A stretch of DNA of 64,000 nucleotides from an uncultured Flavobacteriaceae bacterium (GTDB taxonomy: Bacteria; Bacteroidota; Bacteroidia; Flavobacteriales; Flavobacteriaceae). Shown in pieces: positions 1 to 64,000 of this stretch. The DNA is taken from the NCBI GenBank assembly GCA_963793275.1, contig CAWBZL010000002.1:101590-165589 (forward strand), in the 5' to 3' direction. The translations under genes and the position numbers were made by a program. The number at the start of each line of letters is the position of its first letter. Within the stretch, counting starts at the first letter, position 1. The notes under the pieces were generated by a model. It was not told the origin of the DNA. It worked only from the letters and a program-made list of their open reading frames with translations, and searched no databases.

Positions 1-105
1 GTGGTTCGTCCCTATGTAAACTATAGGGTTGGGCAAAAAGAATATTTAATTTATGCCAGTAATAAGGAAGGAAAGCGCCTTGGGCTTTTAAGTGTAGAAA
101 ACTAA
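1..105 (+). CDS. 3' end of an unidentified CDS entering from upstream of the window (...GKRLGLLSVEN*)
   Basis: Frame 1 is open from base 1 to TAA at 103-105 and is followed by a terminator hairpin. Too short to assign a function. Confidence 0.4.
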   Translation: MVRPYVNYRVGQKEYLIYASNKEGKRLGLLSVEN

Positions 106-122
106 AAAAATAACGCTATCTA

Positions 123-157
123 AAAACCCGATTCATTTGAATCGGGTTTTATATTTT
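123..157 (+). terminator. Rho-independent terminator
   Basis: AAACCCGATTC (124-134) pairs with GAATCGGGTTT (139-149) around loop ATTT, followed by a T-rich tail. Confidence 0.6.
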
Positions 158-238
158 ATAAAACAATTAAAATCAAATATTAAAAAAAATTAGGCACAGC
201 GAATCTCAAAAAACAAATTCCAATTCCATAGGAAGTTC

Positions 239-451
239 TTACACACTCCAATAAACAATAAGCACTAAAGTACCTGCTAAAATGCCAATCGTTGCTATAG
301 AGAAAGTTTCTGGTTTCCATTTATCACGGTAGCAGCTTTTTAGGCTAACATACAACAACACGGGTACTAAAATTATAAATGGGATAGTTAGTAACTCAAC
401 CAGAAAGTTGAACAATACAATTTCAATTTTATAAATCCATAAAAGTTTCAC
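239..451 (-). CDS. small hypothetical membrane protein (70 aa, two hydrophobic segments)
   Basis: ORF track entry. Two hydrophobic stretches; no recognisable family. Confidence 0.35.
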   Translation of the reverse strand: MKLLWIYKIEIVLFNFLVELLTIPFIILVPVLLYVSLKSCYRDKWKPETFSIATIGILAGTLVLIVYWSV

Positions 452-525
452 TCCTATAAAATATAAGAGTGCAACTATGCTTAGTATTAATCGTGCTTTC
501 TTTATAGAATTTTGACTTAAAACGG

Positions 526-3009
526 TTACTTTTCAGGATATAAAATTTGCTCAATCCTGGCAATAGCATCTTCGTAGTGATATTTTGTTATGGTGTTTAC
601 ACCACGATTTTTTGCTGTTTTTAATTGTTTTTGCAGCGTTACCAATTCTCCGCGTACTAGTGGACGCACATCACTTGTGTTCACATCAAACGTTAATGTT
701 CCTTCAAAACCAATTCGCCCTCTTCGTGAATCAGGTCCTTTATCTGTCATTAAATATTCCATTCTATCCAGATAAGAACGTTGTAGGTTTCTTCGGTAAA
801 TATCTACACTTGTTCCTTGTCTTGCTTCACTCCATAAACCCGTGCGCAGCTCCTGCAACATATCCAGTGCCGAATAATAGTCGGTTTGGGTAGTTTCAGC
901 ATCAATTAAACGGCCTAACCTGTCAAAACTCAATAAACTATTTAAGTGTCGGGTTTGCAAACGACGCATACGTTCAAAATACCCCGCGTGATCTATATTT
1001 TGCAATATTGCCGGATCCAGTAACCAATCTGGAGTGGTAAATGCGTTGTCCTGCAACCATTGCATAGATTGCTGCTGTTCGGTTTTGTTTAAATGTGTGT
1101 AAATAGTTCCACCCTGTTTTGGAGTTTTAATATTCTCATAAATACCACCCACATTAGTAACTACGTGCCCAACATAACGGCTCCACACTCCAAGCATTTC
1201 TCCGTATAATTCTTCAAGATCGTTGTAGTTGTTGGTGCGATCGCTGGTCCATTTTGGCAAATTGGATGCTACATATTTTAAGTTTTTAAGTCCGTAATCG
1301 CTTGCTTTCATCGGGTTATCGCCAATGCCTTCGGTTTGGGATTGTGGGTCGAAACGACTTCCTTGCCTTCCAAATTTGTAGATAGGATTATCGCCCTTTT
1401 CTTCGATCCATTTGTCTAACGTAGCTTTTTCCGCTTCCGGAAAATTAGCGGTTGGAATTACACGATACCCCCAATTGGTTGCATAATGATCGTACGGCCC
1501 CATTTGCCGTATAAATCTGATGTTTTTATCACCGGGTTGAGCAATATAATTGTAACGCGCATAATCCATTAAACTGGCTGCAATTCCATTTTTCTGAGTG
1601 AAATCTCCGTCTCTGTAGTCTTCAACATTATAGGCGTAACTCGCGGCCATGTTATGTGGAAAGCCTAAAGCGTGTCCTACTTCGTGCGCAATGACCATAC
1701 GCATCATTTCACCAATTTCTTCGTCGGGAGTATTCAATGTTCTGGCACTGGGATTTGCGGCACCAGTTTCCAGCATATAGCGGTTTCTATAACTTCGTAA
1801 ATGATTGTGGTACCAGATAATATCACTTTCAATAATTTCGCCACTTCTGGGGTCGCTAACACTTGGTCCTACCGCATTTCTTGTGGTACTTGCCACATAA
1901 CGCACCACAGAATACCGAATATCTTCCGGGCTAAACTCCGGATCTTCCTCAACTGTAGGTGCGTCTTTGGCAATAATGGCATTTTTGAACCCGGCTGTTT
2001 CAAAAGGTTTTTGCCAGTCTTCTATGCCCTGCTTTATGTATTCCTGAAGATTCTCCGGCGTTCCGGGATCCAGATAATATACAATTGGTTTTACCGGTTC
2101 TACCAATTCACCTCTTGCGTACGCGGCAGGATCTTTAGGTTCCAATCTCCAACGGCGGATATACGTTTTCTCATCTGCTTTTAATTCGTCACTTCCAAAA
2201 TCGTACTGGCTTACGGTAAAAAACCCAACCCTTGGATCGAATAACCTTGGTTGCATAGGTTCTTCAGGCAAGAGAATCATAGATTGATTCATTTGTAAGC
2301 TAATGCTCTCTGTAGCCGAGTTCGAAGGAGGTTCGGAAGCGTCGTACGTCATATCCTGTTTTACTTCAATGTTGAGAGGAAAGCTTTTTACGCTATTGAT
2401 AAAGCTTCGGTCGGCATCCAGCTTTTTTACTTTGTATTGTTTCCGAAGTCTTGCTCCCAAACCACTAATGGCTTTTACATCTTCCTTAAAAAACTTCGTT
2501 ACGTCTATCACCACGGCGGTACTGTCTGTGCTAATGGCCTCCACATCGAACGCGTATAGAACAGGTTCGTAATTATTTACCGCAACCGATTTACTGATGG
2601 CTTTGGTACTATCCGCAATGTTAGTATAACTCTTAACTTTCAGTAAAACTTTGTCCTCAAAACGTTCCCAGTGAACCACCTGCTCGTTGGTTTTGGAACC
2701 TGCATTTACGTAGCCACCGCCTAAACCAGTTGGAAGCTGCGCAATACGGCTCACCCAAAGCATATCTTTTTTGTAGAGCTTGGTAGGGATTTCGTAGTAA
2801 AATTTATCTTCAACACGATGCACCACGAAAAGACCACTATCACTTATAGCTTCTTTTGTGATGACCTTGTCGTAGGGTTTTAATCCGTCTTTCTTGTCTT
2901 TTTTATTGGCAGATGCTTCAGCCGTTTCGGGTGTTTTTTTCTTATTACTGAACGTTCCGCAAGAAATTATAAGGGCAGAAAATAATAGGAGTGCTAAAAG
3001 CTTTTTCAT
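526..3009 (-). CDS. secreted zinc-dependent metalloprotease lipoprotein (DUF4953/DUF5117-type)
   Basis: HEXXH motif (VIAHEVGHALGF). Lipoprotein signal MKKLLALLLFSALIISC. I prefer the start at Met13 of the 839-aa ORF. Confidence 0.85.
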   Translation of the reverse strand: MKKLLALLLFSALIISCGTFSNKKKTPETAEASANKKDKKDGLKPYDKVITKEAISDSGLFVVHRVEDKFYYEIPTKLYKKDMLWVSRIAQLPTGLGGGYVNAGSKTNEQVVHWERFEDKVLLKVKSYTNIADSTKAISKSVAVNNYEPVLYAFDVEAISTDSTAVVIDVTKFFKEDVKAISGLGARLRKQYKVKKLDADRSFINSVKSFPLNIEVKQDMTYDASEPPSNSATESISLQMNQSMILLPEEPMQPRLFDPRVGFFTVSQYDFGSDELKADEKTYIRRWRLEPKDPAAYARGELVEPVKPIVYYLDPGTPENLQEYIKQGIEDWQKPFETAGFKNAIIAKDAPTVEEDPEFSPEDIRYSVVRYVASTTRNAVGPSVSDPRSGEIIESDIIWYHNHLRSYRNRYMLETGAANPSARTLNTPDEEIGEMMRMVIAHEVGHALGFPHNMAASYAYNVEDYRDGDFTQKNGIAASLMDYARYNYIAQPGDKNIRFIRQMGPYDHYATNWGYRVIPTANFPEAEKATLDKWIEEKGDNPIYKFGRQGSRFDPQSQTEGIGDNPMKASDYGLKNLKYVASNLPKWTSDRTNNYNDLEELYGEMLGVWSRYVGHVVTNVGGIYENIKTPKQGGTIYTHLNKTEQQQSMQWLQDNAFTTPDWLLDPAILQNIDHAGYFERMRRLQTRHLNSLLSFDRLGRLIDAETTQTDYYSALDMLQELRTGLWSEARQGTSVDIYRRNLQRSYLDRMEYLMTDKGPDSRRGRIGFEGTLTFDVNTSDVRPLVRGELVTLQKQLKTAKNRGVNTITKYHYEDAIARIEQILYPEK

Positions 3010-3084
3010 CAAAATACGTTTTGCTGAACAAAATACGCATATCAACCTAAAAAACCAATGAATGCCGTAGGTTCTTTTTGGCCT

Positions 3085-3531
3085 CTATTTACTTACTTCA
3101 AGCACTAATTCGTAATTTAAATTGGTAGTGCCCGACTCTTTTGTAGGATAGGGGTTTATTGCGGTGGCAGTGATAGTTGTAGCCCCACTTTTATAGAAAT
3201 TATGATTTTTAACCTCTCCTTTTTTAAGTGCACCAAAAATTATTTCGTTTCTATCCAGAGTCCTACCATCTTCGCTGGTTTCTACCAGGATCTTCGCTCT
3301 TCCTTCCCAAAAACAGGTAGTTCCTGTTGGACAACGGGAATCTTCCAGCACCTCTCTAAAATGAACCCGTAACTCACCTACCCTAATCTCTTTTCCTAAA
3401 GCCAGAGTAATAGTTCCTTCGTCAATCTGCGTAGAAATTTCAGTTTCGTTTGCTGAAGTAATTTCAGAAGTAGTTTTTGGCGTGCCACAGGAAGCGGCTG
3501 CGATGAAAGAGAGGATGATGAGTTTATACAT
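3085..3531 (-). CDS. hypothetical lipoprotein
   Basis: Signal peptide with lipobox (FIAAASCG). No recognised domain. Confidence 0.55.
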   Translation of the reverse strand: MYKLIILSFIAAASCGTPKTTSEITSANETEISTQIDEGTITLALGKEIRVGELRVHFREVLEDSRCPTGTTCFWEGRAKILVETSEDGRTLDRNEIIFGALKKGEVKNHNFYKSGATTITATAINPYPTKESGTTNLNYELVLEVSK

Positions 3532-3654
3532 GAATTTCCTTTTTTATGAATAGTAAAAATAACGGAAAATAACGTTCTTAAACGTTATAGTTTCTTTAAA
3601 TAGCTAGCGCCTGAATCTCCTGTACCCTAATTTTACAATACAACAGTCCGCGTT

Positions 3655-4191
3655 ATGAAACTAATTCTCACATTTTTAATGCTATCCACGATGCCATTGT
3701 CCGAACCACAGCTTATATTCAATTTTTCTGAAACTTCAAACCTTGATGCCTGGCGCATTGTAGACGATGGCGTTATGGGTGGAAAATCTAATGGATCTTT
3801 TTCTTTAACCGAAGACGGACACGGAAATTTTTCGGGGGTTATCTCGCTTAAAAATAATGGCGGATTTTCATCTGTGCGTCACAATTTCAACGAGATTTCA
3901 GTTACTGAGGACTCTAAAATATGCATTAAGTTGAAAGGAGATGGGAAGCAATATCAATTCAGAATAAAACACAATACGAACGATTACTACAGTTATATTT
4001 TCCCGTTTGAAACTTCCGGAGCGTGGGAAACTATAGAGATTGAACTGAAAGATATGTATCCTTCCTTCCGTGGAAGAAAACTGGATATGCCTAATTTTTC
4101 AGAAGACAGCATAGAAGAATTGGTTTTTTTGATAGGAAACAAGAAAGAGGAGGCATTTACGTTACTTCTTGATAACATTCAGCTAAAGTAA
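3655..4191 (+). CDS. CIA30 (complex I intermediate-associated protein 30)-family protein
   Basis: N-terminal signal and a WRIVDDGVMGGKSNGSF motif typical of the CIA30 family. Confidence 0.7.
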   Translation: MKLILTFLMLSTMPLSEPQLIFNFSETSNLDAWRIVDDGVMGGKSNGSFSLTEDGHGNFSGVISLKNNGGFSSVRHNFNEISVTEDSKICIKLKGDGKQYQFRIKHNTNDYYSYIFPFETSGAWETIEIELKDMYPSFRGRKLDMPNFSEDSIEELVFLIGNKKEEAFTLLLDNIQLK

Positions 4192-4216
4192 ATCGAAATT
4201 AACACCGGCCTTACTT

Positions 4217-5377
4217 CTATCCCCGGAAGAGAAAGAAATCGTCTTTCATAGGCTCAATCTTTTCGTCTTTGTTGGTGATGATATACTCCAGGGCCAGATC
4301 CGTAAACTCCTTGCCTTTTTCGGTAAGCGAAACTACATTTTTTTCAATTTCGATCATATTATTTTTTAGTGCCAAATGTACGACGGTTTTAGACCGTACT
4401 TTTTGCCAATTTATATGTTCCTGAAGGTGATTAATGTGTCTTTCTTCAACTTCGGAATGATTGTTTAAATGGAGTAGAAATGTGAGTAAAGAAACTTCGG
4501 TACGTTGTTGTTTCTGGCGGTATAAAACAGCGATGAGACCTTTCCGCGGAGCGAACAAATACACCATTAAAAATACAATTCCAAGCATAGTACTCATACT
4601 TCCCGAAATAGAAGCATCCAGCAAATGTGCCATCCAATACCCCGCTAGCGCAGAAAAAACACCAAAAAGTATAGACAATAGCAGCATTTTCTTTAGATCT
4701 GAAGTCAACAAATACGCCGTTGCGGCGGGTGCAATCATTAACGCAACCACCAGAATAGCTCCCACCGCGTCAAACGCACCCACTACCGTTACCGAACTAA
4801 CAGACATAAGTCCGTAATGCATAATAAGGGGGGAGATTCCTAATGCAGAAGACAGTCCGGCATCAAAAGTGCTTACCTTTAATTCTTTATAAAAAAGCAG
4901 AAGCAGCGCAATACTAATGATAAGGATAGTCCCCATGATCCATAGCGATTTTGGACCTACATCTATTCCAGCCATGAGAAGTCTGTCAAAAGGTGCAAAT
5001 GCCAGTTCTCCCAGTAACACTGCGTCCACATCCAGATGGACATCATTCGCATTTTTAGCAATTAAAATTACGCCAATACTGAACAACGCCGGAAAAACAA
5101 GGCCAATTGCGGTATCTTCTTTTACCATACCTGTTTTTTGAATGGCCTCTACCAAAACTACCGTAATAACGCCTGTGAGCGCAGCCAATAAAATAAGTAA
5201 GGGCGAATTGAGGTCTTGTGTAATGAAAAACCCGATCACAATTCCCGGCAGGATGGAATGACTAATAGCGTCACTAATAAGTGCCATCTTACGAAGTACT
5301 AAAAACACACCCGGAATAGCGCACGCTATAGCTACCACTACTGCAATAAGTTGTATTTCTATCTGTGGACTAGTCAT
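4217..5377 (-). CDS. metal (Mn/Zn/Fe) ABC transporter permease with C-terminal soluble extension
   Basis: Polytopic membrane core similar to MntD/ZnuB-type permeases. 8-nt overlap with the upstream permease gene. About 100 extra C-terminal residues. Confidence 0.85.
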   Translation of the reverse strand: MTSPQIEIQLIAVVVAIACAIPGVFLVLRKMALISDAISHSILPGIVIGFFITQDLNSPLLILLAALTGVITVVLVEAIQKTGMVKEDTAIGLVFPALFSIGVILIAKNANDVHLDVDAVLLGELAFAPFDRLLMAGIDVGPKSLWIMGTILIISIALLLLFYKELKVSTFDAGLSSALGISPLIMHYGLMSVSSVTVVGAFDAVGAILVVALMIAPAATAYLLTSDLKKMLLLSILFGVFSALAGYWMAHLLDASISGSMSTMLGIVFLMVYLFAPRKGLIAVLYRQKQQRTEVSLLTFLLHLNNHSEVEERHINHLQEHINWQKVRSKTVVHLALKNNMIEIEKNVVSLTEKGKEFTDLALEYIITNKDEKIEPMKDDFFLFRG

Positions 5378-6494
5378 TTGGTACAGGTTGGTTGTATAAG
5401 TTTTCGGCCTGAGAAAATCCCTTCTGCGTCATTGACCATTCCTGGCCAGACAGCGTAATCCATTCTTTTTCTTCTAATTGCTGAAGGCTCTTCTTTGTAA
5501 ATCCTTGAAAATTATTCAAAATCCTGATGGCGTGCGGGTGTGAAATATCTTTATGCGTTTTCACAATATCATACATAAACTGAAGCGTTTTCTGTAATTG
5601 TAAATCTCTTCGATTCTGTAAAAACCGAAGCTGCTTAAATAACAATCCGCGCCCCGGAGAAAACACAAATGAAATTAACACAAATACTGAAGCTACCAGA
5701 ACAATTACCGGCCCTGTGGAAAGATTGTTTTGTGAAGCACTAATAGCCGTGCCAAAAACTCCCGAAAAAGCACCAAAAATAGCCGCTATAAAAATCATCG
5801 TGCTCAACTTGTTTGTCCATTGCCTTGCCGCAGCTGCAGGTGCCAGAAGCATCGCACTCATTAAAACCACGCCCACGGTTTGTAATCCTAAAACAATAGC
5901 AAGCACAATAAAAAAAGTGATGAGCGCATCGATAAATTTTGTGTTGAAACCAAGGGTTTTTGTATAGTCTGCGTCAAATAGTAGTATTTTAAATTCTTTC
6001 CAGAAGAGTACTAAAATAACGAGTGCAATCCCTGTAACTGTAACCATTAACAGCACATCGCTTTCTACCAAAGTAGCGGCTTGTCCAAACAAATACTTAT
6101 CCAGACCTGCCTGATTGGCATTAGGTTGTTTTTGTATAAACGTGAGTAACAACATTCCGAAGCCAAAAAAGAGGGATAAAATAAGGCCTAATGCCGTGTC
6201 TGTCTTCAAATGAGTTTTTGTGATAATTCCACGGATCCAGAAGGTCCCCAGCAACCCACTCACCAAAGCCCCTAACAATAACGTATTAGTATCTTTTGCG
6301 CCCGTAATTAAAAATGCCACGGCGATGCCGGGTAAGGCTGCGTGACTAATGGCATCTCCCAACAAACTCTGTTTCCGCAGCACGGCAAAACTTCCCAACA
6401 TCCCACAAATAGCTCCCAAAACAGCTGTTCCCAGAGTAATAGTACGGAGGGTGTAGTCGGTCCAGATAAGGTTGAAGTATTCTGTAATAGTCAT
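5370..6494 (-). CDS. metal ABC transporter permease with C-terminal soluble extension
   Basis: Paralog of 4217-5377 (shared DAISHxxLPG motif). About 90 extra C-terminal residues. Confidence 0.85.
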   Translation of the reverse strand: MTITEYFNLIWTDYTLRTITLGTAVLGAICGMLGSFAVLRKQSLLGDAISHAALPGIAVAFLITGAKDTNTLLLGALVSGLLGTFWIRGIITKTHLKTDTALGLILSLFFGFGMLLLTFIQKQPNANQAGLDKYLFGQAATLVESDVLLMVTVTGIALVILVLFWKEFKILLFDADYTKTLGFNTKFIDALITFFIVLAIVLGLQTVGVVLMSAMLLAPAAAARQWTNKLSTMIFIAAIFGAFSGVFGTAISASQNNLSTGPVIVLVASVFVLISFVFSPGRGLLFKQLRFLQNRRDLQLQKTLQFMYDIVKTHKDISHPHAIRILNNFQGFTKKSLQQLEEKEWITLSGQEWSMTQKGFSQAENLYNQPVPND

Positions 6495-6646
6495 TAGTCT
6501 TTTGTAGTTAGTAGCTATTCTTTCGAATTATTTTCTAAATATTCTTGAAGATTTGAAATCATTGTAGCCAGTTCTTCAATTTTAAATTTTACTTCTCCCA
6601 TAACGTAACTTTTAAAAGTTGTTATTTTATAACCAGACACCAAAGA

Positions 6647-7384
6647 CTATTTGTTTACCGCTACTTTATAGTTGATCCCGTAGGTTTTTGTCAAATTATC
6701 GTCGTTAAAAATTTCCTTCACGGGACCTGTGGCTATTTTTTTTACGTTTAAAAAAGTAACCCAATCAAAATATTCCGGGACCGTTTGTAGATCGTGGTGT
6801 ACAACCACTACTGTTTTTCCGTCTTTTCTAAGTTGCTTCAGGATATTGATAATGGCAATTTCGGTAGTGGCATCTACTCCTTGAAAGGGTTCATCCATAA
6901 AATAAATGGCTGCATTTTGAACCAATGCCCGCGCTAAAAATACACGTTGCTGCTGCCCACCGCTTAACTGACTTATCTGCCGGTTTTTAAATGCCAGCAT
7001 TCCTACTTTCTCCAGGGCTTCAAGAGAAGCTTTCTTTTCTTTTCTCCCGGGGCGTTTTATCCAACCTAGCTGCCCGTAGGTGCCCATCATAACCACATCC
7101 AGTGCCGTCGTGGGAAAATCCCAGTCTACACTCCCTTTTTGAGGAACGTAGGCTACTAGTTTACGTTGTTTTTTGTAGGGCTTTCCGTAGATAGAGACAC
7201 TGCCGGCAATAGGATCTAAAATTCCTAAAATTGCTTTTATTAAGGTAGATTTTCCTGCTCCGTTAGGTCCAACAATCGCCATTAAAACTCCTTCGGGAAC
7301 GTGCAGATCTATATCCCACAAAACAGGTTTGTAGTTATAAGCTACCGTGAGATCGTCTACTTGTATGGCGTATTTCGTTTCCAT
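6647..7384 (-). CDS. metal ABC transporter ATP-binding protein
   Basis: Walker [10 protein letters not shown], signature LSGGQQQR, Walker B IYFMDEP. Confidence 0.9.
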
Positions 7385-7385
7385 A

Positions 7386-8312
7386 TTACTGTAACTCGTT
7401 TACGATCGTGTTTACATTGTAGGTAAACATCCCAATATAGGTTCCTTCTTCGGTGCCGGGGCTTCCCAGCGCATCACTAAACAAAGAACCACCTATTTTT
7501 ACATCTTTTCCTTTAGACTCTACAGATTTTTGCAACGCTTCTATAGTACGTCTGGGCACCGAGCTTTCTACAAAAATAGCGTTTACATTATTCTCAATTA
7601 TAAACTGTGAAATACGTTGCACGTCCTGCACACCAGCTTCGGTTGCGGTGGAAAGTCCCTGCAGGCCTACAACTTCAAAATCGTAGGCTTTCCCAAAGTA
7701 ATTGAAGGCATCGTGAGCGGTTACCAGAATTCGTTTTTTCTTTGGAAGTGTTTCAATCTTGGCTTTAACTTCAGCTTCTAATTCGGTTAATTTCTGGATA
7801 TAATTTTTTTCGTTTTCAGCATAGCTTCCTGCATTTTCAGGGTCTTTTTCAACCAGGACCTCTGTAACCTTTTCAGCAAATTGCTTGAAATATTCAATAT
7901 TAAACCAAACGTGCGGATCGTAATTAGAGGCAAAATAATCGGATCCAATCAGTTCATCTTTCGAAAGAAATTCTCCCAGTCCTACTGTTGTTTTGGTGGT
8001 TTCCATTTTTTCAAAGACTTCCACCAGTTTACCTTCTAAATGAAGTCCGCTATAAAAAATAATATCGGCTTTATAAAGCTTGGAAACATCGCCTTCACTT
8101 GCTTTATAGAGGTGTGGATCTACGCCAGCCCCCATTAATCCTTGTACTTCAATATGATCGCCGCCTATGTTTTTCACTAGATCGGTGAGCATTGTTGTAG
8201 TGGTAACAACCTGTAGTTTTCCACTCTTACCTGCATCTTTTCCTTCATTTTTACAAGAAATAAAAACACTTAAAACAAGTACTGAAAGAGCTATTTTTTT
8301 TAATATTTTCAT
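7386..8312 (-). CDS. metal ABC transporter substrate-binding lipoprotein (cluster A-I, PsaA/MntA/ZnuA-like)
   Basis: Lipobox VFISC. Conserved DPHLY and DPHVW metal-ligand motifs. Confidence 0.9.
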
Positions 8313-8344
8313 TCTTTTTTTTCTGAAATTTTATAATCGAATTA

Positions 8345-9130
8345 TTATTTAGGTATTCTGAAACTTGCACCCGCACCCAGAAAAATATCTTGCCCGTCGG
8401 TAATACTTCTTCCCACAACAGCATCGAGTTGAATATTGGGTTTTAGCAAATACGTAATACCCGCATCCCAGAAATGATTTGCTTTGGAATCCTCAGGAAA
8501 ATTACCATAGACCTCGGCAAACAGGCTTACTTTATCTGTAATTGCGTAGCCGTAAGATAGGGTATATACATAGGCAACTTCGGGGGAATCGTCTCTCCAT
8601 TGAGCCCCAAGATTATATGACAAACCAGATTTTTCGCTCAGCGTATTTGAGAAGGCGAATAGGAAATCACCTCCCGTAGTCTCTGGTCTATAGTCACTTC
8701 CGGCACTAAATGGTAGGTATAAGTGTCCTAAAAGTCCTAGTTGAGGTATCCAGCCGTCTTCATCGGTTATTTCAACCTTTATTCCGGCCATAAGCGGGGT
8801 AAAGCCACTAAATTTGTCGTCTGCTTCGGTGCTATTTGAAGTAAAGCGGGTTTCTTGAAAATTTATTCCTAAACGGAATTCGAAATCATCTAAAATCCCA
8901 TAGCGTAACAAGGTTGTATTGTAGCCGTACGTTTCAGTTTTAAGGTTGTTTTCCTCAAAAGATGTGTAGGAACCTCCGGACTCTATTTGTAACATTTTCT
9001 TTGGTACTGTGAGGGGCGAAGCTGATGCATTTGGCCTTTCTGTAACAATGGGTGCTTGCTGGTTGTCCTGCTCTTGCGAGAACGTAAAACCAAACACGAA
9101 TAAAAAGGCTAGTATGGATATTCTTTTCAT
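8345..9130 (-). CDS. predicted outer-membrane beta-barrel transporter (MetA-pathway/'transporter' family-like)
   Basis: Signal peptide and an alternating beta-strand pattern rich in G/Y/S/F. Sits between the regulator and the ABC genes. Confidence 0.55.
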   Translation of the reverse strand: MKRISILAFLFVFGFTFSQEQDNQQAPIVTERPNASASPLTVPKKMLQIESGGSYTSFEENNLKTETYGYNTTLLRYGILDDFEFRLGINFQETRFTSNSTEADDKFSGFTPLMAGIKVEITDEDGWIPQLGLLGHLYLPFSAGSDYRPETTGGDFLFAFSNTLSEKSGLSYNLGAQWRDDSPEVAYVYTLSYGYAITDKVSLFAEVYGNFPEDSKANHFWDAGITYLLKPNIQLDAVVGRSITDGQDIFLGAGASFRIPK

Positions 9131-9134
9131 AGGA

Positions 9135-9791
9135 TTAGTTGGTTTGTATATACAAATTCTCAGCTATTTTTTGTGAAATAAAGAACTGATCCCGTCCTAC
9201 CTGAATGACCATAGAACCATCGAAAAATTCTTTCCCCAACACTGAAATTTTAGTGCCAATGGTAATGTTCTTTTTGTCTAAATACTGAAGGAAATCGCTA
9301 TCACTTTCTTTTACGCCAACACACACACCTTTTTGTGCTTTATTAAGTTCTGAAAGTAATTTTTTCTCGGTGGGTTTTACGTTTCCGTTTTTATCCGGAA
9401 TAGGGTCTCCGTGGGGATCAAAATCTGGAAAGCCTAAAAATTTATCCAGCCTGGAAATGAGTTCTTCACTATGTACGTGCTCTAGTTGTTCGGCAATATC
9501 GTGTACTTCGTCCCAATGAAAATTAAGCTTTTCTACTAAAAAAACCTCCCATAAACGGTGCTTTCGTATAACGTTTGCTGCTGTTTTTTTGCCTATTTCG
9601 GTTAAAGAAGTTCCTTTGTATTTTATGTAGGCTAAGACTTCCTTTTCTGCCAGCTTCTGAACCATATCCGTCACCGAAGAGGGTTTCGTTTCCATAGCAT
9701 TAGCAATAGCGTTTGTGCTTACTGCACCTTGATTTTTACTCTCAAGATGGTAAATAGTTTTTAAATAATTCTCCTCTGCTAATGAAAACAT
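9135..9791 (-). CDS. DtxR/MntR-family metal-dependent transcriptional regulator with C-terminal FeoA-like domain
   Basis: N-terminal wHTH (EENYLKTIYHL...), a dimerisation/metal-site region (HRLWEVFL, HxxAExLEH) and an SH3-like tail. Confidence 0.85.
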   Translation of the reverse strand: MFSLAEENYLKTIYHLESKNQGAVSTNAIANAMETKPSSVTDMVQKLAEKEVLAYIKYKGTSLTEIGKKTAANVIRKHRLWEVFLVEKLNFHWDEVHDIAEQLEHVHSEELISRLDKFLGFPDFDPHGDPIPDKNGNVKPTEKKLLSELNKAQKGVCVGVKESDSDFLQYLDKKNITIGTKISVLGKEFFDGSMVIQVGRDQFFISQKIAENLYIQTN

Positions 9792-9832
9792 ACGGCAAAG
9801 GTAATTATATTTTTTGAAGTGTATTGTTTTTA

Positions 9833-9852
9833 TTTTTAGGGTTGGCTAAAAA
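9833..9852. promoter_or_regulatory. candidate operator: inverted repeat TTTTTAG-N6-CTAAAAA
   Basis: Perfect 7-nt arms at 9833-9839 and 9846-9852, 42-61 nt upstream of the regulator start codon. The left half resembles a DtxR-type box (TTAGGxTxGCTAA). Confidence 0.3.
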
Positions 9853-9927
9853 CTGTACTATAAGATGGTATTTCATCGGGAACCATTCAGTTCTACAGTT
9901 TAGTAATTCGCACCACAATATTCTAAC

Positions 9928-10422
9928 TTATCGTAACGGAAACCCCTTCGCAGCCCACCAGGGATGAATCTCGATAACCAATCTGCCGGCTTTCACCATA
10001 GGATCGCTATTGGCAAGACTATCTGCCATTTTTAAGGTGGGTACGTTGTAGATGGTTACACCACGAATCTCGCCATCGTCTCCAAATGGGCCGGATATAT
10101 CTGCATATCCATTAGCATACATTTTTCCTAAATGCTCTAAATGTAATTTTTGAAGACTATCTGCTTCAACTTTATTTTGACTCCGGTTAGGACCTGCTTT
10201 TAGAAATGCCATATAATATTGTTGCATCACAACGGTATCTCCGGAGTCCGGATCAACATAATCAAAGATTTGATAGCCATCTTTGGTGAGTTGTTCTTTT
10301 AAGGCAGCAACCGATGGTTTTTCATCTTCCGGACAAGGTTCCATAATATACTCTCGGTGGATTTGTGGTTTGCAAGCAATTGTCATTACGGATATGGTTA
10401 GTACTAAGAAAAAGTTTTTCAT
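9928..10422 (-). CDS. lipoprotein with YciI-like C-terminal domain (tentative)
   Basis: MKNFFLVLTISVMTIAC lipobox (start moved to Met18). The C-terminal part resembles the YciI family by pattern. Confidence 0.45.
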   Translation of the reverse strand: MKNFFLVLTISVMTIACKPQIHREYIMEPCPEDEKPSVAALKEQLTKDGYQIFDYVDPDSGDTVVMQQYYMAFLKAGPNRSQNKVEADSLQKLHLEHLGKMYANGYADISGPFGDDGEIRGVTIYNVPTLKMADSLANSDPMVKAGRLVIEIHPWWAAKGFPLR

Positions 10423-10466
10423 GAGTTTTATTTTTTGGACACTAAATCTGAAAGGGTCGTGTAAAT

Positions 10467-10934
10467 TTACCAATTTTTAAATGGGTTTTTACTTAATTGT
10501 GAGTTGTAATATCTGGTATTTCCTGTCACTTCTTTTCCAAGCCACGTTGGTTTTGCAAAGATTTCATTTTCTTCAGAAAGTTCTACTTCGGCAATAGTTA
10601 ACCCCTCATTATTTCCGTAGAATTCGTCTATCTCGAACGTATGATTTTTCACTTTTACTTCGTAGCGGGTTTTTTCAATAACCCCGTCTTCGCAAAGTTT
10701 AAGTAATGATTCGGCTTCACTGAGGTTAATTTCCCGTTCCCATTCAAAACGGGTGGTACCTTCTTTATTAGACTTTCCTTTTACGGTTATAAATCCTTTC
10801 TCGTCTTTAATTCTTACACGCACGGTACGTTCCGGGTGGGTGTTTAAAAAGCCCTGTACGATTCTTTTTTTAGAAAAGGGGTCTGATTTGTAGGCTTCGG
10901 AAGTGACTAAGAATTTTCGTTCAATTTCAAACAT
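10467..10934 (-). CDS. CYTH-domain protein (CyaB/thiamine triphosphatase-like)
   Basis: N-terminal EIERKFLV signature of CYTH domains. Confidence 0.8.
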   Translation of the reverse strand: MFEIERKFLVTSEAYKSDPFSKKRIVQGFLNTHPERTVRVRIKDEKGFITVKGKSNKEGTTRFEWEREINLSEAESLLKLCEDGVIEKTRYEVKVKNHTFEIDEFYGNNEGLTIAEVELSEENEIFAKPTWLGKEVTGNTRYYNSQLSKNPFKNW

Positions 10935-11577
10935 TGGCTATTTCTTTTATTTCATCGGAAGGAATACGTTGTTTTTTATATCCGTTTTCAGCTACCGTTA
11001 ACATTGCTTTTGCAATCGTTTCAGGTTCAATAATTTTATATTTCTCCGGAATAATAAAACTGAACGCTCCCATAAAAAACTGCGCCATGCGTTCTCCAAA
11101 TCGGTTTTCATTTCTATCACCGCCAATCAATGAAGGTTGAAAAATATAGCTATTTTCTATGTTTTCAGCTAACACATCTTGCTCCATTTCTCCTTTGGTT
11201 TTATTATAAAACGTGTTACTTTGCGGGTCTGCTCCCATAGCTGAAATTACCTGAAACATAGCAATCCCGTTGTGTTTTGCCAATTTTGCGGCGTCTACAG
11301 GAATACCATAATCTATCTTTCGGTATTTTTCCTTATCTGGTGTTTTCGCTTTTGTCGTTCCAATACAACAGAAAACTATATCGCCGGTAAAATTTTCAGT
11401 AAACTGTTTTAAGTTAAACAGATCGCCTAAGTATTCTTCAATTTTAGGGTGTGAAATATCGCAGGAACTTCGGCTAAACAATTTAATTTTTTTAAAGCGG
11501 GCATCTTTTAATAAATACTCGAGTAATTTTCCGCCTACCAATCCGGTGGCTCCTAATAGTATTGCTGTTTTTGGCAT
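10927..11577 (-). CDS. NAD(P)H-binding Rossmann-fold oxidoreductase (HTATIP2/atypical SDR-like)
   Basis: N-terminal ILLGATGLVGG dinucleotide-binding motif. Confidence 0.7.
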   Translation of the reverse strand: MPKTAILLGATGLVGGKLLEYLLKDARFKKIKLFSRSSCDISHPKIEEYLGDLFNLKQFTENFTGDIVFCCIGTTKAKTPDKEKYRKIDYGIPVDAAKLAKHNGIAMFQVISAMGADPQSNTFYNKTKGEMEQDVLAENIENSYIFQPSLIGGDRNENRFGERMAQFFMGAFSFIIPEKYKIIEPETIAKAMLTVAENGYKKQRIPSDEIKEIANV

Positions 11578-11749
11578 GGGTATCTTTTAAGATGCTGGCT
11601 AACATGTAAATTAGAATTTTAAAGTATCGCAGTTGAAGTTTAAAGATATTATAATTTATATAGTTTTAGACCGCGCTCAAATTGACAGATTAAGGTTTAT
11701 TACTTTTAGACAGCATGTTGATTACGCATAAAGGTATTAAATTTACAGG

Positions 11750-12880
11750 ATGGAAACCGATCTTCCGCTTCGGAAAATAATACACGTAGATATGGATGCC
11801 TTTTATGCTTCGGTGGAGCAATTGGACGATCCTTCCCTGGTTGGTAAACCTATTGCCGTAGGTGGTGGTGGCACCCGTGGTGTAGTTAGTGCCGCAAGTT
11901 ACGAAGCTAGGAAGTTTGGCGTGCGATCTGCTATGAGTGGGCGGTTAGCTATAAAATTATGTCCGGAGCTCATCTTTGTGCGCACTAATTTTGAGCGGTA
12001 CCGGGAAATTTCAGAAAAAATAAGAAAGGTATTTTTCGAATTTACAGACCTGGTGGAACCACTTTCGCTGGATGAAGCCTATCTGGATGTAACTGAAAAC
12101 AAGAAAGGAAACCCAAGTGCTTCCTTAATTGCCTTGGAAATACGCCAAAAAATAAAAGAACGCACGGGTTTAAATGCTTCCGCAGGAATTAGCATTAATA
12201 AATTTATTGCGAAAGTAGCCAGTGACATTAACAAACCGAACGGTCAAAAAACAGTTCCGCCGGAAGAGGTGCTGGCATTTCTTGAACAACTGGATATTAA
12301 AAAGTTTTACGGTGTGGGCAAAGTGATGAAAGAAAAAATGTACCGTCACGGAATTTATACGGGAGCCGATTTAAAGAAAAAAAGCTTTGACTATTTAGAA
12401 GAAAACTTTGGAAAAAGCGGGAGTTACTACTATAATATTGTGCGTGGCATACATAACAGCCAGGTAAAAGCAGAACGTACCCGCAAATCACTCGCGGCGG
12501 AAAGGACCTTTAGTGAAAATATTTCTTCTGAAATTTTTATGCTGGAACGCCTGGAAAATATCGCCGAGGAAGTAGCCAAACGACTCAAAAAAAGCAAGGT
12601 CGCCGGCCGAACCATTACGCTAAAAATTAAATATAGCGACTTCACCCTGCAAACCCGCAGTAAAACACTCCCTTTTTATATCGCCACCAAAGAGTTAATA
12701 CTGGATAACGTTAAAGATTTGTTATACCAAGACGAAATGAGGGAGTCTGTACGTTTATTAGGTATAAGCCTGAGTAATCTGAATAACGAAAGCTCTAAAA
12801 AAAAGAGAACATTTCAGAAGAAACCATTGACGTACAACTTAAACTCGACTTCTAATTTATGTAACAAATTACTTTTTTGA
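11750..12880 (+). CDS. dinB: DNA polymerase IV, with the C-terminal tail out of its expected frame after an A8 run
   Basis: Y-family motifs (IHVDMDAFYASVE, SLDEAYLDVT). The last 25 aa look non-native. The alternative frame after 12797-12804 ends in VQLKLDF* at 12855. Confidence 0.9.
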   Translation: METDLPLRKIIHVDMDAFYASVEQLDDPSLVGKPIAVGGGGTRGVVSAASYEARKFGVRSAMSGRLAIKLCPELIFVRTNFERYREISEKIRKVFFEFTDLVEPLSLDEAYLDVTENKKGNPSASLIALEIRQKIKERTGLNASAGISINKFIAKVASDINKPNGQKTVPPEEVLAFLEQLDIKKFYGVGKVMKEKMYRHGIYTGADLKKKSFDYLEENFGKSGSYYYNIVRGIHNSQVKAERTRKSLAAERTFSENISSEIFMLERLENIAEEVAKRLKKSKVAGRTITLKIKYSDFTLQTRSKTLPFYIATKELILDNVKDLLYQDEMRESVRLLGISLSNLNNESSKKKRTFQKKPLTYNLNSTSNLCNKLLF

Positions 12881-12909
12881 ATCTAATAATTAATTAAAAC
12901 CACTTTATT

Positions 12910-13680
12910 ATGAAAAAAGTAGCATTTACCGTCGTAGCCCTAACTTTTGCAACCCTTTTTATGGCTTGTAAAAACGAAACTTCTGAAACTGAAACTACAC
13001 CAACAAACCTCGATCTGGCTGTAGCAGACACCAACCCCAATATTGAAACAGGTTATTTATACGTTACCGCACCCAGTGGCTTGACACTTCGTGAATTCAA
13101 TAACCTAAATAGTGAAAAACTAGCCGTAATGCCTTACGGAACCAAGCTTAAAATCCTTGCAAACGAGCAAAATAACACCATGACCGTTGGAGGAATTAAT
13201 GGCGGTATGAACGAGGTGGAGTACAATAATAAAACAGGATTTGCTTTTAATGGGTTCCTTTCAAAATTCTTCCCGCCGGAAAAAGGGACTAACGCCAAAA
13301 TGTATGTAGAAGATCTAAAAGCTACCTTCCCAACAGCGTCCTACGCCGAAACTACAGGAGGTACAGCAAGTAGCCCTACAAGTACTGAGACGGTTGTGTT
13401 GCCTACCAAGGAGTGGCACGAAGCGTTCTATATTGCTCAAAAACTATACGGTATTCCAATGGCTTTTAATTTTCCAAACCCTAAAGGAAAGGATGCCGAA
13501 ACCATCATAAACAGTAAAAAACCAGAGCAGTTAGTGGCCAGTGACCTGTTGCTGGAAAGAAAAGATAATCAATTTCAGAAAATCACGTACAGCCAGGCTG
13601 CCGAAGGTTTTGGAAGTGGTGTTACCATTACCAAAGAAGGTGAAATGATGAAGATTGAATATACTACCGTTGTGGACTAA
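12910..13680 (+). CDS. hypothetical lipoprotein, possible SH3b-like domain
   Basis: Lipobox LFMAC. GYLYVTAPSGLTLRE...GTKLKIL resembles bacterial SH3. Confidence 0.55.
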   Translation: MKKVAFTVVALTFATLFMACKNETSETETTPTNLDLAVADTNPNIETGYLYVTAPSGLTLREFNNLNSEKLAVMPYGTKLKILANEQNNTMTVGGINGGMNEVEYNNKTGFAFNGFLSKFFPPEKGTNAKMYVEDLKATFPTASYAETTGGTASSPTSTETVVLPTKEWHEAFYIAQKLYGIPMAFNFPNPKGKDAETIINSKKPEQLVASDLLLERKDNQFQKITYSQAAEGFGSGVTITKEGEMMKIEYTTVVD

Positions 13681-13719
13681 ACCCCATTCGGGATAAATTC
13701 TAAACCTAGTAGGGCTTCA

Positions 13720-13740
13720 AAACCTTGATAGGTTTTTTTT
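13720..13740 (+). terminator. Rho-independent terminator
   Basis: AAACCT-tgat-AGGTTT followed by a T run (13733-13740). Confidence 0.55.
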
Positions 13741-13794
13741 ATATCTTTAGATATTGAAGCTCCTCAATCTTTCAATTTCTAAAAATAGGTTATT

Positions 13795-14982
13795 ATGAAA
13801 ATTTTTTTACCAGTACTCGGGTTGTTTATTTATAGTAGTGTTATTTCTCAAATCACTTTAATTCCTGATGAGAATTTTGAGGGCTTCTTACTTTCAGAAG
13901 GAATTGATACAGACGGCGCCTTAAACGGACAAGTAAGCACCGTGGATATTGAAACTGTGATCGAGTTATACGCATCGAATGAAAATATTGAAGATTTTAC
14001 CGGTATTGAAGATTTTGCTGCCTTGGAAATATTAGATTGTTCTGAAAATTCTGGTTTGGAAAGTATCAATTTGAGTACTAACACCATGCTTAAAGAATTT
14101 TATGCGGAGTTTACGTCGCTTTCAACCCTGGATATTTCAACAAATAGTAGTTTACAGATTTTATATATTCCTCATAATAATTTAACCACATTAACACTGG
14201 AGAATAATCCGGCACTAGAAGCACTTGTTTGCGGTAATCCAATGCAGGATGTTGGTCCGTTTAACGAAATTACCAGCATAGATTTAGCTGGCGCTCCCAA
14301 TCTTTTATTTCTGGATGTTTCCTACATGTTTATTAATGTTGATTTTGATTTAACCTTGCTACCTCTCTTAGAAAATTTTTATGGTGCTTACTCCGGACTT
14401 GAAAGTTTAGATTTTTCAAACAACCAAAATCTCGAAGTACTCGATTTGGGGGGTTTTGAGACAGGTTTAGTCTTTGGTCAAAGCAATAATCTTACCGAGC
14501 TGAACCTTTCCAATAATCCCAACCTTACAGATGTGAATGTAGGGTTTACGGGGATAAGTTCACTAAATTTAAGAAATGGTAACAACACTATATTAACTGA
14601 AATGCGCGCAAACCTGAACGACCCGCTATTTTGCATTCAAGTAGATGACGAAACTGCTGCAAATAATGGAGATGTACCTTATGGAGATTGGAATGTAGAT
14701 GCACAGGCAACCTATTCTGAAGAGTGTATTTTGGGAATAGAAGAAAATAAATTAGCATTATTTACCCTATATCCTAACCCAACATCTCAACACTTGAGAA
14801 TAGAATCCTCCAGCAACATGATGCTACAAGGAATTCAAATCTATTCGGTTGAAGGACAATTATTATTGGAGCCAAATTTTAATAACGGTAGTATGGATGT
14901 TTCTGAATTAGCTTCCGGCTTTTATATACTGAAAGCTCAATTTGACGAAAGTGTTTCAAGCCAGACCTTTATAAAGAAATAA
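13795..14982 (+). CDS. leucine-rich-repeat protein with T9SS C-terminal sorting domain
   Basis: Repeated LxxLxLxxN units. C-terminal LYPNPTSQHLRIE...GFYILKAQ resembles the Por secretion tail. Confidence 0.75.
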   Translation: MKIFLPVLGLFIYSSVISQITLIPDENFEGFLLSEGIDTDGALNGQVSTVDIETVIELYASNENIEDFTGIEDFAALEILDCSENSGLESINLSTNTMLKEFYAEFTSLSTLDISTNSSLQILYIPHNNLTTLTLENNPALEALVCGNPMQDVGPFNEITSIDLAGAPNLLFLDVSYMFINVDFDLTLLPLLENFYGAYSGLESLDFSNNQNLEVLDLGGFETGLVFGQSNNLTELNLSNNPNLTDVNVGFTGISSLNLRNGNNTILTEMRANLNDPLFCIQVDDETAANNGDVPYGDWNVDAQATYSEECILGIEENKLALFTLYPNPTSQHLRIESSSNMMLQGIQIYSVEGQLLLEPNFNNGSMDVSELASGFYILKAQFDESVSSQTFIKK

Positions 14983-16413
14983 CTACTTCACTAAACTCAC
15001 CCGCAAGGTATTCACCATCCCTTTATCTGCAATAGGCATGGCGGCCAGGTTAATTAGATAATCTCCTTTTTCTACAAAGCCTCGTTCGTGGGCGATACGG
15101 TTTACATCGTCTACAGTTTCGTCTGTACTTACAAACTTGTCGTAATAAAAAGATTTTACACCCCATAACAGGTTAAGACGCGATAAAATTCTGCGGTTGC
15201 TGGTGTACACCAAAATATGCGCATCTGGTCTCCAGGCCGAAATTTGAAACGCCGTATACCCGCTATTTGTTAACGTGCAAATAGCTTTGGCTGAAATTTC
15301 ATTCGCCATACTCGCTGCATGATAACAAACCGATTTGGTAATATATCTATTTGTACGAATATGTGGTGGCTCCTGCGGCACGTTAATGAGGGTGGAGTTT
15401 TCTACGCTCTTACAAATTTTGGTCATGGTTTTAATAACATCAACAGGATATTGTCCAACCGAAGTTTCCCCGGAAAGCATCACCGCATCTGCGCCGTCCA
15501 TTACACTATTGGCAACATCGTTTACCTCGGCTCTGGTTGGTGTAAGTGAAGTAATCATAGTTTCCATCATTTGCGTGGCTATAATTACGGGTATTCTTGC
15601 TCTTTTAGCCGTTAGTACCAGTTCTTTTTGAATTAATGGTACTTCCTCTGCGGGAACTTCAACACCCAGATCGCCACGGGCAACCATTAAACCATCACAA
15701 TACGCCACAATTTTATCTATATTTTTAACCGCTTCAGGTTTTTCAATCTTGGCTATGATAGGGATTTTATATTCGCTGTGTGCTTCTATAATGGCCTGCA
15801 ACTCTTTTAAATCTTCTGCGTGGCGTACAAAAGAAAGCGCTATCCAGTCTACTTTCTGGCTAATGGCGAATATGGCGTCTTCAATATCTTTTTTGGTAAG
15901 CGCCGGCAACGAAATGTTGGTATTTGGCAGATTCACACCTTTGCGGGAGCGTAATGGACCACCCTGGATCACTTTTGCTTTTACTTCATTTTCATTATTA
16001 GTTTCAAGCACTTCAAACATTAATTTACCGTCGTCCAGTAAAATACGCTCGCCTACTTTTACATCTTTCGGGAAATTATCATAATTCATATACACCTTTT
16101 TGCGGGTGCCTTCAAATTCTTTTCCTGTACAAAACTTAATAGTATCTCCGGGTTGCACAACTACTTCTTCCTTCATCATTCCAACACGTAACTTTGGACC
16201 TTGTAAATCTCCTAAAATGGCGGTGGTGGTATTCATTTCTTCACCAAGATCCCTAATCATTTGTATTCTTTCTTTTACATCGTCATAATTGGCGTGCGAA
16301 AAATTAACTCTAAACACATCCACGCCCTCTTCTATCATGGCGCGTAAGGTTTCTTTGCTTGAAGTTGCTGGGCCTAGTGTGGCTACTATTTTTGTTCTTT
16401 TCTGTTTCGGCAT
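14983..16413 (-). CDS. pyk: pyruvate kinase
   Basis: Full-length match to PK family motifs (KIVATLGPA, MVARGDLGVE). Confidence 0.95.
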   Translation of the reverse strand: MPKQKRTKIVATLGPATSSKETLRAMIEEGVDVFRVNFSHANYDDVKERIQMIRDLGEEMNTTTAILGDLQGPKLRVGMMKEEVVVQPGDTIKFCTGKEFEGTRKKVYMNYDNFPKDVKVGERILLDDGKLMFEVLETNNENEVKAKVIQGGPLRSRKGVNLPNTNISLPALTKKDIEDAIFAISQKVDWIALSFVRHAEDLKELQAIIEAHSEYKIPIIAKIEKPEAVKNIDKIVAYCDGLMVARGDLGVEVPAEEVPLIQKELVLTAKRARIPVIIATQMMETMITSLTPTRAEVNDVANSVMDGADAVMLSGETSVGQYPVDVIKTMTKICKSVENSTLINVPQEPPHIRTNRYITKSVCYHAASMANEISAKAICTLTNSGYTAFQISAWRPDAHILVYTSNRRILSRLNLLWGVKSFYYDKFVSTDETVDDVNRIAHERGFVEKGDYLINLAAMPIADKGMVNTLRVSLVK

Positions 16414-16904
16414 TAGTCAAAAATTAAGTTTTCACTGGATTTTATTTCGGAAACTTCAACTTTAAAAGCTGAAATTACCTGATCTATTTCGTTTAATTGC
16501 ATCAGTAATTTCCTGATGGGTGTAGTCTCATATTCTGAAGAAATTTTCAGAAAAAAATCTACTTTTTTAAATTCCGGCAATAAGTATCTGGTCATTACTT
16601 CTTCGGTAATTTCATCTCCAAAAAGCCCGCCGCTTCCCACGGTATGTGCCGCAACTGTTTTGCATTTATTTGCAACCAGATGATAGGTGGTATACTGATT
16701 TTCATTCTCAAAGTTGAATAACGGAAATGTAATTTCCAATCCGTCTTTCGAAAAATCCAGATCTCTCCTTCTGCGGTGCAAACGTAGCTGAATGTGCTTG
16801 TTAAGTAAAAAAGCAAGTTTGTAGGCTTCCTCACTGCAGTGTATGGCAATGAGTGAAAAATCTATGCCTATATCTTCGTCTAAAATAAGTTTGTGGTTCG
16901 CCAT
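16413..16904 (-). CDS. IPExxxVDY-family protein
   Basis: LPEFKKVDF motif. Conserved position between pyk and rnc in Flavobacteriia. Start placed at MANHKL. Confidence 0.6.
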   Translation of the reverse strand: MANHKLILDEDIGIDFSLIAIHCSEEAYKLAFLLNKHIQLRLHRRRRDLDFSKDGLEITFPLFNFENENQYTTYHLVANKCKTVAAHTVGSGGLFGDEITEEVMTRYLLPEFKKVDFFLKISSEYETTPIRKLLMQLNEIDQVISAFKVEVSEIKSSENLIFD

Positions 16905-16962
16905 AGCTGGGTGAAATCGCAAGCTACTAAAGTAATGAACCTTTTTATAAGGAGTGTAAAGA

Positions 16963-17706
16963 TTAGTTTAAATCTTTTTCTATGGCCACCTGAAGCTTAA
17001 AATACGCTCGTTTGGAAGCGCGTTCTTCCGCTTTTTTCTTTGAAGTGGCTCTGGCTTTACCTACAGTTTTACCGTCCAGCTGCAACTTCACGGCAAAATG
17101 TTTTAACTCGTCGTTACCGGTATCGTCATACACCACATATTTGAACGATTTTTTATGTTTCTGGCACCATTCTATAAAGAGACTTTTGTAGCTAATAACC
17201 TTTCCCTCCAGCCTTTCTATATCTACATAAGGTTTTATCACTCTTTTATAGATAAATTTTTCGCAATACGGAAACCCTCTGTCCAGATAGATCGCTCCAA
17301 CTAAAGCTTCAAATATATTGCCATGAATATTTCCGCCAAATTGTTTGGTTGGAATATTTGTTTTAAGCAATTTAATGAGCTGAAGGTCTCGTCCTAATTC
17401 GTTTAAATGTTCTCTGCTTACTACTTTAGAGCGCATTTTGGTTAAATACCCTTCATCGCCAGACGGTACTTCTTTAAAAAGGTGTGAGGCAATTACAGAT
17501 CCCAGCATAGCATCTCCCAAAAATTCCAGTCGTTCGTAATTTTGTGGAATTCCCTGACTGTTTTTTTCGTTTAAAGAGCGGTGTGTAAAAGCTTCTTCAA
17601 AGATGGAAATGTTTTTTGGCTTAAAACCTAGAATCTTTTTTATGGCACTAAAAAACTCCCCTTCTTTACCAGAACGGGAACTAAATATTTTTGGAACAAG
17701 CGCCAT
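16963..17706 (-). CDS. rnc: ribonuclease III
   Basis: RNase III signature ERLEFLGDA plus a C-terminal dsRBD. Confidence 0.95.
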   Translation of the reverse strand: MALVPKIFSSRSGKEGEFFSAIKKILGFKPKNISIFEEAFTHRSLNEKNSQGIPQNYERLEFLGDAMLGSVIASHLFKEVPSGDEGYLTKMRSKVVSREHLNELGRDLQLIKLLKTNIPTKQFGGNIHGNIFEALVGAIYLDRGFPYCEKFIYKRVIKPYVDIERLEGKVISYKSLFIEWCQKHKKSFKYVVYDDTGNDELKHFAVKLQLDGKTVGKARATSKKKAEERASKRAYFKLQVAIEKDLN

Positions 17707-17715
17707 TAGCTAAAA

Positions 17716-18969
17716 TTAAGCGTCCAGTTTCTTGAACAGAACACAAGCATTATGCCCACCAAAACCAAAGGTGTTGCTCATAGCAACTTTAATCTCTCGT
17801 CTTTGAGCTTTGTTAAGGGTAAGATTTAAAGAGGCATCAATATTTTCGTCTACCGTAGTGTGATTTATGGTTGGAGGAACAATACCATGCTCCATTGCCA
17901 ATATTGCGGCAATAGACTCAATTGCTCCGGCAGCACCTAATAAGTGCCCCGTCATGGACTTGGTAGAATTAATGTGAATGTTTTTTGCGTGTTCACCAAA
18001 TACTTTGGTAATTGCTTTTAGTTCGGCTACATCACCAAGTGGGGTGGAGGTACCGTGGGTATTAATGTGGTCTACTTGGTTTGGGGTCATTCCCGCATCA
18101 CGTAGGCAATTAAGCATGACACGTTCTACACCAATTCCATCAGGGTGTGGAGCGGTCATGTGATACGCATCACTGGACATTCCACCACCTAAAACCTCGG
18201 CATATATTTTAGCGCCACGTGCTTTGGCGTGTTCATATTCTTCCAGAATTAAAGCTCCTGCTCCTTCGCCCAGCACAAATCCGTCGCGTGTTGCGTCAAA
18301 AGGTCTGGATGCAGTTTTAGGATCATCGTTTCTGGTAGAGAGTGCGTGCATGGCGTTAAAGCCACCCATTCCTGCCATGGTAACGGCAGCTTCACTTCCT
18401 CCCGTAACTATAACATCACAATGTCCTAAACGTATATAGTTTAAGGCATCAATCATAGCATTAGCAGAAGAAGCACACGCAGAGACCGTAGTATAGTTAG
18501 GTCCCATAAATCCGTGTTTAATAGAAATATTACCAGGAGCAATATCTGCTATCATTTTAGGAATAAAGAAGGGGTTGAAACGTGGTGTTCCATCCCCTTT
18601 TGCAAAATTTATGACTTCATTCTGAAAAGTCTCCAGGCCTCCAATTCCAGCACCCCAAATTACACCAACACGAAATTTATCTACTTCGTCAAGGTTAATT
18701 CCGGCATCTGCAATGGCTTCGTCGGAAGAGACCAGTGCATATTGTGCAAAACGGTCTAGTCTTCGGCCTTCTTTCCTGTCAAAATGGTCCTCTAAATTAA
18801 AATTCTTGAGTTCACAAGCAAATTGTGTTTTGAACTTTTCAGCATCAAAATACGTGATAGGTGCGCATCCGCTTTTGCCATTTTTAAGACCATCCCAGTA
18901 TTCTGAAATAGTGTTTCCAATGGGTGTAAGGGCTCCTAAACCGGTAACAACAACTCGCTTTAACTCCAT
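17716..18969 (-). CDS. fabF: beta-ketoacyl-ACP synthase II
   Basis: Active-site Cys context (VSACASS) and HxxxH/GHxxGAAG motifs. Confidence 0.95.
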   Translation of the reverse strand: MELKRVVVTGLGALTPIGNTISEYWDGLKNGKSGCAPITYFDAEKFKTQFACELKNFNLEDHFDRKEGRRLDRFAQYALVSSDEAIADAGINLDEVDKFRVGVIWGAGIGGLETFQNEVINFAKGDGTPRFNPFFIPKMIADIAPGNISIKHGFMGPNYTTVSACASSANAMIDALNYIRLGHCDVIVTGGSEAAVTMAGMGGFNAMHALSTRNDDPKTASRPFDATRDGFVLGEGAGALILEEYEHAKARGAKIYAEVLGGGMSSDAYHMTAPHPDGIGVERVMLNCLRDAGMTPNQVDHINTHGTSTPLGDVAELKAITKVFGEHAKNIHINSTKSMTGHLLGAAGAIESIAAILAMEHGIVPPTINHTTVDENIDASLNLTLNKAQRREIKVAMSNTFGFGGHNACVLFKKLDA

Positions 18970-18981
18970 AGAAGGCTCTTT

Positions 18982-19215
18982 TTACTTAGCTTCTTCTATA
19001 TATGAAACTGCTTGACCAACGGTCGCAATGTTCTCTGCTTGATCGTCTGGGATCTGGATGTCGAATTCTTTTTCGAATTCCATAATTAGTTCAACGGTAT
19101 CAAGGCTGTCTGCCCCTAGGTCGTTAGTGAAGCTAGCTTCGTTTACAACTTCGTTTTCGTCTACGCCTAATTTGTCTACAATTATTGCTTTTACTCTTGA
19201 TGCAATGTCTGACAT
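18982..19215 (-). CDS. acpP: acyl carrier protein
   Basis: DLGADSLD phosphopantetheine attachment motif. Confidence 0.95.
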
Positions 19216-19371
19216 AATGTTTTGTTTTAAAATTTAATTAAGTGGCAAAAATAAAATATTTTAATTGAAAAAGCCACTTATCGGTTAAAATGTGCTCACC
19301 AATTTAACAATTTTTGGGCGAAGTAAAACCCTATTGCCTACTTTTGTGAATTATTTATTTGATTTACTCCA

Positions 19372-19974
19372 GTGAACTCCAAAGAAACCAAGAAAGAGAA
19401 GAGGATTGTAATTTTTGCTTCGGGCAGTGGTACCAATGCCCAGAATGTTATTCAATACTTTCAGCAATCTAACGTTGCCGAGGTTGTTCACGTGCTCAGT
19501 AACAAGAAGGATGCCAAAGTTTTAGCACGTGCCAAAGCCTTACGTATACCAGCGACCAGCTTCAGTAAAACCGAATTACTTTCAGAAGAACACGTGCTGA
19601 GATTCCTCAAAAACTTGCGCCCGGATATTATAGTTCTAGCAGGTTTTTTGCTGAAATTTCCTGAAATTATTATCCGCGAGTTTTCAGATAAAATAATTAA
19701 TATTCACCCTGCTTTGTTACCAAAATATGGCGGAAAAGGAATGTACGGACACCATGTTCACGAAGCAATTGTAGCAAATAAGGAATCTGAAACAGGAATT
19801 ACCATTCATTATGTAAACGAAAATTATGATGAAGGAGGGATTATTCTTCAGAAAAAAGTTGAAGTTTTGCCTGGAGATTCCTCTGAAGCCGTAGCAAGAA
19901 AAGTACAACACTTAGAATATAAATGGCTACCGAAGGTTATTGAAGCGTTGGTTGCGGGATCTAAAATTGAATAG
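19372..19974 (+). CDS. purN: phosphoribosylglycinamide formyltransferase
   Basis: FASGSGTNA and NIHPALLP motifs. GTG start. Confidence 0.9.
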   Translation: MNSKETKKEKRIVIFASGSGTNAQNVIQYFQQSNVAEVVHVLSNKKDAKVLARAKALRIPATSFSKTELLSEEHVLRFLKNLRPDIIVLAGFLLKFPEIIIREFSDKIINIHPALLPKYGGKGMYGHHVHEAIVANKESETGITIHYVNENYDEGGIILQKKVEVLPGDSSEAVARKVQHLEYKWLPKVIEALVAGSKIE

Positions 19975-20031
19975 AACATTTTTTAAAAGCATAAATAGAA
20001 GGTGAACGTTGGAGAACAGCAAACATACATT

Positions 20032-21377
20032 ATGGATAAATTTTTATTCAAGTATATAGACAACACAGGACTTGTACTATGGCGTGTGGTTTTTGGTGCC
20101 TTAATAGCAACCGAAGCTTTTGGGGCTATTGCAACAGGATGGCTTAAAAGAACCCTTATTGAGCCCGAGTTTACCTTTAACTTTATTGGTTTTGAGTTCC
20201 TGCAACCACTGCCCGGCGACTTAATGTATTACTACTTTATACTTATGGGTGTTTTTGGTCTTTTGGTGATGGTAGGGTACAAATACCGCTTTAGCATGGC
20301 ATGTTACGCGCTTATGTGGACGTGTGTGTATTTAATGCAAAAAACGTCTTATAATAATCATTATTATTTAATGATGTTGCTGTGTTGGATCATGGTGTTT
20401 CTACCTGCCCACCGCTGGTTTTCCCTGGATGCAACATTAGACCCCGAAGTTAAATCGCCGGCTGCTCCGCGTTGGACTTACTTAGTAATTATCTTTCAGG
20501 TATGGATTGTGTATACATTTGCATCTGTTGCAAAATGGTATCCGGATTGGCTAGATGGTACTACCACAGCACTTTTTATGAGTGGAAAAAGCGATTACTG
20601 GCTCATTGGACCGTTTTTACAGCTGGACTGGGTGCATTGGTGTATTGCGTATGTGGGTATTTTCTTCGATCTGCTCATTGTTCCGTTGATGCTTTATAAG
20701 CGTACCAGATTTATCGGTTTTGCTATTTCAGTGTTCTTTCATTTATTTAATTCTATTGTGTTTCAGATTGGGATCTTTCCTTATATGAGTATTGCTTTTG
20801 CACTGTTCTTTTTCTCTTCTGAAACATTACAAAAAAGGTTTCTTCCGAAGAAAAAATTATACACCTTAGGCGAAGTGAAAGTGCCAAACTACAAACCACT
20901 GCTGGTTGGAGTGTTTTCGATCTATTTTATATTTCAAATTGGCTTACCACTTCGCCATTGGGCGTTTCAGGATGACGTGCTTTGGACCGAGAGGGCCACC
21001 GCCTAAGCTGGCGTATGATGCTACGCAGCAAAGGCTCCAGAGTTATAGTGTATACTCAGGAAGAAGGCAGCGTAGAAAAAAAACCGTATAACTACCGAAA
21101 ACTCCTGAGTAAAAAACAACAACGCGCTTCCAAAAGCAAACCAGACCTATTGTGGAGACTCGCTAAAGAGATTAAAAAAGCCGAAGCTAAAGAAGGTAGA
21201 AACGTACAGGTTTTTATGGATGTTAAGTTAAAAATAAATGGCGGGGAGTACCATCAGTTTATAAAACCAGATGTAGATATTGCCTCTAAGGAGTGGCACC
21301 CCTTTAAACATCACGATTGGCTGGAACCTTCGCCTGCAGATTATCACGCAAAAGCAAAGAAAAAAGAAGAAAACTAA
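20032..21377 (+). pseudogene. HTTM-domain (vitamin K-dependent gamma-carboxylase-like) membrane protein, split by a 1-nt frameshift near 20989-20993
   Basis: ORFs 20002-21006 and 20982-21377 overlap in different frames. Joined, they read ...DDVLWTE|EGHRLSWRMMLRSK..., the conserved HTTM core, for a total of about 450 aa. Confidence 0.8.
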
Positions 21378-21433
21378 AATCCTCTCAAAACATACATTTT
21401 CGCTAACTTTGCCGTCTTAAATTCTCAGAGAAA

Positions 21434-22705
21434 ATGTTACAAGTACAAGAAATACGCGCAAACAAAGATGCCTATATCAACGCCTTAAAAAAACGCGGGT
21501 TAGATGCTTCAGCAGATATCAACGCAATTCTGGAAGCAGATGAAACCCGTCGTGCAACCCAGACCAAACTGGATGAAACACTTGCACAAAGCAATACATT
21601 TTCGAAAGAGATCGGGAAGCTGTTTCAAAGTGGAGAAACTCAAAAGGCAAACATTTTAAAAGAGAAAACCAGCCAGTTAAAAGAAGCTTCAAAAAAGTAT
21701 CAGGAAGAACTTAATACTGCGGAAGAAATGCTGGAGAGTTTATTATATACCATCCCAAATATCCCTAACGAACTTGTCCCTGCAGGAACCGATGAAAATG
21801 ATAATGAGGAAGTTTTTGCCGAAGGTGATATCCCAAAGTTGAACAGTGAAGCCCTGCCACACTGGGAATTGGCTAAAAAATACGATCTAATAGATTTTGA
21901 ATTGGGCGTAAAAGTTACGGGCGCAGGTTTTCCGGTATACAAAGGAAAAGGAGCCAGATTACAACGTGCACTCATTAGTTATTTTCTGGATAAAAATACA
22001 GAAGCCGGCTACACCGAATACCAGGTGCCACATTTGGTAAACGAAGCGTCTGCAAGAGGGACAGGACAATTGCCGGACAAAGAAGGGCAAATGTATCACG
22101 TGACAGAAGATGATCTTTACCTCATTCCAACCGCAGAAGTACCCGTAACCAATTTGTTCAGAGGCGACTTAATTGCGCATACCCAATTGCCAATTACCTG
22201 TACTGGATACACACCATGTTTCCGTCGTGAAGCTGGAAGTTACGGCGCACACGTTCGTGGACTTAACAGATTACACCAATTTGATAAAGTTGAAATTGTA
22301 CGTGTGGAACATCCGGAAAATAGTTATGCAGCTTTGGACGGGATGGTAGCACACGTAAAAAATATACTACGCGATTTAAAACTACCCTACCGAGTACTTC
22401 GATTGTGTGGTGGGGATTTAGGATTCACGGCAGCATTAACGTACGATTTTGAAGTATTTAGCACCGCACAGGACAGATGGCTGGAAATTTCTTCTGTTTC
22501 CAATTTTGAAACGTTTCAGGCCAACCGATTAAAATTACGCTTTAAAGACGAAGACGGTAACAATAGGCTAGCACATACCTTAAACGGAAGTGCCTTAGCA
22601 TTACCACGTGTACTTGCAGGAATTCTGGAAAATTATCAAACGGAAGATGGTATTAAAATTCCTGAAGTTTTAGTGCCGTATTGTGGGTTCGACATGATTA
22701 AATAG
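21434..22705 (+). CDS. serS: seryl-tRNA synthetase
   Basis: Coiled-coil N-terminal arm and class II motifs (FRREAGS, GSALALPR). Confidence 0.95.
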   Translation: MLQVQEIRANKDAYINALKKRGLDASADINAILEADETRRATQTKLDETLAQSNTFSKEIGKLFQSGETQKANILKEKTSQLKEASKKYQEELNTAEEMLESLLYTIPNIPNELVPAGTDENDNEEVFAEGDIPKLNSEALPHWELAKKYDLIDFELGVKVTGAGFPVYKGKGARLQRALISYFLDKNTEAGYTEYQVPHLVNEASARGTGQLPDKEGQMYHVTEDDLYLIPTAEVPVTNLFRGDLIAHTQLPITCTGYTPCFRREAGSYGAHVRGLNRLHQFDKVEIVRVEHPENSYAALDGMVAHVKNILRDLKLPYRVLRLCGGDLGFTAALTYDFEVFSTAQDRWLEISSVSNFETFQANRLKLRFKDEDGNNRLAHTLNGSALALPRVLAGILENYQTEDGIKIPEVLVPYCGFDMIK

Positions 22706-22706
22706 C

Positions 22707-23315
22707 ATGGGAGAAATTATTGCCACCATATTATTTTTAATTGCGGTAATAGATCCAATTGGTTCTGTTCCTGTTTATTTAGAAGCTACAAAGCATTTCG
22801 ACCAAAAACATAAAAATAAAATAGCTGTAAGAGCAAGTTTTATAGCGTTTCTTATTCTGCTATTCTTTATTGTAATTGGACAGCTAATTCTGGAAGGAAT
22901 GGATATTTCGTTATATGCATTTCAAATATCTGGTGGGGTTATTTTATTCCTCTTTGCCCTTACCATGATCTTTGGCGACGGTAAACCAGAAATGGAAAAA
23001 CACCTCATAACAGACTATAAACACGTTACCATTTTCCCGGTTGCCATCCCTTCCATTGCTTCTCCCGGTGCAATAATGGCCGTTGTACTTATGACTGATA
23101 ATCATATTTACACCATCCAACAGCAAGCGGTAACTGCTACCCTAGTTTTTGTTGTAGTAATTATTACGGCTGTTTTACTGCTGGTTGCAAACGTAGTGCA
23201 AAAGAGAATTGGCGAATATGGTATTACGGTAATTAGTAAAATTATGGGCTTAATTCTCGCTTCGTATGCCGTACAAAGTATTTTGGCCGGAGTTAAAGGG
23301 TTCTTCTTTACGTGA
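22707..23315 (+). CDS. MarC-family (UPF0056) integral membrane protein
   Basis: Six hydrophobic segments and a DPIGSVPVYL N-terminal motif. Confidence 0.8.
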   Translation: MGEIIATILFLIAVIDPIGSVPVYLEATKHFDQKHKNKIAVRASFIAFLILLFFIVIGQLILEGMDISLYAFQISGGVILFLFALTMIFGDGKPEMEKHLITDYKHVTIFPVAIPSIASPGAIMAVVLMTDNHIYTIQQQAVTATLVFVVVIITAVLLLVANVVQKRIGEYGITVISKIMGLILASYAVQSILAGVKGFFFT

Positions 23316-23424
23316 TCTAAATTCGGGAATAGGTTTTTTATTCAAATTATTTTCTTTGTCAAATTCCTTACCCTCAATTTACTTTAGTGTAACAATAGCT
23401 TCAATTGTTTCTGAAATGAAGTAG

Positions 23425-24243
23425 TTACCCTAGTTTTTCAGCAATCACTTCAACCATCATAGGACAAAACAGCGTTGTGTTTTTGTCTTTTTCCAGCATT
23501 TTATGGTCTTCAAAAGCCTGTTTTGATTCTGCATCGGTTAAAAAACCCATTTGGACCAAACGCGGAAAATAGCTGTAGTAAAAGGTTTTGGGCCATTGCC
23601 ACACTATGTTTTCTGGTGTTCCTAATTTTGGCATTAAACGAATGCTAGTAACTTTCATTCCAATTTCAGCCAGCAAGGTTGGAAGTTCGCGCCCAATATC
23701 TATTTCTCCTTTTTGTTCTTTAAAACTTTTGAGGCAGGCTGCAATGGCTTTATTTAACCCTGCAAGTTGAGGTTCGGTTTGGTGGGTACGCCAATCGTAA
23801 TATTCGTGAAGCACCATTTTTCCACCAGGTTTTAAGGCATTGTAAGCTTTCTGTAAAATTTCTTTAGGGTTGGAAATCCAAGCCAGTGCCCAGCGACAAT
23901 ACAGGCCGTCCAGAGTATTTTGCGGTAGCTGCAAATTGTCAAAATCTGAACAGATCCCATCAATATTCAAATGATACAAGGTTGCGATTTGCGTGAGGTG
24001 TTGAATGTAACCTTCATCCAGATCTACACCAATCACTTTACCAGTTTCACCTACCAAATATGCTAACTCTTTACTACAAAATCCAGGGCCACAACCCAGG
24101 TCCAAAATAGTTTGTCCGGCAGTAAAGCCAGCTGTTTTCCAGCCTTCCTGCGCTTCGGTTGCCCATATTTGATGTTGTACACCCAAGCGGTGCAGTTCTT
24201 GTGCGTCTGTTCCTAAAATATAGGGTTGGGAGGGTTTTGGCAT
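23425..24243 (-). CDS. class I SAM-dependent methyltransferase
   Basis: Motif I ILDLGCGPG. Confidence 0.8.
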   Translation of the reverse strand: MPKPSQPYILGTDAQELHRLGVQHQIWATEAQEGWKTAGFTAGQTILDLGCGPGFCSKELAYLVGETGKVIGVDLDEGYIQHLTQIATLYHLNIDGICSDFDNLQLPQNTLDGLYCRWALAWISNPKEILQKAYNALKPGGKMVLHEYYDWRTHQTEPQLAGLNKAIAACLKSFKEQKGEIDIGRELPTLLAEIGMKVTSIRLMPKLGTPENIVWQWPKTFYYSYFPRLVQMGFLTDAESKQAFEDHKMLEKDKNTTLFCPMMVEVIAEKLG

Positions 24244-24652
24244 GGTTGGTGAATTTGACTGTAAGATAATAAATAACCAACTAGTTAGTCGAGATATTTT
24301 TTAAGTTGTTTCGGAATAAAATAGTGCCAGTCACTCCGGCAACTTTCTCTTGAATCTTCGGGGACGTTATCTGGCTAATTCTCTTTTATGGTGTTGGTAG
24401 GGGTAGAACCGTTTTCAGCAAGGAGTATTTCAGAATCTACTCGAGCCAGACCGGGATATCCATTATTCCACAAATTTAGAATTTCTTCTTTATCAGTCTT
24501 TGATAGTTCTATTTGTTTAATAAATTCTACGCTACATATTTTTTGTTTACGGCAAGTGCTAAATTTAAAAATTTGGCGACCTCAAAAAAGTGCCCGTTGT
24601 TTTTTCTCAAATCCTCGTGCTATATTTTATATACATTTTAACAGCCAATTTT

Positions 24653-25387
24653 TTATCGGTATTCTGGATTTTCAAATTTCCATCGTTCCCCATTATCCCA
24701 TTCTTTCCGAGAGTTACCATAATTAGGATACCCGCTATTTTCCTGGAGCATTAGTGCTAAATGAAGGAGATTATATGTCATAAAAGTTGTGTTTCTATTT
24801 GTGAAATTACTATCGAAACCAACAGGCTTCTGCAGTTTTTCTCCGTTCCATTCTTTATCTCCATAACTTGGTCCAGGACCAACTTTTCCAATCCATCCGC
24901 AATCTGCTTGTGGTGGTATTGAATATCCTACGTGTTGAAGTGAGTACAATATTCCCATCGCACAATGCTTTATGCCATCTTCGTTCCCAGTAACTATGCA
25001 GCCACCAACTTTACCATAAAAAATGTATTGACCTTTATCATTCGTTAAACTGCTCAAAGCATAAAGTCTTTCAATTAATTTTTGAGCTTCAGAGGATTTT
25101 TCGCCAAGCCAAATTGGTGTTCCAACGATAAGAATATCAGCATCCAAAACTCTTTTTGTTAATGTTGGCCACTCATCAATATCCCATCCATATTCTGTCA
25201 TATCTGGATAAACACCACTTGCCACCTGGTGGTCGATTAATCTAATTTCGTCGATTTTGACTTTTTCCTTGATCATAATGGCTTTAGAAACTTCCATTAA
25301 AGTTTTCGTGTGGCTTTCTTGTGGTGATTTTTTGAGAGTACAATTTATATAAATCACTTTTAGATTACTGAAATCTGGTTTTTTCAT
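24653..25387 (-). CDS. flavodoxin-fold NAD(P)H-dependent FMN reductase-like protein
   Basis: ADILIVGTPIWLGEKSS motif typical of the family. Confidence 0.7.
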   Translation of the reverse strand: MKKPDFSNLKVIYINCTLKKSPQESHTKTLMEVSKAIMIKEKVKIDEIRLIDHQVASGVYPDMTEYGWDIDEWPTLTKRVLDADILIVGTPIWLGEKSSEAQKLIERLYALSSLTNDKGQYIFYGKVGGCIVTGNEDGIKHCAMGILYSLQHVGYSIPPQADCGWIGKVGPGPSYGDKEWNGEKLQKPVGFDSNFTNRNTTFMTYNLLHLALMLQENSGYPNYGNSRKEWDNGERWKFENPEYR

Positions 25388-25504
25388 AAATCTGGTTTTT
25401 TAAGTTAGTTACAACAGATTATAGTGTTAGTACGTTAAAAACTCCTTACAAGATACAAATTATATATAGTTTGATAAATCAGCTTCTACAGTCTTATAGC
25501 CCGA

Positions 25505-25544
25505 TACAAACGCTTACAAACGTTTATAAACGACTATAAACACT
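25505..25544. repeat. four tandem 10-bp repeats TAYAAACRNY
   Basis: TACAAACGCT / TACAAACGTT / TATAAACGAC / TATAAACACT, with an exact 10-bp period. A weaker unit TATAGCCCGA precedes them at 25495. Confidence 0.8.
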
Positions 25545-25663
25545 TCCTAACCGACTAGTTCATACAGCACATCCAATATTTGCACTGTTGAAATAAATCG
25601 ACAACGGCTACCAGACCGATTCTGGAAAATAACTTAACTGTTTAACATTAAAATTTATTTATT

Positions 25664-25996
25664 ATGAACGCACTTAGAAACAAAGTACAGTTGATTGGAA
25701 GATTGGGGCAAGACCCGGAAATTGTAACCTTTAAAGACGGCAACAAAATGGCCAAATTCTCTATGGCCACGGACGACAGCTACAAAGACAAAGAAGGACA
25801 GAAAGTAGAACGTGCTTACTGGCACAATGTAATTGTAAAAGGAGGCCTTGTAAATGTGGTGGAAAACTATGTAACCAAAGGACAGGAAATCGCCATAGAA
25901 GGGAAACTCACCAACCGCTCCTGGGACGACAAAGAAGGCAACAAACATTATGTTACCGAGGTGTTATGTAATGAGTTATTGATGTTAAGTAAGTAG
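25664..25996 (+). CDS. ssb: single-stranded DNA-binding protein (short form, no acidic tail)
   Basis: OB-fold SSB pattern (NKVQLIGRLGQDPE...WHNVIVKG...IEGKL). Confidence 0.9.
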   Translation: MNALRNKVQLIGRLGQDPEIVTFKDGNKMAKFSMATDDSYKDKEGQKVERAYWHNVIVKGGLVNVVENYVTKGQEIAIEGKLTNRSWDDKEGNKHYVTEVLCNELLMLSK

Positions 25997-26042
25997 CCTT
26001 CTACTCCGCTCAGGCTTCTTTTAGTAGCATAGGATTTTAACC

Positions 26043-26070
26043 AAAAGGGGGCACTATGGTCCCCTTTTTT
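26043..26070 (+). terminator. Rho-independent terminator after ssb
   Basis: AAAAGGGG (26043-26050) pairs with CCCCTTTT (26061-26068), followed by more T. Confidence 0.6.
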
Positions 26071-26082
26071 AAATTTTTTAAT

Positions 26083-26392
26083 TTGGCAGGAGCGTACGTA
26101 TATATGCTATTATGTGCCAACAATAGTTATTATATTGGCAGTACACGATCTCTATTGAAGAGATTTCAAGAACACCGGATGGGACAAGGGGCAAATCATA
26201 CCTTTTAAATATTTACCCGTGGCGTTTGTTTATTTTGAGGAGCATAATTCTAAAGACCATGCGTATCTTCGCGAAATGCAGTTGAAAGGATGGACAAGAA
26301 AGAAGAAACAAACATTAAATATGAATTGGAAATTTGAGTTGCACAGGTTATCTGCATGTAAAAACCCAACACATTATTTAAATAGGAATTAA
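26083..26392 (+). pseudogene. GIY-YIG (URI) nuclease-family gene interrupted by a frameshift
   Basis: TTG-AGAYVYMLLCANNSYYIGSTRSLLKRFQEHRMGQGANHTF* stops at 26206-26208. The next frame continues KYLPVAFVYFEEHNSKDHAYLREMQLKGWTRKKK... to 26392. The shift lies in a T4 run. Confidence 0.7.
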
Positions 26393-26432
26393 AAATAAAG
26401 CACCCTGCGGAGTCGAAGGGTGAATATTAGCA

Positions 26433-28508
26433 ATGCAAAAAAACCCAAACATCAAAAACCTCCTCAAAACCCATTTCGGTTTCGACACCTTTCGTCCTAA
26501 CCAGCAGGAAATTATTGAAAATGTGCTGGCGGGTAAAAACACGCTGGCCATTATGCCTACAGGAGGGGGAAAGTCATTGTGTTTTCAGTTACCTGCTTTG
26601 ACATTGGAAGGAACAGCGATTGTTATTTCACCGTTAATTGCCTTAATGAAGGATCAGGTAGATGCCCTAAATGCCAACGGAATTTCGGCTTCATATTATA
26701 ATAGTAGCCAGGTGCCAGAGGTGCAGGAGGAAGTATTGACGAACTTAATGACGGGTCAATTAAAATTACTCTATGTGGCTCCGGAAAGCCTGTGGAACCT
26801 CACCAATTATTTTTCTAAGACTGAAATTTCCTTAATCGCAGTAGACGAGGCCCACTGTATTTCATCGTGGGGTCATGATTTCAGACCTGCCTACACGCAA
26901 TTAAGCAGGCTCCAAGACGAATTTCCAAAAACACCAGTGATCGCTTTAACCGCAACGGCAGACCGAGCAACACAGGACGATATTGTAAAACAACTAGGTA
27001 TTGGCAGTGCCAGAAGATTTGTATCTTCTTTCGACAGGCCTAACCTATACCTGGATGTGCGCCCTGGACAACAACGGATGCAGCAGGTATTAAAATTTCT
27101 GAAAAACAAAGAAACTCAAAGCGGTATTATTTACTGTTTAAGCCGAAAAAGTACTGAAGCCATCGCATCAAAACTCGTTGCAAAAGGCTACAAAGCCCAA
27201 GCGTATCACGCCGGAATTGAAGCTGAAGAACGCAGCAGGATCCAGGACGACTTTATAAATGACAGAGCTCCTATAATCGTGGCTACCATCGCTTTTGGGA
27301 TGGGAATAGACAAAAGCAATGTCCGTTGGGTGATACATTATAACATGCCAAAGAATATTGAAGGCTATTATCAGGAAATTGGCCGAAGCGGTCGTGACGG
27401 ACTACCCGCGCACGGATTAATGTTTTACAGCTTTGCCGACGTAATTATGCTTCGGAAATTTGCTCAGGGAACCCAGACCGAAGAATTTCAGCTGGCAAAA
27501 CTGGAACGTATGCAACAATTTGCCGAAGCCTTAAGTTGTCGTCGAAAAGCGTTGCTCAATTATTTTGGTGAACATATGACGCAGGATTGTGGTAATTGCG
27601 ACATTTGCAAAACTCCACCTCAATATATAGACGGTACCATAATCGCTCAAAAGGTATGCTCTGGAGTCGCCAGATTGAAAGAGCAGGAAGCAATGGGAAT
27701 GTTAATAGATGTGTTGAGAGGCTCTCACAACGCGCAGGTTGTTGAGAAAGGCTATCAAAATTTAAAGACCTTTGGAGCTGCTAAAGACATTCCGTGGAAA
27801 GATCTACAGCAGTATGTCATTCAGCTATTGAATCAAGGTGTGTTGGAAATTTGGTTCCACGAAAACGGCCGATTGGTGCTTACCCCAACTGCCAAAAAGA
27901 TTTTATTTGAAGGTAAAAAAGTGCGTCTGGCAGACTTGATGCAACCAGAGGCTGTTACCATTCCAAAAGAGCGGACCACAAAAAAACGCAAAGATTTATT
28001 CGAAAAATTACGTACGCTCCGTACCAAATTGGCTACCGAAGCCGGAGTGCCCGCGTATGTTATTTTTAGCGATGCCAGTTTGGAAGATATGGAAAATAAG
28101 CTCCCAAAAACGGTGGCCGATTTTGCTGAAATTAGTGGTGTGGGTCGCGCTAAACTGGAAAAATATGCCGATGTATTTTTACAAGTAGTCGCCAAGCATC
28201 AGGATGCTCAGGAAAATAAAGTAGCCACACACGAGCGCAGTCTGCAATTATTTGAAAAGGGATTGACGGTGCCAGAAATTTCAAAAAAGAGGGGTATTTC
28301 TGTTAATACTGTATACGGTCATTTTCTGAAGATGCACGAATTGGGTCACAAAATAGACTTGTCTCAATTTATCTCTACAGAAGAAATTTCAGCAGTGCAA
28401 AAGGCGAAATTAAAGCTGGAAAATCCCGATGGGTTAAAACTCTATTTCGATTATTTTGAAGAAAAAATGCCGTATTGGAAAATAAAGTTTGGGTTGTCCT
28501 TAGCGTAA
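26433..28508 (+). CDS. recQ: ATP-dependent DNA helicase RecQ
   Basis: PTGGGKS, DEAH (VDEAHCIS), a zinc-binding Cys cluster, and an HRDC plus extra C-terminal HTH-like region. Confidence 0.95.
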   Translation: MQKNPNIKNLLKTHFGFDTFRPNQQEIIENVLAGKNTLAIMPTGGGKSLCFQLPALTLEGTAIVISPLIALMKDQVDALNANGISASYYNSSQVPEVQEEVLTNLMTGQLKLLYVAPESLWNLTNYFSKTEISLIAVDEAHCISSWGHDFRPAYTQLSRLQDEFPKTPVIALTATADRATQDDIVKQLGIGSARRFVSSFDRPNLYLDVRPGQQRMQQVLKFLKNKETQSGIIYCLSRKSTEAIASKLVAKGYKAQAYHAGIEAEERSRIQDDFINDRAPIIVATIAFGMGIDKSNVRWVIHYNMPKNIEGYYQEIGRSGRDGLPAHGLMFYSFADVIMLRKFAQGTQTEEFQLAKLERMQQFAEALSCRRKALLNYFGEHMTQDCGNCDICKTPPQYIDGTIIAQKVCSGVARLKEQEAMGMLIDVLRGSHNAQVVEKGYQNLKTFGAAKDIPWKDLQQYVIQLLNQGVLEIWFHENGRLVLTPTAKKILFEGKKVRLADLMQPEAVTIPKERTTKKRKDLFEKLRTLRTKLATEAGVPAYVIFSDASLEDMENKLPKTVADFAEISGVGRAKLEKYADVFLQVVAKHQDAQENKVATHERSLQLFEKGLTVPEISKKRGISVNTVYGHFLKMHELGHKIDLSQFISTEEISAVQKAKLKLENPDGLKLYFDYFEEKMPYWKIKFGLSLA

Positions 28509-28726
28509 AATCCCTTAGAATCAATCTAAATCAGAACAATAATTTTGAAAACTGCATCATTTTTCATCATATTTGCCACCAAATGAGAACGATTAGTTTA
28601 CATACACCACAAATAGGACTGAATTTTCAGTGGGAATATCGTGCGATGAAAAATTCAGATTCACGGTACAGGGCGTTATGTAACTTTTTTTGAGATAAAA
28701 ATAAACTCTAAAACAACATTTATATA

Positions 28727-28755
28727 AAGCGTCCGATCCAACGGGCGCTTTTTTT
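28727..28755 (+). terminator. Rho-independent terminator
   Basis: GCGTCCG (28729-28735) pairs with CGGGCGC (28742-28748), including one G-U, followed by T7. Confidence 0.6.
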
Positions 28756-29124
28756 ATGAATTTTTTTACTGAATGATAAAATTTTAAGGCACACATAAAA
28801 ATGTAGGCATTGACGTATAAGCAACAGAGAGACAACAGTTTGCAAACAAGGCCAGAAATCTGCAATAATCGGACAGGGAATTGCTATGCTTTAAATTAAT
28901 GTAAATAACTGATAATCAACAAAATAAAATTAAAAATTAGTTGTGTAATTCAAAAATACATTTCATATTTGCACCGCAGTTATGATATAGATAACTGCTT
29001 TAAAAAACTATAAATTTAAAATAAGAAGCTATGCGATTTCAAACGTATATAGATCAAAAAACAGGAAGTGAAAGTTTCCTCAGCAAAACGCTTCGCGATT
29101 ATAATTAGAATAATTTCTTCTATG

Positions 29125-29161
29125 AAAAATCCGAAGCAACTCCACCGTTTCGGATTTTTTT
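29125..29161 (+). terminator. Rho-independent terminator
   Basis: ATCCGAA (29129-29135) pairs with TTCGGAT (29149-29155), flanked by an A run and T7. Confidence 0.6.
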
Positions 29162-29228
29162 ATGCCTTTTTCTAAAAGGATCCTACAAGTTCGTTACGGT
29201 GATTAAGAACACATTAAAGATCACTAAA

Positions 29229-29804
29229 ATGAACACAAATACACATAATTTATACTTATTCAAGGCTATGGAGGCATACCCTTGGGACCTTGAAAAAGCG
29301 GTTGAAGCATTGCAATATGCTTTGTCTTACGAACCAGAAAACGTAACCGCCCTTTGTTTGATGGCAAAAGTACACGCCGAACAACTAAGCGATTATGAAA
29401 CCGCAAAAAGCTATTTTGAAAAAGCAGTAGCAAGCGATATACGTGCCACCAAAATATATCCGGATTATGTACGTACGTTACTACAGAATCACGATTTTGA
29501 GGAAGCTCAAAAGCTGATAGATTTTGCGATGACTGTAAAAGCGGTGGATAGAGGTGGTTTACAATTATTGCAAGGGCAATTGTTTGAAAACTTGCAAAAG
29601 TTTGAAAAAGCTGAAGCAGCTTTAAAAGAAGCTCGTAACCTAGGGTTAAATTCAGATTTTATCGAATTTGTTGAAAGCGAATTGGAGCGCGTCACCAAAA
29701 AAAGGGAACGCCAAAACAATGAGCAAAAAACCGACAACTCTAAGGAAACAGCTAAAACGGAAGATTCAAAAAGCTGGGTCCACAGGCTAAGTAGCTTACT
29801 ATAA
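29229..29804 (+). CDS. TPR-like helical repeat protein with charged C-terminal tail
   Basis: Helical repeat pattern (ALCLMAKVHAEQLSDYETAKSYFEKAV). ATG at 29229 preferred over the upstream GTG. Confidence 0.55.
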   Translation: MNTNTHNLYLFKAMEAYPWDLEKAVEALQYALSYEPENVTALCLMAKVHAEQLSDYETAKSYFEKAVASDIRATKIYPDYVRTLLQNHDFEEAQKLIDFAMTVKAVDRGGLQLLQGQLFENLQKFEKAEAALKEARNLGLNSDFIEFVESELERVTKKRERQNNEQKTDNSKETAKTEDSKSWVHRLSSLL

Positions 29805-29849
29805 ATCAGGATAAAATCTAAGTTTAATTTATAAAGGAAACAATAAAAT

Positions 29850-29871
29850 CCGCTCTCTGTAAAGAGGGTGG
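29850..29871 (+). other. GNRA-capped hairpin immediately upstream of the tRNA array
   Basis: CCGCTCTCT-gtaa-AGAGGGTGG, 9 bp including two G-U pairs that are valid only on the + strand. Confidence 0.6.
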
Positions 29872-29876
29872 TATAC

Positions 29877-29960
29877 GGGAGTGCGTCAACGCTGGAGAGT
29901 TGAGATAGTCTGTAAAACTATTCCTTAGTAGCTGAATAGGTTCAAATCCTTTCACTCCCA
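29877..29960 (+). tRNA. tRNA-Tyr (GTA), class II, 84 nt
   Basis: Acceptor GGGAGTG/CACTCCC, anticodon arm ATAGT-CTGTAAA-ACTAT, variable stem TTAG/CTGA, T loop TTCAAAT. Atypical C8 and one U-U mismatch in the T stem. No encoded CCA. Confidence 0.75.
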
Positions 29961-29963
29961 CAG

Positions 29964-30036
29964 AGTACCGTAGTTCAAAGGCTGGAGCGTCCGGTTGTCT
30001 CCCGGAAAGGTACGGGTTCGAGTCCCGTCGGTACTG
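29964..30036 (+). tRNA. tRNA-Asp (GTC)
   Basis: Acceptor AGTACCG/CGGTACT, D arm GTTC/GAGC, anticodon arm TCCGG-TTGTCTC-CCGGA, T arm ACGGG-TTCGAGT-CCCGT, discriminator G. Atypical A1-U72 and U37. Confidence 0.85.
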
Positions 30037-30115
30037 CGAATGATATTGAAGGAGTTTGCATCGGGACGAGAAGTTTATCCTGAGTAGTGGTGAGGCACGA
30101 GCCGCGAATCGAAGG

Positions 30116-30130
30116 GAGTCCCGTCGGTAC
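30116..30130 (+). repeat. 15-nt direct copy of the tRNA-Asp 3' end (GAGTCCCGTCGGTAC)
   Basis: Identical to 30020-30034, the T-loop/T-stem/acceptor 3' strand of tRNA-Asp, and lies 96 nt downstream of it. Confidence 0.85.
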
Positions 30131-30168
30131 GGTCATGCCTCCGACGAGAGAGGCACGAACCAGAGGAA

Positions 30169-30240
30169 GGCACTTTAGCATAGTGGTTGGTGCACCTCAC
30201 TTTCTATGAGGAGACCAGGGTTTGATTCCCTGATGGAGTA
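30169..30240 (+). pseudogene. tRNA-Glu(TTC)-like unit with non-pairing acceptor strands
   Basis: The D arm GCAT/GTGC and anticodon arm CCTCA-CTTTCTA-TGAGG are good, and the T stem CAGGG/CCCTG pairs. But the T loop is TTTGATT (no C56), position 37 is U, and 5' GGCACTT versus 3' ATGGAGT pair at only 3 of 7 positions. Confidence 0.5.
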
Positions 30241-30244
30241 CAAT

Positions 30245-30340
30245 GGGCTTATGGTGTAGCGGATAGCATGCTTGGCTTCGAACCAAGTGGTATGTTGCCT
30301 GTGCCGCACTTGATGCGGTATTCAAATCCTGTTAAGCCCA
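30245..30340 (+). ncRNA. 96-nt tRNA-Arg(TCG)-like element with an inserted hairpin and no canonical T stem
   Basis: Perfect acceptor GGGCTTA/TAAGCCC, D arm GTGT/GCAT, anticodon arm CTTGG-CTTCGAA-CCAAG. This is followed by 33 nt containing hairpin CCGCA-cttga-TGCGG (30304-30318). A TTCAAAT loop is present but its flanks (CGGTA / CCTGT) do not pair. Confidence 0.5.
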
Positions 30341-30345
30341 CAAAT

Positions 30346-30418
30346 TGAGGTATAACTCAGCGGCTAGAGTACCGTGCTTTTAACACGGGAGTCCTAGGTT
30401 CAAATCCTAGTGCCTCAA
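30346..30418 (+). tRNA. tRNA-Lys (TTT)
   Basis: Acceptor TGAGGTA/TGCCTCA (one G-U), D arm ACTC/GAGT, anticodon arm CCGTG-CTTTTAA-CACGG, T arm CTAGG-TTCAAAT-CCTAG. U1-A72. Confidence 0.85.
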
Positions 30419-30422
30419 CAAT

Positions 30423-30493
30423 AAACCCATAGTGTAGTGGTAGCACACAAGATTTTGATTCTTGGGGTCTGAGTTCGAATCTCGGTGGGTTTA
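30423..30493 (+). tRNA. tRNA-Gln (TTG)
   Basis: Acceptor AAACCCA/TGGGTTT, D arm GTGT/GCAC, anticodon arm CAAGA-TTTTGAT-TCTTG, T arm CTGAG-TTCGAAT-CTCGG. Confidence 0.85.
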
Positions 30494-30501
30494 CACTATA
30501 T

Positions 30502-30574
30502 GGAACAGTAGCAAAGCGGGTCAATGCACTGGATTGAAGCTCCAGGAATACGGGTTCGAGTCCTGTCTGTTCCA
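30502..30574 (+). tRNA. tRNA-Phe (GAA)
   Basis: Acceptor GGAACAG/CTGTTCC, anticodon arm CTGGA-TTGAAGC-TCCAG, T arm ACGGG-TTCGAGT-CCTGT. Confidence 0.85.
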
Positions 30575-30730
30575 CGAAAGGTCTGTAACGCAGATGATAG
30601 TATCAAGCGGGTCTTGTTGTGTGTTTCGGTATAGCACCATTGCATACGGCGTTGCAACTAGTATTGCGAACGTATGTGCAACTTGACTTGAAGGTTTTGC
30701 TGTTTTCCAAAAAATAGCGGCAATCGTTTC

Positions 30731-30754
30731 GTGGGTTCGAATCCCACTCCCGCC
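30731..30754 (+). other. orphan tRNA T arm plus 3' acceptor-type strand with no matching 5' strand upstream
   Basis: GTGGG-TTCGAAT-CCCAC followed by TCCCGCC. No GGCGGGA-like partner exists in the preceding 156 nt. Confidence 0.6.
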
Positions 30755-30757
30755 CAA

Positions 30758-30842
30758 GCAGGGATAGCGTAGTGGTTAACGCACCAGATAAAGGATCTGG
30801 CAAACGAGAGCAGATGTCGCGGGTTCGACTCCCGCTCCCAAT
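30758..30842 (+). ncRNA. 85-nt tRNA-like element with a non-canonical anticodon loop (TAAAGGA) and an 18-nt variable region
   Basis: D arm GCGT-AGTGGTTA-ACGC and T arm GCGGG-TTCGACT-CCCGC are perfect. Anticodon stem CCAGA/TCTGG pairs, but loop position 33 is A (or a 6-bp stem with a 5-nt loop forms). Own acceptor strands GCAGGGA / TCCCAAT pair at only 4-5 positions. Confidence 0.45.
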
Positions 30843-30846
30843 GTAA

Positions 30847-30916
30847 ATTGGGGTAGCTCAGTTGGTAGAGCACTGCACTTTTAATGCAGGTAATGGACTC
30901 AAAATCCATCATCGTA
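30847..30916 (+). pseudogene. tRNA-Lys(TTT)-like unit lacking a matching 3' acceptor strand
   Basis: ATTGGGG-TA-GCTC-AGTTGGTA-GAGC and the anticodon arm CTGCA-CTTTTAA-TGCAG are canonical. The T arm ATGGA-CTCAAAA-TCCAT lacks TTC. The 3' strand CATCGTA does not pair with the 5' strand. Confidence 0.5.
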
Positions 30917-30973
30917 AAGAAGGTCAACTTTTAAAAAAGACCACCAGCCTGTCACGCTGTTAAATTTGACAAA

Positions 30974-31336
30974 AATAGTATGGGAAGCGTCGGTTTAGAT
31001 TTGCTGAAACGTGAATGAAGAACACTCCTGAAAGTACCTTGAGTGGCGCCGGTGGCTAGTAAAGAATAAATTTCTTTGTGAGCATTTTGAAACCATTGAA
31101 CCTTTTTATTAGGAATCCGTACCTGGAGCCTACTAAAAGGAAGGATGTGGTTTCAACGCCTTACAAACAGGTTTTGTAACTGGTAGCCACCCCGTCACTC
31201 CGTCACTGGAAAGAGGATGTGCCCTGTACTGTTTTTAATTGAAAAGGATTGCGTTAGGGATTGAGCGTTATGTATGAGCTCTTTTTAATTGTTTGAGCAA
31301 TTAGAAAAGCGAGTAGCGAAAGCCCGACCCAGTATT
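30974..31336 (+). ncRNA. candidate large structured RNA (four-way-junction core at 31023-31221)
   Basis: No ORF longer than 14 aa across 30917-31345. Hand-found nested helices include a 16-bp helix 31041-31058/31184-31200 enclosing three hairpins. See findings for details. Confidence 0.4.
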
Positions 31337-31448
31337 GCTTGAGGTATGAAAAGCGATATTGGGAAACGCCCAAAATACAAAAGAAATACACGGTCCCCGT
31401 TACAGACTGTGTTGTTAACTGAATGTTTAATTTCTAAAACTTAAAAAA

Positions 31449-32552
31449 ATGAAAAGAGTTAGAATTAATACCGGAATGGTAGGTTTGGTCTTCAAGAGAG
31501 GAGATTACAAACGAGTAGTAACACAAGGTGTCTATTGGTTAAGCTTTGGAGAGCGTGTTGTAAAATACAACCTTGCCGAAGCCATGCGCAAGGCACCCGT
31601 AGCATTAGAAATTCTTGAAAGGGACGAAGCTTTGGTGGCCCTTTGGCACCAGGTAGATGTTTTGGATACAGAATTGGTCATCGTTTATAAGAACGGCCAA
31701 TACAACCAGATATTAACAGCTGGAAGATATGTATTCTGGAAAGGGTTGATAGACTACAGCTTTACACGTGTAGACCTTACAAAGATCTATATCACGGAAG
31801 CGATTGATACGTCACTTTTTGCCAAATTAGAATTGGCCAAGTATATCCGTTCTTTTGAAGTGGCAACATCTGAAAAAGCGGTGCTTTTAGTAGACGATGT
31901 TTATGTGAAAACCTTAACCGGTGGTACGTACCGCTTCTGGAGAAATGAAACCACTATTAAAATTGCAAAAGCAGATATGCGACAATTGCAATTGGAAGTA
32001 GCTGGACAGGAATTGTTAACCAAGGATAAAGCGGCAATCCGTATCAACTTTTACGCGCAGTATAAAGTAAGCAATGTGGAGCGAGCGCTCTTGGAAAATA
32101 AGGACTACGAGAAGCAATTATACGTGGCTATGCAGTTGGCGTTACGTGCGTATGTAGGTACGTATACTTTAGACGAACTTTTGGAAAACAAATCACAAAT
32201 CGCGAACGCTGTGTTTGAAGACACAAAGACAGCCGCAGATAAATTGGGTGTTACGGTAGTATACTGTGGAATCCGGGATGTGATCTTAACCGGGGAAATG
32301 AAGGACATCATGAACCAGGTGTTGGTTGCACAAAAGAAAGCTCAGGCTAATGTAATTACAAGACGTGAAGAAACAGCTTTGACCAGAAGCTTGTTGAATA
32401 CCGCCAAATTAATGGAGGACAATACCATGCTTTACAAATTGAAAGAGATGGAATACGTAGAGAAAATTGCCGACAAGATTGGCGAGATCACCGTTTCCGG
32501 AAACGGAAACATGGTGAAACAATTAACCGAAATTTTTGCGGTGAGCAAATAG
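31449..32552 (+). CDS. SPFH/band-7 (slipin-like) domain protein
   Basis: The C-terminal half matches the SPFH pattern (LTKDKAAIRINFYAQYKV..., coiled-coil tail). Confidence 0.8.
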   Translation: MKRVRINTGMVGLVFKRGDYKRVVTQGVYWLSFGERVVKYNLAEAMRKAPVALEILERDEALVALWHQVDVLDTELVIVYKNGQYNQILTAGRYVFWKGLIDYSFTRVDLTKIYITEAIDTSLFAKLELAKYIRSFEVATSEKAVLLVDDVYVKTLTGGTYRFWRNETTIKIAKADMRQLQLEVAGQELLTKDKAAIRINFYAQYKVSNVERALLENKDYEKQLYVAMQLALRAYVGTYTLDELLENKSQIANAVFEDTKTAADKLGVTVVYCGIRDVILTGEMKDIMNQVLVAQKKAQANVITRREETALTRSLLNTAKLMEDNTMLYKLKEMEYVEKIADKIGEITVSGNGNMVKQLTEIFAVSK

Positions 32553-32572
32553 TGCCTTAACGGTAGGTGCAA

Positions 32573-32607
32573 GCACTGGGAGTTATATAACTTCTGGTGC
32601 TTTTTTT
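32573..32607 (+). terminator. Rho-independent terminator after the SPFH gene
   Basis: About 12-bp stem 32573-32584/32589-32600 with several G-U pairs valid only on the + strand, then T7 (32601-32607). Overlaps the 3' end of the convergent small ORF. Confidence 0.6.
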
Positions 32608-32768
32608 ATGGTTGTAAGTCCCATTTCTAAAAATCTGGATTGGCGCTCATAAGCTGTCATATCCAAGCAGGGACAACGGTTGCAACGTTTATGTTCTCCC
32701 TTTTTGATGTATTTATCACAGCATTTGGTTTTGATACCTTCTTTCTTCTTTTTGTTTTTCTTTCCCAT
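32583..32768 (-). CDS. small basic cysteine-rich protein (61 aa)
   Basis: TAATG stop/start overlap with the upstream deacetylase gene. CC-x12-C-x2-C-x-C pattern. Confidence 0.5.
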   Translation of the reverse strand: MGKKNKKKKEGIKTKCCDKYIKKGEHKRCNRCPCLDMTAYERQSRFLEMGLTTIKKAPEVI

Positions 32769-33670
32769 TAAAAGAAAATTTCTTGTGCCATTTTATAAGT
32801 ATTTGCGTGGGCCTCAATGATTACATCAATAGCTGGAGAGTAGCCACCACCCATACTTACCTGTACTGGAATGTTGTGTTCTTTACAGGTTTCAAAAACA
32901 AAACGGTCACGGGCTTTACAGCCTTCAATCGTACAAGACAATCTCCCCAATTTATCTCCTTTCAGAATATCTACCCCGCTCAAGTAAAAGATGAAATCAG
33001 GTTGTACTTTTTTAATGAGTTTGGGGAGGGTATTTTTTAAAATCTCAAGATATGCTGCATCTTCTGTACCGTCGTCCAGCCCAATATCCAGATCACTCTG
33101 TTCTTTTTTAAACGGATAGTTTTTCGCTCCGTGCATGGAGAAAGTGAATACATTTGGATTATTCTCAAAAATCTTTGCAGTGCCGTTACCTTGATGTACA
33201 TCTAAATCGACGATGAGAATTTTGGATGCTTTCCGAGTGTCCAATAAATACTGTGCTGCCACGGCTTGATCGTTCAACAAACAAAAAGCTTCGCCACGGT
33301 CTGCATAGGCGTGGTGCGTTCCACCGGCAATGTTTAGCGCAACACGATTTTCTATAGCATATTCGCAGCCTTGTATCGTTCCGCCAATAATATAATGCCC
33401 ACGATTCACTAAATCGGCGCGTAGGGGAAACCCGATTTTTCGTATTTCTTTTTTGTCTAATTCAAGTTTCAGTAAGCGGTTGTAATAGTCCTGTGTATGG
33501 ACTTTGGTAATAATTTCTGCTGAAACTTTTTTGGGTGTAAAGAAGTTTTCTTTGGTACAGATCCCGTATTTTAGAAGATATTCCGGGAGTAAATTATATT
33601 TCGCCATGGGGAACCGATGGCCTTCAGGTAGCGAATATTTATAAATGGGATGGTAGGCGATTTTGAGCAT
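32768..33670 (-). CDS. histone deacetylase-family (class II HDAC/acetylpolyamine amidohydrolase-like) protein
   Basis: GGTHHA and DLDVHQGNG catalytic motifs. Confidence 0.9.
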   Translation of the reverse strand: MLKIAYHPIYKYSLPEGHRFPMAKYNLLPEYLLKYGICTKENFFTPKKVSAEIITKVHTQDYYNRLLKLELDKKEIRKIGFPLRADLVNRGHYIIGGTIQGCEYAIENRVALNIAGGTHHAYADRGEAFCLLNDQAVAAQYLLDTRKASKILIVDLDVHQGNGTAKIFENNPNVFTFSMHGAKNYPFKKEQSDLDIGLDDGTEDAAYLEILKNTLPKLIKKVQPDFIFYLSGVDILKGDKLGRLSCTIEGCKARDRFVFETCKEHNIPVQVSMGGGYSPAIDVIIEAHANTYKMAQEIFF

Positions 33671-33672
33671 GT

Positions 33673-35790
33673 TTATTTGCCTAATTTTAATTGAATGCGT
33701 TTTCTCGGTACATCCACATCCAGCACTTTTACAATAATCTGTTGCTGTAAATGCACGTGCTCGTTTACATCTTTTACAAAACTATCTGAAAGATTGGAAA
33801 CGTGAATTAGACCGCTTTCCTTAATCCCAATATCCACAAAACAACCAAAAGCTGTAATATTATTTACAATGCCCGGTAGCACCATTCCTCTAGTGAGATC
33901 TTCTATTTTTCTGATGTTTTGATTAAAAGTAAAAACTTTCGCTTTTTCACGAATATCAAGACCAGGTTTTTTCAGTTCTTTTATGATGTCTTCCAGAGTA
34001 AGCAGCCCAACATCTTCTGTAATATATTTTTCCAAAGAAATAGTCTCTAAAGCCTTTGTGTTTCCTAGTAGTTCTGAAATTTTAATGCCTTTATTCTTTG
34101 CTATTTGTTGCACAAGGTCATACCGTTCCGGATGTACAGAGGAATTATCTAACGGGTTTTCACCGGATCTAATGCGTAAAAAACCTGCGCCCTGCTCAAA
34201 TGCTTTTGCTCCCAAGCGTGGCACTTTTTTAATATCTTCTCTGGAGGTAAAAGCACCGTGTTCTTCACGATAGGCTACAATGTTTTCGGCCAATTTTTCT
34301 CCTATTCCTGAGACATAACTCAACAGCGGGACACTTGCGGTATTTACATTAATCCCAACAGAATTTACGCAGGTCTCGACCACCCGGTCCAACGAATTAT
34401 TTAATTGTGTTTGATCTACATCGTGTTGATACTGTCCCACGCCAATAAATTTAGCGTCAATTTTAACCAGTTCGGCCAAAGGATCTGAGAGTCTGCGACC
34501 AATCGAAACAGCACCCCGAACGGTAACGTCGTAATTAGGAAACTCATCCCTCGCTATTTTACTCGCCGAATAAATGGAAGCTCCTGCCTCACTCACAATA
34601 AAAACCTCTACCGGATTTTTGAAATATACTTTTTTTATGAAAGCTTCGGTTTCTCTGGATGCCGTACCGTTACCAATGGCAATGGCTTCAATTTTATACG
34701 CATCGGTTAAGGTGCTTATCTTTTTAAGGGCGCCAGTGACATCACTCTTGGGGGGATGTGGGTAGATGGTCTCATTATGCATTAAAGCGCCTTGTGCATC
34801 CAGACAAACTACTTTACAGCCACTTCTAAAGCCTGGGTCAATCGCTAGGATTCGTTTTTCGCCCAACGGCGAACCCAATAATAACTGTTTTAAATTTTTA
34901 GCGAAAATGGCAATCGCCGTTTCGTCAGCTTTCTTTTTTGCGGCAACGAGTATTTCATTGGACAAGGCAGGAAATAGTAAGCGTTTATAAGCATCTTTAA
35001 TAGCTTGTTCTATTTGGTCTGCGCACGCTCCTTGCGATTTTATAAGTTTAGAGTTCATTCGTTCTAAAGCGCGTTCTTGATCAATTTCAATTTTCACCCG
35101 TATAAAACCTTCTGTCTCGGCCCTTAGGATGGCCAATAATCTATGTGAAGGACATCGTTGTAGTGATTCGTCCCAATCGAAATAATCCCTGAATTTTTGC
35201 GCTTTTTCGTCCTCTTTTTTACTTTTTACTGCTTTGGTGCTAAGTATTGCGAAGCGTTCCAGTTGCCGACGAAGATTGTTTCTAATATCGGTACGCTCAT
35301 TAACCCACTCGGCAATGATATGCCTGGCACCTTCAAAAGCTTCTTCGGTACTTATAATATCATTAGAAATAAATCTTTGCGACACATCGTCAAGGTTGCG
35401 AGTGTTCTGAGCCATAATTATCCTGGCTAAGGGTTCTAATCCATTTTTACGAGCAGTTTCAGCCTTGGTTTTGCGTTTCTTTTTAAAGGGTAAGTAGAGA
35501 ACTTCTAGAACTGTGCTATCATTTTCTGCTGAAATTTTAGCCCGTAGCTCCTCTGTTAACTCTCCTTGTTCGTCAATTGCCTTCAGGATAGTTGCTTTTC
35601 GTTTTTCTAAAGTTTCAAATTGCTCTTTTAAGGAAACTATTTGTTCTATCTGAACCTCATCCAGATTTCCGGTGCGCTCCTTTCTATAACGCGCAATAAA
35701 CGGAATGGTACAGTCTTCAGCAAGAAGTGCAAGGGTGTTTTTAATGCTTGCTTCTGGGAGGTTAGATTGTTTTAAGATGTAGTTGAGCAT
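33673..35790 (-). CDS. tex: Tex-family transcription accessory protein (S1 RNA-binding)
   Basis: Full-length Tex architecture (YqgF-like, HhH, C-terminal S1 domain). Confidence 0.95.
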   Translation of the reverse strand: MLNYILKQSNLPEASIKNTLALLAEDCTIPFIARYRKERTGNLDEVQIEQIVSLKEQFETLEKRKATILKAIDEQGELTEELRAKISAENDSTVLEVLYLPFKKKRKTKAETARKNGLEPLARIIMAQNTRNLDDVSQRFISNDIISTEEAFEGARHIIAEWVNERTDIRNNLRRQLERFAILSTKAVKSKKEDEKAQKFRDYFDWDESLQRCPSHRLLAILRAETEGFIRVKIEIDQERALERMNSKLIKSQGACADQIEQAIKDAYKRLLFPALSNEILVAAKKKADETAIAIFAKNLKQLLLGSPLGEKRILAIDPGFRSGCKVVCLDAQGALMHNETIYPHPPKSDVTGALKKISTLTDAYKIEAIAIGNGTASRETEAFIKKVYFKNPVEVFIVSEAGASIYSASKIARDEFPNYDVTVRGAVSIGRRLSDPLAELVKIDAKFIGVGQYQHDVDQTQLNNSLDRVVETCVNSVGINVNTASVPLLSYVSGIGEKLAENIVAYREEHGAFTSREDIKKVPRLGAKAFEQGAGFLRIRSGENPLDNSSVHPERYDLVQQIAKNKGIKISELLGNTKALETISLEKYITEDVGLLTLEDIIKELKKPGLDIREKAKVFTFNQNIRKIEDLTRGMVLPGIVNNITAFGCFVDIGIKESGLIHVSNLSDSFVKDVNEHVHLQQQIIVKVLDVDVPRKRIQLKLGK

Positions 35791-35835
35791 AGGGATAAAG
35801 CCTTTACGATTTAGAATTAAAACCTTGGGCTTTTA

Positions 35836-37929
35836 TTAATTTATTGTCGTCCCATTACCAACCCCAGCAGAATCTGGATTCACAAAGACCAATTTCCCTT
35901 GAGCATCTTCGGTCATTAAAATCATTCCCTGGCTTTCTACTCCACGTAAGGCTCTTGGCGCTAGGTTAACTAAAACGGTCACTTGTTTGCCAATGATTTC
36001 TTCAGGTGTAAAACTTTCGGCAATACCAGAGACAATCGTTCTTACATCAATGCCTGTGTCTACCTTCAAAACCAATAATTTTTTGGTCTTAGGCATTTTT
36101 TCGGCTTCCAGGATCGTGCCTACACGCATATCTAATTTGGTAAAATCGTCAAACTGTATGGTTTCTTTTTGTGCTTCGGCTTTTTTGTTCTCAGCTTCGT
36201 TCATGGTTTTACTTGCTTGTAATTTATCTATTTGTTGTTGCATTTGCTCATCTTCAATTTTACTGAAAAGGAGTTCGCTGGGATTAATTTTATAACCAGA
36301 TTTTAAAAGTGACTCTTCTTCTGAAACATGTTTCCAATCCAGCTGTACCAGATCTGCCCTCAATCTTGCCGCAGGGGTAGTACTCAAATTAAGCATCTCC
36401 TTCAATTTTGAAGAGGTAAACGGTAAAAAAGGTTCACTTAACACCGCCAGAGCAGCTGCAATTTGTAACGCAACAAACATCACGGTTTGTGTTCTGGCTT
36501 CATCTGTTTTAATAGTTTTCCATGGTTCTTCGTCTGCCAGATATTTGTTACCTAATCTGGCAACATTCATTAATTCTGTTTGTGCTTCGCGGAAACGATA
36601 GCGTTCTATCGAGCTTTCGATCACCGCTGGATACGCTTTTAACTCTTTCAAAGTTTGCTCGTCTATTTCGGAAAATGCTGGAGGTTCCGGCACCACCCCA
36701 TCATAATATTTATGGGTTAACACGGTAACCCGGTTTATAAAATTTCCGAAGATAGCCACCAACTCACTGTTATTTCGCTGTTGGAAATCGGCCCAGGTAA
36801 AGTCGTTATCTTTTGTTTCCGGGGCATTGGCAGTGAGCACATAACGTAAAACATCCTGCTGATTAGGAAATTCTTCCAAATACTCGTGCAACCATACCGC
36901 CCAGTTTTTACTGGTTGAAATTTTATTTCCTTCCAGGTTTAAAAATTCGTTAGCCGGAACGTTGGTTGGCATAATGTAACTCCCGTCTGCCTTAAGCATA
37001 CTTGGAAAAATAATACAATGAAAAACAATATTATCCTTTCCTATAAAATGAAGCAATTTGGTGTCGTCACTTTTCCAATATGGCTCCCAATCTTTTCCTT
37101 CGCGCTCTGCCCATTCTTTGGTGGCAGAAATGTAACCAATAGGCGCATCGAACCAAACATATAGTACTTTTCCCTCTGCTCCTTCAACAGGTACAGGGAT
37201 GCCCCAATCCAGATCTCTGGTGACGGCACGCGGGCGTAACCCATCGTCTATCCACGATTTACATTGACCGTAGACATTGGTTTTCCAGTCTTTTTTATGC
37301 TCTTTTAGGATCCATTCTTTTAAAAATGGCTCGTATTGATCCAGCGGTAAAAACCAGTGCTTTGTTTCTTTTAGGACAGGTTTGTTACCTGAAATAGCAC
37401 TTTTTGGGTTGATCAGATCTGTTGCGTTATGAGAGGTTCCGCAGTTTTCACATTGGTCACCATAGCTTTCTTCAAAGCCACATTTTGGACAGGTTCCTAC
37501 AATAAAACGATCTGCTAAAAACTGATTCGCTTCTTCGTCATACAATTGTTCTGTTACCTCTTCAATGAACTTTCCTTCATCGTATAATTTCTTGAAAAAT
37601 GTGGAAGCTGTATCGTGATGCACTTTTGCTGAAGTCCTTGAATAGTTATCGAAAGTTATTCCGAAGTCTTCAAAACTTTGTTTGATAATGGCGTGGTATT
37701 TATCTACTACTTCTTGCGGGGTAATACCTTCTTTTTTTGCTTTAATGGTAATAGGTACACCGTGCTCATCACTTCCGCAGACAAAAGCTACATCCTTCCC
37801 TTGAAGGCGTTGAAAGCGTGCATAAATATCGGCAGGAACATAGACACCTGCTAAATGTCCAATATGAACGGGACCGTTGGTGTATGGAAGTGCGGCGGTG
37901 ATGGTAAAACGTTTCGGATCTTGAGTCAT
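35836..37929 (-). CDS. metG: methionyl-tRNA synthetase
   Basis: HIGH (PVHIGH), zinc knuckle CPKC...CENC, KMSKS-like KISTS, C-terminal tRNA-binding domain. Start at MTQDPKRF. Confidence 0.95.
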
Positions 37930-38066
37930 AGGTAGCAAAATAAAGGCTTCGAATGGTGCAAAAATAAACAATTCAAATGCTTTATAGATGCGGATTAAAA
38001 CAAAAAACCTTCCATAAAGAAAGGCTTTATAAGCAAAAAGTATCGTATGAATTTTAAAATTACTAT

Positions 38067-38705
38067 TTAAGACGAAATAAATAGTACTTCTCCATCTACC
38101 AACACATAAATTTCATCTTTTTCAGAAGGCGTTAGTATATATTTTCCGGTAAAACTCCCAAAGGCGGGGAAAATTAGTTGTTTTTCAGTTTTATAGAAAC
38201 AGGCAACTCTTACTGTTTGCCTGCCAACACCTTGTAACTTTACACCCGGATGAATATGGCCACAAAAATTGAAATACGCATCCAATTCTGTTGGGTGATG
38301 TGTTAACAGAAATTTTTCGAGTATAAGTTCTTTATAGATTTGAACTCCTAACGCTTCAAATAAGTATTGCGGAATGATATCGTGATTCCCTGAAATTAAA
38401 ATAACCTGCGCTGAGGTATAGTCTACCCACTTTGCAAAATCGCTCCACTCACTATTTAAGTTACTGTGAAAAAGATCGCCTAAAAAACAAACCGTCTGTG
38501 GCTGAAAGTGATTTACAACACCCGTTAATTTTTCTAAATTTTCATAAGCAACGTGTGCAGGAATTGCGGCTCCGTGTTTTCTGAAATGCGTCACTTTTCC
38601 TAAGTGTACATCGGCGATGAGTAGCATTGATTTTTGTTCCCAAAATATTGCTCCGCTGGGGTGGAGGATGAAGTTTTGATCGTTTATGGAAATGGTTTGG
38701 GACAT
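38067..38705 (-). CDS. pdeM: ligase-associated DNA damage response endonuclease/phosphoesterase PdeM
   Basis: Metallophosphoesterase motifs ADVHLGK, GDLFH, GNHD, plus cluster context. Confidence 0.85.
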
Positions 38706-38808
38706 CAGACTGCAAAAATACAGCTTTAGTCATTTCGACGCAGGAGAAACCACATAACAATGACTACTATATTATTTTAATAAGGATTATAACAGTTGAA
38801 ATTATTCA

Positions 38809-41268
38809 TTATTTCATCAATTTTAACGTCATTCGTTTAATTCTATCCTTCAATTTTTCTGAAGAAAGCTTTTCCCGTAACCTGTCGGTAATAATGGGGA
38901 AACTAAAAGGCGTGGCTTCTTCGCATTGTTTCCAAACTATTTCTTGGCTGGCAATTCGCTCCAATGCCAATCGTAGTCTGCCTTCTTCCATTTCGTGTTC
39001 AAAAGTTTCTCTAAATGCCTGTTGGTATAACAAATTATCTGCTTCGTAATCTCTAAACACATCAAACAGCAATTGCGAATTGCTTTGCAGGTGCTTGGTT
39101 TTTATTTGTTTGCTAGGATAGCCCGTAAAAACCAAACCACTTATTACAGCAATATCTCTGAATTTTCTGCGGGCCAATTCAGTACTATTTAAACTTTTTT
39201 GAAGGTCGCTAAAAAGATAGTCAGTGCTAAATAAATTATTGTCCACCACATTCTGAATATCCAAAGGCTGATCGCTCAACAATTCAAAGCCATAATCATT
39301 GTATGCAAGGGAAAAAGTGATGGGAGAAAGCAAACTAATTCTGTACGCCAATAATCCGCCCATTGCCATATGTACAAACCGCCCTTCAAATGGATAAAAT
39401 AAATGGTGATAGCCTTCTCTGGTTTTAAAGGTTTCTATTAAAAACTCATTATTTCCAGGAACAATACTTTCTTTTTCCTGTCTGTCAAAAATATCTGAAA
39501 GAGCTTTTAACTCAGGCGTGTTTCTCTTATGATCTGCTTCAGACTGCAGTTCGTTTCGTAAAATTTCAGACATCTGAGAAGAAAGTGCCATGCGCCCTCC
39601 CATAAAACTTACTACATTTCTTGTGCGCTTGCTACTGCGTCTTACCTGAGCGGCCATATTTCGAACCCTAACCAGTTCCAACGTTCTTCCCGCAAATACA
39701 AATACATCTCCGGGTTTCATTTTTCCTATAAAAAATTCTTCGATGGTACCTATAAATCCGCCACTCACGTATTTTACCTGCACCATTGCATCACTTACTA
39801 TAGTGCCAATAGACAGACGGTGCATCATAGCTGTTTGGCGGCTGTCCACGTAAAACCTCCCATCGTCGTCTACTAAAACGCGTTTATATTCGTCATAAGC
39901 CTGCAAGCTCTGGCTTCCTAGTGTGATAAAATTGAGGCACCATTGCCATTGTTCTTCAGTAATTCCCTGAAAACAAAAGGTGTTTTTAATTTCCGGATAT
40001 ATGTCTTTGGGATAAAAACCATCACTTACAGCAAGGGTTACTAAATACTGAATTAACACATCAAAACTTAACAAATACGGGATGCGGTCTTCCATTACTT
40101 CCCCTTTTACAGCTTTTTTTAGTGCCGAAGCTTCTATCAACTCCATAGCGTGTGTTGGCAAAAAATGAATTACTGATGGTTCTCCGGGTCTGTGATTGCT
40201 ACGCCCTGCCCGTTGTAAAAACTTAGCAATTCCTTTAGGCCCACCAATTTGAATAATAGTTTCTACAGGCGCAAAGTCTACTCCCAGATCCAAACTTGAG
40301 GTAGCCACCACAGCTTTTAAACTTTCGTTTCGTATCGCTTGTTCTACCCACAATCTGGTTTCCTTATTGATGCTTCCGTGATGCATCGCTAATTCGCCAG
40401 CAAACTCCGGATACTTCTCTAAGATTTTCTGAAACCAAATTTCGCATTGACCGCGGGTATTGGTAAAGATGAGTGTAGTTTTACTGGATTTTATAATAGG
40501 TATAATGTCGTCCAGCAAGTGCAATCCCAAATGCCCGCGCCAGGGAAAGGTTTCCATTTTTTTAGGAATAATAGATTTTACAACTATTTTTTTCTTGATG
40601 TTTGCTTTTAATAAAATCGAATTTTCGCGTAACGCTTCATTCATTCCCAGTAACACATCCTGCGCTTGTTCTAAATTTCCAATAGTTGCCGAAATTCCCC
40701 AAATACGAAGCTGAGGCGAGATGGTTTTAAGTCTGGATAAGCCAAGTTCCATCTGCACACCACGTTTGCTGCCAAGGAGCTCGTGCCATTCATCTACCAC
40801 TACAGCTGTAAGGTTTCCGAAGATCTTTTTATAGCCTTTACTTGCCAACAACAACATTAAACTTTCTGGAGTTGTAATGAGTAAATCGGGCATGTTCCGT
40901 TTTTGCTTTGCCCGCTCACTTTGCGCAGTATCACCGGTTCTTATTCCCACAGTTAAGCCTGTTTCCAGTTCGTCTGCAAAACGTTGTGCCGCTTGTTTAA
41001 TTTCTACCGAAAGTGCCCGCAGCGGAGTAATCCAGATTGCTTTTAAACCTTTTGTGTGTTTAGTTTTATATTCCGGATGGTCTTTTATATACTGCAATAC
41101 AATAGGAACCCAAAGTGCATAGGTTTTCCCGCTTCCCGTAGGAGCATTTAGAAGCCCGTGTTTTCCTTGTAAAAATGCCTTCCAGGTTTTTTTCTGAAAT
41201 GGGAATGCCTTCCAGTTTTTAGACTCGAACCAGGTTTCGGCTATTTCTATTAATTGGGATTGATTCAT
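38809..41268 (-). CDS. lhr: ligase-associated DNA damage response DEXH-box helicase (Lhr-core type)
   Basis: PTGSGKT, DEWH, helicase C and an Lhr-type C-terminal domain. 1 nt from the ligase gene. Confidence 0.9.
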   Translation of the reverse strand: MNQSQLIEIAETWFESKNWKAFPFQKKTWKAFLQGKHGLLNAPTGSGKTYALWVPIVLQYIKDHPEYKTKHTKGLKAIWITPLRALSVEIKQAAQRFADELETGLTVGIRTGDTAQSERAKQKRNMPDLLITTPESLMLLLASKGYKKIFGNLTAVVVDEWHELLGSKRGVQMELGLSRLKTISPQLRIWGISATIGNLEQAQDVLLGMNEALRENSILLKANIKKKIVVKSIIPKKMETFPWRGHLGLHLLDDIIPIIKSSKTTLIFTNTRGQCEIWFQKILEKYPEFAGELAMHHGSINKETRLWVEQAIRNESLKAVVATSSLDLGVDFAPVETIIQIGGPKGIAKFLQRAGRSNHRPGEPSVIHFLPTHAMELIEASALKKAVKGEVMEDRIPYLLSFDVLIQYLVTLAVSDGFYPKDIYPEIKNTFCFQGITEEQWQWCLNFITLGSQSLQAYDEYKRVLVDDDGRFYVDSRQTAMMHRLSIGTIVSDAMVQVKYVSGGFIGTIEEFFIGKMKPGDVFVFAGRTLELVRVRNMAAQVRRSSKRTRNVVSFMGGRMALSSQMSEILRNELQSEADHKRNTPELKALSDIFDRQEKESIVPGNNEFLIETFKTREGYHHLFYPFEGRFVHMAMGGLLAYRISLLSPITFSLAYNDYGFELLSDQPLDIQNVVDNNLFSTDYLFSDLQKSLNSTELARRKFRDIAVISGLVFTGYPSKQIKTKHLQSNSQLLFDVFRDYEADNLLYQQAFRETFEHEMEEGRLRLALERIASQEIVWKQCEEATPFSFPIITDRLREKLSSEKLKDRIKRMTLKLMK

Positions 41269-41269
41269 G

Positions 41270-42919
41270 TTACTTAGGAATCAAAGCTCTCAGATCGTCC
41301 AGGGTATTTGCTTCTTCTATAGGTTTGTCTTTTCTCCATCGCAATATTCTTGGAAACCTGGTGGCAATACCGCTTTTATGTCGTTTACTTTCAGCAATGC
41401 CCTCAAAAGCTATTTCAAAAACGTGATGTGGTGTAACGCTTCTTACACGACCAAAGCGTTCCAGGGTGTTCTTTTTTATCCAGGCATCTACTTGTCTGAA
41501 TTCGGCATCTGTGAGACCCGAATATGCTTTTGCAAAAGTTACCAGTTCTCCTTCATCCCAAAGACCAAAGGTATAATCTGTATATAAATTTGCGCGCCTT
41601 CCGTGACCACGCATGGCGTAGGTGAGCACACCGTCTATGGTGAATGGGTCGGTTTTCCATTTCCACCAATCGCCTTTTTTTCGGCCAACTAAATAAGGAG
41701 AATCTTTGCGTTTCAGCATTAAACCTTCACTGCGTTTTTCTCGCGATAATTTTCTTTCGGCTGCGGCATCTTCCCAGGTTTTAAACGTCATTGTTTCGCT
41801 TAGATACAAGCCTATTTCGTCACAACTACATTCTGAAATTAAAGTGTCCAGAATTTCTCTTCTTTCTGAAAAGGGCTTTTGCCGGATATCTTTTCCTTTC
41901 CACTCCAATAGATCGTAAGCATTCAAAATCACCGGTGTTTTCTCCAGTAATTTTTTTGAAATATTCTTTCTGCCAATACGAGTTTGAAGGTCGTTAAAAT
42001 TTCCAATTTCATTATTTCCGAAGGGTAAAATTTCACCATCCAAAACGGTACCGTTAGGAATTTTTGAAAGGAAGCGTTGAAATTCAGGGTATTTATCGGT
42101 AACTAGTTCTTCGCCTCTGGACCAGACAAACACTTCGTCATTTCTGATAATTACCTGGCTCCTGATACCATCCCATTTATGTTCAAAACTCCAGCCTTTA
42201 ATATCGCCCAGATCTTCCTGAAAATTATCTTCTACAGCATACGCCAGATAAAACGGATAGGGTTTACTGAGGTAATCTTCCGGGTTTTCTTCTAAAATTA
42301 AATCCTGAAACGTGGTTGTATCTGCAGTCCAGTTACCCATTAGTTTATAGGCAAGTATGTCTTCATCTATTCCCGTAGATTTTGAGAGTGATCGGGTCAT
42401 TAATTTTTGACTCACCCCAATTCTAAAACCACCCGTAATAATTTTATTGAACACAAAACGCTCAAAATAGCTCATTCTCAACCAGTTTTCCTGAAGATAG
42501 CTTCTTTTTTCATCTTCTTCGAGTGTACGTAGCGTAATGATTTCGTTACAGTATTGAGACAGCGATTTTTCCCGAATTCCCAGCGCCTCTCCCGCTGAGA
42601 GGGGAATATTCTTTTCTTCCTTTTTTAGGGAGTGTTTAGGTGCGCTTGGAATTATTAAGGCAATAGTTTCGGCCAGATCACCCACTATATGATAGCTTTC
42701 TTCAAATAACCACTGTGGGATGCCACTAATTTCGGTTGCCCATAACCTTAGAAGTGTTGTGTTTACAGGGCGTTTTGGTCTTCTGTGTGAGAGTATGGCA
42801 ATGGTCCATAGTTTATCATCTTCACCCGCATTGTTAAAATATTCGGTGAGTGCAGCCACTTTCAAGGTGGTTTTATTGGTACTATCCAGAGTTTTTATGA
42901 GGGCAGCAAAATGTTTCAT
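41270..42919 (-). CDS. ATP-dependent DNA ligase
   Basis: Adenylation motif I (EHKWDGIR) and an OB domain. 4-nt overlap with the exonuclease gene. Confidence 0.9.
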   Translation of the reverse strand: MKHFAALIKTLDSTNKTTLKVAALTEYFNNAGEDDKLWTIAILSHRRPKRPVNTTLLRLWATEISGIPQWLFEESYHIVGDLAETIALIIPSAPKHSLKKEEKNIPLSAGEALGIREKSLSQYCNEIITLRTLEEDEKRSYLQENWLRMSYFERFVFNKIITGGFRIGVSQKLMTRSLSKSTGIDEDILAYKLMGNWTADTTTFQDLILEENPEDYLSKPYPFYLAYAVEDNFQEDLGDIKGWSFEHKWDGIRSQVIIRNDEVFVWSRGEELVTDKYPEFQRFLSKIPNGTVLDGEILPFGNNEIGNFNDLQTRIGRKNISKKLLEKTPVILNAYDLLEWKGKDIRQKPFSERREILDTLISECSCDEIGLYLSETMTFKTWEDAAAERKLSREKRSEGLMLKRKDSPYLVGRKKGDWWKWKTDPFTIDGVLTYAMRGHGRRANLYTDYTFGLWDEGELVTFAKAYSGLTDAEFRQVDAWIKKNTLERFGRVRSVTPHHVFEIAFEGIAESKRHKSGIATRFPRILRWRKDKPIEEANTLDDLRALIPK

Positions 42920-44016
42920 ACCGTATCGTCCTCCTCTTTTTTATTCACTTCGCTTCCTTCTTCTTCATATTGTGTTTTTTCGGTGCGTGCATCCAGGCCC
43001 ATTTCTTCACGCAGATATCTAGAGAAAATCTCGGTATAGCCGTGGGTGGCGATAACTTTTTCAGCACCTGTGTCTTTTACAGTTTGTAGCAATCCGTCCC
43101 AATCTGCGTGATCGCTTAGTACAAATCCGCGGTCTATGGCACGGCGCCTTCTTGCCCCTCTGAACGTCATCCATCCGCTCGCGCTGGCGGTTACATACGG
43201 TACCATCTTTCTGATCCAGGTTCCTCCGTGTGCACTGGGCGGGGCAAGTACTATATTGCCTAACAATTCTTCTTTTTTGGTCTCACGGGTAATGCGTGTA
43301 GTTTCGTGAAAGTTATAATTTTCTCTAAGCACTGCTGTCATATTTTCTATGGCACCGTGGGTGTAAATTTTGCCAATATCCGGATCCAGATGTTTCAGCA
43401 AACGTTGTGCTTTTCCCAGACTGTAGCCAAAAAGGATAGACGTTTTATTTTCTGCTCTGTTGGTGGCCCACCAGTTATTTATGTCTTTAAAAACTTCGGC
43501 CTGTGGGGTCCATTTAAATGCCGGGAGACCAAAGGTACATTCGGTAATAAAGGTGTTGCATTTTACCAGTTCAAAAGGTTCGGCAATGCCGTCATTTTCG
43601 GTTTTAAAATCGCCTGTAAAGACCCAGACTTCTCCTTTATACATTGCTCTTACCTGGCTACTTGCAACAATATGCCCAGCGGGATGAAGACTAAAGGTGA
43701 CTCCGTTTATGGTAAAAGTTTCTCCCCATTTCTTACCGCTTACGGTTATTTCTCCCAGGCGGTGCTTAATAATGGGTACATTTTTATGATGGGTAATGTA
43801 TTGTTTGTGTCCCCACCGACTGTGGTCTGCGTGGCCGTGGGTGATGATGCACTTATCTACAGGACGCCAGGCGTCTATATAAACATCTGCCTGCTTGCAG
43901 TAGATGCCTTTGTCGTTAAATTGAAGGAGTGGTGTTTTAGGCAATTTTTCAGAATTTTCTCGATAATTGAAGTTTGCATGGTCCGAGGTTTGCCTCGAAT
44001 TTAAATTTTTCGCCAT
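42916..44016 (-). CDS. ligase-associated DNA damage response exonuclease (MBL/beta-CASP fold)
   Basis: HGHADH metallo-beta-lactamase motif. First gene of the cluster. Confidence 0.85.
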   Translation of the reverse strand: MAKNLNSRQTSDHANFNYRENSEKLPKTPLLQFNDKGIYCKQADVYIDAWRPVDKCIITHGHADHSRWGHKQYITHHKNVPIIKHRLGEITVSGKKWGETFTINGVTFSLHPAGHIVASSQVRAMYKGEVWVFTGDFKTENDGIAEPFELVKCNTFITECTFGLPAFKWTPQAEVFKDINNWWATNRAENKTSILFGYSLGKAQRLLKHLDPDIGKIYTHGAIENMTAVLRENYNFHETTRITRETKKEELLGNIVLAPPSAHGGTWIRKMVPYVTASASGWMTFRGARRRRAIDRGFVLSDHADWDGLLQTVKDTGAEKVIATHGYTEIFSRYLREEMGLDARTEKTQYEEEGSEVNKKEEDDTV

Positions 44017-44032
44017 CTAATGCTTTGTGAGC

Positions 44033-44047
44033 TTACCTCCGAGGTAA
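44033..44047. promoter_or_regulatory. inverted repeat TTACCTC-C-GAGGTAA upstream of the ligase-associated repair operon
   Basis: Perfect 7-nt arms with a 1-nt spacer, 17-31 nt upstream of the exonuclease start codon (44016, minus strand). Confidence 0.3.
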
Positions 44048-44183
44048 TTTACTTGGTTTCTTTAAAATTACAGATTTTAAAAGGTTTGTATTTCAGAATT
44101 AAGAAAAGTTTAATGCTTTAAAATTTCCGAATATTTACAAAAAAGATTCTCTTGCTTTCTTCGGAATTTTTTAGGACTTAGAT

Positions 44184-44191
44184 TATATTTG
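44184..44191 (+). promoter_or_regulatory. Bacteroidota -7 promoter box TATATTTG (TAnnTTTG consensus)
   Basis: Exact consensus match 18 nt upstream of the ATG at 44209. Confidence 0.4.
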
Positions 44192-44208
44192 TGCCATAAA
44201 TAAGAACT

Positions 44209-44634
44209 ATGTCATTTACAGATTTATTTGAGAGTGGAGAACACAAGAGAAACCTGGGTCATTTTGCATCTATTGCAAATATGGCATCGGTAGACGGAGC
44301 TTTGAATGCTGAAGAAGAAAAATTGTTACGCCGTTTTGCCAAGAAATTGGATATTGATGAAACCTTATATGAAGCGGTTTTAAAAAACCCGGGTAAATAT
44401 CCTATTAACCCTCCAAACGATGCAGACAGAAGGCTGGAGCGTATGCATGATCTATTTGAAATGATCTTTGCAGACCACGAGATAGACGATCACGAGCGTT
44501 TTTTAATTGAAAAATATGCTATTGGTTTAGGATATACTGCAGATTTAGCCTCAAAACTTATTAAAAGATCTATTGAAATATATAGCGGTGGTCTGGATAT
44601 GGAAGACTACCGATACCTTTTGAACAAAAAGTAA
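44209..44634 (+). CDS. TerB-family (tellurite resistance-like) protein
   Basis: Two helical DG-x5-E-x3-L type repeats (ASVDGALNAEEEKLL; ADHEIDDHERFLI). Confidence 0.6.
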   Translation: MSFTDLFESGEHKRNLGHFASIANMASVDGALNAEEEKLLRRFAKKLDIDETLYEAVLKNPGKYPINPPNDADRRLERMHDLFEMIFADHEIDDHERFLIEKYAIGLGYTADLASKLIKRSIEIYSGGLDMEDYRYLLNKK

Positions 44635-44653
44635 CGTTTATATTTAAGTGTTT

Positions 44654-46153
44654 TTAAAAGAGCTTTTCGATACTGTCGAAGAGCTCTTTTTGCGTATAGG
44701 GTTTTGGTAAAAAAGCCGAAGCTCCCGAAGCCATCATTTGCTCTTGTTTCTGCAACATAGTGCTTCCACTGGCAACTAAAATAGGAATGTGTTGTATGTT
44801 GGAATCCTGCTTGCACTTTCTTATAAAGGCTATACCAGAGCTGTCTGCCAATGCTCCCTTACTAACAATAAGGTTGTAATTTCTTTTTCTCAACAATTCA
44901 AACGCCTGGTTTGCATCCTGCGCTATTTCTAAAATAATTCCTTTCTCATTGTTAAGGAAGGTTCGCATGAAGAGCATTTGGTTGGTTTCAATTTCTTCAA
45001 TAACCAGAATACGCTTGCTCATTAAAATTCCAGAACCTTTTGGCACTGTAGACCTTTTTTCTTTCCTTTTTCTCTCTTTAAAGGGTAGTAAGCAGGAAAA
45101 AGTAGTGCCGTCTTTATTGCTTGTAACCGAAATTTTCCCATCCAATACTGTCACTAGGTCTTTTACAATTTTAAGGCCTAAACCTTCACCAATGGGCTTA
45201 ATTGCATCCTCCTTTAACTGATAATAAGAATCGAAAACACGGTCAATTTCCGAAGTTGGGATTCCCTTTCCGGAGTCTGAAACTGAAATAGCAAGCATAC
45301 AATTTTCAGCACTGTTTTCTTTCAAAGTAACTCCTAATAGTATGGAGCCATGTGTTGTGTTTCTGAAGGCGTTTTCTAATAAATTAAATAGTATTTGATT
45401 TAACCGAAAAGGATCACCAATTAATTTTTTTGGAACTGTTTTTTCAATACTTGCTTCCAGCAAAATATTTTTTTTGCTGAACTTTAATTTATAATGTTGT
45501 TCCAGATTAGTTATAATGTGACCTAAATTAAAGGGAACCTGTTGCTTGGTAATAATTCCCCGCTCAATTTTTGAGATATCCAGCATATCGTCCATGAGTT
45601 GCTTTATTTGCAACCCGGTACGCTCCATTACCTTAAGTGTTTCGTTTTGATCGTAGGAAAGTTTTGTTTTTCTTAGCAACTCCATAAAACCCAGTAGGTT
45701 GTTTAACGGATTTCGGATTTCGTGATTAATATTCGCCAAAAAATTATTTTTGAAATTCTCTTTCGCCAGCAATAACTTCTTGTCAAAAGTTAATCTGTTT
45801 TTTGCAATAGCGGCTTCGTTTTTCTGCTGTACCAGTGGGTGTGCATCCCTGTAATGCGTTGTAAAGTCGAATAACAGCAAATAAATAGTATCCTCTCGTC
45901 GTACAATACTTATGTCTAAAATCTTACTAAAACCATCGCCGGAAAGATTTACACAGGGATAGGTAACATCTTGTGAAACTTCGGGAATTATGTTGATAAT
46001 GGTTTCAAAAAAAGGATGAAAACTAGTGATGTTTTCATTTTCAGTAAAAGGAAACAATACATCATCACTTTCAATCACGGCACCTTCTTTGGTTATTTCA
46101 ATTTGCTGAATCCTTGTGTTGAGAAACTCTTCTTTTAAGAGGGCAGTATTCAT
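44654..46153 (-). CDS. hybrid histidine kinase: novel N-terminal domain + HisKA + HATPase_c + degenerate receiver
   Basis: H box NINHEIRNPL, N box LLENAFRNT, G boxes SDSGKGI and GEGLGL. The receiver-like tail has K where the phospho-Asp is expected (LIVSK). Confidence 0.85.
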   Translation of the reverse strand: MNTALLKEEFLNTRIQQIEITKEGAVIESDDVLFPFTENENITSFHPFFETIINIIPEVSQDVTYPCVNLSGDGFSKILDISIVRREDTIYLLLFDFTTHYRDAHPLVQQKNEAAIAKNRLTFDKKLLLAKENFKNNFLANINHEIRNPLNNLLGFMELLRKTKLSYDQNETLKVMERTGLQIKQLMDDMLDISKIERGIITKQQVPFNLGHIITNLEQHYKLKFSKKNILLEASIEKTVPKKLIGDPFRLNQILFNLLENAFRNTTHGSILLGVTLKENSAENCMLAISVSDSGKGIPTSEIDRVFDSYYQLKEDAIKPIGEGLGLKIVKDLVTVLDGKISVTSNKDGTTFSCLLPFKERKRKEKRSTVPKGSGILMSKRILVIEEIETNQMLFMRTFLNNEKGIILEIAQDANQAFELLRKRNYNLIVSKGALADSSGIAFIRKCKQDSNIQHIPILVASGSTMLQKQEQMMASGASAFLPKPYTQKELFDSIEKLF

Positions 46154-46155
46154 AA

Positions 46156-46641
46156 TTACAATGTTTGTGAAGCTATTTCCCGAAAAGTCTCGGCTACATT
46201 TTCCCCTGTTTTGGCACTGGTAAAAAAGCAGTTGCTAAAATGATTTTCTTTAAAAAAATCTTTAGTAAACTCTTCTGAAAAAAGATCGGCTTTGTTTCCC
46301 ACAAAACACACTGGAATGGTTGGATATTTTGTAGACAGAAAAGCCATCTCTTCGGCAATGTTTTCGTAGGTTTCCGGGTGGGTAATGTCGAACACATACA
46401 TAAAGCCGTGGGTGCCCAATAAATAACTTTCTCTGGCTTTTGCTATGGAGGTATTTCCCTCGATATCCCAGATTATTAAGTTTATTTGTGTTGTATCCAG
46501 CGTTACTGTTTTTTTCTTTACGTGTACACCAACCGTTACCAGATAATCTTCGCTAAAAGCGCTCTCCACGAATTGGCGCACTAAACTGGTTTTTCCCACT
46601 CCAAAATGGCCAAGAATTACAATTTTTTTTGAATGGGTCAT
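46156..46641 (-). CDS. Ras-superfamily small GTPase (B)
   Basis: G1 GHFGVGKT, G3 WDIEG, G4 GNKAD, G5 SAK. Start placed at MTHSKK. Confidence 0.8.
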   Translation of the reverse strand: MTHSKKIVILGHFGVGKTSLVRQFVESAFSEDYLVTVGVHVKKKTVTLDTTQINLIIWDIEGNTSIAKARESYLLGTHGFMYVFDITHPETYENIAEEMAFLSTKYPTIPVCFVGNKADLFSEEFTKDFFKENHFSNCFFTSAKTGENVAETFREIASQTL

Positions 46642-46737
46642 GGTTGGGTTTTTTATGCACGCAAATATATCCGAAAACAAAAGATGCTGCTATTTAATTG
46701 AAAGAACTTAAGGTGCAGTTTGTCGAAAACTCACTCG

Positions 46738-47340
46738 CTAAGCATCGAAGTCAAAGTCCAATTCTTCTCGTATCTGGATTGCTTTAAGGTGAAAATTACC
46801 TATACTTTTTTCAATATCCTGTATAAGTTGCCGTTGCTCTGGTGCTATTTCACCTTGTTTTAGTTGCTCCACTTTTGAGATAATGTATTCCAGGGCGCCT
46901 ATCACTTTATCGTCAATACGCTCTCTCATAAAGCCTAAATAGGCCTGTTTTTCTTCTAAATGCTTTCTTCTTAAATTGTGTTCCTGTTCCTGTAATAGTG
47001 CTGTCTTTTTTTCCTGAGCCGCCTCGTGTAAATGTTCGTAATGCTGAGAATAGTCAAAAAGTAAAATGGCCAGAAAATCCGGTTCTTTTTTAATAGTAAT
47101 ATCACATATAGCTTCTTTACCGTGAATGTTTAGTTGTACACAAGGGAAAGCCAAGCTACTGCCAAAGATCTCTCTACTTTGCAATTCGATCTGTAAACTC
47201 TCAAAAAATGGATGAATTTCATATAAATTATCCTTCTTATTTAATAAAAAAATGGTGTCGCTACTTTCAAAAATCTCGCCCGTGGGTTTGGCGTGGATTT
47301 CCTGAATCTTCTTCGAAAAAAATAAATTCTGGTTTGTCAT
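46738..47340 (-). CDS. protein sharing the kinase N-terminal domain, plus a His-less DHp-like coiled coil
   Basis: About 30 percent identity by eye to residues 10-120 of the kinase (HPFFE, FPCV.L, LLFD...HY). 4-nt overlap with the upstream GTPase gene. Confidence 0.6.
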   Translation of the reverse strand: MTNQNLFFSKKIQEIHAKPTGEIFESSDTIFLLNKKDNLYEIHPFFESLQIELQSREIFGSSLAFPCVQLNIHGKEAICDITIKKEPDFLAILLFDYSQHYEHLHEAAQEKKTALLQEQEHNLRRKHLEEKQAYLGFMRERIDDKVIGALEYIISKVEQLKQGEIAPEQRQLIQDIEKSIGNFHLKAIQIREELDFDFDA

Positions 47341-47828
47341 TTTGTTAGTTTTTTTGCTAAGTCTGTAAATACTTCTTGCACGCCCTCTCCCGTTTTGGCA
47401 CTTACAAAGCTGTCTGCTTCTATGTCTTTTTTAAGGAGGTAGTCTATGACGTGTTTGGGGTTTTCTAAGTCACTTTTGTTACCAATTAATTTTAAACTTA
47501 CATGCTCGTATTTTTCTGAAATAAAAGCAATTTCTTTTTCAAGGTTCTCGTACGTAACGGGTCTGGTAATATCAAAAACATATATAAATCCTTCTGAGCC
47601 TAGTAGGTAGGATGGTCGTGCTTTGTCAATAGAAGAAAATCCTTCAAGGTCCCAGATTATCATAGATATTTGTTTTCCATTTGGCAGGTCCAAGACCTTT
47701 TTCTTTATCTGTACGCCCAGTGTGGTTTTATAGTCGTGTTCAAAAACATCTTCCAGCAGCCTTCGCATTAACGAAGTTTTTCCAACCCCAAACTGCCCCA
47801 TGAGCACTATTTTCTTTGAAAGATTCAT
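47337..47828 (-). CDS. Ras-superfamily small GTPase (A)
   Basis: G1 GQFGVGKT, G2 Thr (YKTTLG), G3 WDLEG, G4 GNKSD, G5 SAKTG. Confidence 0.85.
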   Translation of the reverse strand: MNLSKKIVLMGQFGVGKTSLMRRLLEDVFEHDYKTTLGVQIKKKVLDLPNGKQISMIIWDLEGFSSIDKARPSYLLGSEGFIYVFDITRPVTYENLEKEIAFISEKYEHVSLKLIGNKSDLENPKHVIDYLLKKDIEADSFVSAKTGEGVQEVFTDLAKKLTK

Positions 47829-48637
47829 TTGTTAAAGAATTTTTTCAAAAACAAATCGGTTTCTTCTCTGGAAAGATGCGAAACACCAGAGGACATTTTT
47901 TTTGAAAGTTTAAATAATTTATTTTCTAATTGGCTCTCAAAAGAGCGCGTGTAATTTCCTGAAACTACCACAGCAATATAAAAACTATGGAAGTTCTGAA
48001 TATGAATGGTGTACAACTCATATTCAATATTTTCTAAATTTTGAGTACCCCCTTTAAAAGCATCTTCAACAAAACTCTTTATAGCAGTTAGCATCCCGGA
48101 AATCATGTCTTTATCTACCGTTTCGGTTTTACTGTGATTCCCTAAGAGAATGCCAGATCCCTTTTGGATGAGAAATACCTCGCTAATTACAGGCGGATTC
48201 GTTTCTGTAAGTATAAGATCGCTTTCCTTAACACCCGTAAATCGTGCACGTACTTTTCGCTTTAAACTTATAAGAGAGAACGTATTGTTCACCTTTTTGT
48301 TTACTGTTTCGGAGAGTACTTTTATTTCATTTTGTACGTAGCGTTTAATCATTTTACCCATAATTGGGTATAGCGCTTCTACCACGGCATCCCGAGAATT
48401 TGCGATTTCAGTCTTTAATGTTTTTGTTATTGTTGGTCCTAATGTTACGGGTATTTCGGCTATAAATTCATTCAGTTTTTCCTGAATGATGGGATCTATT
48501 TTTTCTGAAAGTTTAGCACGTTGCTCAATTGTTTGGGTAATTACATCGAGGCGTTGGTTTACAGCACTGGCAATTTCCCTGTCGTCTACCAACAGGATAT
48601 CACGTAGCAGCTGCAATTTATCCTCTTCTTTCACCAT
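47825..48637 (-). CDS. coiled-coil protein with Roadblock/LC7-like C-terminal region (pattern-level call)
   Basis: VFLIQKGSGILLG...DMISGMLTAIKSFVEDAF...YTIHIQ...FYIAVVVSG follows the strand-helix-strand-strand layout of MglB/Roadblock proteins. 4-nt overlap with GTPase A. Confidence 0.5.
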   Translation of the reverse strand: MVKEEDKLQLLRDILLVDDREIASAVNQRLDVITQTIEQRAKLSEKIDPIIQEKLNEFIAEIPVTLGPTITKTLKTEIANSRDAVVEALYPIMGKMIKRYVQNEIKVLSETVNKKVNNTFSLISLKRKVRARFTGVKESDLILTETNPPVISEVFLIQKGSGILLGNHSKTETVDKDMISGMLTAIKSFVEDAFKGGTQNLENIEYELYTIHIQNFHSFYIAVVVSGNYTRSFESQLENKLFKLSKKMSSGVSHLSREETDLFLKKFFNK

Positions 48638-48650
48638 GTGCTAACACTTT

Positions 48651-49001
48651 TTATGAACTAATCTTCTCCCCCAGATTAATTAGTAGTTTCCCCAGTTGTT
48701 TACGATCTACTTTGCTCTCGGCTAATGCTTCGGTTTTTGAGGTCATTGCATCTTCCAGGTCTGTAATTCTAATATTTACGTCTGTACTTAACGAATCTAT
48801 AGATTGCATTAACTCATTTCTTACTTCATCTATATAATTTTCAAGATGTGCTTTTTGAGTATCTACTGCTTGTTTGAGGGTGTTAAACTCGCTATCTATT
48901 TTTTCAATATTCTCCCCAAAAATGAGGTTTTTGATAGCTTCAATTTTCGAATTGGAATCTAAAGAAGGTGGAGCTTCTAAGGGTGGGTTTTTTTTTGCCA
49001 T
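48651..49001 (-). CDS. small coiled-coil protein
   Basis: Heptad-rich 116-aa ORF at the head of the GTPase operon. Confidence 0.5.
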   Translation of the reverse strand: MAKKNPPLEAPPSLDSNSKIEAIKNLIFGENIEKIDSEFNTLKQAVDTQKAHLENYIDEVRNELMQSIDSLSTDVNIRITDLEDAMTSKTEALAESKVDRKQLGKLLINLGEKISS

Positions 49002-49073
49002 TGGTTTGGTTTTCTTCGTCTAAATTTAAGAAAAATTTAAGATAAAGTGCGTATGGCAGTGGAAATAATGACC

Positions 49074-50078
49074 TTAGGAGTTATGCATAAATTCTTCGGC
49101 TTTTGCAACCATGTTTTTACTTCCGCAGAAAAAGGGCACGCGCTGGTGTAGCGTAGTTGGCTGAATGTCTAAAATACGCTCGTATCCATTGCTGGCACTA
49201 CCGTTAGCTTGCTCAGCGAGATATGCCATTGGGTTACATTCGTATAACAAACGTAGCTTGCCATCCGGATCTTTAGAAGTATTTGGATAGATATAAATAC
49301 CACCCTTTATCATATTTCTGTGAAAGTCTGAAACCAGAGAACCTATATATCGTGCAGAATAAGGGCGATTTTCTTCTTCTTTCTGGCAGTATTTAATATA
49401 ATCCTTTACACCTTGTGGAAAATGAATATAATTCCCTTCGTTTACGGAGTAGATATTCCCGTCTAACGGGTATTTCATATTTGGGTGCGATAAATAGTAG
49501 GTTCCAATTGCAGGATTGAGCGTAAAACCATTTACACCGTGTCCCGTAGAATACACGATCATAGTGGAAGTGCCGTACACAATATATCCGGCCGCTACCT
49601 GGTTTCTTCCGGGCTGAAGGAAATCGTCTATAGTAACAGGGCTTCCCGTAGGCGTTACCCTTCTGTAAATTGAAAAAATAGTCCCTACCGATACGTTTAC
49701 ATCTATATTTGAAGAACCATCCAGCGGATCCATGAGCACAATATATTTGTTATCGTTCTTTTTATTCCGGCCCTGAATGGTAATAAAATCGTCTTCTTCT
49801 TCACTGGCAATTCCACAAACAATCTCACGGTTGGTGAGGGTCTTTATAAAAATTTCGTTGGCATACACATCCAGTTTTTGCTGGTCTTCGCCTTGCACAT
49901 TTGTTTCTCCTGCAGCCCCTAAAATATCTACCAGTCCTGCTTTATTTACCTCGTGGTTTACTACTTTGGCAGCCAAACGTATAGAATTAATTAACCGTGA
50001 AAGTTCTCCCGAAGAATACTTAAACTCCTCTTGATTTTCAATAATAAATTCGCCTAAAGTCTGGTTCTGTTTTGCCAT
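49074..50078 (-). CDS. fbp: class 1 fructose-1,6-bisphosphatase
   Basis: Full-length FBPase I motifs ([16 protein letters not shown]). Confidence 0.95.
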
Positions 50079-50160
50079 GAGTGCCCGTTGTGCTTAGATT
50101 TGACGCAAATATCGGGTTTTTTAAGAAATACCACCGATATTTGTGGATCAAAACTAAAAA

Positions 50161-50631
50161 ATGAATATACGTATTCGTAAAGCTGAAAGAAAAGATATGC
50201 CTCAGGTCCTAGAGCTTATAAAAGAGCTTGCTGTATATGAAAGAGAGCCAGATGCTGTGGAGGTAACCGCAAAGGAGCTGGAAGCCGAAGGTTTTGACAA
50301 CAACCTTTTTACTTGTTTTGTAGCCGAAAATGAAGCTGAAATTGTTGGTATGGCATTGGTATATTTTCGTTTTTCTACCTGGAAGGGTCGCACGGTGCAT
50401 CTGGAAGACCTTATTGTAAAAAACAACTATAGAAGTAAGCGCATAGGAACATTACTATATAATAATGTTGTGCGTTATGCAAAAGAGCAAGGTGTAAAAA
50501 GAGTAGAATGGGTAGTGCTGGACTGGAATAAAAATGCCATAGATTTTTACGAAAAAAGTGGCGCTACTTTACTGAAAGACTGGTATTTGGTTCAGCTGGG
50601 GGAAAATGAGATTAAGAATTTTAATAATTAA
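50161..50631 (+). CDS. GNAT-family N-acetyltransferase
   Basis: Acetyl-CoA motif (RSKRIGTLL) and overall GNAT layout. Confidence 0.85.
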   Translation: MNIRIRKAERKDMPQVLELIKELAVYEREPDAVEVTAKELEAEGFDNNLFTCFVAENEAEIVGMALVYFRFSTWKGRTVHLEDLIVKNNYRSKRIGTLLYNNVVRYAKEQGVKRVEWVVLDWNKNAIDFYEKSGATLLKDWYLVQLGENEIKNFNN

Positions 50632-50664
50632 ATAAAGAGACCCTCACCTTTGTGGGGGATGAAC

Positions 50665-51921
50665 ATGAACGTATTTAAATTTGGAGGTGCGTCTGTCAAA
50701 GATGCCACTGGGGTTAAAAATCTTGCTACGGTATTAAAAAAAACCGGCAAGCAGGATTTGCTTTTAGTAATTTCGGCCATGGGTAAAATGACCAACGCGC
50801 TTGAAGGTATTGTTTTAGAGTATTTTAAGGACGCAGCATCTTTTAAACAGTCACAACATATATTGCTCGATTTTCATTTGCCTATTTTAAATGAATTGTT
50901 TGAAAATAGATCACATCCGGTATTTAAAAAATTACATACGTTGGTTTTGGAATTAGCTCAATTTTTGGAGCAGAATAAATCTACAAACCACCCTTTTGTG
51001 TATGACCAGGTGGTTTGTTTTGGTGAGCTTATTTCAACAGCGATCGTTTCGGAGTATTTAAACCAGATTGGGATAGCGAATACGTGGCTGGACGTAAGAA
51101 CCTGTATTGTTACAGATAACAACTATAGGGATGCCAAAGTAGATTGGGAGGTAACTCAGAATAATATTTCAACTAAAGTTTCAGCAAAAGGAATTACCAT
51201 AACTCAGGGATTTTTGGGCGCCGAAGGAAATAATAATTTTACAACAACCCTTGGAAGAGAAGGTAGTGATTACACCGCCGCAATTTTTGCGTATTGCTTA
51301 AACGCAGATAGCGTTACTATCTGGAAAGATGTGCCGGGTGTTTTAAATGCAGATCCAAGATATTTCAGTAAAACAACCTTGTTGCAACGAATCTCATATC
51401 GTGAAGCAATAGAACTGGCTTTTTACGGTGCTTCTGTAATACACCCTAAAACGTTACAACCTTTGCAGCGTAAGGAAATTCCGTTGTATGTAAAATCTTT
51501 TCTTAACCCATTCGATGAAGGTACTTGTGTAGGCAAAGGTGTTACGCTGGAACCGATGGTCTCTTGCTTTATATTGAAGAAAAAGCAGGTGCTTATTTCA
51601 TTGTCTTCGCTGGATTTCAACTTTATGATGGAAGACCATATTGGGAACGTTTTTAAATGGTTGCACGAATATAAAATGAAGGTGGAGCTTATTCAAAATT
51701 CGGCTATTAGTTTTTCGGTATGTATAGACAATAAGTACAATATGCTGGAACCTTTATTAAAAAAGCTACGCAGCACCTTTAAAGTAAAATGGAACGAAAA
51801 CGTAACGTTATATACGATACGTCATGCTGATTCTAAACAGGTTAAAGCTCTTTTAAAGGATAAAGAACTTTTACTGAAACAGGAAAGCAGAGGCACTGTG
51901 CAATTGGTGGTGAAAGAATAG
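50665..51921 (+). CDS. lysC: aspartate kinase
   Basis: KFGGASV N-terminus, kinase core and ACT-like C-terminus. Start could also be 50659. Confidence 0.9.
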   Translation: MNVFKFGGASVKDATGVKNLATVLKKTGKQDLLLVISAMGKMTNALEGIVLEYFKDAASFKQSQHILLDFHLPILNELFENRSHPVFKKLHTLVLELAQFLEQNKSTNHPFVYDQVVCFGELISTAIVSEYLNQIGIANTWLDVRTCIVTDNNYRDAKVDWEVTQNNISTKVSAKGITITQGFLGAEGNNNFTTTLGREGSDYTAAIFAYCLNADSVTIWKDVPGVLNADPRYFSKTTLLQRISYREAIELAFYGASVIHPKTLQPLQRKEIPLYVKSFLNPFDEGTCVGKGVTLEPMVSCFILKKKQVLISLSSLDFNFMMEDHIGNVFKWLHEYKMKVELIQNSAISFSVCIDNKYNMLEPLLKKLRSTFKVKWNENVTLYTIRHADSKQVKALLKDKELLLKQESRGTVQLVVKE

Positions 51922-51942
51922 CAGGGGTTTCGCTATCTTTGT

Positions 51943-53784
51943 ATGCTACAACCACCAAATCAAATGGGATTAGTCACAAATAAAGAGATCGCTAAAGCTC
52001 TAAAAGTCGATAAACTCGGTTTTTTAGGAACCCTCATGGGGTGGTCTGTAATGAAGGTCCTTAATATTTCTGCGTGTAATAAAATTTATGATCGTAACAA
52101 ACATTTAAGCGGATTGGAATTTATCAATTCACTTTTAGACGAGTTTGAAGTAGACTACGAAATTCCCGAAGAAGACCTAAAAAGAATCCCCAAAACAGGC
52201 CCATTTATTACTATTTCTAACCATCCGTTGGGAGGAATTGACGGTATTTTACTGCTTAAACTCCTTCTGGAGCGGCGTTCGGATTATAAAATTATTGCTA
52301 ATTTTTTATTACATCGTGTGGAGCCACTTAAGCCCTATGTGATGCCCGTGAATCCTTTTGAAGAACATAAAGAAGCCCATAATAGTATGATGGCTTTTAA
52401 AAGTGCTTTACAACACTTAAAGGACGATCAACCTTTGGGAGTTTTTCCAGCGGGTGAAGTTTCTACCCGGAAGGAAGACCATATTATAATAGACAAAACG
52501 TGGGAGCCGGCAGTGATGAAGCTTATAAAGAAAGCCGGCGTACCTGTAATTCCAATTTATTTTCACGGGCGTAACAGCAAATCTTTTTACCGTTGGGCGA
52601 AAATGAGCGACTCCATGCGTACAGCAAAGTTGCCAAGTGAGTTGCTTTCCCAAAAAGAACGTACTTTAAAAGTGCGCATTGGGAATCCTATTTCGGTAGA
52701 AGATCAAAATGAACACGAAAGCTTAGAGGCGTACACGGCTTTTCTGCGGAAGAAAACATACGTACTTGCAAATCCCTTTCAGAAGAAAAAATTTGTAGAT
52801 ACCCTTCCAAAAACTATAAAACTACCCAAATTACCGAAGAAAATAGCAGGTTCTGTCCCTATAGAAGCCCTTGAAAATGAAATAAATATACTGCGTACCG
52901 AAGAAAAACGCCTGTTAGAAAGTAAAAACTACGAAGTCTTTTTAACGGCCGCAGATAAAATCCCCAACGTCCTGTTGGAAATTGGCCGTTTGCGGGAAAT
53001 AACGTTTCGGGAAGTAGGCGAAGGAACCAATAATGCTATAGATATAGATAAGTTTGATAATCACTACCACCACATGTTTTTGTGGGATAATGAAGCAAAA
53101 AAAATAGCCGGAGCCTACCGAATGGGACTGGGATCTAAAATTTTTGCAGCCTATGGAATTAATGGGTTTTATCTTCAGGATCTTTTCCGTTTTGAGCCGG
53201 AATTGCACGATATGATGAGTAAAAGTATAGAAATGGGTCGTGCTTTTATTATTAAGGAATACCAACTACGCCCTATGCCATTGTTCTTGTTATGGAAGGG
53301 AATTGTCCACACAACATTGCGGTACCCGGAGCATCGTTTTTTAATTGGTGGGGTGAGTATAAGTAATAAATTTTCAGAATTCAGTAAGAGCTTAATGATC
53401 GAGTTTATGAAATCTAATTACTACGATCCTTATGTGGCACAATACATAAACCCAAAAAAGGAATATAAAGTAAAGCTGAAGGACGCCGATAAAGACTTCA
53501 TTTTTGATGAAAGTGAAGCAGACCTCAATAAATTCGATAAGCTTATAGATGAGGTGGAACCAGGTGCGTTAAGATTACCTGTTTTAATAAAAAAATACAT
53601 TAAGCAAAACGCAAAAGTAGTGGCGTTTAATGTGGACCCGTTGTTTAATAATGCGGTAGATGGGCTCATGTACATTCGTATTGCAGACCTGCCGGAAAGT
53701 ACCGTAAAACCCGTGATGGAAGAGTTTCAGGCCGAACTGGAGAAAAAATACAACAGCAGCGGTAAAGCTGCCGAAGAAGAATGA
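51943..53784 (+). CDS. bifunctional lipid acyltransferase: N-terminal lysophospholipid acyltransferase + C-terminal GNAT N-acyltransferase (OlsF-like)
   Basis: PlsC-type NHP...D motif (ISNHPLGGIDG) in the first half. The second half is OlsB/hemolysin-like GNAT. Confidence 0.75.
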   Translation: MLQPPNQMGLVTNKEIAKALKVDKLGFLGTLMGWSVMKVLNISACNKIYDRNKHLSGLEFINSLLDEFEVDYEIPEEDLKRIPKTGPFITISNHPLGGIDGILLLKLLLERRSDYKIIANFLLHRVEPLKPYVMPVNPFEEHKEAHNSMMAFKSALQHLKDDQPLGVFPAGEVSTRKEDHIIIDKTWEPAVMKLIKKAGVPVIPIYFHGRNSKSFYRWAKMSDSMRTAKLPSELLSQKERTLKVRIGNPISVEDQNEHESLEAYTAFLRKKTYVLANPFQKKKFVDTLPKTIKLPKLPKKIAGSVPIEALENEINILRTEEKRLLESKNYEVFLTAADKIPNVLLEIGRLREITFREVGEGTNNAIDIDKFDNHYHHMFLWDNEAKKIAGAYRMGLGSKIFAAYGINGFYLQDLFRFEPELHDMMSKSIEMGRAFIIKEYQLRPMPLFLLWKGIVHTTLRYPEHRFLIGGVSISNKFSEFSKSLMIEFMKSNYYDPYVAQYINPKKEYKVKLKDADKDFIFDESEADLNKFDKLIDEVEPGALRLPVLIKKYIKQNAKVVAFNVDPLFNNAVDGLMYIRIADLPESTVKPVMEEFQAELEKKYNSSGKAAEEE

Positions 53785-53824
53785 TTTCTTTTTGTATTTT
53801 TAGTTCCTTCAACGCTAACCTTTT

Positions 53825-54577
53825 ATGAAACCAGCAAAGACCATAAACGAGGTTATTCTCCTCTTAGATCAAATTATTACTGCCGAAACAAAAGCCAATA
53901 GCAATCTTGCCTATTTTCCGGTACTCTACAAACAAGTTACCCAACGCATAAAAGACGGTATTGAAAACAACGAATTTGATAATAACCACCGCATGGAAGT
54001 GCTGGATATTATTTTTGCAAACAGATACATTAAAGCATACTGCCAATTAAAAAGTGGCGAAACGCCTTCGCAAAGTTGGACAAATGCTTTTGCCGAAAGT
54101 GGAAATAACAACCTTCTTATTATGCAACATCTCTTGTTGGGAATAAATGCGCATATAAATCTGGATTTAGGAGTTGCAGTAGCCGAAACCGTTGGACCAT
54201 CAGGAAATATAGCCGATTTTAAAAATGATTTTAATAAAATTAACAACATCCTGGCTGGTTTGGTAGATGGTATACAGGAAAGAATTGGCAGGATTTCTCC
54301 GCTGTTTTATTTGCTGGAAAAATTTGGAAAGGGGAAGGAAGATAAGTTGGTTTCTTTTAGTATTAATGTAGCCCGCGATGGTGCCTGGATGTTTGCCAAC
54401 GAATACCACCTCACACCAGACAGAGACTTTTCTTTATCCAACAGGGATACTATTATTGGACAATTGGCATTAAAACTAATTACCACCAAAAGCCGCTGGC
54501 TCCGTTGGGTTATTAGGAGAGTTAGATGGCTGGAAAATAAAGATATTCCTTATGTAGTTTCCGTTTTAAATTCCTAA
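53825..54577 (+). CDS. conserved hypothetical protein (DUF5995-like)
   Basis: Helical protein. The N-terminal LAYFPVLYKQVT...FANRYI pattern is recalled from the DUF5995 family. Confidence 0.5.
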   Translation: MKPAKTINEVILLLDQIITAETKANSNLAYFPVLYKQVTQRIKDGIENNEFDNNHRMEVLDIIFANRYIKAYCQLKSGETPSQSWTNAFAESGNNNLLIMQHLLLGINAHINLDLGVAVAETVGPSGNIADFKNDFNKINNILAGLVDGIQERIGRISPLFYLLEKFGKGKEDKLVSFSINVARDGAWMFANEYHLTPDRDFSLSNRDTIIGQLALKLITTKSRWLRWVIRRVRWLENKDIPYVVSVLNS

Positions 54578-54990
54578 AGTCCCGGAAAAACAGCCAATAA
54601 GAAAAATGCTAAGATCAACACCCAAAATACTGTGGCAATAAGAGCAGTAAACAGGTGAAAAAATCTGAATTGTGGTTTTATAACTGCCAACGGAATAATA
54701 AAGAAAATAGCGCCAAAAATCCCACTAATTCCTGCCAAACCCAAGGTGATTATAAGTAATCCTGAATCCTTGCCAGAAAATACAAACGTTAAAGCATTGG
54801 TGTCTTGGCCGGCTTTTTCTTGTATGTATACCGAATACAGTCCATAGAGCCCAAAAATTAACGGAATATACCAGGCAGTTGCATACGCCACCAAATCACT
54901 CTCGGACATATTATTGAAGTTGATGATATAGAAATACACAAAAATTCCGAAGCCTATTGCCAGAAACAAAAAGTAGAGAAGTTTTTTCAT
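54574..54990 (-). CDS. hypothetical membrane protein (4 TM)
   Basis: Hydrophobic segments throughout. Confidence 0.5.
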   Translation of the reverse strand: MKKLLYFLFLAIGFGIFVYFYIINFNNMSESDLVAYATAWYIPLIFGLYGLYSVYIQEKAGQDTNALTFVFSGKDSGLLIITLGLAGISGIFGAIFFIIPLAVIKPQFRFFHLFTALIATVFWVLILAFFLLAVFPGL

Positions 54991-55004
54991 ATGCTACATA
55001 GTTA

Positions 55005-55044
55005 AAACCAGCAGGATAAGATATATTGCTTACCGCGCTGGTTT
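55005..55044 (-). terminator. long hairpin terminator downstream of 55065-55541
   Basis: AAACCAGC...GCTGGTTT outer stem with inner GG(a)TAAG/CTTACC pairing, flanked by A and T runs. Confidence 0.5.
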
Positions 55045-55064
55045 TATATATGAAATTTTATTTT

Positions 55065-55541
55065 TTATTCGTCATCATCATCATCATAAACCATTTCCAT
55101 TCTTTTTTCGTGCATACGTACTCTGGTTTTTACGAGCAGTAATGTGTACGAGGGAGATTTTTTAAATGCAGTTTGCATTTCTTTTTCAGACATGACTTTA
55201 CTGGCTACGAGCATTTTTTCAAGCTTTACCATTTCAGTCATAAAATTACTTCCAAATCCTGAGGATAATATGCCTTTCATTTGTTCCTTCATTGGTTTTT
55301 TCGCTATTTTTCGGGCAAACTCATCGAGGATGGCACAATCTACTTTTGGATCGTCGCAGAAGGTAATGGCGCTTTTAACCACAGCTAATTGTTTCTGTAA
55401 CATCGCTTTAGTTTGTCCGTTTCTTGTAGTAGAAGTTTTTTCAACTTTTACTTCTTTGGCGCCTTTTTCAACCATTTTTTTCTGGCTCATTCCAACTGCG
55501 GGGATTAGTAAGAGCGCTAATAGATAGATGCATTTTTTCAT
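55065..55541 (-). CDS. secreted hypothetical protein with poly-Asp tail
   Basis: Signal peptide. C-terminus YDDDDDE. Confidence 0.5.
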   Translation of the reverse strand: MKKCIYLLALLLIPAVGMSQKKMVEKGAKEVKVEKTSTTRNGQTKAMLQKQLAVVKSAITFCDDPKVDCAILDEFARKIAKKPMKEQMKGILSSGFGSNFMTEMVKLEKMLVASKVMSEKEMQTAFKKSPSYTLLLVKTRVRMHEKRMEMVYDDDDDE

Positions 55542-55676
55542 TTAGAGTATTTTAAGAACTATTGATAATCCAAAACTAATTGAAAATGAGTTAAATACTG
55601 TATATGAAAACACCTACGGTCGAAAAATGTAGGAATTCATTGAGGTTTACATGGTGTAAGTAATATATAGTGCCTG

Positions 55677-56471
55677 TTAAATTTCAGTTTTAAAGATATA
55701 GTCCAGCACCTTTACTAAATTCACCGAATCCACTTGTTTAAACGTTTCGTTGGTAGCTTCGGAAAAATGCGGGGGGTCCAGGTTTAATTGTGATGCTTTT
55801 TGAATGTAATAGCTGGCTTTTGTAGGATGACCAGGGTGTACTGCATTAAAAATATGGCCGTACGCTTCTTGTTTTATAATGGAAAGCAGGATGCCTATAC
55901 AATCGTCACGATGTATTAAGTTTACCGGTGCAATTGCTCCGCTCAAATTTTCACGCCCTGCCAGATATTTTACCGGTTGTCTGCTGCCTCCCAGCAATCC
56001 GCCAAAGCGTACTATACTTGCGTTGCTTGCTGAAGTAAAAAATAATTGTTCTACTTGTTTTAGTTGTCGTCCTGCTTCGTTTTCTGGATTTGGGAGGTCT
56101 GTTTCAGTAACAATTCCTTGCTCGTCCCCGTAAACTGAAGTACTGCTTATAAATATACAGTTAGGCACTTTTGCTGTCTCAATTTCAGCCAGAAAATGGG
56201 TCATTTTTAAAACATAATCGGCTCCCGTATTTCTGCGTAATCCCGGAGGAATCATTATAATAAGAGTGTTTATATTTTTCAAAAAACCCTGAGGTTCTCC
56301 GGTAACGCCGGTTTCGGTTATTTCTAGCGGAAATGCGTTGAATCCTTTTTGCTGAAGCGAAGTAGCCTTTTCAGTTGAAGTTACAGTGCCTTTTACCTGA
56401 TAGCCCAGCGTCATTAATTTATTCGCCAAAGGCTTTCCCAACCATCCTAATCCTGCTATTCCTACTATCAT
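55677..56471 (-). CDS. NAD(P)-binding Rossmann-fold protein (SDR/epimerase-like)
   Basis: N-terminal IVGIAGLGWLG dinucleotide-binding motif. Confidence 0.7.
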   Translation of the reverse strand: MIVGIAGLGWLGKPLANKLMTLGYQVKGTVTSTEKATSLQQKGFNAFPLEITETGVTGEPQGFLKNINTLIIMIPPGLRRNTGADYVLKMTHFLAEIETAKVPNCIFISSTSVYGDEQGIVTETDLPNPENEAGRQLKQVEQLFFTSASNASIVRFGGLLGGSRQPVKYLAGRENLSGAIAPVNLIHRDDCIGILLSIIKQEAYGHIFNAVHPGHPTKASYYIQKASQLNLDPPHFSEATNETFKQVDSVNLVKVLDYIFKTEI

Positions 56472-56538
56472 AAATTTTAAATACTAAATCCCAAATTACA
56501 AGTATCAGATTCCTGATTTCAATATTATTATATTAAAA

Positions 56539-58899
56539 CTAATTAATTACTTCTGCGGTAATCGAATCTGCCACGATCACCTTTTTTTCTAATTCATCTA
56601 CCCCAAAACTACGTTTCACTACCACGGCATCTGTATTTACGAAGGGTTTTGGCATGGTGTTTTTTGGGCGTTTGTTAATAGTAAACTGCGGGTGTTTCAG
56701 TAAGTCGTACGAGTACTCCAAAACCTGAAAATTAAGGGGTGCGTTTTTTTCAACGGAAAGCGAAACCTCCAGAGAATCTTCGTTTGCTACAAAATAACGC
56801 AATAGCAAATTACTTTTTCTTTTATAAAATGCATTGTCTGTTGTGTCTTTTGAAACTGTTTTGCCATTAAAGGTCAGGGTCTCAAATTCTGTAGAAATAT
56901 TTGTGTACAATGCCAATTCGTGAATATCTCTTTTTGGGATAATAGTAAACGTCACATTCCGCATATTTTGAACTGTAGTGTCATTTTCAAGTCGGAGCTC
57001 GAAAGGGGTAATGTTTTGGGCGGGTGCTTTGGCCGCAAAGCTATACCCTGCGTTGTATTTGCTTCCTGCAACACTGGTAACATAATTGCTGGCTTGTTCG
57101 GGATTTTCGCCAAGATAGCCCCGGGTCCACGAATCTAATGTTTTATCATACGTAAGCCAGAAGTTCTGGTTTGTATCGGCATCCTTATAATAAATTAAAC
57201 TATTTGGTTTTTGTCGGGTTTCGGTAAAATCACTTTTTGCATTGGCAACAAAAAACAAGACAACGGCAAAAAGGAAGCTTCCCAATGCAATCATATTCTT
57301 CCAACGATAAAACCCAAAAACGGGAACTAACAGACCGAATAATAACACCACAAAGACACAACTTATCACCAACATTTTTAACCCTAATCCTACGGGAAAA
57401 AATTGAATGAGTGGCGCAAAAAACGAGAGGGCAGGAATGGCTAATAACGTAAGCAAAATAAGACTGGGCTTTTCCTGTTTCAGCAAAATGAAAAAAGACA
57501 GTAGCCCAAAGAACACAGGGATAATCCAATAGGCAGCCCCTTGTAAGATGATGGCAACAGCACTGTTTACAATCAGCCAAAGCGTGAGCGGTGCTACATA
57601 AAAACTAGCAACATCTCTCTTTGCGTTAAAACTTCGGTATATTTTAAACACGATGGCCGAGGAAAGCATAACAAAAAAGGCAATATACCAATGCCCGTTA
57701 TAGGTAAACCCGTGTTGGATTTCGGCGTATTGCGGATAGATACTTTGCAGCAATATCCAACCAAAATATCCAACAACACCACAAATAAGTATCGATAAAA
57801 ACAAAGCGCCAAATCCTTTTCCAACTGCTTTTCCTTTCAACTTGCGTTTTGAAATTCCATAAAAAAGTAGCGCTAAAAACACAACTATTGCCAGTATGAG
57901 CATTGGAATAATCCACGAAAAGGGGTAGGTAATCATTTTTACAAAAGGTGCATTCACGTATACATAATCTTCCTGCGCTTTAAGATTTCCTAAGTCTGCA
58001 TCGCCAAAATAATGTAGCAGCGGTAAAAGGTAGCTCCCCTGGTGTTGCAGGGTTTCTCTATCCAGATTTTCAAACGTATCGTTGGCGGTGTGGTAGTCGT
58101 AGTGGTCATCAATAAACGCAAAGAAAAAGCTGTCAATATCTCCATCTTCTCTAAAAATAGTAGAGTCGGTATCGTTGGGTAGCATTTTATAAATGCTGTA
58201 CATTAAGGAAGATGCCACGGGATAGTCCGGATTTGCAGCAACAAATGCTTTTACAAGGTTGGCATTCCCGCCATTGGTTTCCAGGATCATATTACTGGGA
58301 CCTCCGCTACCCCGTGCTTCAAAATTAAGGACCAGCCCGGCGTTTTTTGCAAGTTCGTGTTCGTTTACAAACAACTGTGCACCGTCCAGACCAATTTCTT
58401 CGGCATCGCTAAAGAGCACTATAATGTCGTTTTTAGGTTGTTTACCCGCCGCTTTGTAGGCACGCAGACTTTCCAGAATAGTTACTATACCACTACCGGC
58501 GTCACTTGCTCCAAAGCTGGGAACTTTGGCACTGTCGTAATGTGAAAGCAGAACAAGTGATTTGCCGCTTCCGGAACCTTTCCAAACGCCAATGATGTTT
58601 TTTGGACGATCGAGTCCTTTCCACGATTCATTAAGCACAAAACCTTCTTGGACTTCGGTTTGTAAGCCTAGTTCTTTAAGTTGTTGCACCAGATATTCCC
58701 GTACGCGGTTGTGTTCTTCGCTACCGTGGTAGTGTGGGGCTTTGGTGATCTCTTTTAGTGGAGTTAGGGCGCGTTGGCTGGAGAATTCAGTTTGTGGGGC
58801 GGTGGCCGGGTTGCCATCACGTGGCATTAAGCTGAAAAAGCTATACCAAATAAAGAACAATATTAGTAAAAAAGAGAGGATGCCAGCGAGGAATTTCAT
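56539..58899 (-). CDS. M28-family metallopeptidase fused to a polytopic membrane domain
   Basis: M28 motifs (SHYDS, DAEEIGLDG) followed by about 9 TM segments. Confidence 0.85.
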   Translation of the reverse strand: MKFLAGILSFLLILFFIWYSFFSLMPRDGNPATAPQTEFSSQRALTPLKEITKAPHYHGSEEHNRVREYLVQQLKELGLQTEVQEGFVLNESWKGLDRPKNIIGVWKGSGSGKSLVLLSHYDSAKVPSFGASDAGSGIVTILESLRAYKAAGKQPKNDIIVLFSDAEEIGLDGAQLFVNEHELAKNAGLVLNFEARGSGGPSNMILETNGGNANLVKAFVAANPDYPVASSLMYSIYKMLPNDTDSTIFREDGDIDSFFFAFIDDHYDYHTANDTFENLDRETLQHQGSYLLPLLHYFGDADLGNLKAQEDYVYVNAPFVKMITYPFSWIIPMLILAIVVFLALLFYGISKRKLKGKAVGKGFGALFLSILICGVVGYFGWILLQSIYPQYAEIQHGFTYNGHWYIAFFVMLSSAIVFKIYRSFNAKRDVASFYVAPLTLWLIVNSAVAIILQGAAYWIIPVFFGLLSFFILLKQEKPSLILLTLLAIPALSFFAPLIQFFPVGLGLKMLVISCVFVVLLFGLLVPVFGFYRWKNMIALGSFLFAVVLFFVANAKSDFTETRQKPNSLIYYKDADTNQNFWLTYDKTLDSWTRGYLGENPEQASNYVTSVAGSKYNAGYSFAAKAPAQNITPFELRLENDTTVQNMRNVTFTIIPKRDIHELALYTNISTEFETLTFNGKTVSKDTTDNAFYKRKSNLLLRYFVANEDSLEVSLSVEKNAPLNFQVLEYSYDLLKHPQFTINKRPKNTMPKPFVNTDAVVVKRSFGVDELEKKVIVADSITAEVIN

Positions 58900-59016
58900 A
58901 GGATCGGTTTTGGAAATTTAAAAGTACAATATTTCAGAATAATTAGGTCTCTTGAAGGCTCCTTAACAATTTTGAGTTAATTTTTTCCGTACCTTACCTC
59001 TTAAATTATTGAAATT

Positions 59017-59481
59017 ATGGCAATTAAAAGTTATAGAGGCAAACGCGCCAAGGAAACCAAAGGCTCTTCTGAAGACATTAAAGTGTCAGATTATATGAGT
59101 ACATCTTTAACTACGTTCAGACCCGAGCAATCTGTTCTGGAAGTAATGAATACGCTAATTAAGAAAAAAATTTCCGGTGGTCCTGTAGTGAACGAAAAAA
59201 ATGAGCTGGTGGGAATAATTTCGGAAGGCGATTGTATGAAACAAATAAGCAGCAGCCGGTATCATAACCACCCCATGCAGGATGCAACAGTAGGCGAATT
59301 CATGGTTAAGGAAGTAGAAACCATAGACGGTAATATGAACCTGTTTGATGCAGCCGACAAGTTTTTAAGTAACAAGAGACGTCGTTTTCCTATTGTAGAA
59401 GAAGGAAAATTGGTGGGACTTATAAGCCAGAAAGATGTGTTGAAAGCGGCATTGGAATTGAAAGGAAATACGTGGAAATAG
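59017..59481 (+). CDS. CBS-domain pair protein
   Basis: Two CBS repeats (GGPVVNEKNELVGIISEGD; RFPIVEEGKLVGLISQKD). Confidence 0.85.
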   Translation: MAIKSYRGKRAKETKGSSEDIKVSDYMSTSLTTFRPEQSVLEVMNTLIKKKISGGPVVNEKNELVGIISEGDCMKQISSSRYHNHPMQDATVGEFMVKEVETIDGNMNLFDAADKFLSNKRRRFPIVEEGKLVGLISQKDVLKAALELKGNTWK

Positions 59482-59507
59482 TACTTCAGTACGTCCCGAT
59501 TAAAAAA

Positions 59508-59864
59508 TCACAATACCATATCTGTTTTTACCAGAAGAAACCAGTCATTATCCAGAGGTAAATAGCCTTGATCGTACACATAATTATAGGTAGAACCTGT
59601 TTTGGTGACGTACTGGCTGGTGTAGAATTTAAAATTGAAACCGTGTTTAAGCAGGGTTTCTTTTTTTGTTTTGGTCTTATCATTCGTGTTAAGTGCTTCC
59701 AGAATTCGGTAGTTCTTCCGCAGGCGGTTGTTTACATTTCGCAGTAAATTTTTACCATCTTTATTAAGGGAATTATTATGCGCATTTCTACACGCATCGC
59801 TGCAATAACGCTTGTCTGCACGACCAATTAACTTATCCCCGCATTCTAAACACTTGCGCTCCAT
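59508..59864 (-). CDS. hypothetical protein with N-terminal zinc-ribbon-like CxxC...CxxxC
   Basis: MERKCLECGDKLIGRADKRYCSDACRNAHNN. Confidence 0.55.
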   Translation of the reverse strand: MERKCLECGDKLIGRADKRYCSDACRNAHNNSLNKDGKNLLRNVNNRLRKNYRILEALNTNDKTKTKKETLLKHGFNFKFYTSQYVTKTGSTYNYVYDQGYLPLDNDWFLLVKTDMVL

Positions 59865-60011
59865 TGTTTAAAGATAGTAACTTTATTTAAATTGGGTAGG
59901 ACAGGGTATAGAAGAAAGAATAAAGACCGTACCTGAGCGGGACTGAAAGATAAAAGAGTTTTAATATTGTAAAAAAGCGCCTTTCCCTTTGTGGGAGTAC
60001 GGGTGAGGGTG

Positions 60012-60938
60012 TTACTCTTCCCCGTCCAGAACCGGTGGAACGGGTGAATCTTCGGGAATATCGAACCTGTAAATAGCTTCAAACCGCACAAAAACTCCGC
60101 CGTTCAAGGTTGGGTTTAGTTGTGTTCTATCGTCTCCAAAACTAAATGCTGAAAGGCCTAAGTCTATTTTTGAACCTTCTTCATAAAGTTCATAATTATT
60201 ACTGGAATACCCCAGTTTTGCGCGTAACAAAACACTTTTCTCTAAGGCGTTAAACTGAAAGTAACTCGCAAACTCCAAAGAGCTTACATCTGCATACACT
60301 CCCGAATCGTTCTCGGTAATTCGGAAACTTCGGCCAATGCCAATGTAATCGAAACCTACTGTTGTTATTCCGAAGGTATAATTAATATCTGCCGCAATAG
60401 GAAGCGAGACGTCCATTTCAAATTTTGAATCGGGACTTAGATAATACCAGCCAATAATGGGAGTGGTAAAAAATCCGAAGGCTTCGGTAGAGCCATAGAA
60501 TCCGAAGCGGTATTTAAGGTGCTCATTTTTTTGATATTTCAGCAGGGCAACACCGCCAAAGTAAAAATCTTCACTCGTGCTATTTACATAATCTGAAGCT
60601 ATTTTGGGAAGAAAAACCAGGGTGCTGCTCCAGGTTTCATTATATGTGGAAGCCAAACCCAGCTTTACAATGGTACTATGCAGGCTTGTGGCTTCGGCAT
60701 CCGGGAACAATTGCAGGTTATTTCGGCTGTAGACGGCACCTGTAATGAAAGCGTGTTTTTTATTTAAGACAATGGGAACCGTAAGGTCTGCATCAAAAGA
60801 TTTTACAAAGGTGCTTTTGCCCGTTCCTTCAAAGTCGTTATTAAACGTCTGGCCGTACCCAATTTTTAAGAGATCTACATAGTTTTGGGCAATAATGGTA
60901 CACGGTAGCAGAAAAAGAAGCAGAAATAATTTCTTCAA
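60012..60938 (-). CDS. predicted outer-membrane beta-barrel protein
   Basis: Signal peptide and an alternating amphipathic strand pattern. Confidence 0.55.
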   Translation of the reverse strand: MKKLFLLLFLLPCTIIAQNYVDLLKIGYGQTFNNDFEGTGKSTFVKSFDADLTVPIVLNKKHAFITGAVYSRNNLQLFPDAEATSLHSTIVKLGLASTYNETWSSTLVFLPKIASDYVNSTSEDFYFGGVALLKYQKNEHLKYRFGFYGSTEAFGFFTTPIIGWYYLSPDSKFEMDVSLPIAADINYTFGITTVGFDYIGIGRSFRITENDSGVYADVSSLEFASYFQFNALEKSVLLRAKLGYSSNNYELYEEGSKIDLGLSAFSFGDDRTQLNPTLNGGVFVRFEAIYRFDIPEDSPVPPVLDGEE

Positions 60939-61063
60939 AATGAGGGATTGTTTGGTTAGAAGCTAAAGATAGAAAAAATAGTGAATTACGTGTTCATATA
61001 ATAAATTAGGAAGTATTTAAGTTACTAGTAAATAAAAGTATCTTTGTTCAAAATCTAATACAT

Positions 61064-61630
61064 ATGAAAAACCTAAAAACAATTTTAATCGCATTTATGG
61101 CAATGGCTACGTTGGTGGCCTGTAAAGGAGACGATGATAATGCTGAAGCAGCTTTTGTATTAACTAATGCAAATCTGGCTGGAGATTATGATTTATCTTT
61201 TTTAAGTGTAAATGCAGACATAACACAACTTATAGCCGGCGTGCCGGTTACTGCTGTAATTAATGGACAGGGAGATATTCTTCAAACTACTGCAAATTTC
61301 ACAAATAACGGAACATTTGTACTGGACGGGCTTTTTAGTATTGAGACAACGGTAACTGTGAATGGTGGAACTCCAACGGAGACACCAGTTATTGTGGATT
61401 TGGAAAATGAAACAGGAACTTACACGATAGGAGGAAATGCAGACACTATTGTATTTACTGGTATTGCAGATGTACAAGTAAATCCAACAGTTTCAATAGA
61501 CCTTTTCAACGGGGCTTGGGATGTTACTTTATTTAATGAAAATGAAATTCGTTTACAAAAAATGGAGAACACTACTATTGATGATGTGGATACCGTTGCC
61601 AATGTAGAGATTAGGTTTATGCGTCAATAA
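61064..61630 (+). CDS. hypothetical lipoprotein (lipocalin-like)
   Basis: Lipobox LVAC. Beta-rich. Confidence 0.55.
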   Translation: MKNLKTILIAFMAMATLVACKGDDDNAEAAFVLTNANLAGDYDLSFLSVNADITQLIAGVPVTAVINGQGDILQTTANFTNNGTFVLDGLFSIETTVTVNGGTPTETPVIVDLENETGTYTIGGNADTIVFTGIADVQVNPTVSIDLFNGAWDVTLFNENEIRLQKMENTTIDDVDTVANVEIRFMRQ

Positions 61631-61656
61631 AATTGATGCGATAAAATTTCTAGAGA

Positions 61657-61678
61657 CACTCAGACTTGAGTGGTTTTT
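61657..61678 (+). terminator. Rho-independent terminator
   Basis: CACTCA-gact-TGAGTG followed by GTTTTT. Confidence 0.55.
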
Positions 61679-61948
61679 ATTTGAAGTGATTTTAAAAATA
61701 GTGGGTTGGATTCCTTACTCCAAATTGGAAAACACAACACCTGTCCCCGAATACATTTTATCCGGATTTGAAAACATAGGTTTATTAACTTCCTAAACAA
61801 CTGCATTATTACATGGCAGTATAAGATAATTCTTTATGCTACGGTTGTAAATAGCTACTGTAGTAGTCATTCTGAGTAATACCATATTGTTTTTATTTTA
61901 ATAGTAGTTTCTTTTCTTGTTTATCTGAAAAGCATGTTGTCATAAAAA

Positions 61949-61984
61949 AACCTTCTTCTCCCAAAATTTCAGGAGAAGAAGGTT
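61949..61984. terminator. 13-bp perfect hairpin, potentially a bidirectional terminator
   Basis: AACCTTCTTCTCC (61949-61961) pairs with GGAGAAGAAGGTT (61972-61984). A7 lies upstream and a T-rich stretch downstream. Confidence 0.55.
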
Positions 61985-62221
61985 AGTTTTAACTAAAGTC
62001 CAATTATGAATTTACTCTTTAGTTCCGATAAGGGGACTATAATGTTATGTACTATAAATTATGAGGTAAAGTTTAACTTAGTGGGGAGACTTACATTTGT
62101 ATCCACTAAACCAAAAACCTGGAAAAAGATGTCCAAATAAATATTACAAATGGGGTTGTTTTGGATATGAAATACGGAATTTCTGGAATTTCAATCTTTG
62201 GAAATAAAATAAACCTAAAAT

Positions 62222-63226
62222 TTAATTTAGTTTCTCCGTAAGCTTTTTAATTTCAGATTTAGGATCTTTCCCTTCATATAAAATGCTGTAGACGGCATCT
62301 ATGATAGGTGTTTTTGCTTTCTTCTTCTTTTTAGCCTGATTGAGAGCGTAGGCACTCTTGGTAGCGTAATACCCTTCGGCAACCATGTTCATTTCCATCT
62401 GGGCGCTTTTTACCGTGTAGCCTTTGCCAATCATAGTTCCGAAGAGACGGTTTCGGCTAAAGGTAGAATATCCAGTTACCAACAGATCTCCCAGATAGGC
62501 AGATCCATTAATGTCCCGCTTCATTTTATGTACCTTTTTTACATAGCGCTTCATTTCGCGTATGGCATTACTCATTAAAACACTCTGGAAATTATCTCCG
62601 TAGCCAAGTCCGTGCGCTATTCCTGCGGCCAGGGCATAGATATTCTTTAACATTGCGGCATATTCGGCACCAATAACGTCGTCACTGGTGGTACATTTTA
62701 TATAATCGCAACATAATGCATTGGCTACTATTTCGGCTTTTTTAGTATCGGCACTTGCAATGGTAAGATAGGAAAGGCGTTCCAGAGCAACTTCTTCGGC
62801 GTGGCAGGGACCCGTAATTACACCAATATTTTTAAACGGAATATTATAGTGTGTATAAAAGTGATCGCCCACAATTAAGCTACTTTCAGGAACAATTCCT
62901 TTAATGGCAGAGAAAATAACTTTGTTTGTAAGCGGAACGGTGAGCTGTTGTAATTCGGTAAAAATAAATGCTGAAGGAATCACAAAAATAAGATAGTCTG
63001 CATAGGCTACCATTTCGTTAATGTCGTTGCTCAATTTCAGCTTTTTAGGGTCAAATTCAACCGAAGACAAATAGTTGGGGTTGTGCTGTTCCTTTTTTAT
63101 ATGTTCCAGCGCATATGCACTCCGCATATACCAACCCACTTCATCCAGATTTTCAACAAGCATTTTTACAATGGCCGTTGCCCAGCTTCCGCCACCAATT
63201 ACAGCAAATTTCGGTTGGTTATCCAT
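62222..63226 (-). CDS. gpsA: NAD(P)H-dependent glycerol-3-phosphate dehydrogenase
   Basis: N-terminal GGGSWATA and full-length GpsA pattern. Confidence 0.95.
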   Translation of the reverse strand: MDNQPKFAVIGGGSWATAIVKMLVENLDEVGWYMRSAYALEHIKKEQHNPNYLSSVEFDPKKLKLSNDINEMVAYADYLIFVIPSAFIFTELQQLTVPLTNKVIFSAIKGIVPESSLIVGDHFYTHYNIPFKNIGVITGPCHAEEVALERLSYLTIASADTKKAEIVANALCCDYIKCTTSDDVIGAEYAAMLKNIYALAAGIAHGLGYGDNFQSVLMSNAIREMKRYVKKVHKMKRDINGSAYLGDLLVTGYSTFSRNRLFGTMIGKGYTVKSAQMEMNMVAEGYYATKSAYALNQAKKKKKAKTPIIDAVYSILYEGKDPKSEIKKLTEKLN

Positions 63227-63366
63227 AAGGATTCAAAAATACAGAAATTAAAATTCAGTATAAAATATTGATTTTCAGAATAATAAATCTTTGGCACGTT
63301 TTTAGTCTTTCAATAAACAGCAATCACTTTCAGAATATATTCTTCTGAAACACAAAATGAACGATT

Positions 63367-64000
63367 ATGAAGGCATTAAAATTAATTTTCGGTTTTGCCC
63401 TTTTGGCAACAGTAGTTACTTCTTGTTATGTTGAAGAAACGGTAGTGGTTGCAGATCCTTACGTAGATCCTGTTCCGTCCATTACCCTGAATCAATTATT
63501 GAATACGTATGAGTTGTGGTATGTAGATATAAATCGCTCTAATGCTTCGGGACAAATTCCTTTTATGCAGTTAGCATTTACGCTTTCCTTTAGAAACGGG
63601 GATGTACTGGCAAACAATAATCTGGTTGGAATTGGCGACCAGGGCTACGGTTTTGGAATAGACGTTGGTTATTATAATGCATACGATTTTGTGCTGGATA
63701 TACATCACGATCTGGATGGCTATGTAACTTTCGACGTTACGCAACTAAGCGATACCGAAATTGAATTGTACAATCCGGGAACGGGACTACGCTATATTTT
63801 AGTAGGTTACCAGCGCAGTACTTTCGATTACGATTTGTTGTTCTATGAAAATATTCACTATTTCCTGCAAGAATATACGGCGTGGGAAAAAGCAGCTACA
63901 AATGGTGGTGCACCAAACGAATTTGACTATGAGCATTTCCTTCAGTTTTTACCAGGGGGTGGTGATGGCAATTTCCAAAGCTCACAGGATGTTGTAGGAA
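63367..64000 (+). CDS. hypothetical lipoprotein, 5' partial (runs off the window)
   Basis: ATG at 63367, lipobox VVTSC, and a frame open to base 64000. Absent from the ORF track, which seems to require a stop codon. Confidence 0.6.
   Translation, partial: MKALKLIFGFALLATVVTSCYVEETVVVADPYVDPVPSITLNQLLNTYELWYVDINRSNASGQIPFMQLAFTLSFRNGDVLANNNLVGIGDQGYGFGIDVGYYNAYDFVLDIHHDLDGYVTFDVTQLSDTEIELYNPGTGLRYILVGYQRSTFDYDLLFYENIHYFLQEYTAWEKAATNGGAPNEFDYEHFLQFLPGGGDGNFQSSQDVVG

What the first reader, a model, noticed from the sequence alone, without database searches (positions are those of the whole stretch)
30974..31336. Candidate large structured RNA directly downstream of the tRNA array: 16-bp long-range helix closing a compact four-way junction
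No ORF longer than 14 aa exists across 30917-31345. Several helices were found by hand. Helix (a) pairs 31023-31029 with 31214-31221 (7 bp, one bulge). Helix (b) pairs GAGTGGCG-cc-GGTGGCTA (31041-31058) with TAGCCACC-c-CGTCACTC (31184-31200), giving 16 bp with one G-U (31046-31195). Inside helix (b) sit exactly three hairpins: 31059-31079 (8 bp, 5-nt loop); a 70-nt arm at 31087-31156 (TTGAAACCA/TGGTTTCAA 9 bp, CCTTTT/AAAAGG 6 bp, TAGG/CCTA 4 bp, TCC/GGA 3 bp); and 31161-31179 (TTACAAA/TTTGTAA, 7 bp). The linkers between them are only 7, 4 and 4 nt. Outer pairings between 30974-30993 and 31324-31336 (4+3+5 bp) could close a roughly 360-nt domain that also includes the hairpin at 31281-31309 (11 bp plus a bulge) and tandem GATTG(A)GCGTTA repeats (31247-31272). 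The G-U pairs are valid only on the + strand, the same orientation as the tRNAs. Large ornate RNAs adjacent to tRNA clusters are the reported context of ROOL and GOLLD RNAs. I cannot tell from memory whether this sequence belongs to any known family.
Basis: partly seen in the sequence, partly recalled or inferred. Interest (0 to 1): 0.8.

Follow-up and report, generated by a model that had tools for sequence, protein, structure and literature searches.

The report
Chained tRNA-mimic RNA before slipin gene
The flagged stretch is the back two-thirds of a real, previously undescribed, roughly 640-base folded RNA that marine Flavobacteriaceae keep between a tRNA gene cluster and a stomatin-like (slipin) gene; its front end is a chain of tRNA look-alikes locked together by capped stems.

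Summary

- **Extent.** Window 30849-31238 (+) is one copy of a ~390-nt RNA. It occurs in 73/80 Flavobacteriaceae loci chosen by the neighbouring protein, and in 21/21 true hits of an RNA-only metagenome scan. It always lies 60-330 nt upstream of an SPFH/slipin gene, on the same strand.
- **Covariation.** 51 of 59 pairs show compensatory changes (0/500 shuffles).
The 16-bp helix is real, and its first 8-9 bp are conserved. Inside it, homologs and the window's own MFE form a rod, not a four-way junction. Positions 31248-31333 are a separate, weak Flavo-1-like element.
- **Upstream extension.** The conserved RNA also includes a domain E2 (30603-30747) and tRNA-like units. These are joined by closed 7-bp "acceptor" hairpins between one unit's T-arm and the next unit's D-arm. 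Across 89 junctions 86% of positions pair, against 39% for normal acceptor pairing. YrlA has this topology.
- **Novelty.** No Rfam family or paper matches; it is not ROOL or GOLLD.
- **Function.** Unknown. My best guess is a processing-resistant tRNA-mimic RNA working with, or regulating, the slipin gene.

The parts
29199..29804 (+). TPR-repeat protein gene. First gene of the conserved block TPR, tRNAs, RNA, SPFH.
   Evidence: Pfam TPR families. A homolog lies upstream on the same strand in 42/80 loci within the 4-kb flank.
29877..30575 (+). Array of ordinary tRNA genes (Tyr, Asp, Glu, Lys, Gln, Phe), with degenerate tRNA remnants between them.
   Evidence: ARAGORN and Rfam tRNA hits. The array has 0-15 genes in homologous loci.
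30603..30747 (+). Domain E2. Long outer stem 30603-30612 with 30681-30691 (one bulged A), two inner hairpins, V hairpin 30699-30718, and T-arm(1) 30731-30747.
   Evidence: nhmmer match in 77/80 genome loci and 19 of the 21 metagenome loci that carry the RNA; the loci that lack it are cut off upstream. RNAalifold structure, with compensatory changes visible in the outer stem and V hairpin.
30748..30764 (+). Closed 'acceptor' hairpin A1 (TCCCGCC-caa-GCAGGGA, 5 of 7 paired). It joins T-arm(1) to D-arm(2).
   Evidence: Junction statistics. L001 has CCGCC/GGCGG at this place. YrlA model 24.3 bits at 30729-30782.
30765..30835 (+). Middle tRNA-like unit: D-arm, anticodon-like arm, long variable region, and T-arm(2) 30819-30835. 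It cannot form an acceptor stem of its own across the family.
   Evidence: ARAGORN calls it 'tRNA-Leu(AAG)'; Rfam tRNA 40.9 bits with two mismatched acceptor pairs. Normal acceptor pairing of middle units is 39% and never above 5/7. The number of such units varies from 0 to 2.
30836..30853 (+). Closed 'acceptor' hairpin A2 (TCCCAAT-gtaa-ATTGGGG, 7 of 7 paired). It joins T-arm(2) to D-arm(3).
   Evidence: 89 unique junctions, 86% paired, all four Watson-Crick pair types at every position. YrlA model 42.4 bits at 30811-30878.
30854..30909 (+). tRNA-like head of the ~390-nt RNA: D-arm 30856-30871, anticodon arm 30873-30889 (loop CUUUUAA), and T-loop-like hairpin H2 30893-30909 (loop CUCAAAA). No 3' acceptor strand.
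   Evidence: Rfam tRNA 36.4 bits, model positions 7-64 only. D, anticodon and H2 stems are 95%, 98% and 80% paired, with compensatory changes. The anticodon varies between genera.
30922..30958 (+). Hairpin H3 (30922-30942, conserved loop CUUUUAAAA) and hairpin H4 (30946-30958, conserved loop CUGUCAC).
   Evidence: A1 helices 5 and 6: 92.5% and 91.6% paired, and every pair shows compensatory changes.
30961..30975 (+). Conserved linker TAAATTTGACAAAAA. The A-tract pairs with the 3' U-tract. It also resembles, weakly, a Bacteroidetes -7 promoter box.
   Evidence: Family consensus TAAAAATG-AC-AAAAA. TAnnTTTG match at 30961, with about 1.3 matches per 2.7 kb estimated by hand from base composition.
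30971..30991 (+). P1, 5' strand: the long-range helix that closes the ~265-nt 3' domain.
   Evidence: MFE. A1 columns 210-230 with 513-530: 16 of 18 pairs show compensatory changes.
30993..31023 (+). P2 hairpin, a branch of the three-way junction P1/P2/P3.
   Evidence: MFE. A1 columns 233-235 with 301-303: all 3 pairs covary.
31025..31040 (+). P3 5' strand (31025-31028) and conserved junction strand UGAAAGUACCUU (31029-31040).
   Evidence: A1 columns 306-309 with 509-512 are 97% paired. The junction nucleotides are nearly invariant.
31041..31200 (+). Rod-like arm.
   Evidence: Pair probabilities, and rod versus four-way-junction energies. Rod folds in 28 of 30 homologs. Helix b covaries.
31201..31238 (+). 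Conserved junction strand (CGUCACUGGAA), P3 3' strand (31212-31215), P1 3' strand (31216-31236), and the U-tract that ends the conserved RNA.
   Evidence: The U-run follows P1 in all 52 aligned sequences.
31248..31333 (+). Flavo-1-like element, separate from the large RNA.
   Evidence: Rfam Flavo-1 aligned end to end but at 15.8 bits (gathering score 42). A true Flavo-1 (54.3 bits) sits at the same place in L026. The element is present only in some loci.
31388..31412 (+). Hairpin H5 in the slipin leader (ACACGGTC/GACTGTGT, loop CCCGUUACA). It is followed by the conserved AAUGUUUAAUUU and an A-rich leader.
   Evidence: The stem sequence differs between genera while pairing is kept, and the loop CCGUUAC is conserved (read from the alignment; RNAalifold gave no consensus there).
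31449..32552 (+). SPFH/Band 7 'slipin family' gene (367 aa), the invariable downstream neighbour of the RNA.
   Evidence: Pfam Band_7; closest solved relatives are stomatins; named 'slipin family protein' by NCBI. Downstream of the RNA in 73/73 genome loci and 21/21 metagenome loci. Intrinsic terminator at 32571-32602.

Best explanation
**What it is (shown).** The finding lies inside a conserved, heavily base-paired RNA of about 640 nt, window ~30603-31238 on the + strand. This RNA forms the tail of a tRNA operon and sits directly upstream of a slipin (SPFH) gene in Flavobacteriaceae. From 5' to 3' it contains:
- domain E2;
- a chain of tRNA-like units in which the strand after one unit's T-arm pairs with the strand before the next unit's D-arm, giving capped 7-bp 'acceptor' hairpins (A1, A2) instead of free tRNA ends;
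- an anticodon arm;
- a T-loop hairpin;
- two further hairpins;

**How it most likely works (inferred).**
- The whole block is transcribed with the tRNAs.
- RNase P and RNase Z remove the genuine tRNAs.
- The tail cannot be cut up, because its acceptor stems are swapped between neighbours and mostly capped by 3-5-nt loops.
- It therefore survives as one stable RNA that shows two tRNA 'elbows' plus a large 3' domain.
- This RNA acts together with the product of the gene it always precedes. It would serve as the RNA partner or scaffold of the slipin, and possibly of the TPR protein, in the way Y RNAs are encoded beside Ro and OLE RNA beside OapA.
- The helix P1 followed by a U-tract lets only part of the strong tRNA-operon transcription run on into the slipin gene.
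For: **Shown**
- *Conservation.* 73/80 loci picked through the protein carry the RNA (window E = 2.7e-60). So do 21/21 true hits of an RNA-only pattern scan of metagenomes; in all of these loci it lies upstream of the slipin gene on the same strand.
- *E2.* It is present in every locus that has enough upstream sequence.
- *Synteny.* The TPR gene is kept upstream, while the downstream genes are not conserved (HDAC 7/80, Tex 6/80).
- *Covariation in the ~390-nt part.* 86.9% of cells are paired against 74.3% when shuffled. 51 of 59 pairs show double changes, with 0/500 shuffles reaching this. Slid controls give 36-50%.
- *Closed acceptor hairpins.* With anchors set independently, 86% of positions pair in 89 unique junctions, 45 of them 7/7. 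Shuffled partners give 48% (maximum 55%). The units' own acceptor pairing is 39% and never exceeds 5/7.
- *Loops.* Loop lengths are mostly 3-5 nt.
- *Topology.* It is the same as the YrlA tRNA-like domain: partial Rfam hits of 42.4 and 24.3 bits, aligned through T-arm, acceptor-like stem and D-arm.
- *Transcription unit.* There is no canonical terminator on the + strand between 28751 and 32571.
- *Strand.* The + strand folds better than the - strand.

**From the literature**
- Pairing that extends the acceptor stem inhibits RNase P (PMC9433436, abstract).
- Only a YrlA with a 7-bp acceptor stem is cut by RNase P (PMC4201824).
- Y RNAs are encoded next to, and processed together with, their partner gene.
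Against: - No transcript data of any kind were available, so the ends, the processing and even continuity between E2 and the 3' domain are inferred.
- About a quarter of the junctions have loops of 15-35 nt, which RNase P/Z could reach. The RNA may therefore be cut into pieces held together by base pairing.
- Nothing shows that the slipin or the TPR protein binds RNA. The slipin has no recognisable RNA-binding domain.
- Strict adjacency is explained equally well by a purely cis-regulatory leader.
- P1 plus the U-tract is not a canonical terminator, because its 'loop' is ~225 nt.
- In the Tenacibaculum and Polaribacter loci the family profile does not detect the 3' domain, and in the one read through (L079) it is reduced; E2 is still detected. 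The parts may therefore not all serve one function.
Confidence: 0.4

Rival explanations
1. A purely cis-acting leader. The ~640-nt structure is the 5' untranslated region of the slipin mRNA. It controls the gene by attenuation at P1 plus the U-tract, or through mRNA stability or translation. It might sense a ligand, or the state of tRNA processing or modification, through its tRNA-like modules.
For: - Position and orientation are invariable, 60-330 nt upstream of the slipin start, in 94 loci.
- There is no canonical terminator, and no strict Bacteroidetes promoter match between 31000 and 31448.
- A conserved leader hairpin H5 has a loop (CCGUUAC) that resembles the H4 loop (CUGUCAC) and junction J3.
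- Junction nucleotides are highly conserved, as in ligand-binding RNAs.
Against: - It is far larger and more modular than known leaders.
- The spacer between the U-tract and H5 tolerates insertions, including a Flavo-1-type element. The structure is therefore not positioned relative to the ribosome-binding region.
- No alternative (anti-terminator) pairing was found.
- The number of tRNA-like units varies.
Confidence: 0.3
2. Two separate things. The P1-closed 3' domain (~30972-31238) is an independent small RNA of ~265 nt with its own promoter in the conserved linker, and with paired 5' and 3' ends plus a U-tail. E2 and the tRNA-like chain are only the trailer of the tRNA operon.
For: - TAAATTTG at 30961-30968 matches the Bacteroidetes -7 box TAnnTTTG. 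It would place the start ~5 nt downstream, exactly where P1 begins.
- The linker is strongly conserved in sequence, with TG-AC-AAAAA nearly invariant.
- Paired termini followed by a U-run are typical of stable small RNAs.
- The family profile does not detect the 3' domain in the Tenacibaculum and Polaribacter loci, while E2 is still detected there; in L079, read through, the 3' domain is reduced.
Against: - The family consensus is TAAAAATG. It lacks the TTT of the box in most genera, and there is no -33 TTTG.
- By my estimate from base composition, about 1.3 such matches are expected by chance in the 2.7 kb scanned.
- The 5' head (D-arm to H4) is conserved as one piece with the 3' domain, at a fixed distance.
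Confidence: 0.12
3. A bacterial Y RNA (YrlA-type) that works with a Ro60/Rsr protein encoded elsewhere in the genome.
For: - Partial YrlA matches (42.4 and 24.3 bits) cover T-arm, closed acceptor-like stem and D-arm.
- The topology is the same as the published YrlA tRNA-like domain (PMC4201824).
Against: - The scores are below the gathering score of 69, and none of 10 homologous loci reaches it.
- There is no GNCGAAN0-1G Ro-binding motif in 30590-31245.
- There is no TROVE-domain protein among 18 ORFs of the window that were checked.
- The conserved neighbours are the TPR and slipin genes, not rsr.
- The authors warn that tandem tRNAs can mimic YrlA hits.
Confidence: 0.05
4. No function of its own: decaying tRNA pseudogenes and chance folding in a long intergenic spacer.
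For: - The window's array does contain degenerate tRNA pieces (30040-30170 and 30245-30340).
- The number of tRNAs and of tRNA-like units varies between genera.
Against: - Sequence and structure are kept across more than 20 genera.
- Compensatory changes occur in 51 of 59 pairs, and at every position of the junction hairpins.
- Pseudogenes would not keep swapped acceptor pairing while losing the normal one.
Confidence: 0.03
5. A member of a known large ornate RNA family (ROOL, GOLLD, HEARO, OLE, raiA).
For: Only the context: a large structured RNA next to a tRNA cluster, as reported for ROOL and GOLLD.
Against: - No Rfam 15 family matches the large RNA even at E<=10, apart from tRNA and YrlA fragments; the only other hit is the weak Flavo-1 match on the separate element at 31248-31333.
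- The surroundings are chromosomal housekeeping genes.
- There is nothing in phage records or viral contigs.
Confidence: 0.01

Closest known systems
YrlA bacterial Y RNA (Rfam RF02553), tRNA-like domain
   Same: - The order of elements is the same: T-arm, acceptor-like stem closed by a loop, then D-arm.
- T-loop and D-loop nucleotides are conserved.
- The Rfam model aligns to both junctions (42.4 and 24.3 bits).
- Some YrlA also have a 7-bp acceptor stem.
   Different: - Here the module occurs two or more times in series, made by swapping strands between neighbouring tRNA-like units.
- There is no Ro-binding helix or motif, and no rsr gene beside it.
- Scores are below threshold.
- It is attached to two large domains (E2 and the P1 domain) that YrlA lacks.
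- The partner gene is a slipin.
GOLLD and ROOL RNAs
   Same: - They are large, intricately folded RNAs of unknown function found beside tRNA clusters.
- GOLLD can carry covalently linked tRNAs in a linker (PMC12286853).
   Different: - There is no sequence or structure match.
- Those RNAs are phage or prophage borne, whereas this one is chromosomal, vertically conserved in one bacterial family and tied to a protein gene.
- Its tRNA-like units are not releasable tRNAs.
Flavo-1 RNA motif (Rfam RF01705)
   Same: Window 31248-31333 has the Flavo-1 core (GGGAUUGA-GCG ... GUAGCGA-AAGCCCGA) and its overall hairpin. A bona fide Flavo-1 occupies the same spot in L026.
   Different: - It scores 15.8 bits against a threshold of 42.
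- It is an optional insert downstream of the large RNA, not part of it.
- Flavo-1 hits are scattered in both orientations in F. psychrophilum, and their function is unknown (PMC9723704).
Precursors of circularly permuted (two-piece) tmRNA and permuted tRNA genes
   Same: The gene order is T-arm, 3' acceptor strand, loop, 5' acceptor strand. The acceptor stem is therefore closed by a loop in the primary transcript. (My own knowledge for tmRNA; PMC3978253 is listed for permuted tRNAs.)
   Different: Those loops are excised to give a functional, chargeable acceptor end. Here most loops are 3-5 nt, no CCA end or tag reading frame is evident, and the pieces cannot make a normal tRNA.
OLE RNA with OapA (my own knowledge)
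   Same: A large conserved structured RNA encoded next to, and on the same strand as, the gene of a membrane-associated partner protein.
   Different: There is no homology. It occurs in a different phylum, with a different partner family. Partnership is proven for OLE and only guessed here.

Membership tests
ROOL (Rfam) | Match to the family covariance model at or above its gathering score | tested here: not met
   No ROOL hit in the whole window at gathering score, nor in 29700-31500 at E<=10.
GOLLD (Rfam) | Match to the family covariance model; conserved 3' region | tested here: not met
   No GOLLD hit at gathering score or at E<=10, nor in 10 homologous loci.
ROOL / GOLLD | Phage or prophage context near tRNA islands | tested here: not met
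   A tRNA island is present. The neighbours, however, are RecQ, TPR, slipin, HDAC-like, Tex and MetRS. There is no match in 50,697 phage records, and no viral contig hit for two family patterns.
YrlA (Y RNA-like, RF02553) | tRNA-like module: T-arm, closed acceptor-like stem, D-arm | tested here: met
   cmscan alignments at 30811-30878 and 30729-30782. The closed 7-bp stems are supported by covariation in 89 junctions.
YrlA (Y RNA-like, RF02553) | Covariance-model score at or above 69 bits | tested here: not met
   42.4 and 24.3 bits, covering model positions 23-88 and 29-81 of 114 only. No hit at gathering score in 10 loci.
YrlA (Y RNA-like, RF02553) | Ro-binding helix formed by the RNA ends, with the GNCGAAN0-1G motif (PMC4201824) | tested here: not met
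   No G.CGAA.?G in 30590-31245. The ends of the modules lead into other tRNA-like units, not into a terminal helix.
YrlA (Y RNA-like, RF02553) | Encoded near an rsr (Ro60/TROVE) gene | tested here: inconclusive
   No TROVE domain among 18 ORFs checked in the 64-kb window, and the conserved neighbours are the TPR and slipin genes. The rest of the genome could not be searched.
Flavo-1 (RF01705), for 31248-31333 only | Covariance-model score at or above 42 bits | tested here: not met
   15.8 bits, E = 0.75 in a 226-nt search.
Flavo-1 (RF01705), for 31248-31333 only | Conserved internal-loop nucleotides and end-to-end hairpin architecture | tested here: inconclusive
   Aligned over model positions 1-76 with most core nucleotides kept. 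The element at the same position in L026 passes at 54.3 bits. Relatives in L001 and L005 do not reach the threshold.
tRNA, for units 30758-30843 and 30854-30909 | D, anticodon and T arms | tested here: met
   Rfam tRNA 40.9 and 36.4 bits. The arms covary.
tRNA, for units 30758-30843 and 30854-30909 | Acceptor stem formed by the unit's own 5' and 3' ends | tested here: not met
   Own-end pairing is 39% across 38 unique middle units and never above 5/7. The last unit matches model positions 7-64 only. ARAGORN does not call it.
Intrinsic terminator, for P1 plus the U-tract | Local G+C-rich hairpin (loop 3-8 nt) followed by a U-run | tested here: not met
   The U-run is present in all 52 sequences. 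The helix, however, encloses ~225 nt, and the scan finds no terminator there.
Riboswitch / cis-regulatory leader | Ligand- or signal-dependent switch between two structures that changes expression of the downstream gene | not testable with these tools
   Only the position upstream of the slipin gene is shown. No alternative pairing was identified.

The most novel reading that the evidence does not exclude
A new class of large bacterial RNA in which tRNA units have been rewired. Each acceptor stem is formed between neighbouring units and capped, giving a processing-proof, domain-swapped chain of tRNA-shaped elbows fused to a 265-nt domain. This RNA would be the dedicated partner of a cage-forming stomatin/slipin protein, and perhaps of the TPR protein. 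It would form a vault-like or OLE-like ribonucleoprotein, or a self-assembling RNA like ROOL/GOLLD, and it would be common in marine Flavobacteriaceae.
Probability: 0.15. Interest if true: 0.95.

Novelty: categorically new. Interest (0 to 1): 0.8.

Why it matters
- **Abundance.** Flavobacteriaceae are among the most abundant degraders of algal matter in the sea. A 640-nt RNA kept in more than 20 of their genera, and recovered directly from Tara and other marine metagenomes, would be a major uncharacterised RNA.
- **Unreported architecture.** Ordinary tRNA parts are re-paired between neighbours so that the chain cannot be cut into tRNAs. I did not find this design for any natural RNA in Rfam 15 or the literature searched. 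It bears on how new structured RNAs evolve from tRNA arrays.
- **Slipin function.** The RNA gives an experimentally tractable handle on the unknown function of a soluble bacterial slipin (SPFH protein). It also raises the possibility of a link between SPFH cages and RNA.
- **Practical uses.** tRNA finders call pieces of the chain as odd tRNAs (Leu-AAG, long Lys or Arg). A covariance model would clean up these annotations.

Tried and rejected
- **Rfam.** I searched the whole window at gathering score, three sub-regions at E<=10 or E<=1, and 10 homologous loci. Only tRNA, partial YrlA and Flavo-1 came up. ROOL, GOLLD, HEARO, OLE, raiA, 6S-Flavo and riboswitches are rejected.
- **Phage origin.** There is no blastn match in phage records, and no viral contig matches either of two family patterns.
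  - The four-way junction is rejected on energy, pair probability and homologs.
  - The outer pairing to 31324-31336 is rejected. That stretch belongs to the Flavo-1-like insert, which is absent from most loci.
- **Ordinary tandem tRNAs scoring as a false YrlA.** Rejected, because the swapped stems covary and the normal ones do not pair.
- **Own promoter at the linker.** It is kept only as a weak rival.
- **Defence-system reading of the neighbours.** PADLOC gives nothing for the slipin or the TPR protein. The RecQ hits are generic helicase similarity.
- **RNA-binding domain in the slipin N-terminus.** Pfam at E<=10 shows only a second Band_7 start, so I did not pursue structure prediction.
- **Expression evidence.**
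  - The F. psychrophilum transcriptome paper and its supplements contain no matching sequence. Its Band 7 gene is a different, shorter protein.
  - Literature searches for tRNA arrays, tRNA-like RNAs, SPFH and structured RNAs in Flavobacteria, and the two Breaker-lab genome surveys, gave no prior description.
- **Global RNAalifold on the rod.** It recovers only helix (b), because the inner part is misaligned by MAFFT. The inner rod helices therefore rest on single-sequence folds and one compensatory change.
Full report
**1. Setting**

The window is a Flavobacteriaceae chromosome. G+C is about 39%, and the genes include RecQ, MetRS, Tex, SerRS and pyruvate kinase. The closest relative of the flanking protein is the MAG UBA1903.

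The finding lies in a 530-nt gap. Upstream is a + strand tRNA array (29877-30843). Downstream is a + strand gene for a 367-aa SPFH/Band 7 protein at 31449-32552. NCBI names this protein 'slipin family protein', and its nearest solved relatives are stomatins. A TPR protein gene (29199-29804) precedes the array.

On the + strand, canonical intrinsic terminators are found only at 28726-28751 and 32571-32602. They bracket the block TPR, tRNAs, gap, slipin.

**2. Checking the observation**

|---|---|
| Helix (b), 31041-31058 with 31184-31200 | Exactly as described; in all folds; pair probability 0.97-1.0 |
| 70-nt arm 31087-31156 | Present in the MFE |
| Folding better than chance | z = -4.64 for 30974-31336; for 30849-31238, z = -3.56 on + and -1.96 on - |
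| Hairpins 31059-31079 and 31161-31179 | Sequences can pair, but the segments prefer each other (UUUGUGAG with CUUACAAA) |
| Four-way junction | -56.1 versus -62.4 kcal/mol for the rod; hairpin pair probabilities at most 0.02 |
| Outer pairing 30974-30993 with 31324-31336 | Not seen in any fold; 30971-30991 pairs with 31216-31236 instead |
| No ORF >14 aa | Only roughly true: with ATG starts on the + strand the longest ORF is 15 aa; 21-33 aa ORFs exist with other start codons or on the other strand |

**3. Homologs**

- I used the slipin protein to fetch 80 loci from one-genome-per-species contigs. blastn and nhmmer then showed that the gap is conserved.
- A profile built from an alignment of 52 copies (A1) finds the RNA in 73/80 of these loci. 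It is always on the same strand, just upstream of the slipin gene. It occurs once in the window, at 30849-31238 (E = 2.7e-60).
- For a test independent of the protein, I scanned metagenome contigs with a degenerate DNA pattern taken from two conserved RNA motifs. Of 23 hits, 21 are true copies by the profile, and all 21 have the slipin gene directly downstream on the same strand. The other two hits have neither the RNA nor the gene, which is about the number of chance matches I had estimated beforehand (~2).
- Carriers span at least 20 named genera, including Aequorivita, Aquimarina, Maribacter, Zobellia, Winogradskyella, Dokdonia, Flagellimonas, Kordia, Olleya and Tamlana.
- The TPR gene is kept upstream in 42/80 loci within the 4-kb flank. 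The window's downstream genes are not kept (HDAC 7/80, Tex 6/80).
- The number of ordinary tRNAs between the TPR gene and the RNA ranges from 0 to 15.

**4. Structure of the ~390-nt RNA (30849-31238)**

RNAalifold on A1 and a pair count on a 59-pair structure gave:
- 86.9% of cells paired, against 74.3% after shuffling;
- 51 pairs with changes on both sides, with 0/500 shuffles reaching this;
- 36-50% paired when partners are slid by 1-3 columns.

From 5' to 3' (window coordinates):
- D-arm 30856-30871;
- anticodon arm 30873-30889;
- T-loop-like hairpin H2, 30893-30909;
- hairpin H3, 30922-30942 (loop CUUUUAAAA);
- hairpin H4, 30946-30958 (loop CUGUCAC);
- linker TAAATTTGACAAAAA;
- long-range helix P1, 30971-30991 with 31216-31236, whose outer part is an A-tract paired with the terminal U-tract;
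- hairpin P2, 30993-31023;
- P3, 31025-31028 with 31212-31215;
- two nearly invariant junction strands (UGAAAGUACYUUGA and UUCCGU-N-GGAA);
- helix (b).

The family supports P3 plus inner P1.

Beyond helix (b), 28 of the 30 homologs folded form a long rod of stacked helices with internal loops. The window does the same.

A global alignment of the rod interior was too poor to count covariation there.

**5. The last 100 nt of the finding are something else**

- Window 31248-31333 aligns end to end to Rfam Flavo-1 and keeps the core nucleotides, but at only 15.8 bits against a threshold of 42.
- A true Flavo-1 (54.3 bits) lies at the same spot in L026.
- The element is present in only a few loci (L001, L005, L018, L093) and once elsewhere on the opposite strand.
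- Flavo-1 hits are scattered in both orientations in F. psychrophilum, and their function is unknown (PMC9723704).
- It is an optional insert between the large RNA and the slipin leader.

**6. The RNA extends upstream**

A second block, E2 (window 30603-30747), is found in 77/80 genome loci and in 19 of the 21 metagenome loci that carry the RNA. The loci that lack it are cut off by contig ends.

E2 comprises:
- a long outer stem with visible compensatory changes (for example CUGG/CUAG, CAAG/CUUG, CCAG/CUGG);
- inner hairpins;
- a covarying V hairpin;
- a canonical T-arm.

Between E2 and the ~390-nt RNA lie zero to two further tRNA-like units, usually one. In the window this unit is the 'tRNA-Leu(AAG)' at 30758-30843.

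**7. The swapped, capped acceptor stems**

The 7 nt after each T-arm pair with the 7 nt before the next D-arm. This forms a closed hairpin, followed by UA and the D-stem. In the window these are:
- A1, 30748-30764;
- A2, 30836-30853 (TCCCAAT-gtaa-ATTGGGG).

I set the two strands from independent anchors, the end of the T-arm and the start of the D-arm. The results were:
- 125 junctions, 89 of them unique;
- 86% of positions paired, with 45 junctions 7/7 and 22 junctions 6/7;
- all four Watson-Crick pair types at every position;
- shuffled partners give 48%, with a maximum of 55% in 1000 trials.

The normal tRNA pairing of a middle unit's own two ends is only 39% and never exceeds 5/7. In L001, for example, it cannot form at all. 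These units are therefore not tRNAs.

Each L-shaped module is instead built from the T-arm of one unit, a capped acceptor stem, and the D-arm of the next unit.

Loops are mostly 3-5 nt (68 of 125). A second class has loops of about 15-35 nt.

**8. Comparison with YrlA**

- The tRNA-like domain of bacterial YrlA Y RNAs has this same topology. The Rfam YrlA model aligns to both junctions, at 42.4 and 24.3 bits, through T-arm, acceptor-like stem and D-arm.
- Chen et al. (PMC4201824) showed that the M. smegmatis YrlA, which has a 7-bp closed stem, is cut by RNase P and receives CCA. Shorter-stem YrlAs are not cut. The authors also warn that dimeric tRNAs can give false hits.
- Here the covariation rules out the trivial explanation. 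Membership in YrlA nevertheless fails:
  - the scores are below 69 bits;
  - there is no Ro-binding motif;
  - there is no TROVE gene among 18 ORFs checked;
  - the conserved neighbours are the TPR and slipin genes.

**9. How it may work**

*Shown:* conservation, structure, strand, the swapped capped stems, and the invariable position upstream of the slipin gene.

*Inferred:*
- The block is co-transcribed with the tRNAs, because there is no terminator in between.
- RNase P and RNase Z release the true tRNAs.
- The tail resists processing. Pairing that extends the acceptor stem inhibits RNase P (PMC9433436, abstract), and most caps are tri- to pentaloops.
- The product is a stable RNA showing two tRNA elbows, variable anticodon loops and a large 3' domain. 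It ends at P1 plus the U-tract, or partly reads through it.

I favour (0.4) a role as the RNA partner of the slipin, and perhaps of the TPR protein. This is by analogy with Y RNA and Ro, and with OLE and OapA, which are likewise encoded side by side.

A purely cis-regulatory leader is nearly as likely (0.3). Just before the start codon sits a conserved hairpin H5 (31388-31412). Its stem differs between genera while pairing is kept, and its loop CCGUUAC resembles the H4 loop and junction J3. This could point to one factor binding both the RNA and the mRNA leader.

A third reading (0.12) makes the P1 domain a separate sRNA. It would start at a promoter-like TAAATTTG at 30961-30968. However, the family consensus TAAAAATG fits the Bacteroidetes -7 box poorly, and by my own estimate from base composition about 1.3 such matches would occur by chance in the scanned region.

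**10. Novelty**

- Rfam 15 has no family for E2, for the chain or for the P1 domain.
- Eight full-text literature searches, and the two recent bacterial ncRNA surveys, give no description.
- GOLLD and ROOL share only the tRNA-island context and, for GOLLD, covalently linked tRNAs.
- I therefore rate it as a new class of large RNA. One module has a known counterpart in YrlA. Function is unproven.

**11. Limits**

- There are no expression data.
- The inner rod is not tested by covariation.
- In the seven loci without a profile hit for the 3' domain (four Tenacibaculum, one Polaribacter and two truncated contigs), E2 is still detected in all five that have upstream sequence. In the one locus I read through (L079), the 3' domain is reduced.
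- The alignment behind the profile contains 52 of the 73 genome hits. Independent support therefore comes from the remaining 21 genome loci and the 21 metagenome loci.

Noticed in passing
window 30603-30747 (E2): A ~145-nt conserved domain inside what looks like the tRNA array. It has a long covarying stem, inner hairpins, a V hairpin and a canonical T-arm. It is present in every homologous locus with enough upstream sequence.
   Followed up: yes
window 30748-30764 and 30836-30853: Capped 7-bp hairpins made from the 3' acceptor strand of one tRNA-like unit and the 5' acceptor strand of the next. They covary strongly across 89 junctions, whereas normal acceptor pairing is not kept.
   Followed up: yes
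window 31248-31333: Flavo-1-like element (15.8 bits, below threshold), inserted between the large RNA and the slipin leader. A bona fide Flavo-1 sits at the same place in L026 3780-3882.
   Followed up: yes
window 31388-31412, then 31421-31448: Leader hairpin H5 with a stem whose sequence differs between genera while pairing is kept, and a conserved loop CCGUUAC. It is followed by a conserved AAUGUUUAAUUU and an A-rich stretch before the slipin start codon. The loop resembles the H4 loop (CUGUCAC) and the UCCGU of junction J3.
   Followed up: partly
window 30961-30968: TAAATTTG matches the Bacteroidetes -7 promoter box TAnnTTTG just before the 5' strand of P1. The family consensus (TAAAAATG) fits less well, and there is no -33 box.
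   Followed up: partly
window 30040-30170 and 30245-30340: Degenerate tRNA pieces within the array. One is a duplicated T-arm/acceptor fragment (GAGTCCCGTCGGTAC, twice). The other is a 96-nt 'tRNA' with an insertion, which Rfam scores at 39.5 bits and ARAGORN does not call.
   Followed up: no
loci L009, L011, L017: The homologous arrays contain unusual tRNA calls, such as tRNA-Tyr with anticodon ATA and a 'tRNA-Stop' with anticodon TTA. Some may be further tRNA-like units rather than real tRNAs.
   Followed up: no
L079 3680-3900 (Tenacibaculum), also L049, L069, L076, L078: In these Tenacibaculum and Polaribacter loci the family profile does not detect the 3' domain, while E2 is detected. In L079, the one locus read through, E2, H3 and the junction motifs (GUACUUUGAAAUA, UAUUUCCGU) are kept, but P1 with GAUGAU and the U-tract is not recognisable.
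   Followed up: partly
window 29033-29165: A possible 25-codon ORF, followed by a hairpin and T-run (AATCCGAA...TTCGGATTTTTTT), just upstream of the TPR gene. The terminator scan missed it because the loop is 13 nt.
   Followed up: no
window 31449-31580 (slipin residues 1-43): The N-terminus of the slipin also matches the start of the Band_7 profile (E = 7.9e-5), suggesting a partial internal duplication. I saw no obvious hydrophobic membrane segment when reading the translation.
   Followed up: partly
window 31192-31207: A direct repeat, CCGTCACT CCGTCACT. The first copy is the 3' strand of helix (b) and the second is the conserved junction J3. L001 does not have this repeat.
   Followed up: partly

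Follow-up and report, generated by a model that had tools for sequence, protein, structure and literature searches.

A flavobacterial Group 1 Rup cassette with a tandem-duplicated GTPase-output pair and a predicted PAS fold in its output proteins

The Rup1 cassette and the layout of the locus

The Group 1 Rup (Rup1) cassette, in which a coiled-coil protein (DUFY) precedes DUFX, a Rup GTPase and a signalling output, was described computationally (Wuichet & Søgaard-Andersen 2014, Genome Biol Evol 7:57; PMC4316618). Rup proteins are defined in that paper as a clade that is not coupled to recognisable MglB homologues, and both DUFX and the N-terminal domain of the output were called unknown domains (PMC4316618). 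Its table S2 gives the order DUFY, DUFX, Rup, with Rup proteins of 161-165 aa, for six Flavobacteriia, and Rup1 was proposed to work 'analogously to the conservon', whose GTPase was treated as an output (PMC4316618). The conservon is an actinobacterial system of the histidine kinase CvnA, the Roadblock protein CvnB, the DUF742 protein CvnC and the GTPase CvnD.

The window analysed here is a 64-kb stretch of DNA from an uncultured Flavobacteriaceae bacterium, in which the ORF list places a run of six co-directional genes on the minus strand at 44654-49001:

48651-49001, minus strand: DUFY, 116 aa (ORF; first gene of the cassette)
47825-48637, minus strand: DUFX, 270 aa (ORF)
47894-48226, minus strand: predicted longin/Roadblock-like domain of DUFX, residues about 138-248 (alpha-beta-beta-alpha-beta-beta-beta-alpha)
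47337-47828, minus strand: Rup GTPase A, 163 aa (ORF; Pfam Ras)
46738-47340, minus strand: X200, 200 aa (ORF; BLASTP against the kinase)
46156-46641, minus strand: Rup GTPase B, 161 aa from the ATG at 46641 (ORF; Pfam Ras)
44654-46153, minus strand: hybrid histidine kinase, 499 aa (ORF; Pfam HisKA, HATPase_c, Response_reg)

These genes and their junctions are as an earlier, sequence-only reading of this DNA had given them. Four-nucleotide ATGA overlaps join DUFX to GTPase A (47825-47828) and GTPase A to X200 (47337-47340), and a gap of 2 nt separates the GTPase B stop codon (46156-46158) from the kinase ATG (46153); 13 nt lie between the DUFY and DUFX genes and 96 nt precede the GTPase B gene. 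The start of GTPase B at the ATG at 46641 is matched by orthologue alignments, the mechanical ORF reaching to a TTG at 46680. The claim that this is a conserved, tightly packed unit holds well, as the six-gene order was found again in 20 GTDB Flavobacteriaceae species, a recurrence that is not due to chance. An orthologue of DUFY occupies the same position in 23 of 23 syntenic Flavobacteriaceae loci and in three distant ones (L026, L030 and L031).

By gene order, GTPase motifs and partners, rather than by tree placement, we assign the locus to the flavobacterial Rup1 cassettes. The sequence-only reading did not recognise it as a characterised system; it matches the Group 1 Rup of 2014, itself experimentally uncharacterised (PMC4316618). 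The kind was already known from that genome comparison, made without laboratory work, and the duplicated form here is a variant of it. Rup1 cassettes share with the window single-domain Ras-like GTPases of 161-165 aa with eukaryote-like G motifs and no G3 Gln, the order DUFY, DUFX, Rup, output, a conserved Gln in the N-terminal part of that output, and, in the six Flavobacteriia, a DUFX that also lacks OmpA; they differ in that here the Rup-output pair is tandem-duplicated, one output is a PAS domain with a His-less DHp, and the kinase bears a pseudo-receiver. New in the present analysis are the predicted PAS fold of the output N-terminal domain (X), the predicted longin/Roadblock fold of DUFX, the fixed N-terminal place of X in output proteins encoded behind a Rup gene, the duplication, the degenerate X200 and the Lys432 pseudo-receiver. 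In the conservon, too, one operon encodes a histidine kinase together with a small GTPase of the Ras superfamily and a Roadblock-superfamily protein, but CvnD is a Group 2 GTPase of the MglA family, whereas the window GTPases are assigned to Rup. A C-terminal LPxR motif is found in CvnA, a membrane HAMP kinase, in contrast to the apparently soluble window kinase with its N-terminal PAS-like domain; moreover, a DUF742 protein is absent here and the Roadblock-like domain is undetectable by sequence.

The Rup GTPases and their DUFX and DUFY partners

GTPases A and B match Pfam Ras (E 1e-28 and 4e-33, respectively) and share 51% identity. Their motifs are G1 GQFGVGKT, switch-I Thr36, G3 DLEGF, G4 NKSD and G5 SAK in GTPase A, and G1 GHFGVGKT, Thr36, G3 DIEGN, G4 NKAD and G5 SAK in GTPase B. 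The DxxG Asp is intact in both and the G3 Gln is absent, as had been noticed from the sequence: the position of the catalytic Gln is taken by Phe64 in GTPase A (nt 47637-47639) and Asn63 in GTPase B (nt 46453-46455), and alignment to Sec4 and Rab1 sets Phe64 opposite the catalytic Gln (WDTAGQ vs WDLEGF). Sec4 and Rab1, not MglA, are the closest solved relatives of GTPase A (E 3e-22), and GTPase B is 35-37% identical to a Nostoc 'Rab family GTPase' with WDIEGS at this motif. These similarities identify both as Ras-family, Rab/Ras-like Rup proteins and not as MglA. The analogy to MglA/MglB drawn earlier is imprecise: the GTPases here are Rup proteins without the Gln, whereas the MglA of Myxococcus and Thermus reportedly retains its own Gln together with an intrinsic Arg finger, MglB only positioning them (Miertzschke et al. 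2011). The absence of a cis-Gln implies catalysis in trans. TBC RabGAPs provide catalytic residues in this manner. RapGAP also supplies a catalytic residue in trans (Scrima 2008).

DUFX has no Pfam or NCBIfam match, and hence none to Pfam Robl_LC7. Many of its 1440 homologues are titled 'cell envelope biogenesis protein OmpA', and it is 33-35% identical to the cytoplasmic part of a Nostoc 'OmpA family protein' (tblastn E 8e-28 to 8e-31; BLASTP E 5e-37), the gene for which lies directly upstream of that for the 'Rab family GTPase', with a hybrid kinase also adjacent. Cyanobacterial DUFX carries a membrane helix and a C-terminal region annotated as OmpA family; the window protein lacks the membrane helix and OmpA domain borne by homologues in other phyla, and no membrane segment is predicted in it. 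In the DUFX model (mean pLDDT 57.9) the folded domain reaches 60-84, and the N-terminal helical region is of low confidence. This moderate-confidence model suggests that the C-terminus adopts a longin/Roadblock-superfamily fold, scoring best against longin domains, which favours the earlier description of the 270-aa protein as Roadblock-like; sequence methods gave no link to Roadblock or longin families. Eukaryotic Rab and Rag GTPases are regulated by longin/Roadblock proteins (Mon1-Ccz1, TRAPP, Ragulator, FLCN and GATOR1), and the window too encodes Rab-like GTPases next to a protein with this predicted fold, but DUFX has no sequence homology to any of these regulators and TBC/RapGAP domains are absent. 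DUFY is helical, its Pfam matches being of coiled-coil type and all sub-threshold, with no predicted membrane segment (maximum 19-residue Kyte-Doolittle hydropathy 0.27); as a putative helical coiled-coil-type protein it corresponds to the 'DUFY' in table S2 of Wuichet & Søgaard-Andersen. Within the cassette, DUFX and DUFY evolve most slowly (mean p-distance 0.26, vs 0.36-0.53 for the others).

Small GTPases adjoining a Roadblock-superfamily protein in a flavobacterium, a group known for gliding, could point to an MglA/MglB-like switch for polarity or gliding motility. We consider this very improbable, given Rab/Ras-like GTPases with an intact DxxG Asp, no cis-Gln and Rabs as closest solved relatives, and the absence of a Robl_LC7 Pfam match. 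MglB is a small stand-alone Robl_LC7 protein, unlike DUFX with its long helical N-terminus and best scores against longin domains, and the classic MglA/MglB module has no fused or adjacent kinase, whereas this cassette has one. The neighbours of the cassette are FBPase, TerB-like and DNA-repair genes rather than motility genes, the cassette is found in Nostoc too, with kinase outputs, and Rup is by definition not coupled to a recognisable MglB (PMC4316618).

A predicted PAS domain in the kinase and X200

The kinase consists of an N-terminal PAS-like X domain (residues 1-112; nt 45818-46153) followed by the Pfam domains HisKA (135-199), HATPase_c (246-359) and Response_reg (382-495). Its phospho-His is His144 in HisKA (nt 45722-45724), and the H, N, G1 and G2 boxes are conserved among orthologues. 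In the receiver, Lys432 (nt 44858-44860) replaces the phospho-acceptor Asp; this exchange is found in all six-gene and five-gene loci, and the Asp is kept in four-gene loci and in Nostoc. No membrane segment is predicted, and the domain matches identify the protein as a soluble hybrid histidine kinase with a pseudo-receiver, so that the X-HisKA-HATPase arrangement proposed earlier stands and the plain receiver does not.

X200 aligns to the kinase N-terminus (BLASTP E 2e-22, 25% identity, residues 7-195). Neither X200 nor kinase residues 1-130 match Pfam or NCBIfam, and by sequence the X domain matches no Pfam PAS family and no PDB chain. In the AF2 model of X200 (pLDDT 81.8; PAS core 86-93) the PAS-like X domain spans residues about 11-97 (nt 47050-47310). 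The best Foldseek matches, over 206-226 columns, are the LOV-histidine kinases YF1 (PDB 4gcz) and SB2F1, with PAS, linker helix and DHp superposing on the model over more than 200 columns; further matches are the PAS domains of FixL, HIF/ARNT and phytochrome. X is thus predicted to be a PAS fold with a helical linker, resembling PAS-histidine kinases, and what had been called a novel domain is new as a sequence family only. A known sensor fold without GTPase linkage in other genomes had been named as the outcome that would count against the sequence-only reading; the predicted fold is that of a known sensor, yet the objection is only half borne out because the GTPase linkage of X is conserved. 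A helical hairpin in X200 (98-191) aligns colinearly with the kinase DHp (hhalign E 7.7e-4), with Asp144 at the phospho-His position and no ATPase domain; among X200 orthologues the His-aligned position is D, T, N, G, S, A or H. All 83 homologues of X200 are Flavobacteriaceae or metagenome sequences. On this alignment X200, earlier described simply as an X-domain protein, does carry X but is better identified as a kinase-less paralogue or remnant of the histidine kinase, PAS plus a His-less DHp.

Among 1.84 billion representative proteins, an HMM search returned 205 with the X domain. The domain is N-terminal in every one and is fused either to HisKA-HATPase, to which REC and HPt may be added, or to a SpoIIE/PP2C phosphatase; such swapping of C-terminal enzymes behind a constant N-terminal X is what an input domain usually shows. 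Of the output genes with readable upstream sequence, 29/29 directly follow a Rup gene, and the placement of X after each GTPase gene noted in the window is a pairing that extends well beyond the genus. Across 128 representatives the most conserved residues of X are Gln13 (95%), Gly21 (94%), Asp80 (98%), Tyr101 (97%) and Gln109 (92%). The domain ends in a D-x-T-x-H-Y motif that resembles the PAS 'DIT' motif, which couples to coiled-coil linkers. When Bacteroidota X is aligned with the N-terminal domain of the Rup-linked kinase from cyanobacteria (hhalign probability 29-37%, E 1e-4 to 3.5e-4), Gln13 pairs with a Glu and Gln109 is the sole Gln in common; homology of the two domains is only suggestive.

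Binding of small ligands is common among PAS domains, and X could therefore respond to something besides a GTPase, the GTPases then being accessory factors for localisation or scaffolding whose state the kinase does not read. The predicted PAS fold would suit such a role, and Cys67 (conserved at 73% in the 128 representatives) and His43 and His100 (conserved inside the Marinirhabdus-Ulvibacter group) could bind a cofactor. The two His residues are, however, below 70% conservation across the wider family, an adjacency to Rup genes that is unbroken, and in which stop and start codons often overlap, would be unusual if the GTPases were just accessory, and X-only and kinase-dead copies are kept beside their own GTPase. 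We regard an ordinary ligand-sensing role as distinctly unlikely. PAS-linked kinases such as FixL and YF1 respond to light, haem or a small ligand, in contrast to the GTPase protein proposed as the input here.

Duplication history and the direction of signalling

In Gilvibacter (L035) and strain RhTr2 (L022) this chromosomal site, flanked by the FBPase and TerB genes, holds a four-gene form. Three loci (L021, L023 and L036) have a five-gene form with a short X-only gene. The GTPase A clade and the GTPase B clade each cover the same genomes. These comparisons identify the six-gene form as lineage-specific and derived by tandem duplication from an ancestral cassette of four genes, in line with the earlier view of the GTPase-X pairs. 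A mirror-tree test saw no specific co-evolution of GTPase A with X200 or of GTPase B with the kinase.

The genes present, their motifs and conservation, the homology of their domains, the predicted folds and the history of duplication are established, and to the reading that rests on them we give a probability of about 0.55: a duplicated Rup1 cassette in which DUFX and DUFY set the state of the GTPase, the PAS domain reads that state, and the kinase is gated by it. We infer every contact between the proteins and the direction in which the signal runs. The ancestral unit comprised DUFY, DUFX, a Gln-less Rab/Ras-like Rup GTPase and an output enzyme with a divergent N-terminal PAS domain. By analogy with the longin/Roadblock proteins that act on Rab, Rag and MglA, DUFX, probably with DUFY, would control the nucleotide state of the GTPase as a GEF and/or GAP platform. 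The kinase would bind the GTPase through its PAS-like domain in a nucleotide-dependent way, and the D-x-T-x-H-Y / Q-x-x-N-E linker helix would relay this to the DHp and switch autophosphorylation; one of the two conserved PAS Gln residues may aid GTP hydrolysis. The 2014 paper reports an invariant Gln in the output N-terminal region (PMC4316618), which may correspond to Gln13 or to Gln109.

The flow could also run in reverse, with the PAS-kinase acting mainly as a GAP or regulator that supplies Gln in trans, the GTPase as output and DUFX/DUFY as its effectors. Consistent with this, the GTPases lack a cis-Gln, X has two highly conserved Gln residues, DUFX and DUFY evolve slowest, and the membrane helix and OmpA-family region of cyanobacterial DUFX would form an envelope anchor in other phyla; the 2014 paper itself raised an in-trans Gln for Rup as speculation and treated the conservon GTPase as output (PMC4316618). 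Against it, the enzyme behind X varies (kinase, kinase-REC-HPt, PP2C) but X and the GTPase do not, which fits X as the input to an output enzyme, and LytTR response regulators come after HPt-bearing outputs, which argues for transcriptional output downstream of the kinase. Furthermore, longin/Roadblock proteins such as MglB, Ragulator, Mon1-Ccz1 and TRAPP typically act on GTPases as regulators and not as effectors. We hold this reversed flow to be rather unlikely, and it is compatible with the preferred reading because effectors can double as GAPs.

In the preferred reading, in which the PAS domain gates the kinase, the acceptor of the phosphate would be an unlinked response regulator, since the fused receiver, with Lys432, cannot take it; no partner response regulator was found within the 64-kb window. 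The upstream copy of the duplicated Rup-kinase pair has shed its ATPase domain and phospho-His, leaving PAS and the dimerisation hairpin, and X200 would most likely serve either as a second input under the control of GTPase A or as a decoy, for instance through heterodimers or competition with the intact kinase.

The gene cassette and its surroundings

The six co-directional minus-strand open reading frames that the sequence-only reading had drawn at 44654-49001 were recovered at exactly those coordinates, and are listed here from upstream to downstream under the names used below.

48651-49001, minus strand: open reading frame of 116 aa, DUFY
47825-48637, minus strand: open reading frame of 270 aa, DUFX
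47337-47828, minus strand: open reading frame of 163 aa, GTPase A
46738-47340, minus strand: open reading frame of 200 aa, X200
46156-46641, minus strand: open reading frame of 161 aa from its ATG, GTPase B
44654-46153, minus strand: open reading frame of 499 aa, the kinase

The mechanically called frame of GTPase B extends to a TTG at 46680; the ATG was taken as its start because all orthologues align from there. The 4-nt overlaps that had been claimed can be read in the sequence as ATGA at 47825-47828 and at 47337-47340, and a 2-nt spacer precedes the start of the kinase. No membrane segment is predicted in any of the six proteins. A scan for sigma-70 promoters and intrinsic terminators returned sites no more numerous than in shuffled sequence; as other promoter types lay outside the scan, it has no bearing on the operon boundaries.

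A TerB-like gene of 141 aa (44209-44634, plus strand) is convergent to the kinase gene and ends 19 nt from its stop codon; this position is kept in every syntenic Flavobacteriaceae locus with readable downstream sequence, be the cassette of four, five or six genes. The cassette region is followed immediately downstream by a set of three genes:

within 38809-44016, minus strand: Lhr-type DEAD/DEAH helicase, 819 aa
within 38809-44016, minus strand: ATP-dependent DNA ligase, 549 aa, with a 4-nt overlap with the next gene
within 38809-44016, minus strand: metallo-beta-lactamase-fold protein, 366 aa

Related genomes keep this set in synteny, and it resembles a ligase-associated DNA-repair operon. 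As a PADLOC scan matched nothing but P-loop and coiled-coil noise, a role in defence was rejected.

Assignment to the Group 1 Rup GTPase cassettes

GTPases A and B match the Pfam Ras family with E-values of 1e-28 and 4e-33 and are 51% identical to each other. Both are single-domain proteins with eukaryote-like G1-G5 motifs (G1 GxxGVGKT, switch-I Thr36, DxxG, NKxD and SAK are all present), and their best solved relatives in the PDB are Sec4 and Rab1 (E 3e-22). Alignment to these two proteins bears out the claim that both GTPases lack the catalytic glutamine: the G3 motif of GTPase A is DLEGF, with Phe64 opposite the catalytic Gln of Sec4 (WDTAGQ), and that of GTPase B is DIEGN, with Asn63 at the same position. 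The domain proposed to be common to X200 and the kinase, referred to here as X, is likewise confirmed, as X200 aligns to the kinase N-terminus with an E-value of 2e-22.

The small Ras-like GTPases of prokaryotes have been divided into two families, MglA and Rup, of which only MglA is coupled to MglB/Roadblock genes (Wuichet & Søgaard-Andersen 2014, PMC4316618). Group 1 Rup (Rup1) proteins lack the G3 Gln, resemble Rab, Ras, Rho and Ran, and form a bacterial clade that groups with these eukaryotic families (PMC4316618). Their four-gene neighbourhood comprises the coiled-coil protein DUFY; DUFX, in which an unknown conserved domain often precedes a membrane helix and OmpA; Rup; and a histidine kinase or GGDEF/EAL protein with an invariant Gln in its N-terminal region, for which the authors speculated an action in trans (PMC4316618). 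The GTPases of the window share the Rup1 features of a Ras-like single domain, eukaryote-like G motifs and a G3 without Gln, and the order DUFY>DUFX>Rup equals that in the rows for six Flavobacteriia in table S2 of that study, where Rup measures 161-165 aa (PMC4316618). The kinase follows Rup, and in its N-terminal domain Gln13 (95%) and Gln109 (92%) are conserved among 128 representatives, the alignment to the Nostoc counterpart being weak. The locus is assigned to the Rup1 cassettes, which it matches on each feature that could be tested.

An equivalent cassette is found in Nostoc, where a coiled-coil-type open reading frame, an ‘OmpA family protein’ and a ‘Rab family GTPase’ (WDIEGS) are followed by a hybrid kinase; both Nostoc cassettes inspected are on large plasmids. 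The Nostoc GTPase is 35-37% identical to GTPase B, and DUFX is 33-35% identical to the cytoplasmic part of the ‘OmpA family protein’ (E 8e-31). Comparison of X with the N-terminal domain of the Nostoc kinase was not significant with a shallow profile (hhalign E 0.47); with a deeper profile of 128 sequences it gave a weak match (E 1e-4 to 3.5e-4, probability 29-37%) that keeps Asp80, Asp96-x-Thr and Gln109-x-x-Asn-Glu and does not keep Gln13. The likeness seen with the deeper profile is no more than suggestive. On the Nostoc flagelliforme plasmid pNFSY07 (L033 8228-10608; L numbers denote related loci) the annotation divides the Rup-linked hybrid kinase between two open reading frames that overlap, a 176 aa ‘hypothetical’ and a 622 aa ‘ATP-binding protein’. 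A frameshift or an error of annotation probably explains the division, because the kinase of Nostoc sp. UHCC 0926 (L034 8275-10743) is a single open reading frame of 822 aa.

Two better-known families were considered and rejected. The GTPases are Rup-type and no Robl_LC7 match was obtained, which argues against membership of the MglA/MglB module. The actinobacterial conservon consists of a membrane HAMP kinase with a C-terminal LPxR (CvnA), a Robl_LC7 protein (CvnB), a DUF742 protein (CvnC) and an MglA-Group-2 GTPase (CvnD), whereas the GTPases here are Rup-type, neither DUF742 nor Robl_LC7 is matched, and the kinase is soluble with a PAS-like N-terminus and a terminal receiver. Both systems are functional analogues of the locus. 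The view that this is not a characterized system stands only in part: the cassette was described computationally in 2014 (PMC4316618), and a search of the open-access literature turned up neither an experimental characterization of any Rup-family GTPase nor experiments or structures for Rup1, DUFX or DUFY; in papers after 2014 ‘Rup1’ serves purely to label a group in phylogenies. The present analysis adds the duplicated and in part degenerate architecture and two fold assignments, PAS and longin/Roadblock. The interpretation offered by the sequence-only reading was partly right: its claims of a duplicated module, of a Roadblock-like partner and of a GTPase linked to a kinase hold.

Duplication of the GTPase-kinase pair and linkage of X to Rup

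With each GTDB species represented by one genome, a conservation scan yielded 24 Flavobacteriaceae loci. In 20 species, including Marinirhabdus, Aureisphaera, Ulvibacter, Cochleicola and an Aureitalea MAG, the order is identical (FBPase > 116 > 270 > GTPase A > 200 > GTPase B > kinase, with the TerB-like gene convergent downstream), and Marinirhabdus gelatinilytica shares 66-92% amino-acid identity with the window across the region. Gilvibacter sediminis (L035) and strain RhTr2 (L022) have a cassette of only four genes at this chromosomal site (116 > 270 > GTPase > kinase). Experimentally tractable flavobacteria, among them Cellulophaga, Dokdonia and Flavobacterium branchiophilum, also have the four-gene cassette. 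Five genes are present in Aureitalea sp. L0-47 (L023), one MAG (L021) and Patiriisocius (L036), with an X-only open reading frame of 116-130 aa in place of the GTPase A and X200 pair. A neighbour-joining tree built from the loci collected separates GTPase A from GTPase B, and the two clades span the same genomes. Because of these shorter forms at the same site and the parallel clades, the duplicated module proposed earlier can be described more closely: the six-gene form arose when, in one lineage, the GTPase-kinase pair of an older four-gene cassette was duplicated in tandem. In a mirror-tree test over 17 genomes, based on the partial correlation of distances between pairs, neither an A-X200 nor a B-kinase pairing stood out from the other combinations. 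In an Ulvibacter MAG (L020 5519-5979) the GTPase A orthologue matches as two overlapping pieces, which may reflect a frameshift, a pseudogene or an assembly error.

Stand-alone X (PAS-only) open reading frames of about 100-130 aa, with no GTPase of their own, occur at the following positions:

L015 6776-7069 (Ulvibacter antarcticus): extra copy
L021 5986-6378: replaces the GTPase A and X200 pair
L023 6001-6351: replaces the GTPase A and X200 pair
L036 6998-7366: replaces the GTPase A and X200 pair

The kinase carries the Pfam domains HisKA, HATPase_c and Response_reg, and His144 and the N, G1 and G2 boxes are kept and are conserved in its orthologues, making it a hybrid histidine kinase. The architecture of X, HisKA, HATPase and receiver that had been claimed is thus correct as to its domains, but the receiver has lost the phospho-acceptor Asp, with Lys432 (44858-44860) at its position. 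This Lys is present in every six-gene and five-gene locus (L001-L021, L023, L036), and the Asp is kept in the four-gene loci (L022, L035), in more distant relatives (L024, L025, L030) and in Nostoc (L034); the loss of the acceptor therefore coincides with the extra X-domain gene. A tblastn search found no response regulator and no further Rup or X copies elsewhere in the 64-kb window.

When an X profile was searched against 1.84 billion representative proteins, 205 X-domain proteins were found, with the domain always N-terminal. The output changes behind this constant domain: the fused enzymes are HisKA-HATPase, alone or with REC or REC-HPt, SpoIIE/PP2C phosphatase, and degenerate versions, and many proteins of the library are X-only (105-130 aa). 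No GGDEF/EAL fusion was seen among the ten matches scanned with Pfam, nor did any length class suggest one. P0235, a 536 aa protein of about nine near-identical 50-residue tandem repeats, matched profile positions 30-71; most likely it is repetitive DNA translated spuriously, and not a true member of the X family.

The linkage to the GTPase is strict. A Rup gene lies directly upstream of the X-output gene in 29/29 loci, that is, in all with readable upstream sequence, so the GTPase-X pairing proposed from one operon extends across the neighbourhoods surveyed. In each of the five distant X members whose contigs were inspected, a Ras-family gene is immediately upstream, and genes for 113-123-aa and 266-284-aa proteins are usually present too. 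Two HPt-bearing X-kinases are followed by a LytTR response regulator (L025 7943-8635, L030 3633-4208); in L030 the order is permuted to Rup > X-kinase > DUFY > DUFX > LytTR regulator.

Predicted folds and possible signal flow

Neither X200, DUFX nor kinase residues 1-130 gave a Pfam or NCBIfam match at E <= 0.1. The AlphaFold2 model of X200 has a mean pLDDT of 81.8 (core 86-93) and comprises two strands (12-17, 22-26), short helices (including 39-54) and three strands (62-72, 75-85, 90-96) over residues 12-96, followed by a 64-residue helix (98-161) and a return helix. The top Foldseek matches of this model are the PAS-linker-DHp parts of two LOV histidine kinases, YF1 (4gcz) and SB2F1, in alignments of more than 200 columns, followed by PAS domains of FixL, HIF/ARNT and phytochromes, with probability 1.00 for the LOV, FixL, HIF/ARNT and phytochrome matches. 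The five-stranded antiparallel sheet with helices and a succeeding linker helix, which characterizes the PAS fold, is seen in the model, and on the basis of this topology and these matches X is a predicted divergent PAS domain. The earlier description of X as novel consequently fails at the level of the fold, which is that of a known sensor, and holds at the level of sequence families, since no Pfam or NCBIfam PAS family was matched. Besides the two glutamines, the residues conserved among the 128 representatives are Gly21 (94%), Asp80 (98%), Tyr101 (97%) and Asp96-x-Thr/Ser98 (84% and 73%).

The X200 hairpin and the kinase DHp give a colinear alignment (hhalign E 7.7e-4), but the phospho-His is lost: Asp144 stands at its position, which is freely variable among orthologues. 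X200 is a kinase remnant, consisting of a PAS domain and a DHp-like hairpin and lacking the ATPase domain.

The DUFX model has a helical N-terminus of low confidence and a C-terminal domain (pLDDT 60-84) of the order alpha-beta-beta-alpha-beta-beta-beta-alpha. Its best 50 Foldseek matches all belong to the Roadblock/longin group, and include Rag C-terminal domains, LAMTOR, Sec22b, dynein LC7, Asgard Roadblock, MglC and MglB, in agreement with the suggestion of a Roadblock-like partner; the predicted domain contains the alpha/beta sandwich of about 110 residues (beta-beta-alpha-beta-beta-beta-alpha) expected of this group. Profile searches of X and of DUFX against all PDB chains were negative, and both fold assignments thus rest on predicted structures. 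DUFY and the DUFX N-terminus open with short helical motifs that resemble each other, for example IKNLIFGEN and LLRDILLVDD in the window, or IRDIILGTQ and LREILVGYE in Nostoc (L033 4576-7635); this likeness suggests a shared pairing element.

By analogy with the longin/Roadblock proteins that act on Rab, Rag and MglA, DUFX with DUFY would set the nucleotide state of Rup. The PAS-like X would bind the GTPase in a nucleotide-dependent manner and relay this state through the linker helix to the DHp, and one conserved Gln of X may complete the GTPase active site. Signal flow could also be reversed, with the kinase protein serving as the GAP and DUFX and DUFY as effectors; this is the main rival, and it is compatible with the forward reading. 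On the forward reading, the phosphoryl group would pass to an unlinked regulator, and GTPase A with the kinase-dead X200 may provide a second input or a decoy. A more far-reaching reading would make DUFX a longin/Roadblock GEF or GAP of Rup1, with the GTPase wired to two-component, PP2C and c-di-GMP outputs via a dedicated PAS-like domain that reads it; in this lineage, the second GTPase and the kinase-dead PAS-DHp protein would turn the kinase into a two-GTPase-gated device, for example as a kinase/pseudokinase heterodimer. We consider this reading tentative, with a probability of roughly 0.3.

Were it true, a eukaryotic-type (Rab/Rag) pairing of GTPase and longin/Roadblock protein would exist in bacteria, in the clade closest to Rab/Ras/Rho/Ran. 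The locus supplies testable parts: two soluble GTPases without a Gln in cis, a soluble partner of predicted longin/Roadblock fold without a membrane anchor, and the PAS-like X as the obvious candidate reader of the GTPase state, alongside a natural dissected paralogue (PAS and DHp only) and a pseudo-receiver. Should the proposed wiring hold, it would reveal how a Ras-like switch is connected to bacterial two-component signalling and would extend the regulatory pairing of GTPase and longin/Roadblock protein to the relatives of Rab and Ras in bacteria. Should it fail, the locus keeps its correct classification within a widespread cassette, with DUFX mis-named ‘OmpA’ in public annotation. DUFX and its orthologues (P0085, P0098, P0127 and others) are named ‘cell envelope biogenesis protein OmpA’ by NCBI and have neither an OmpA domain nor a membrane helix; the name seems to have been transferred from OmpA-fused homologues of other phyla.
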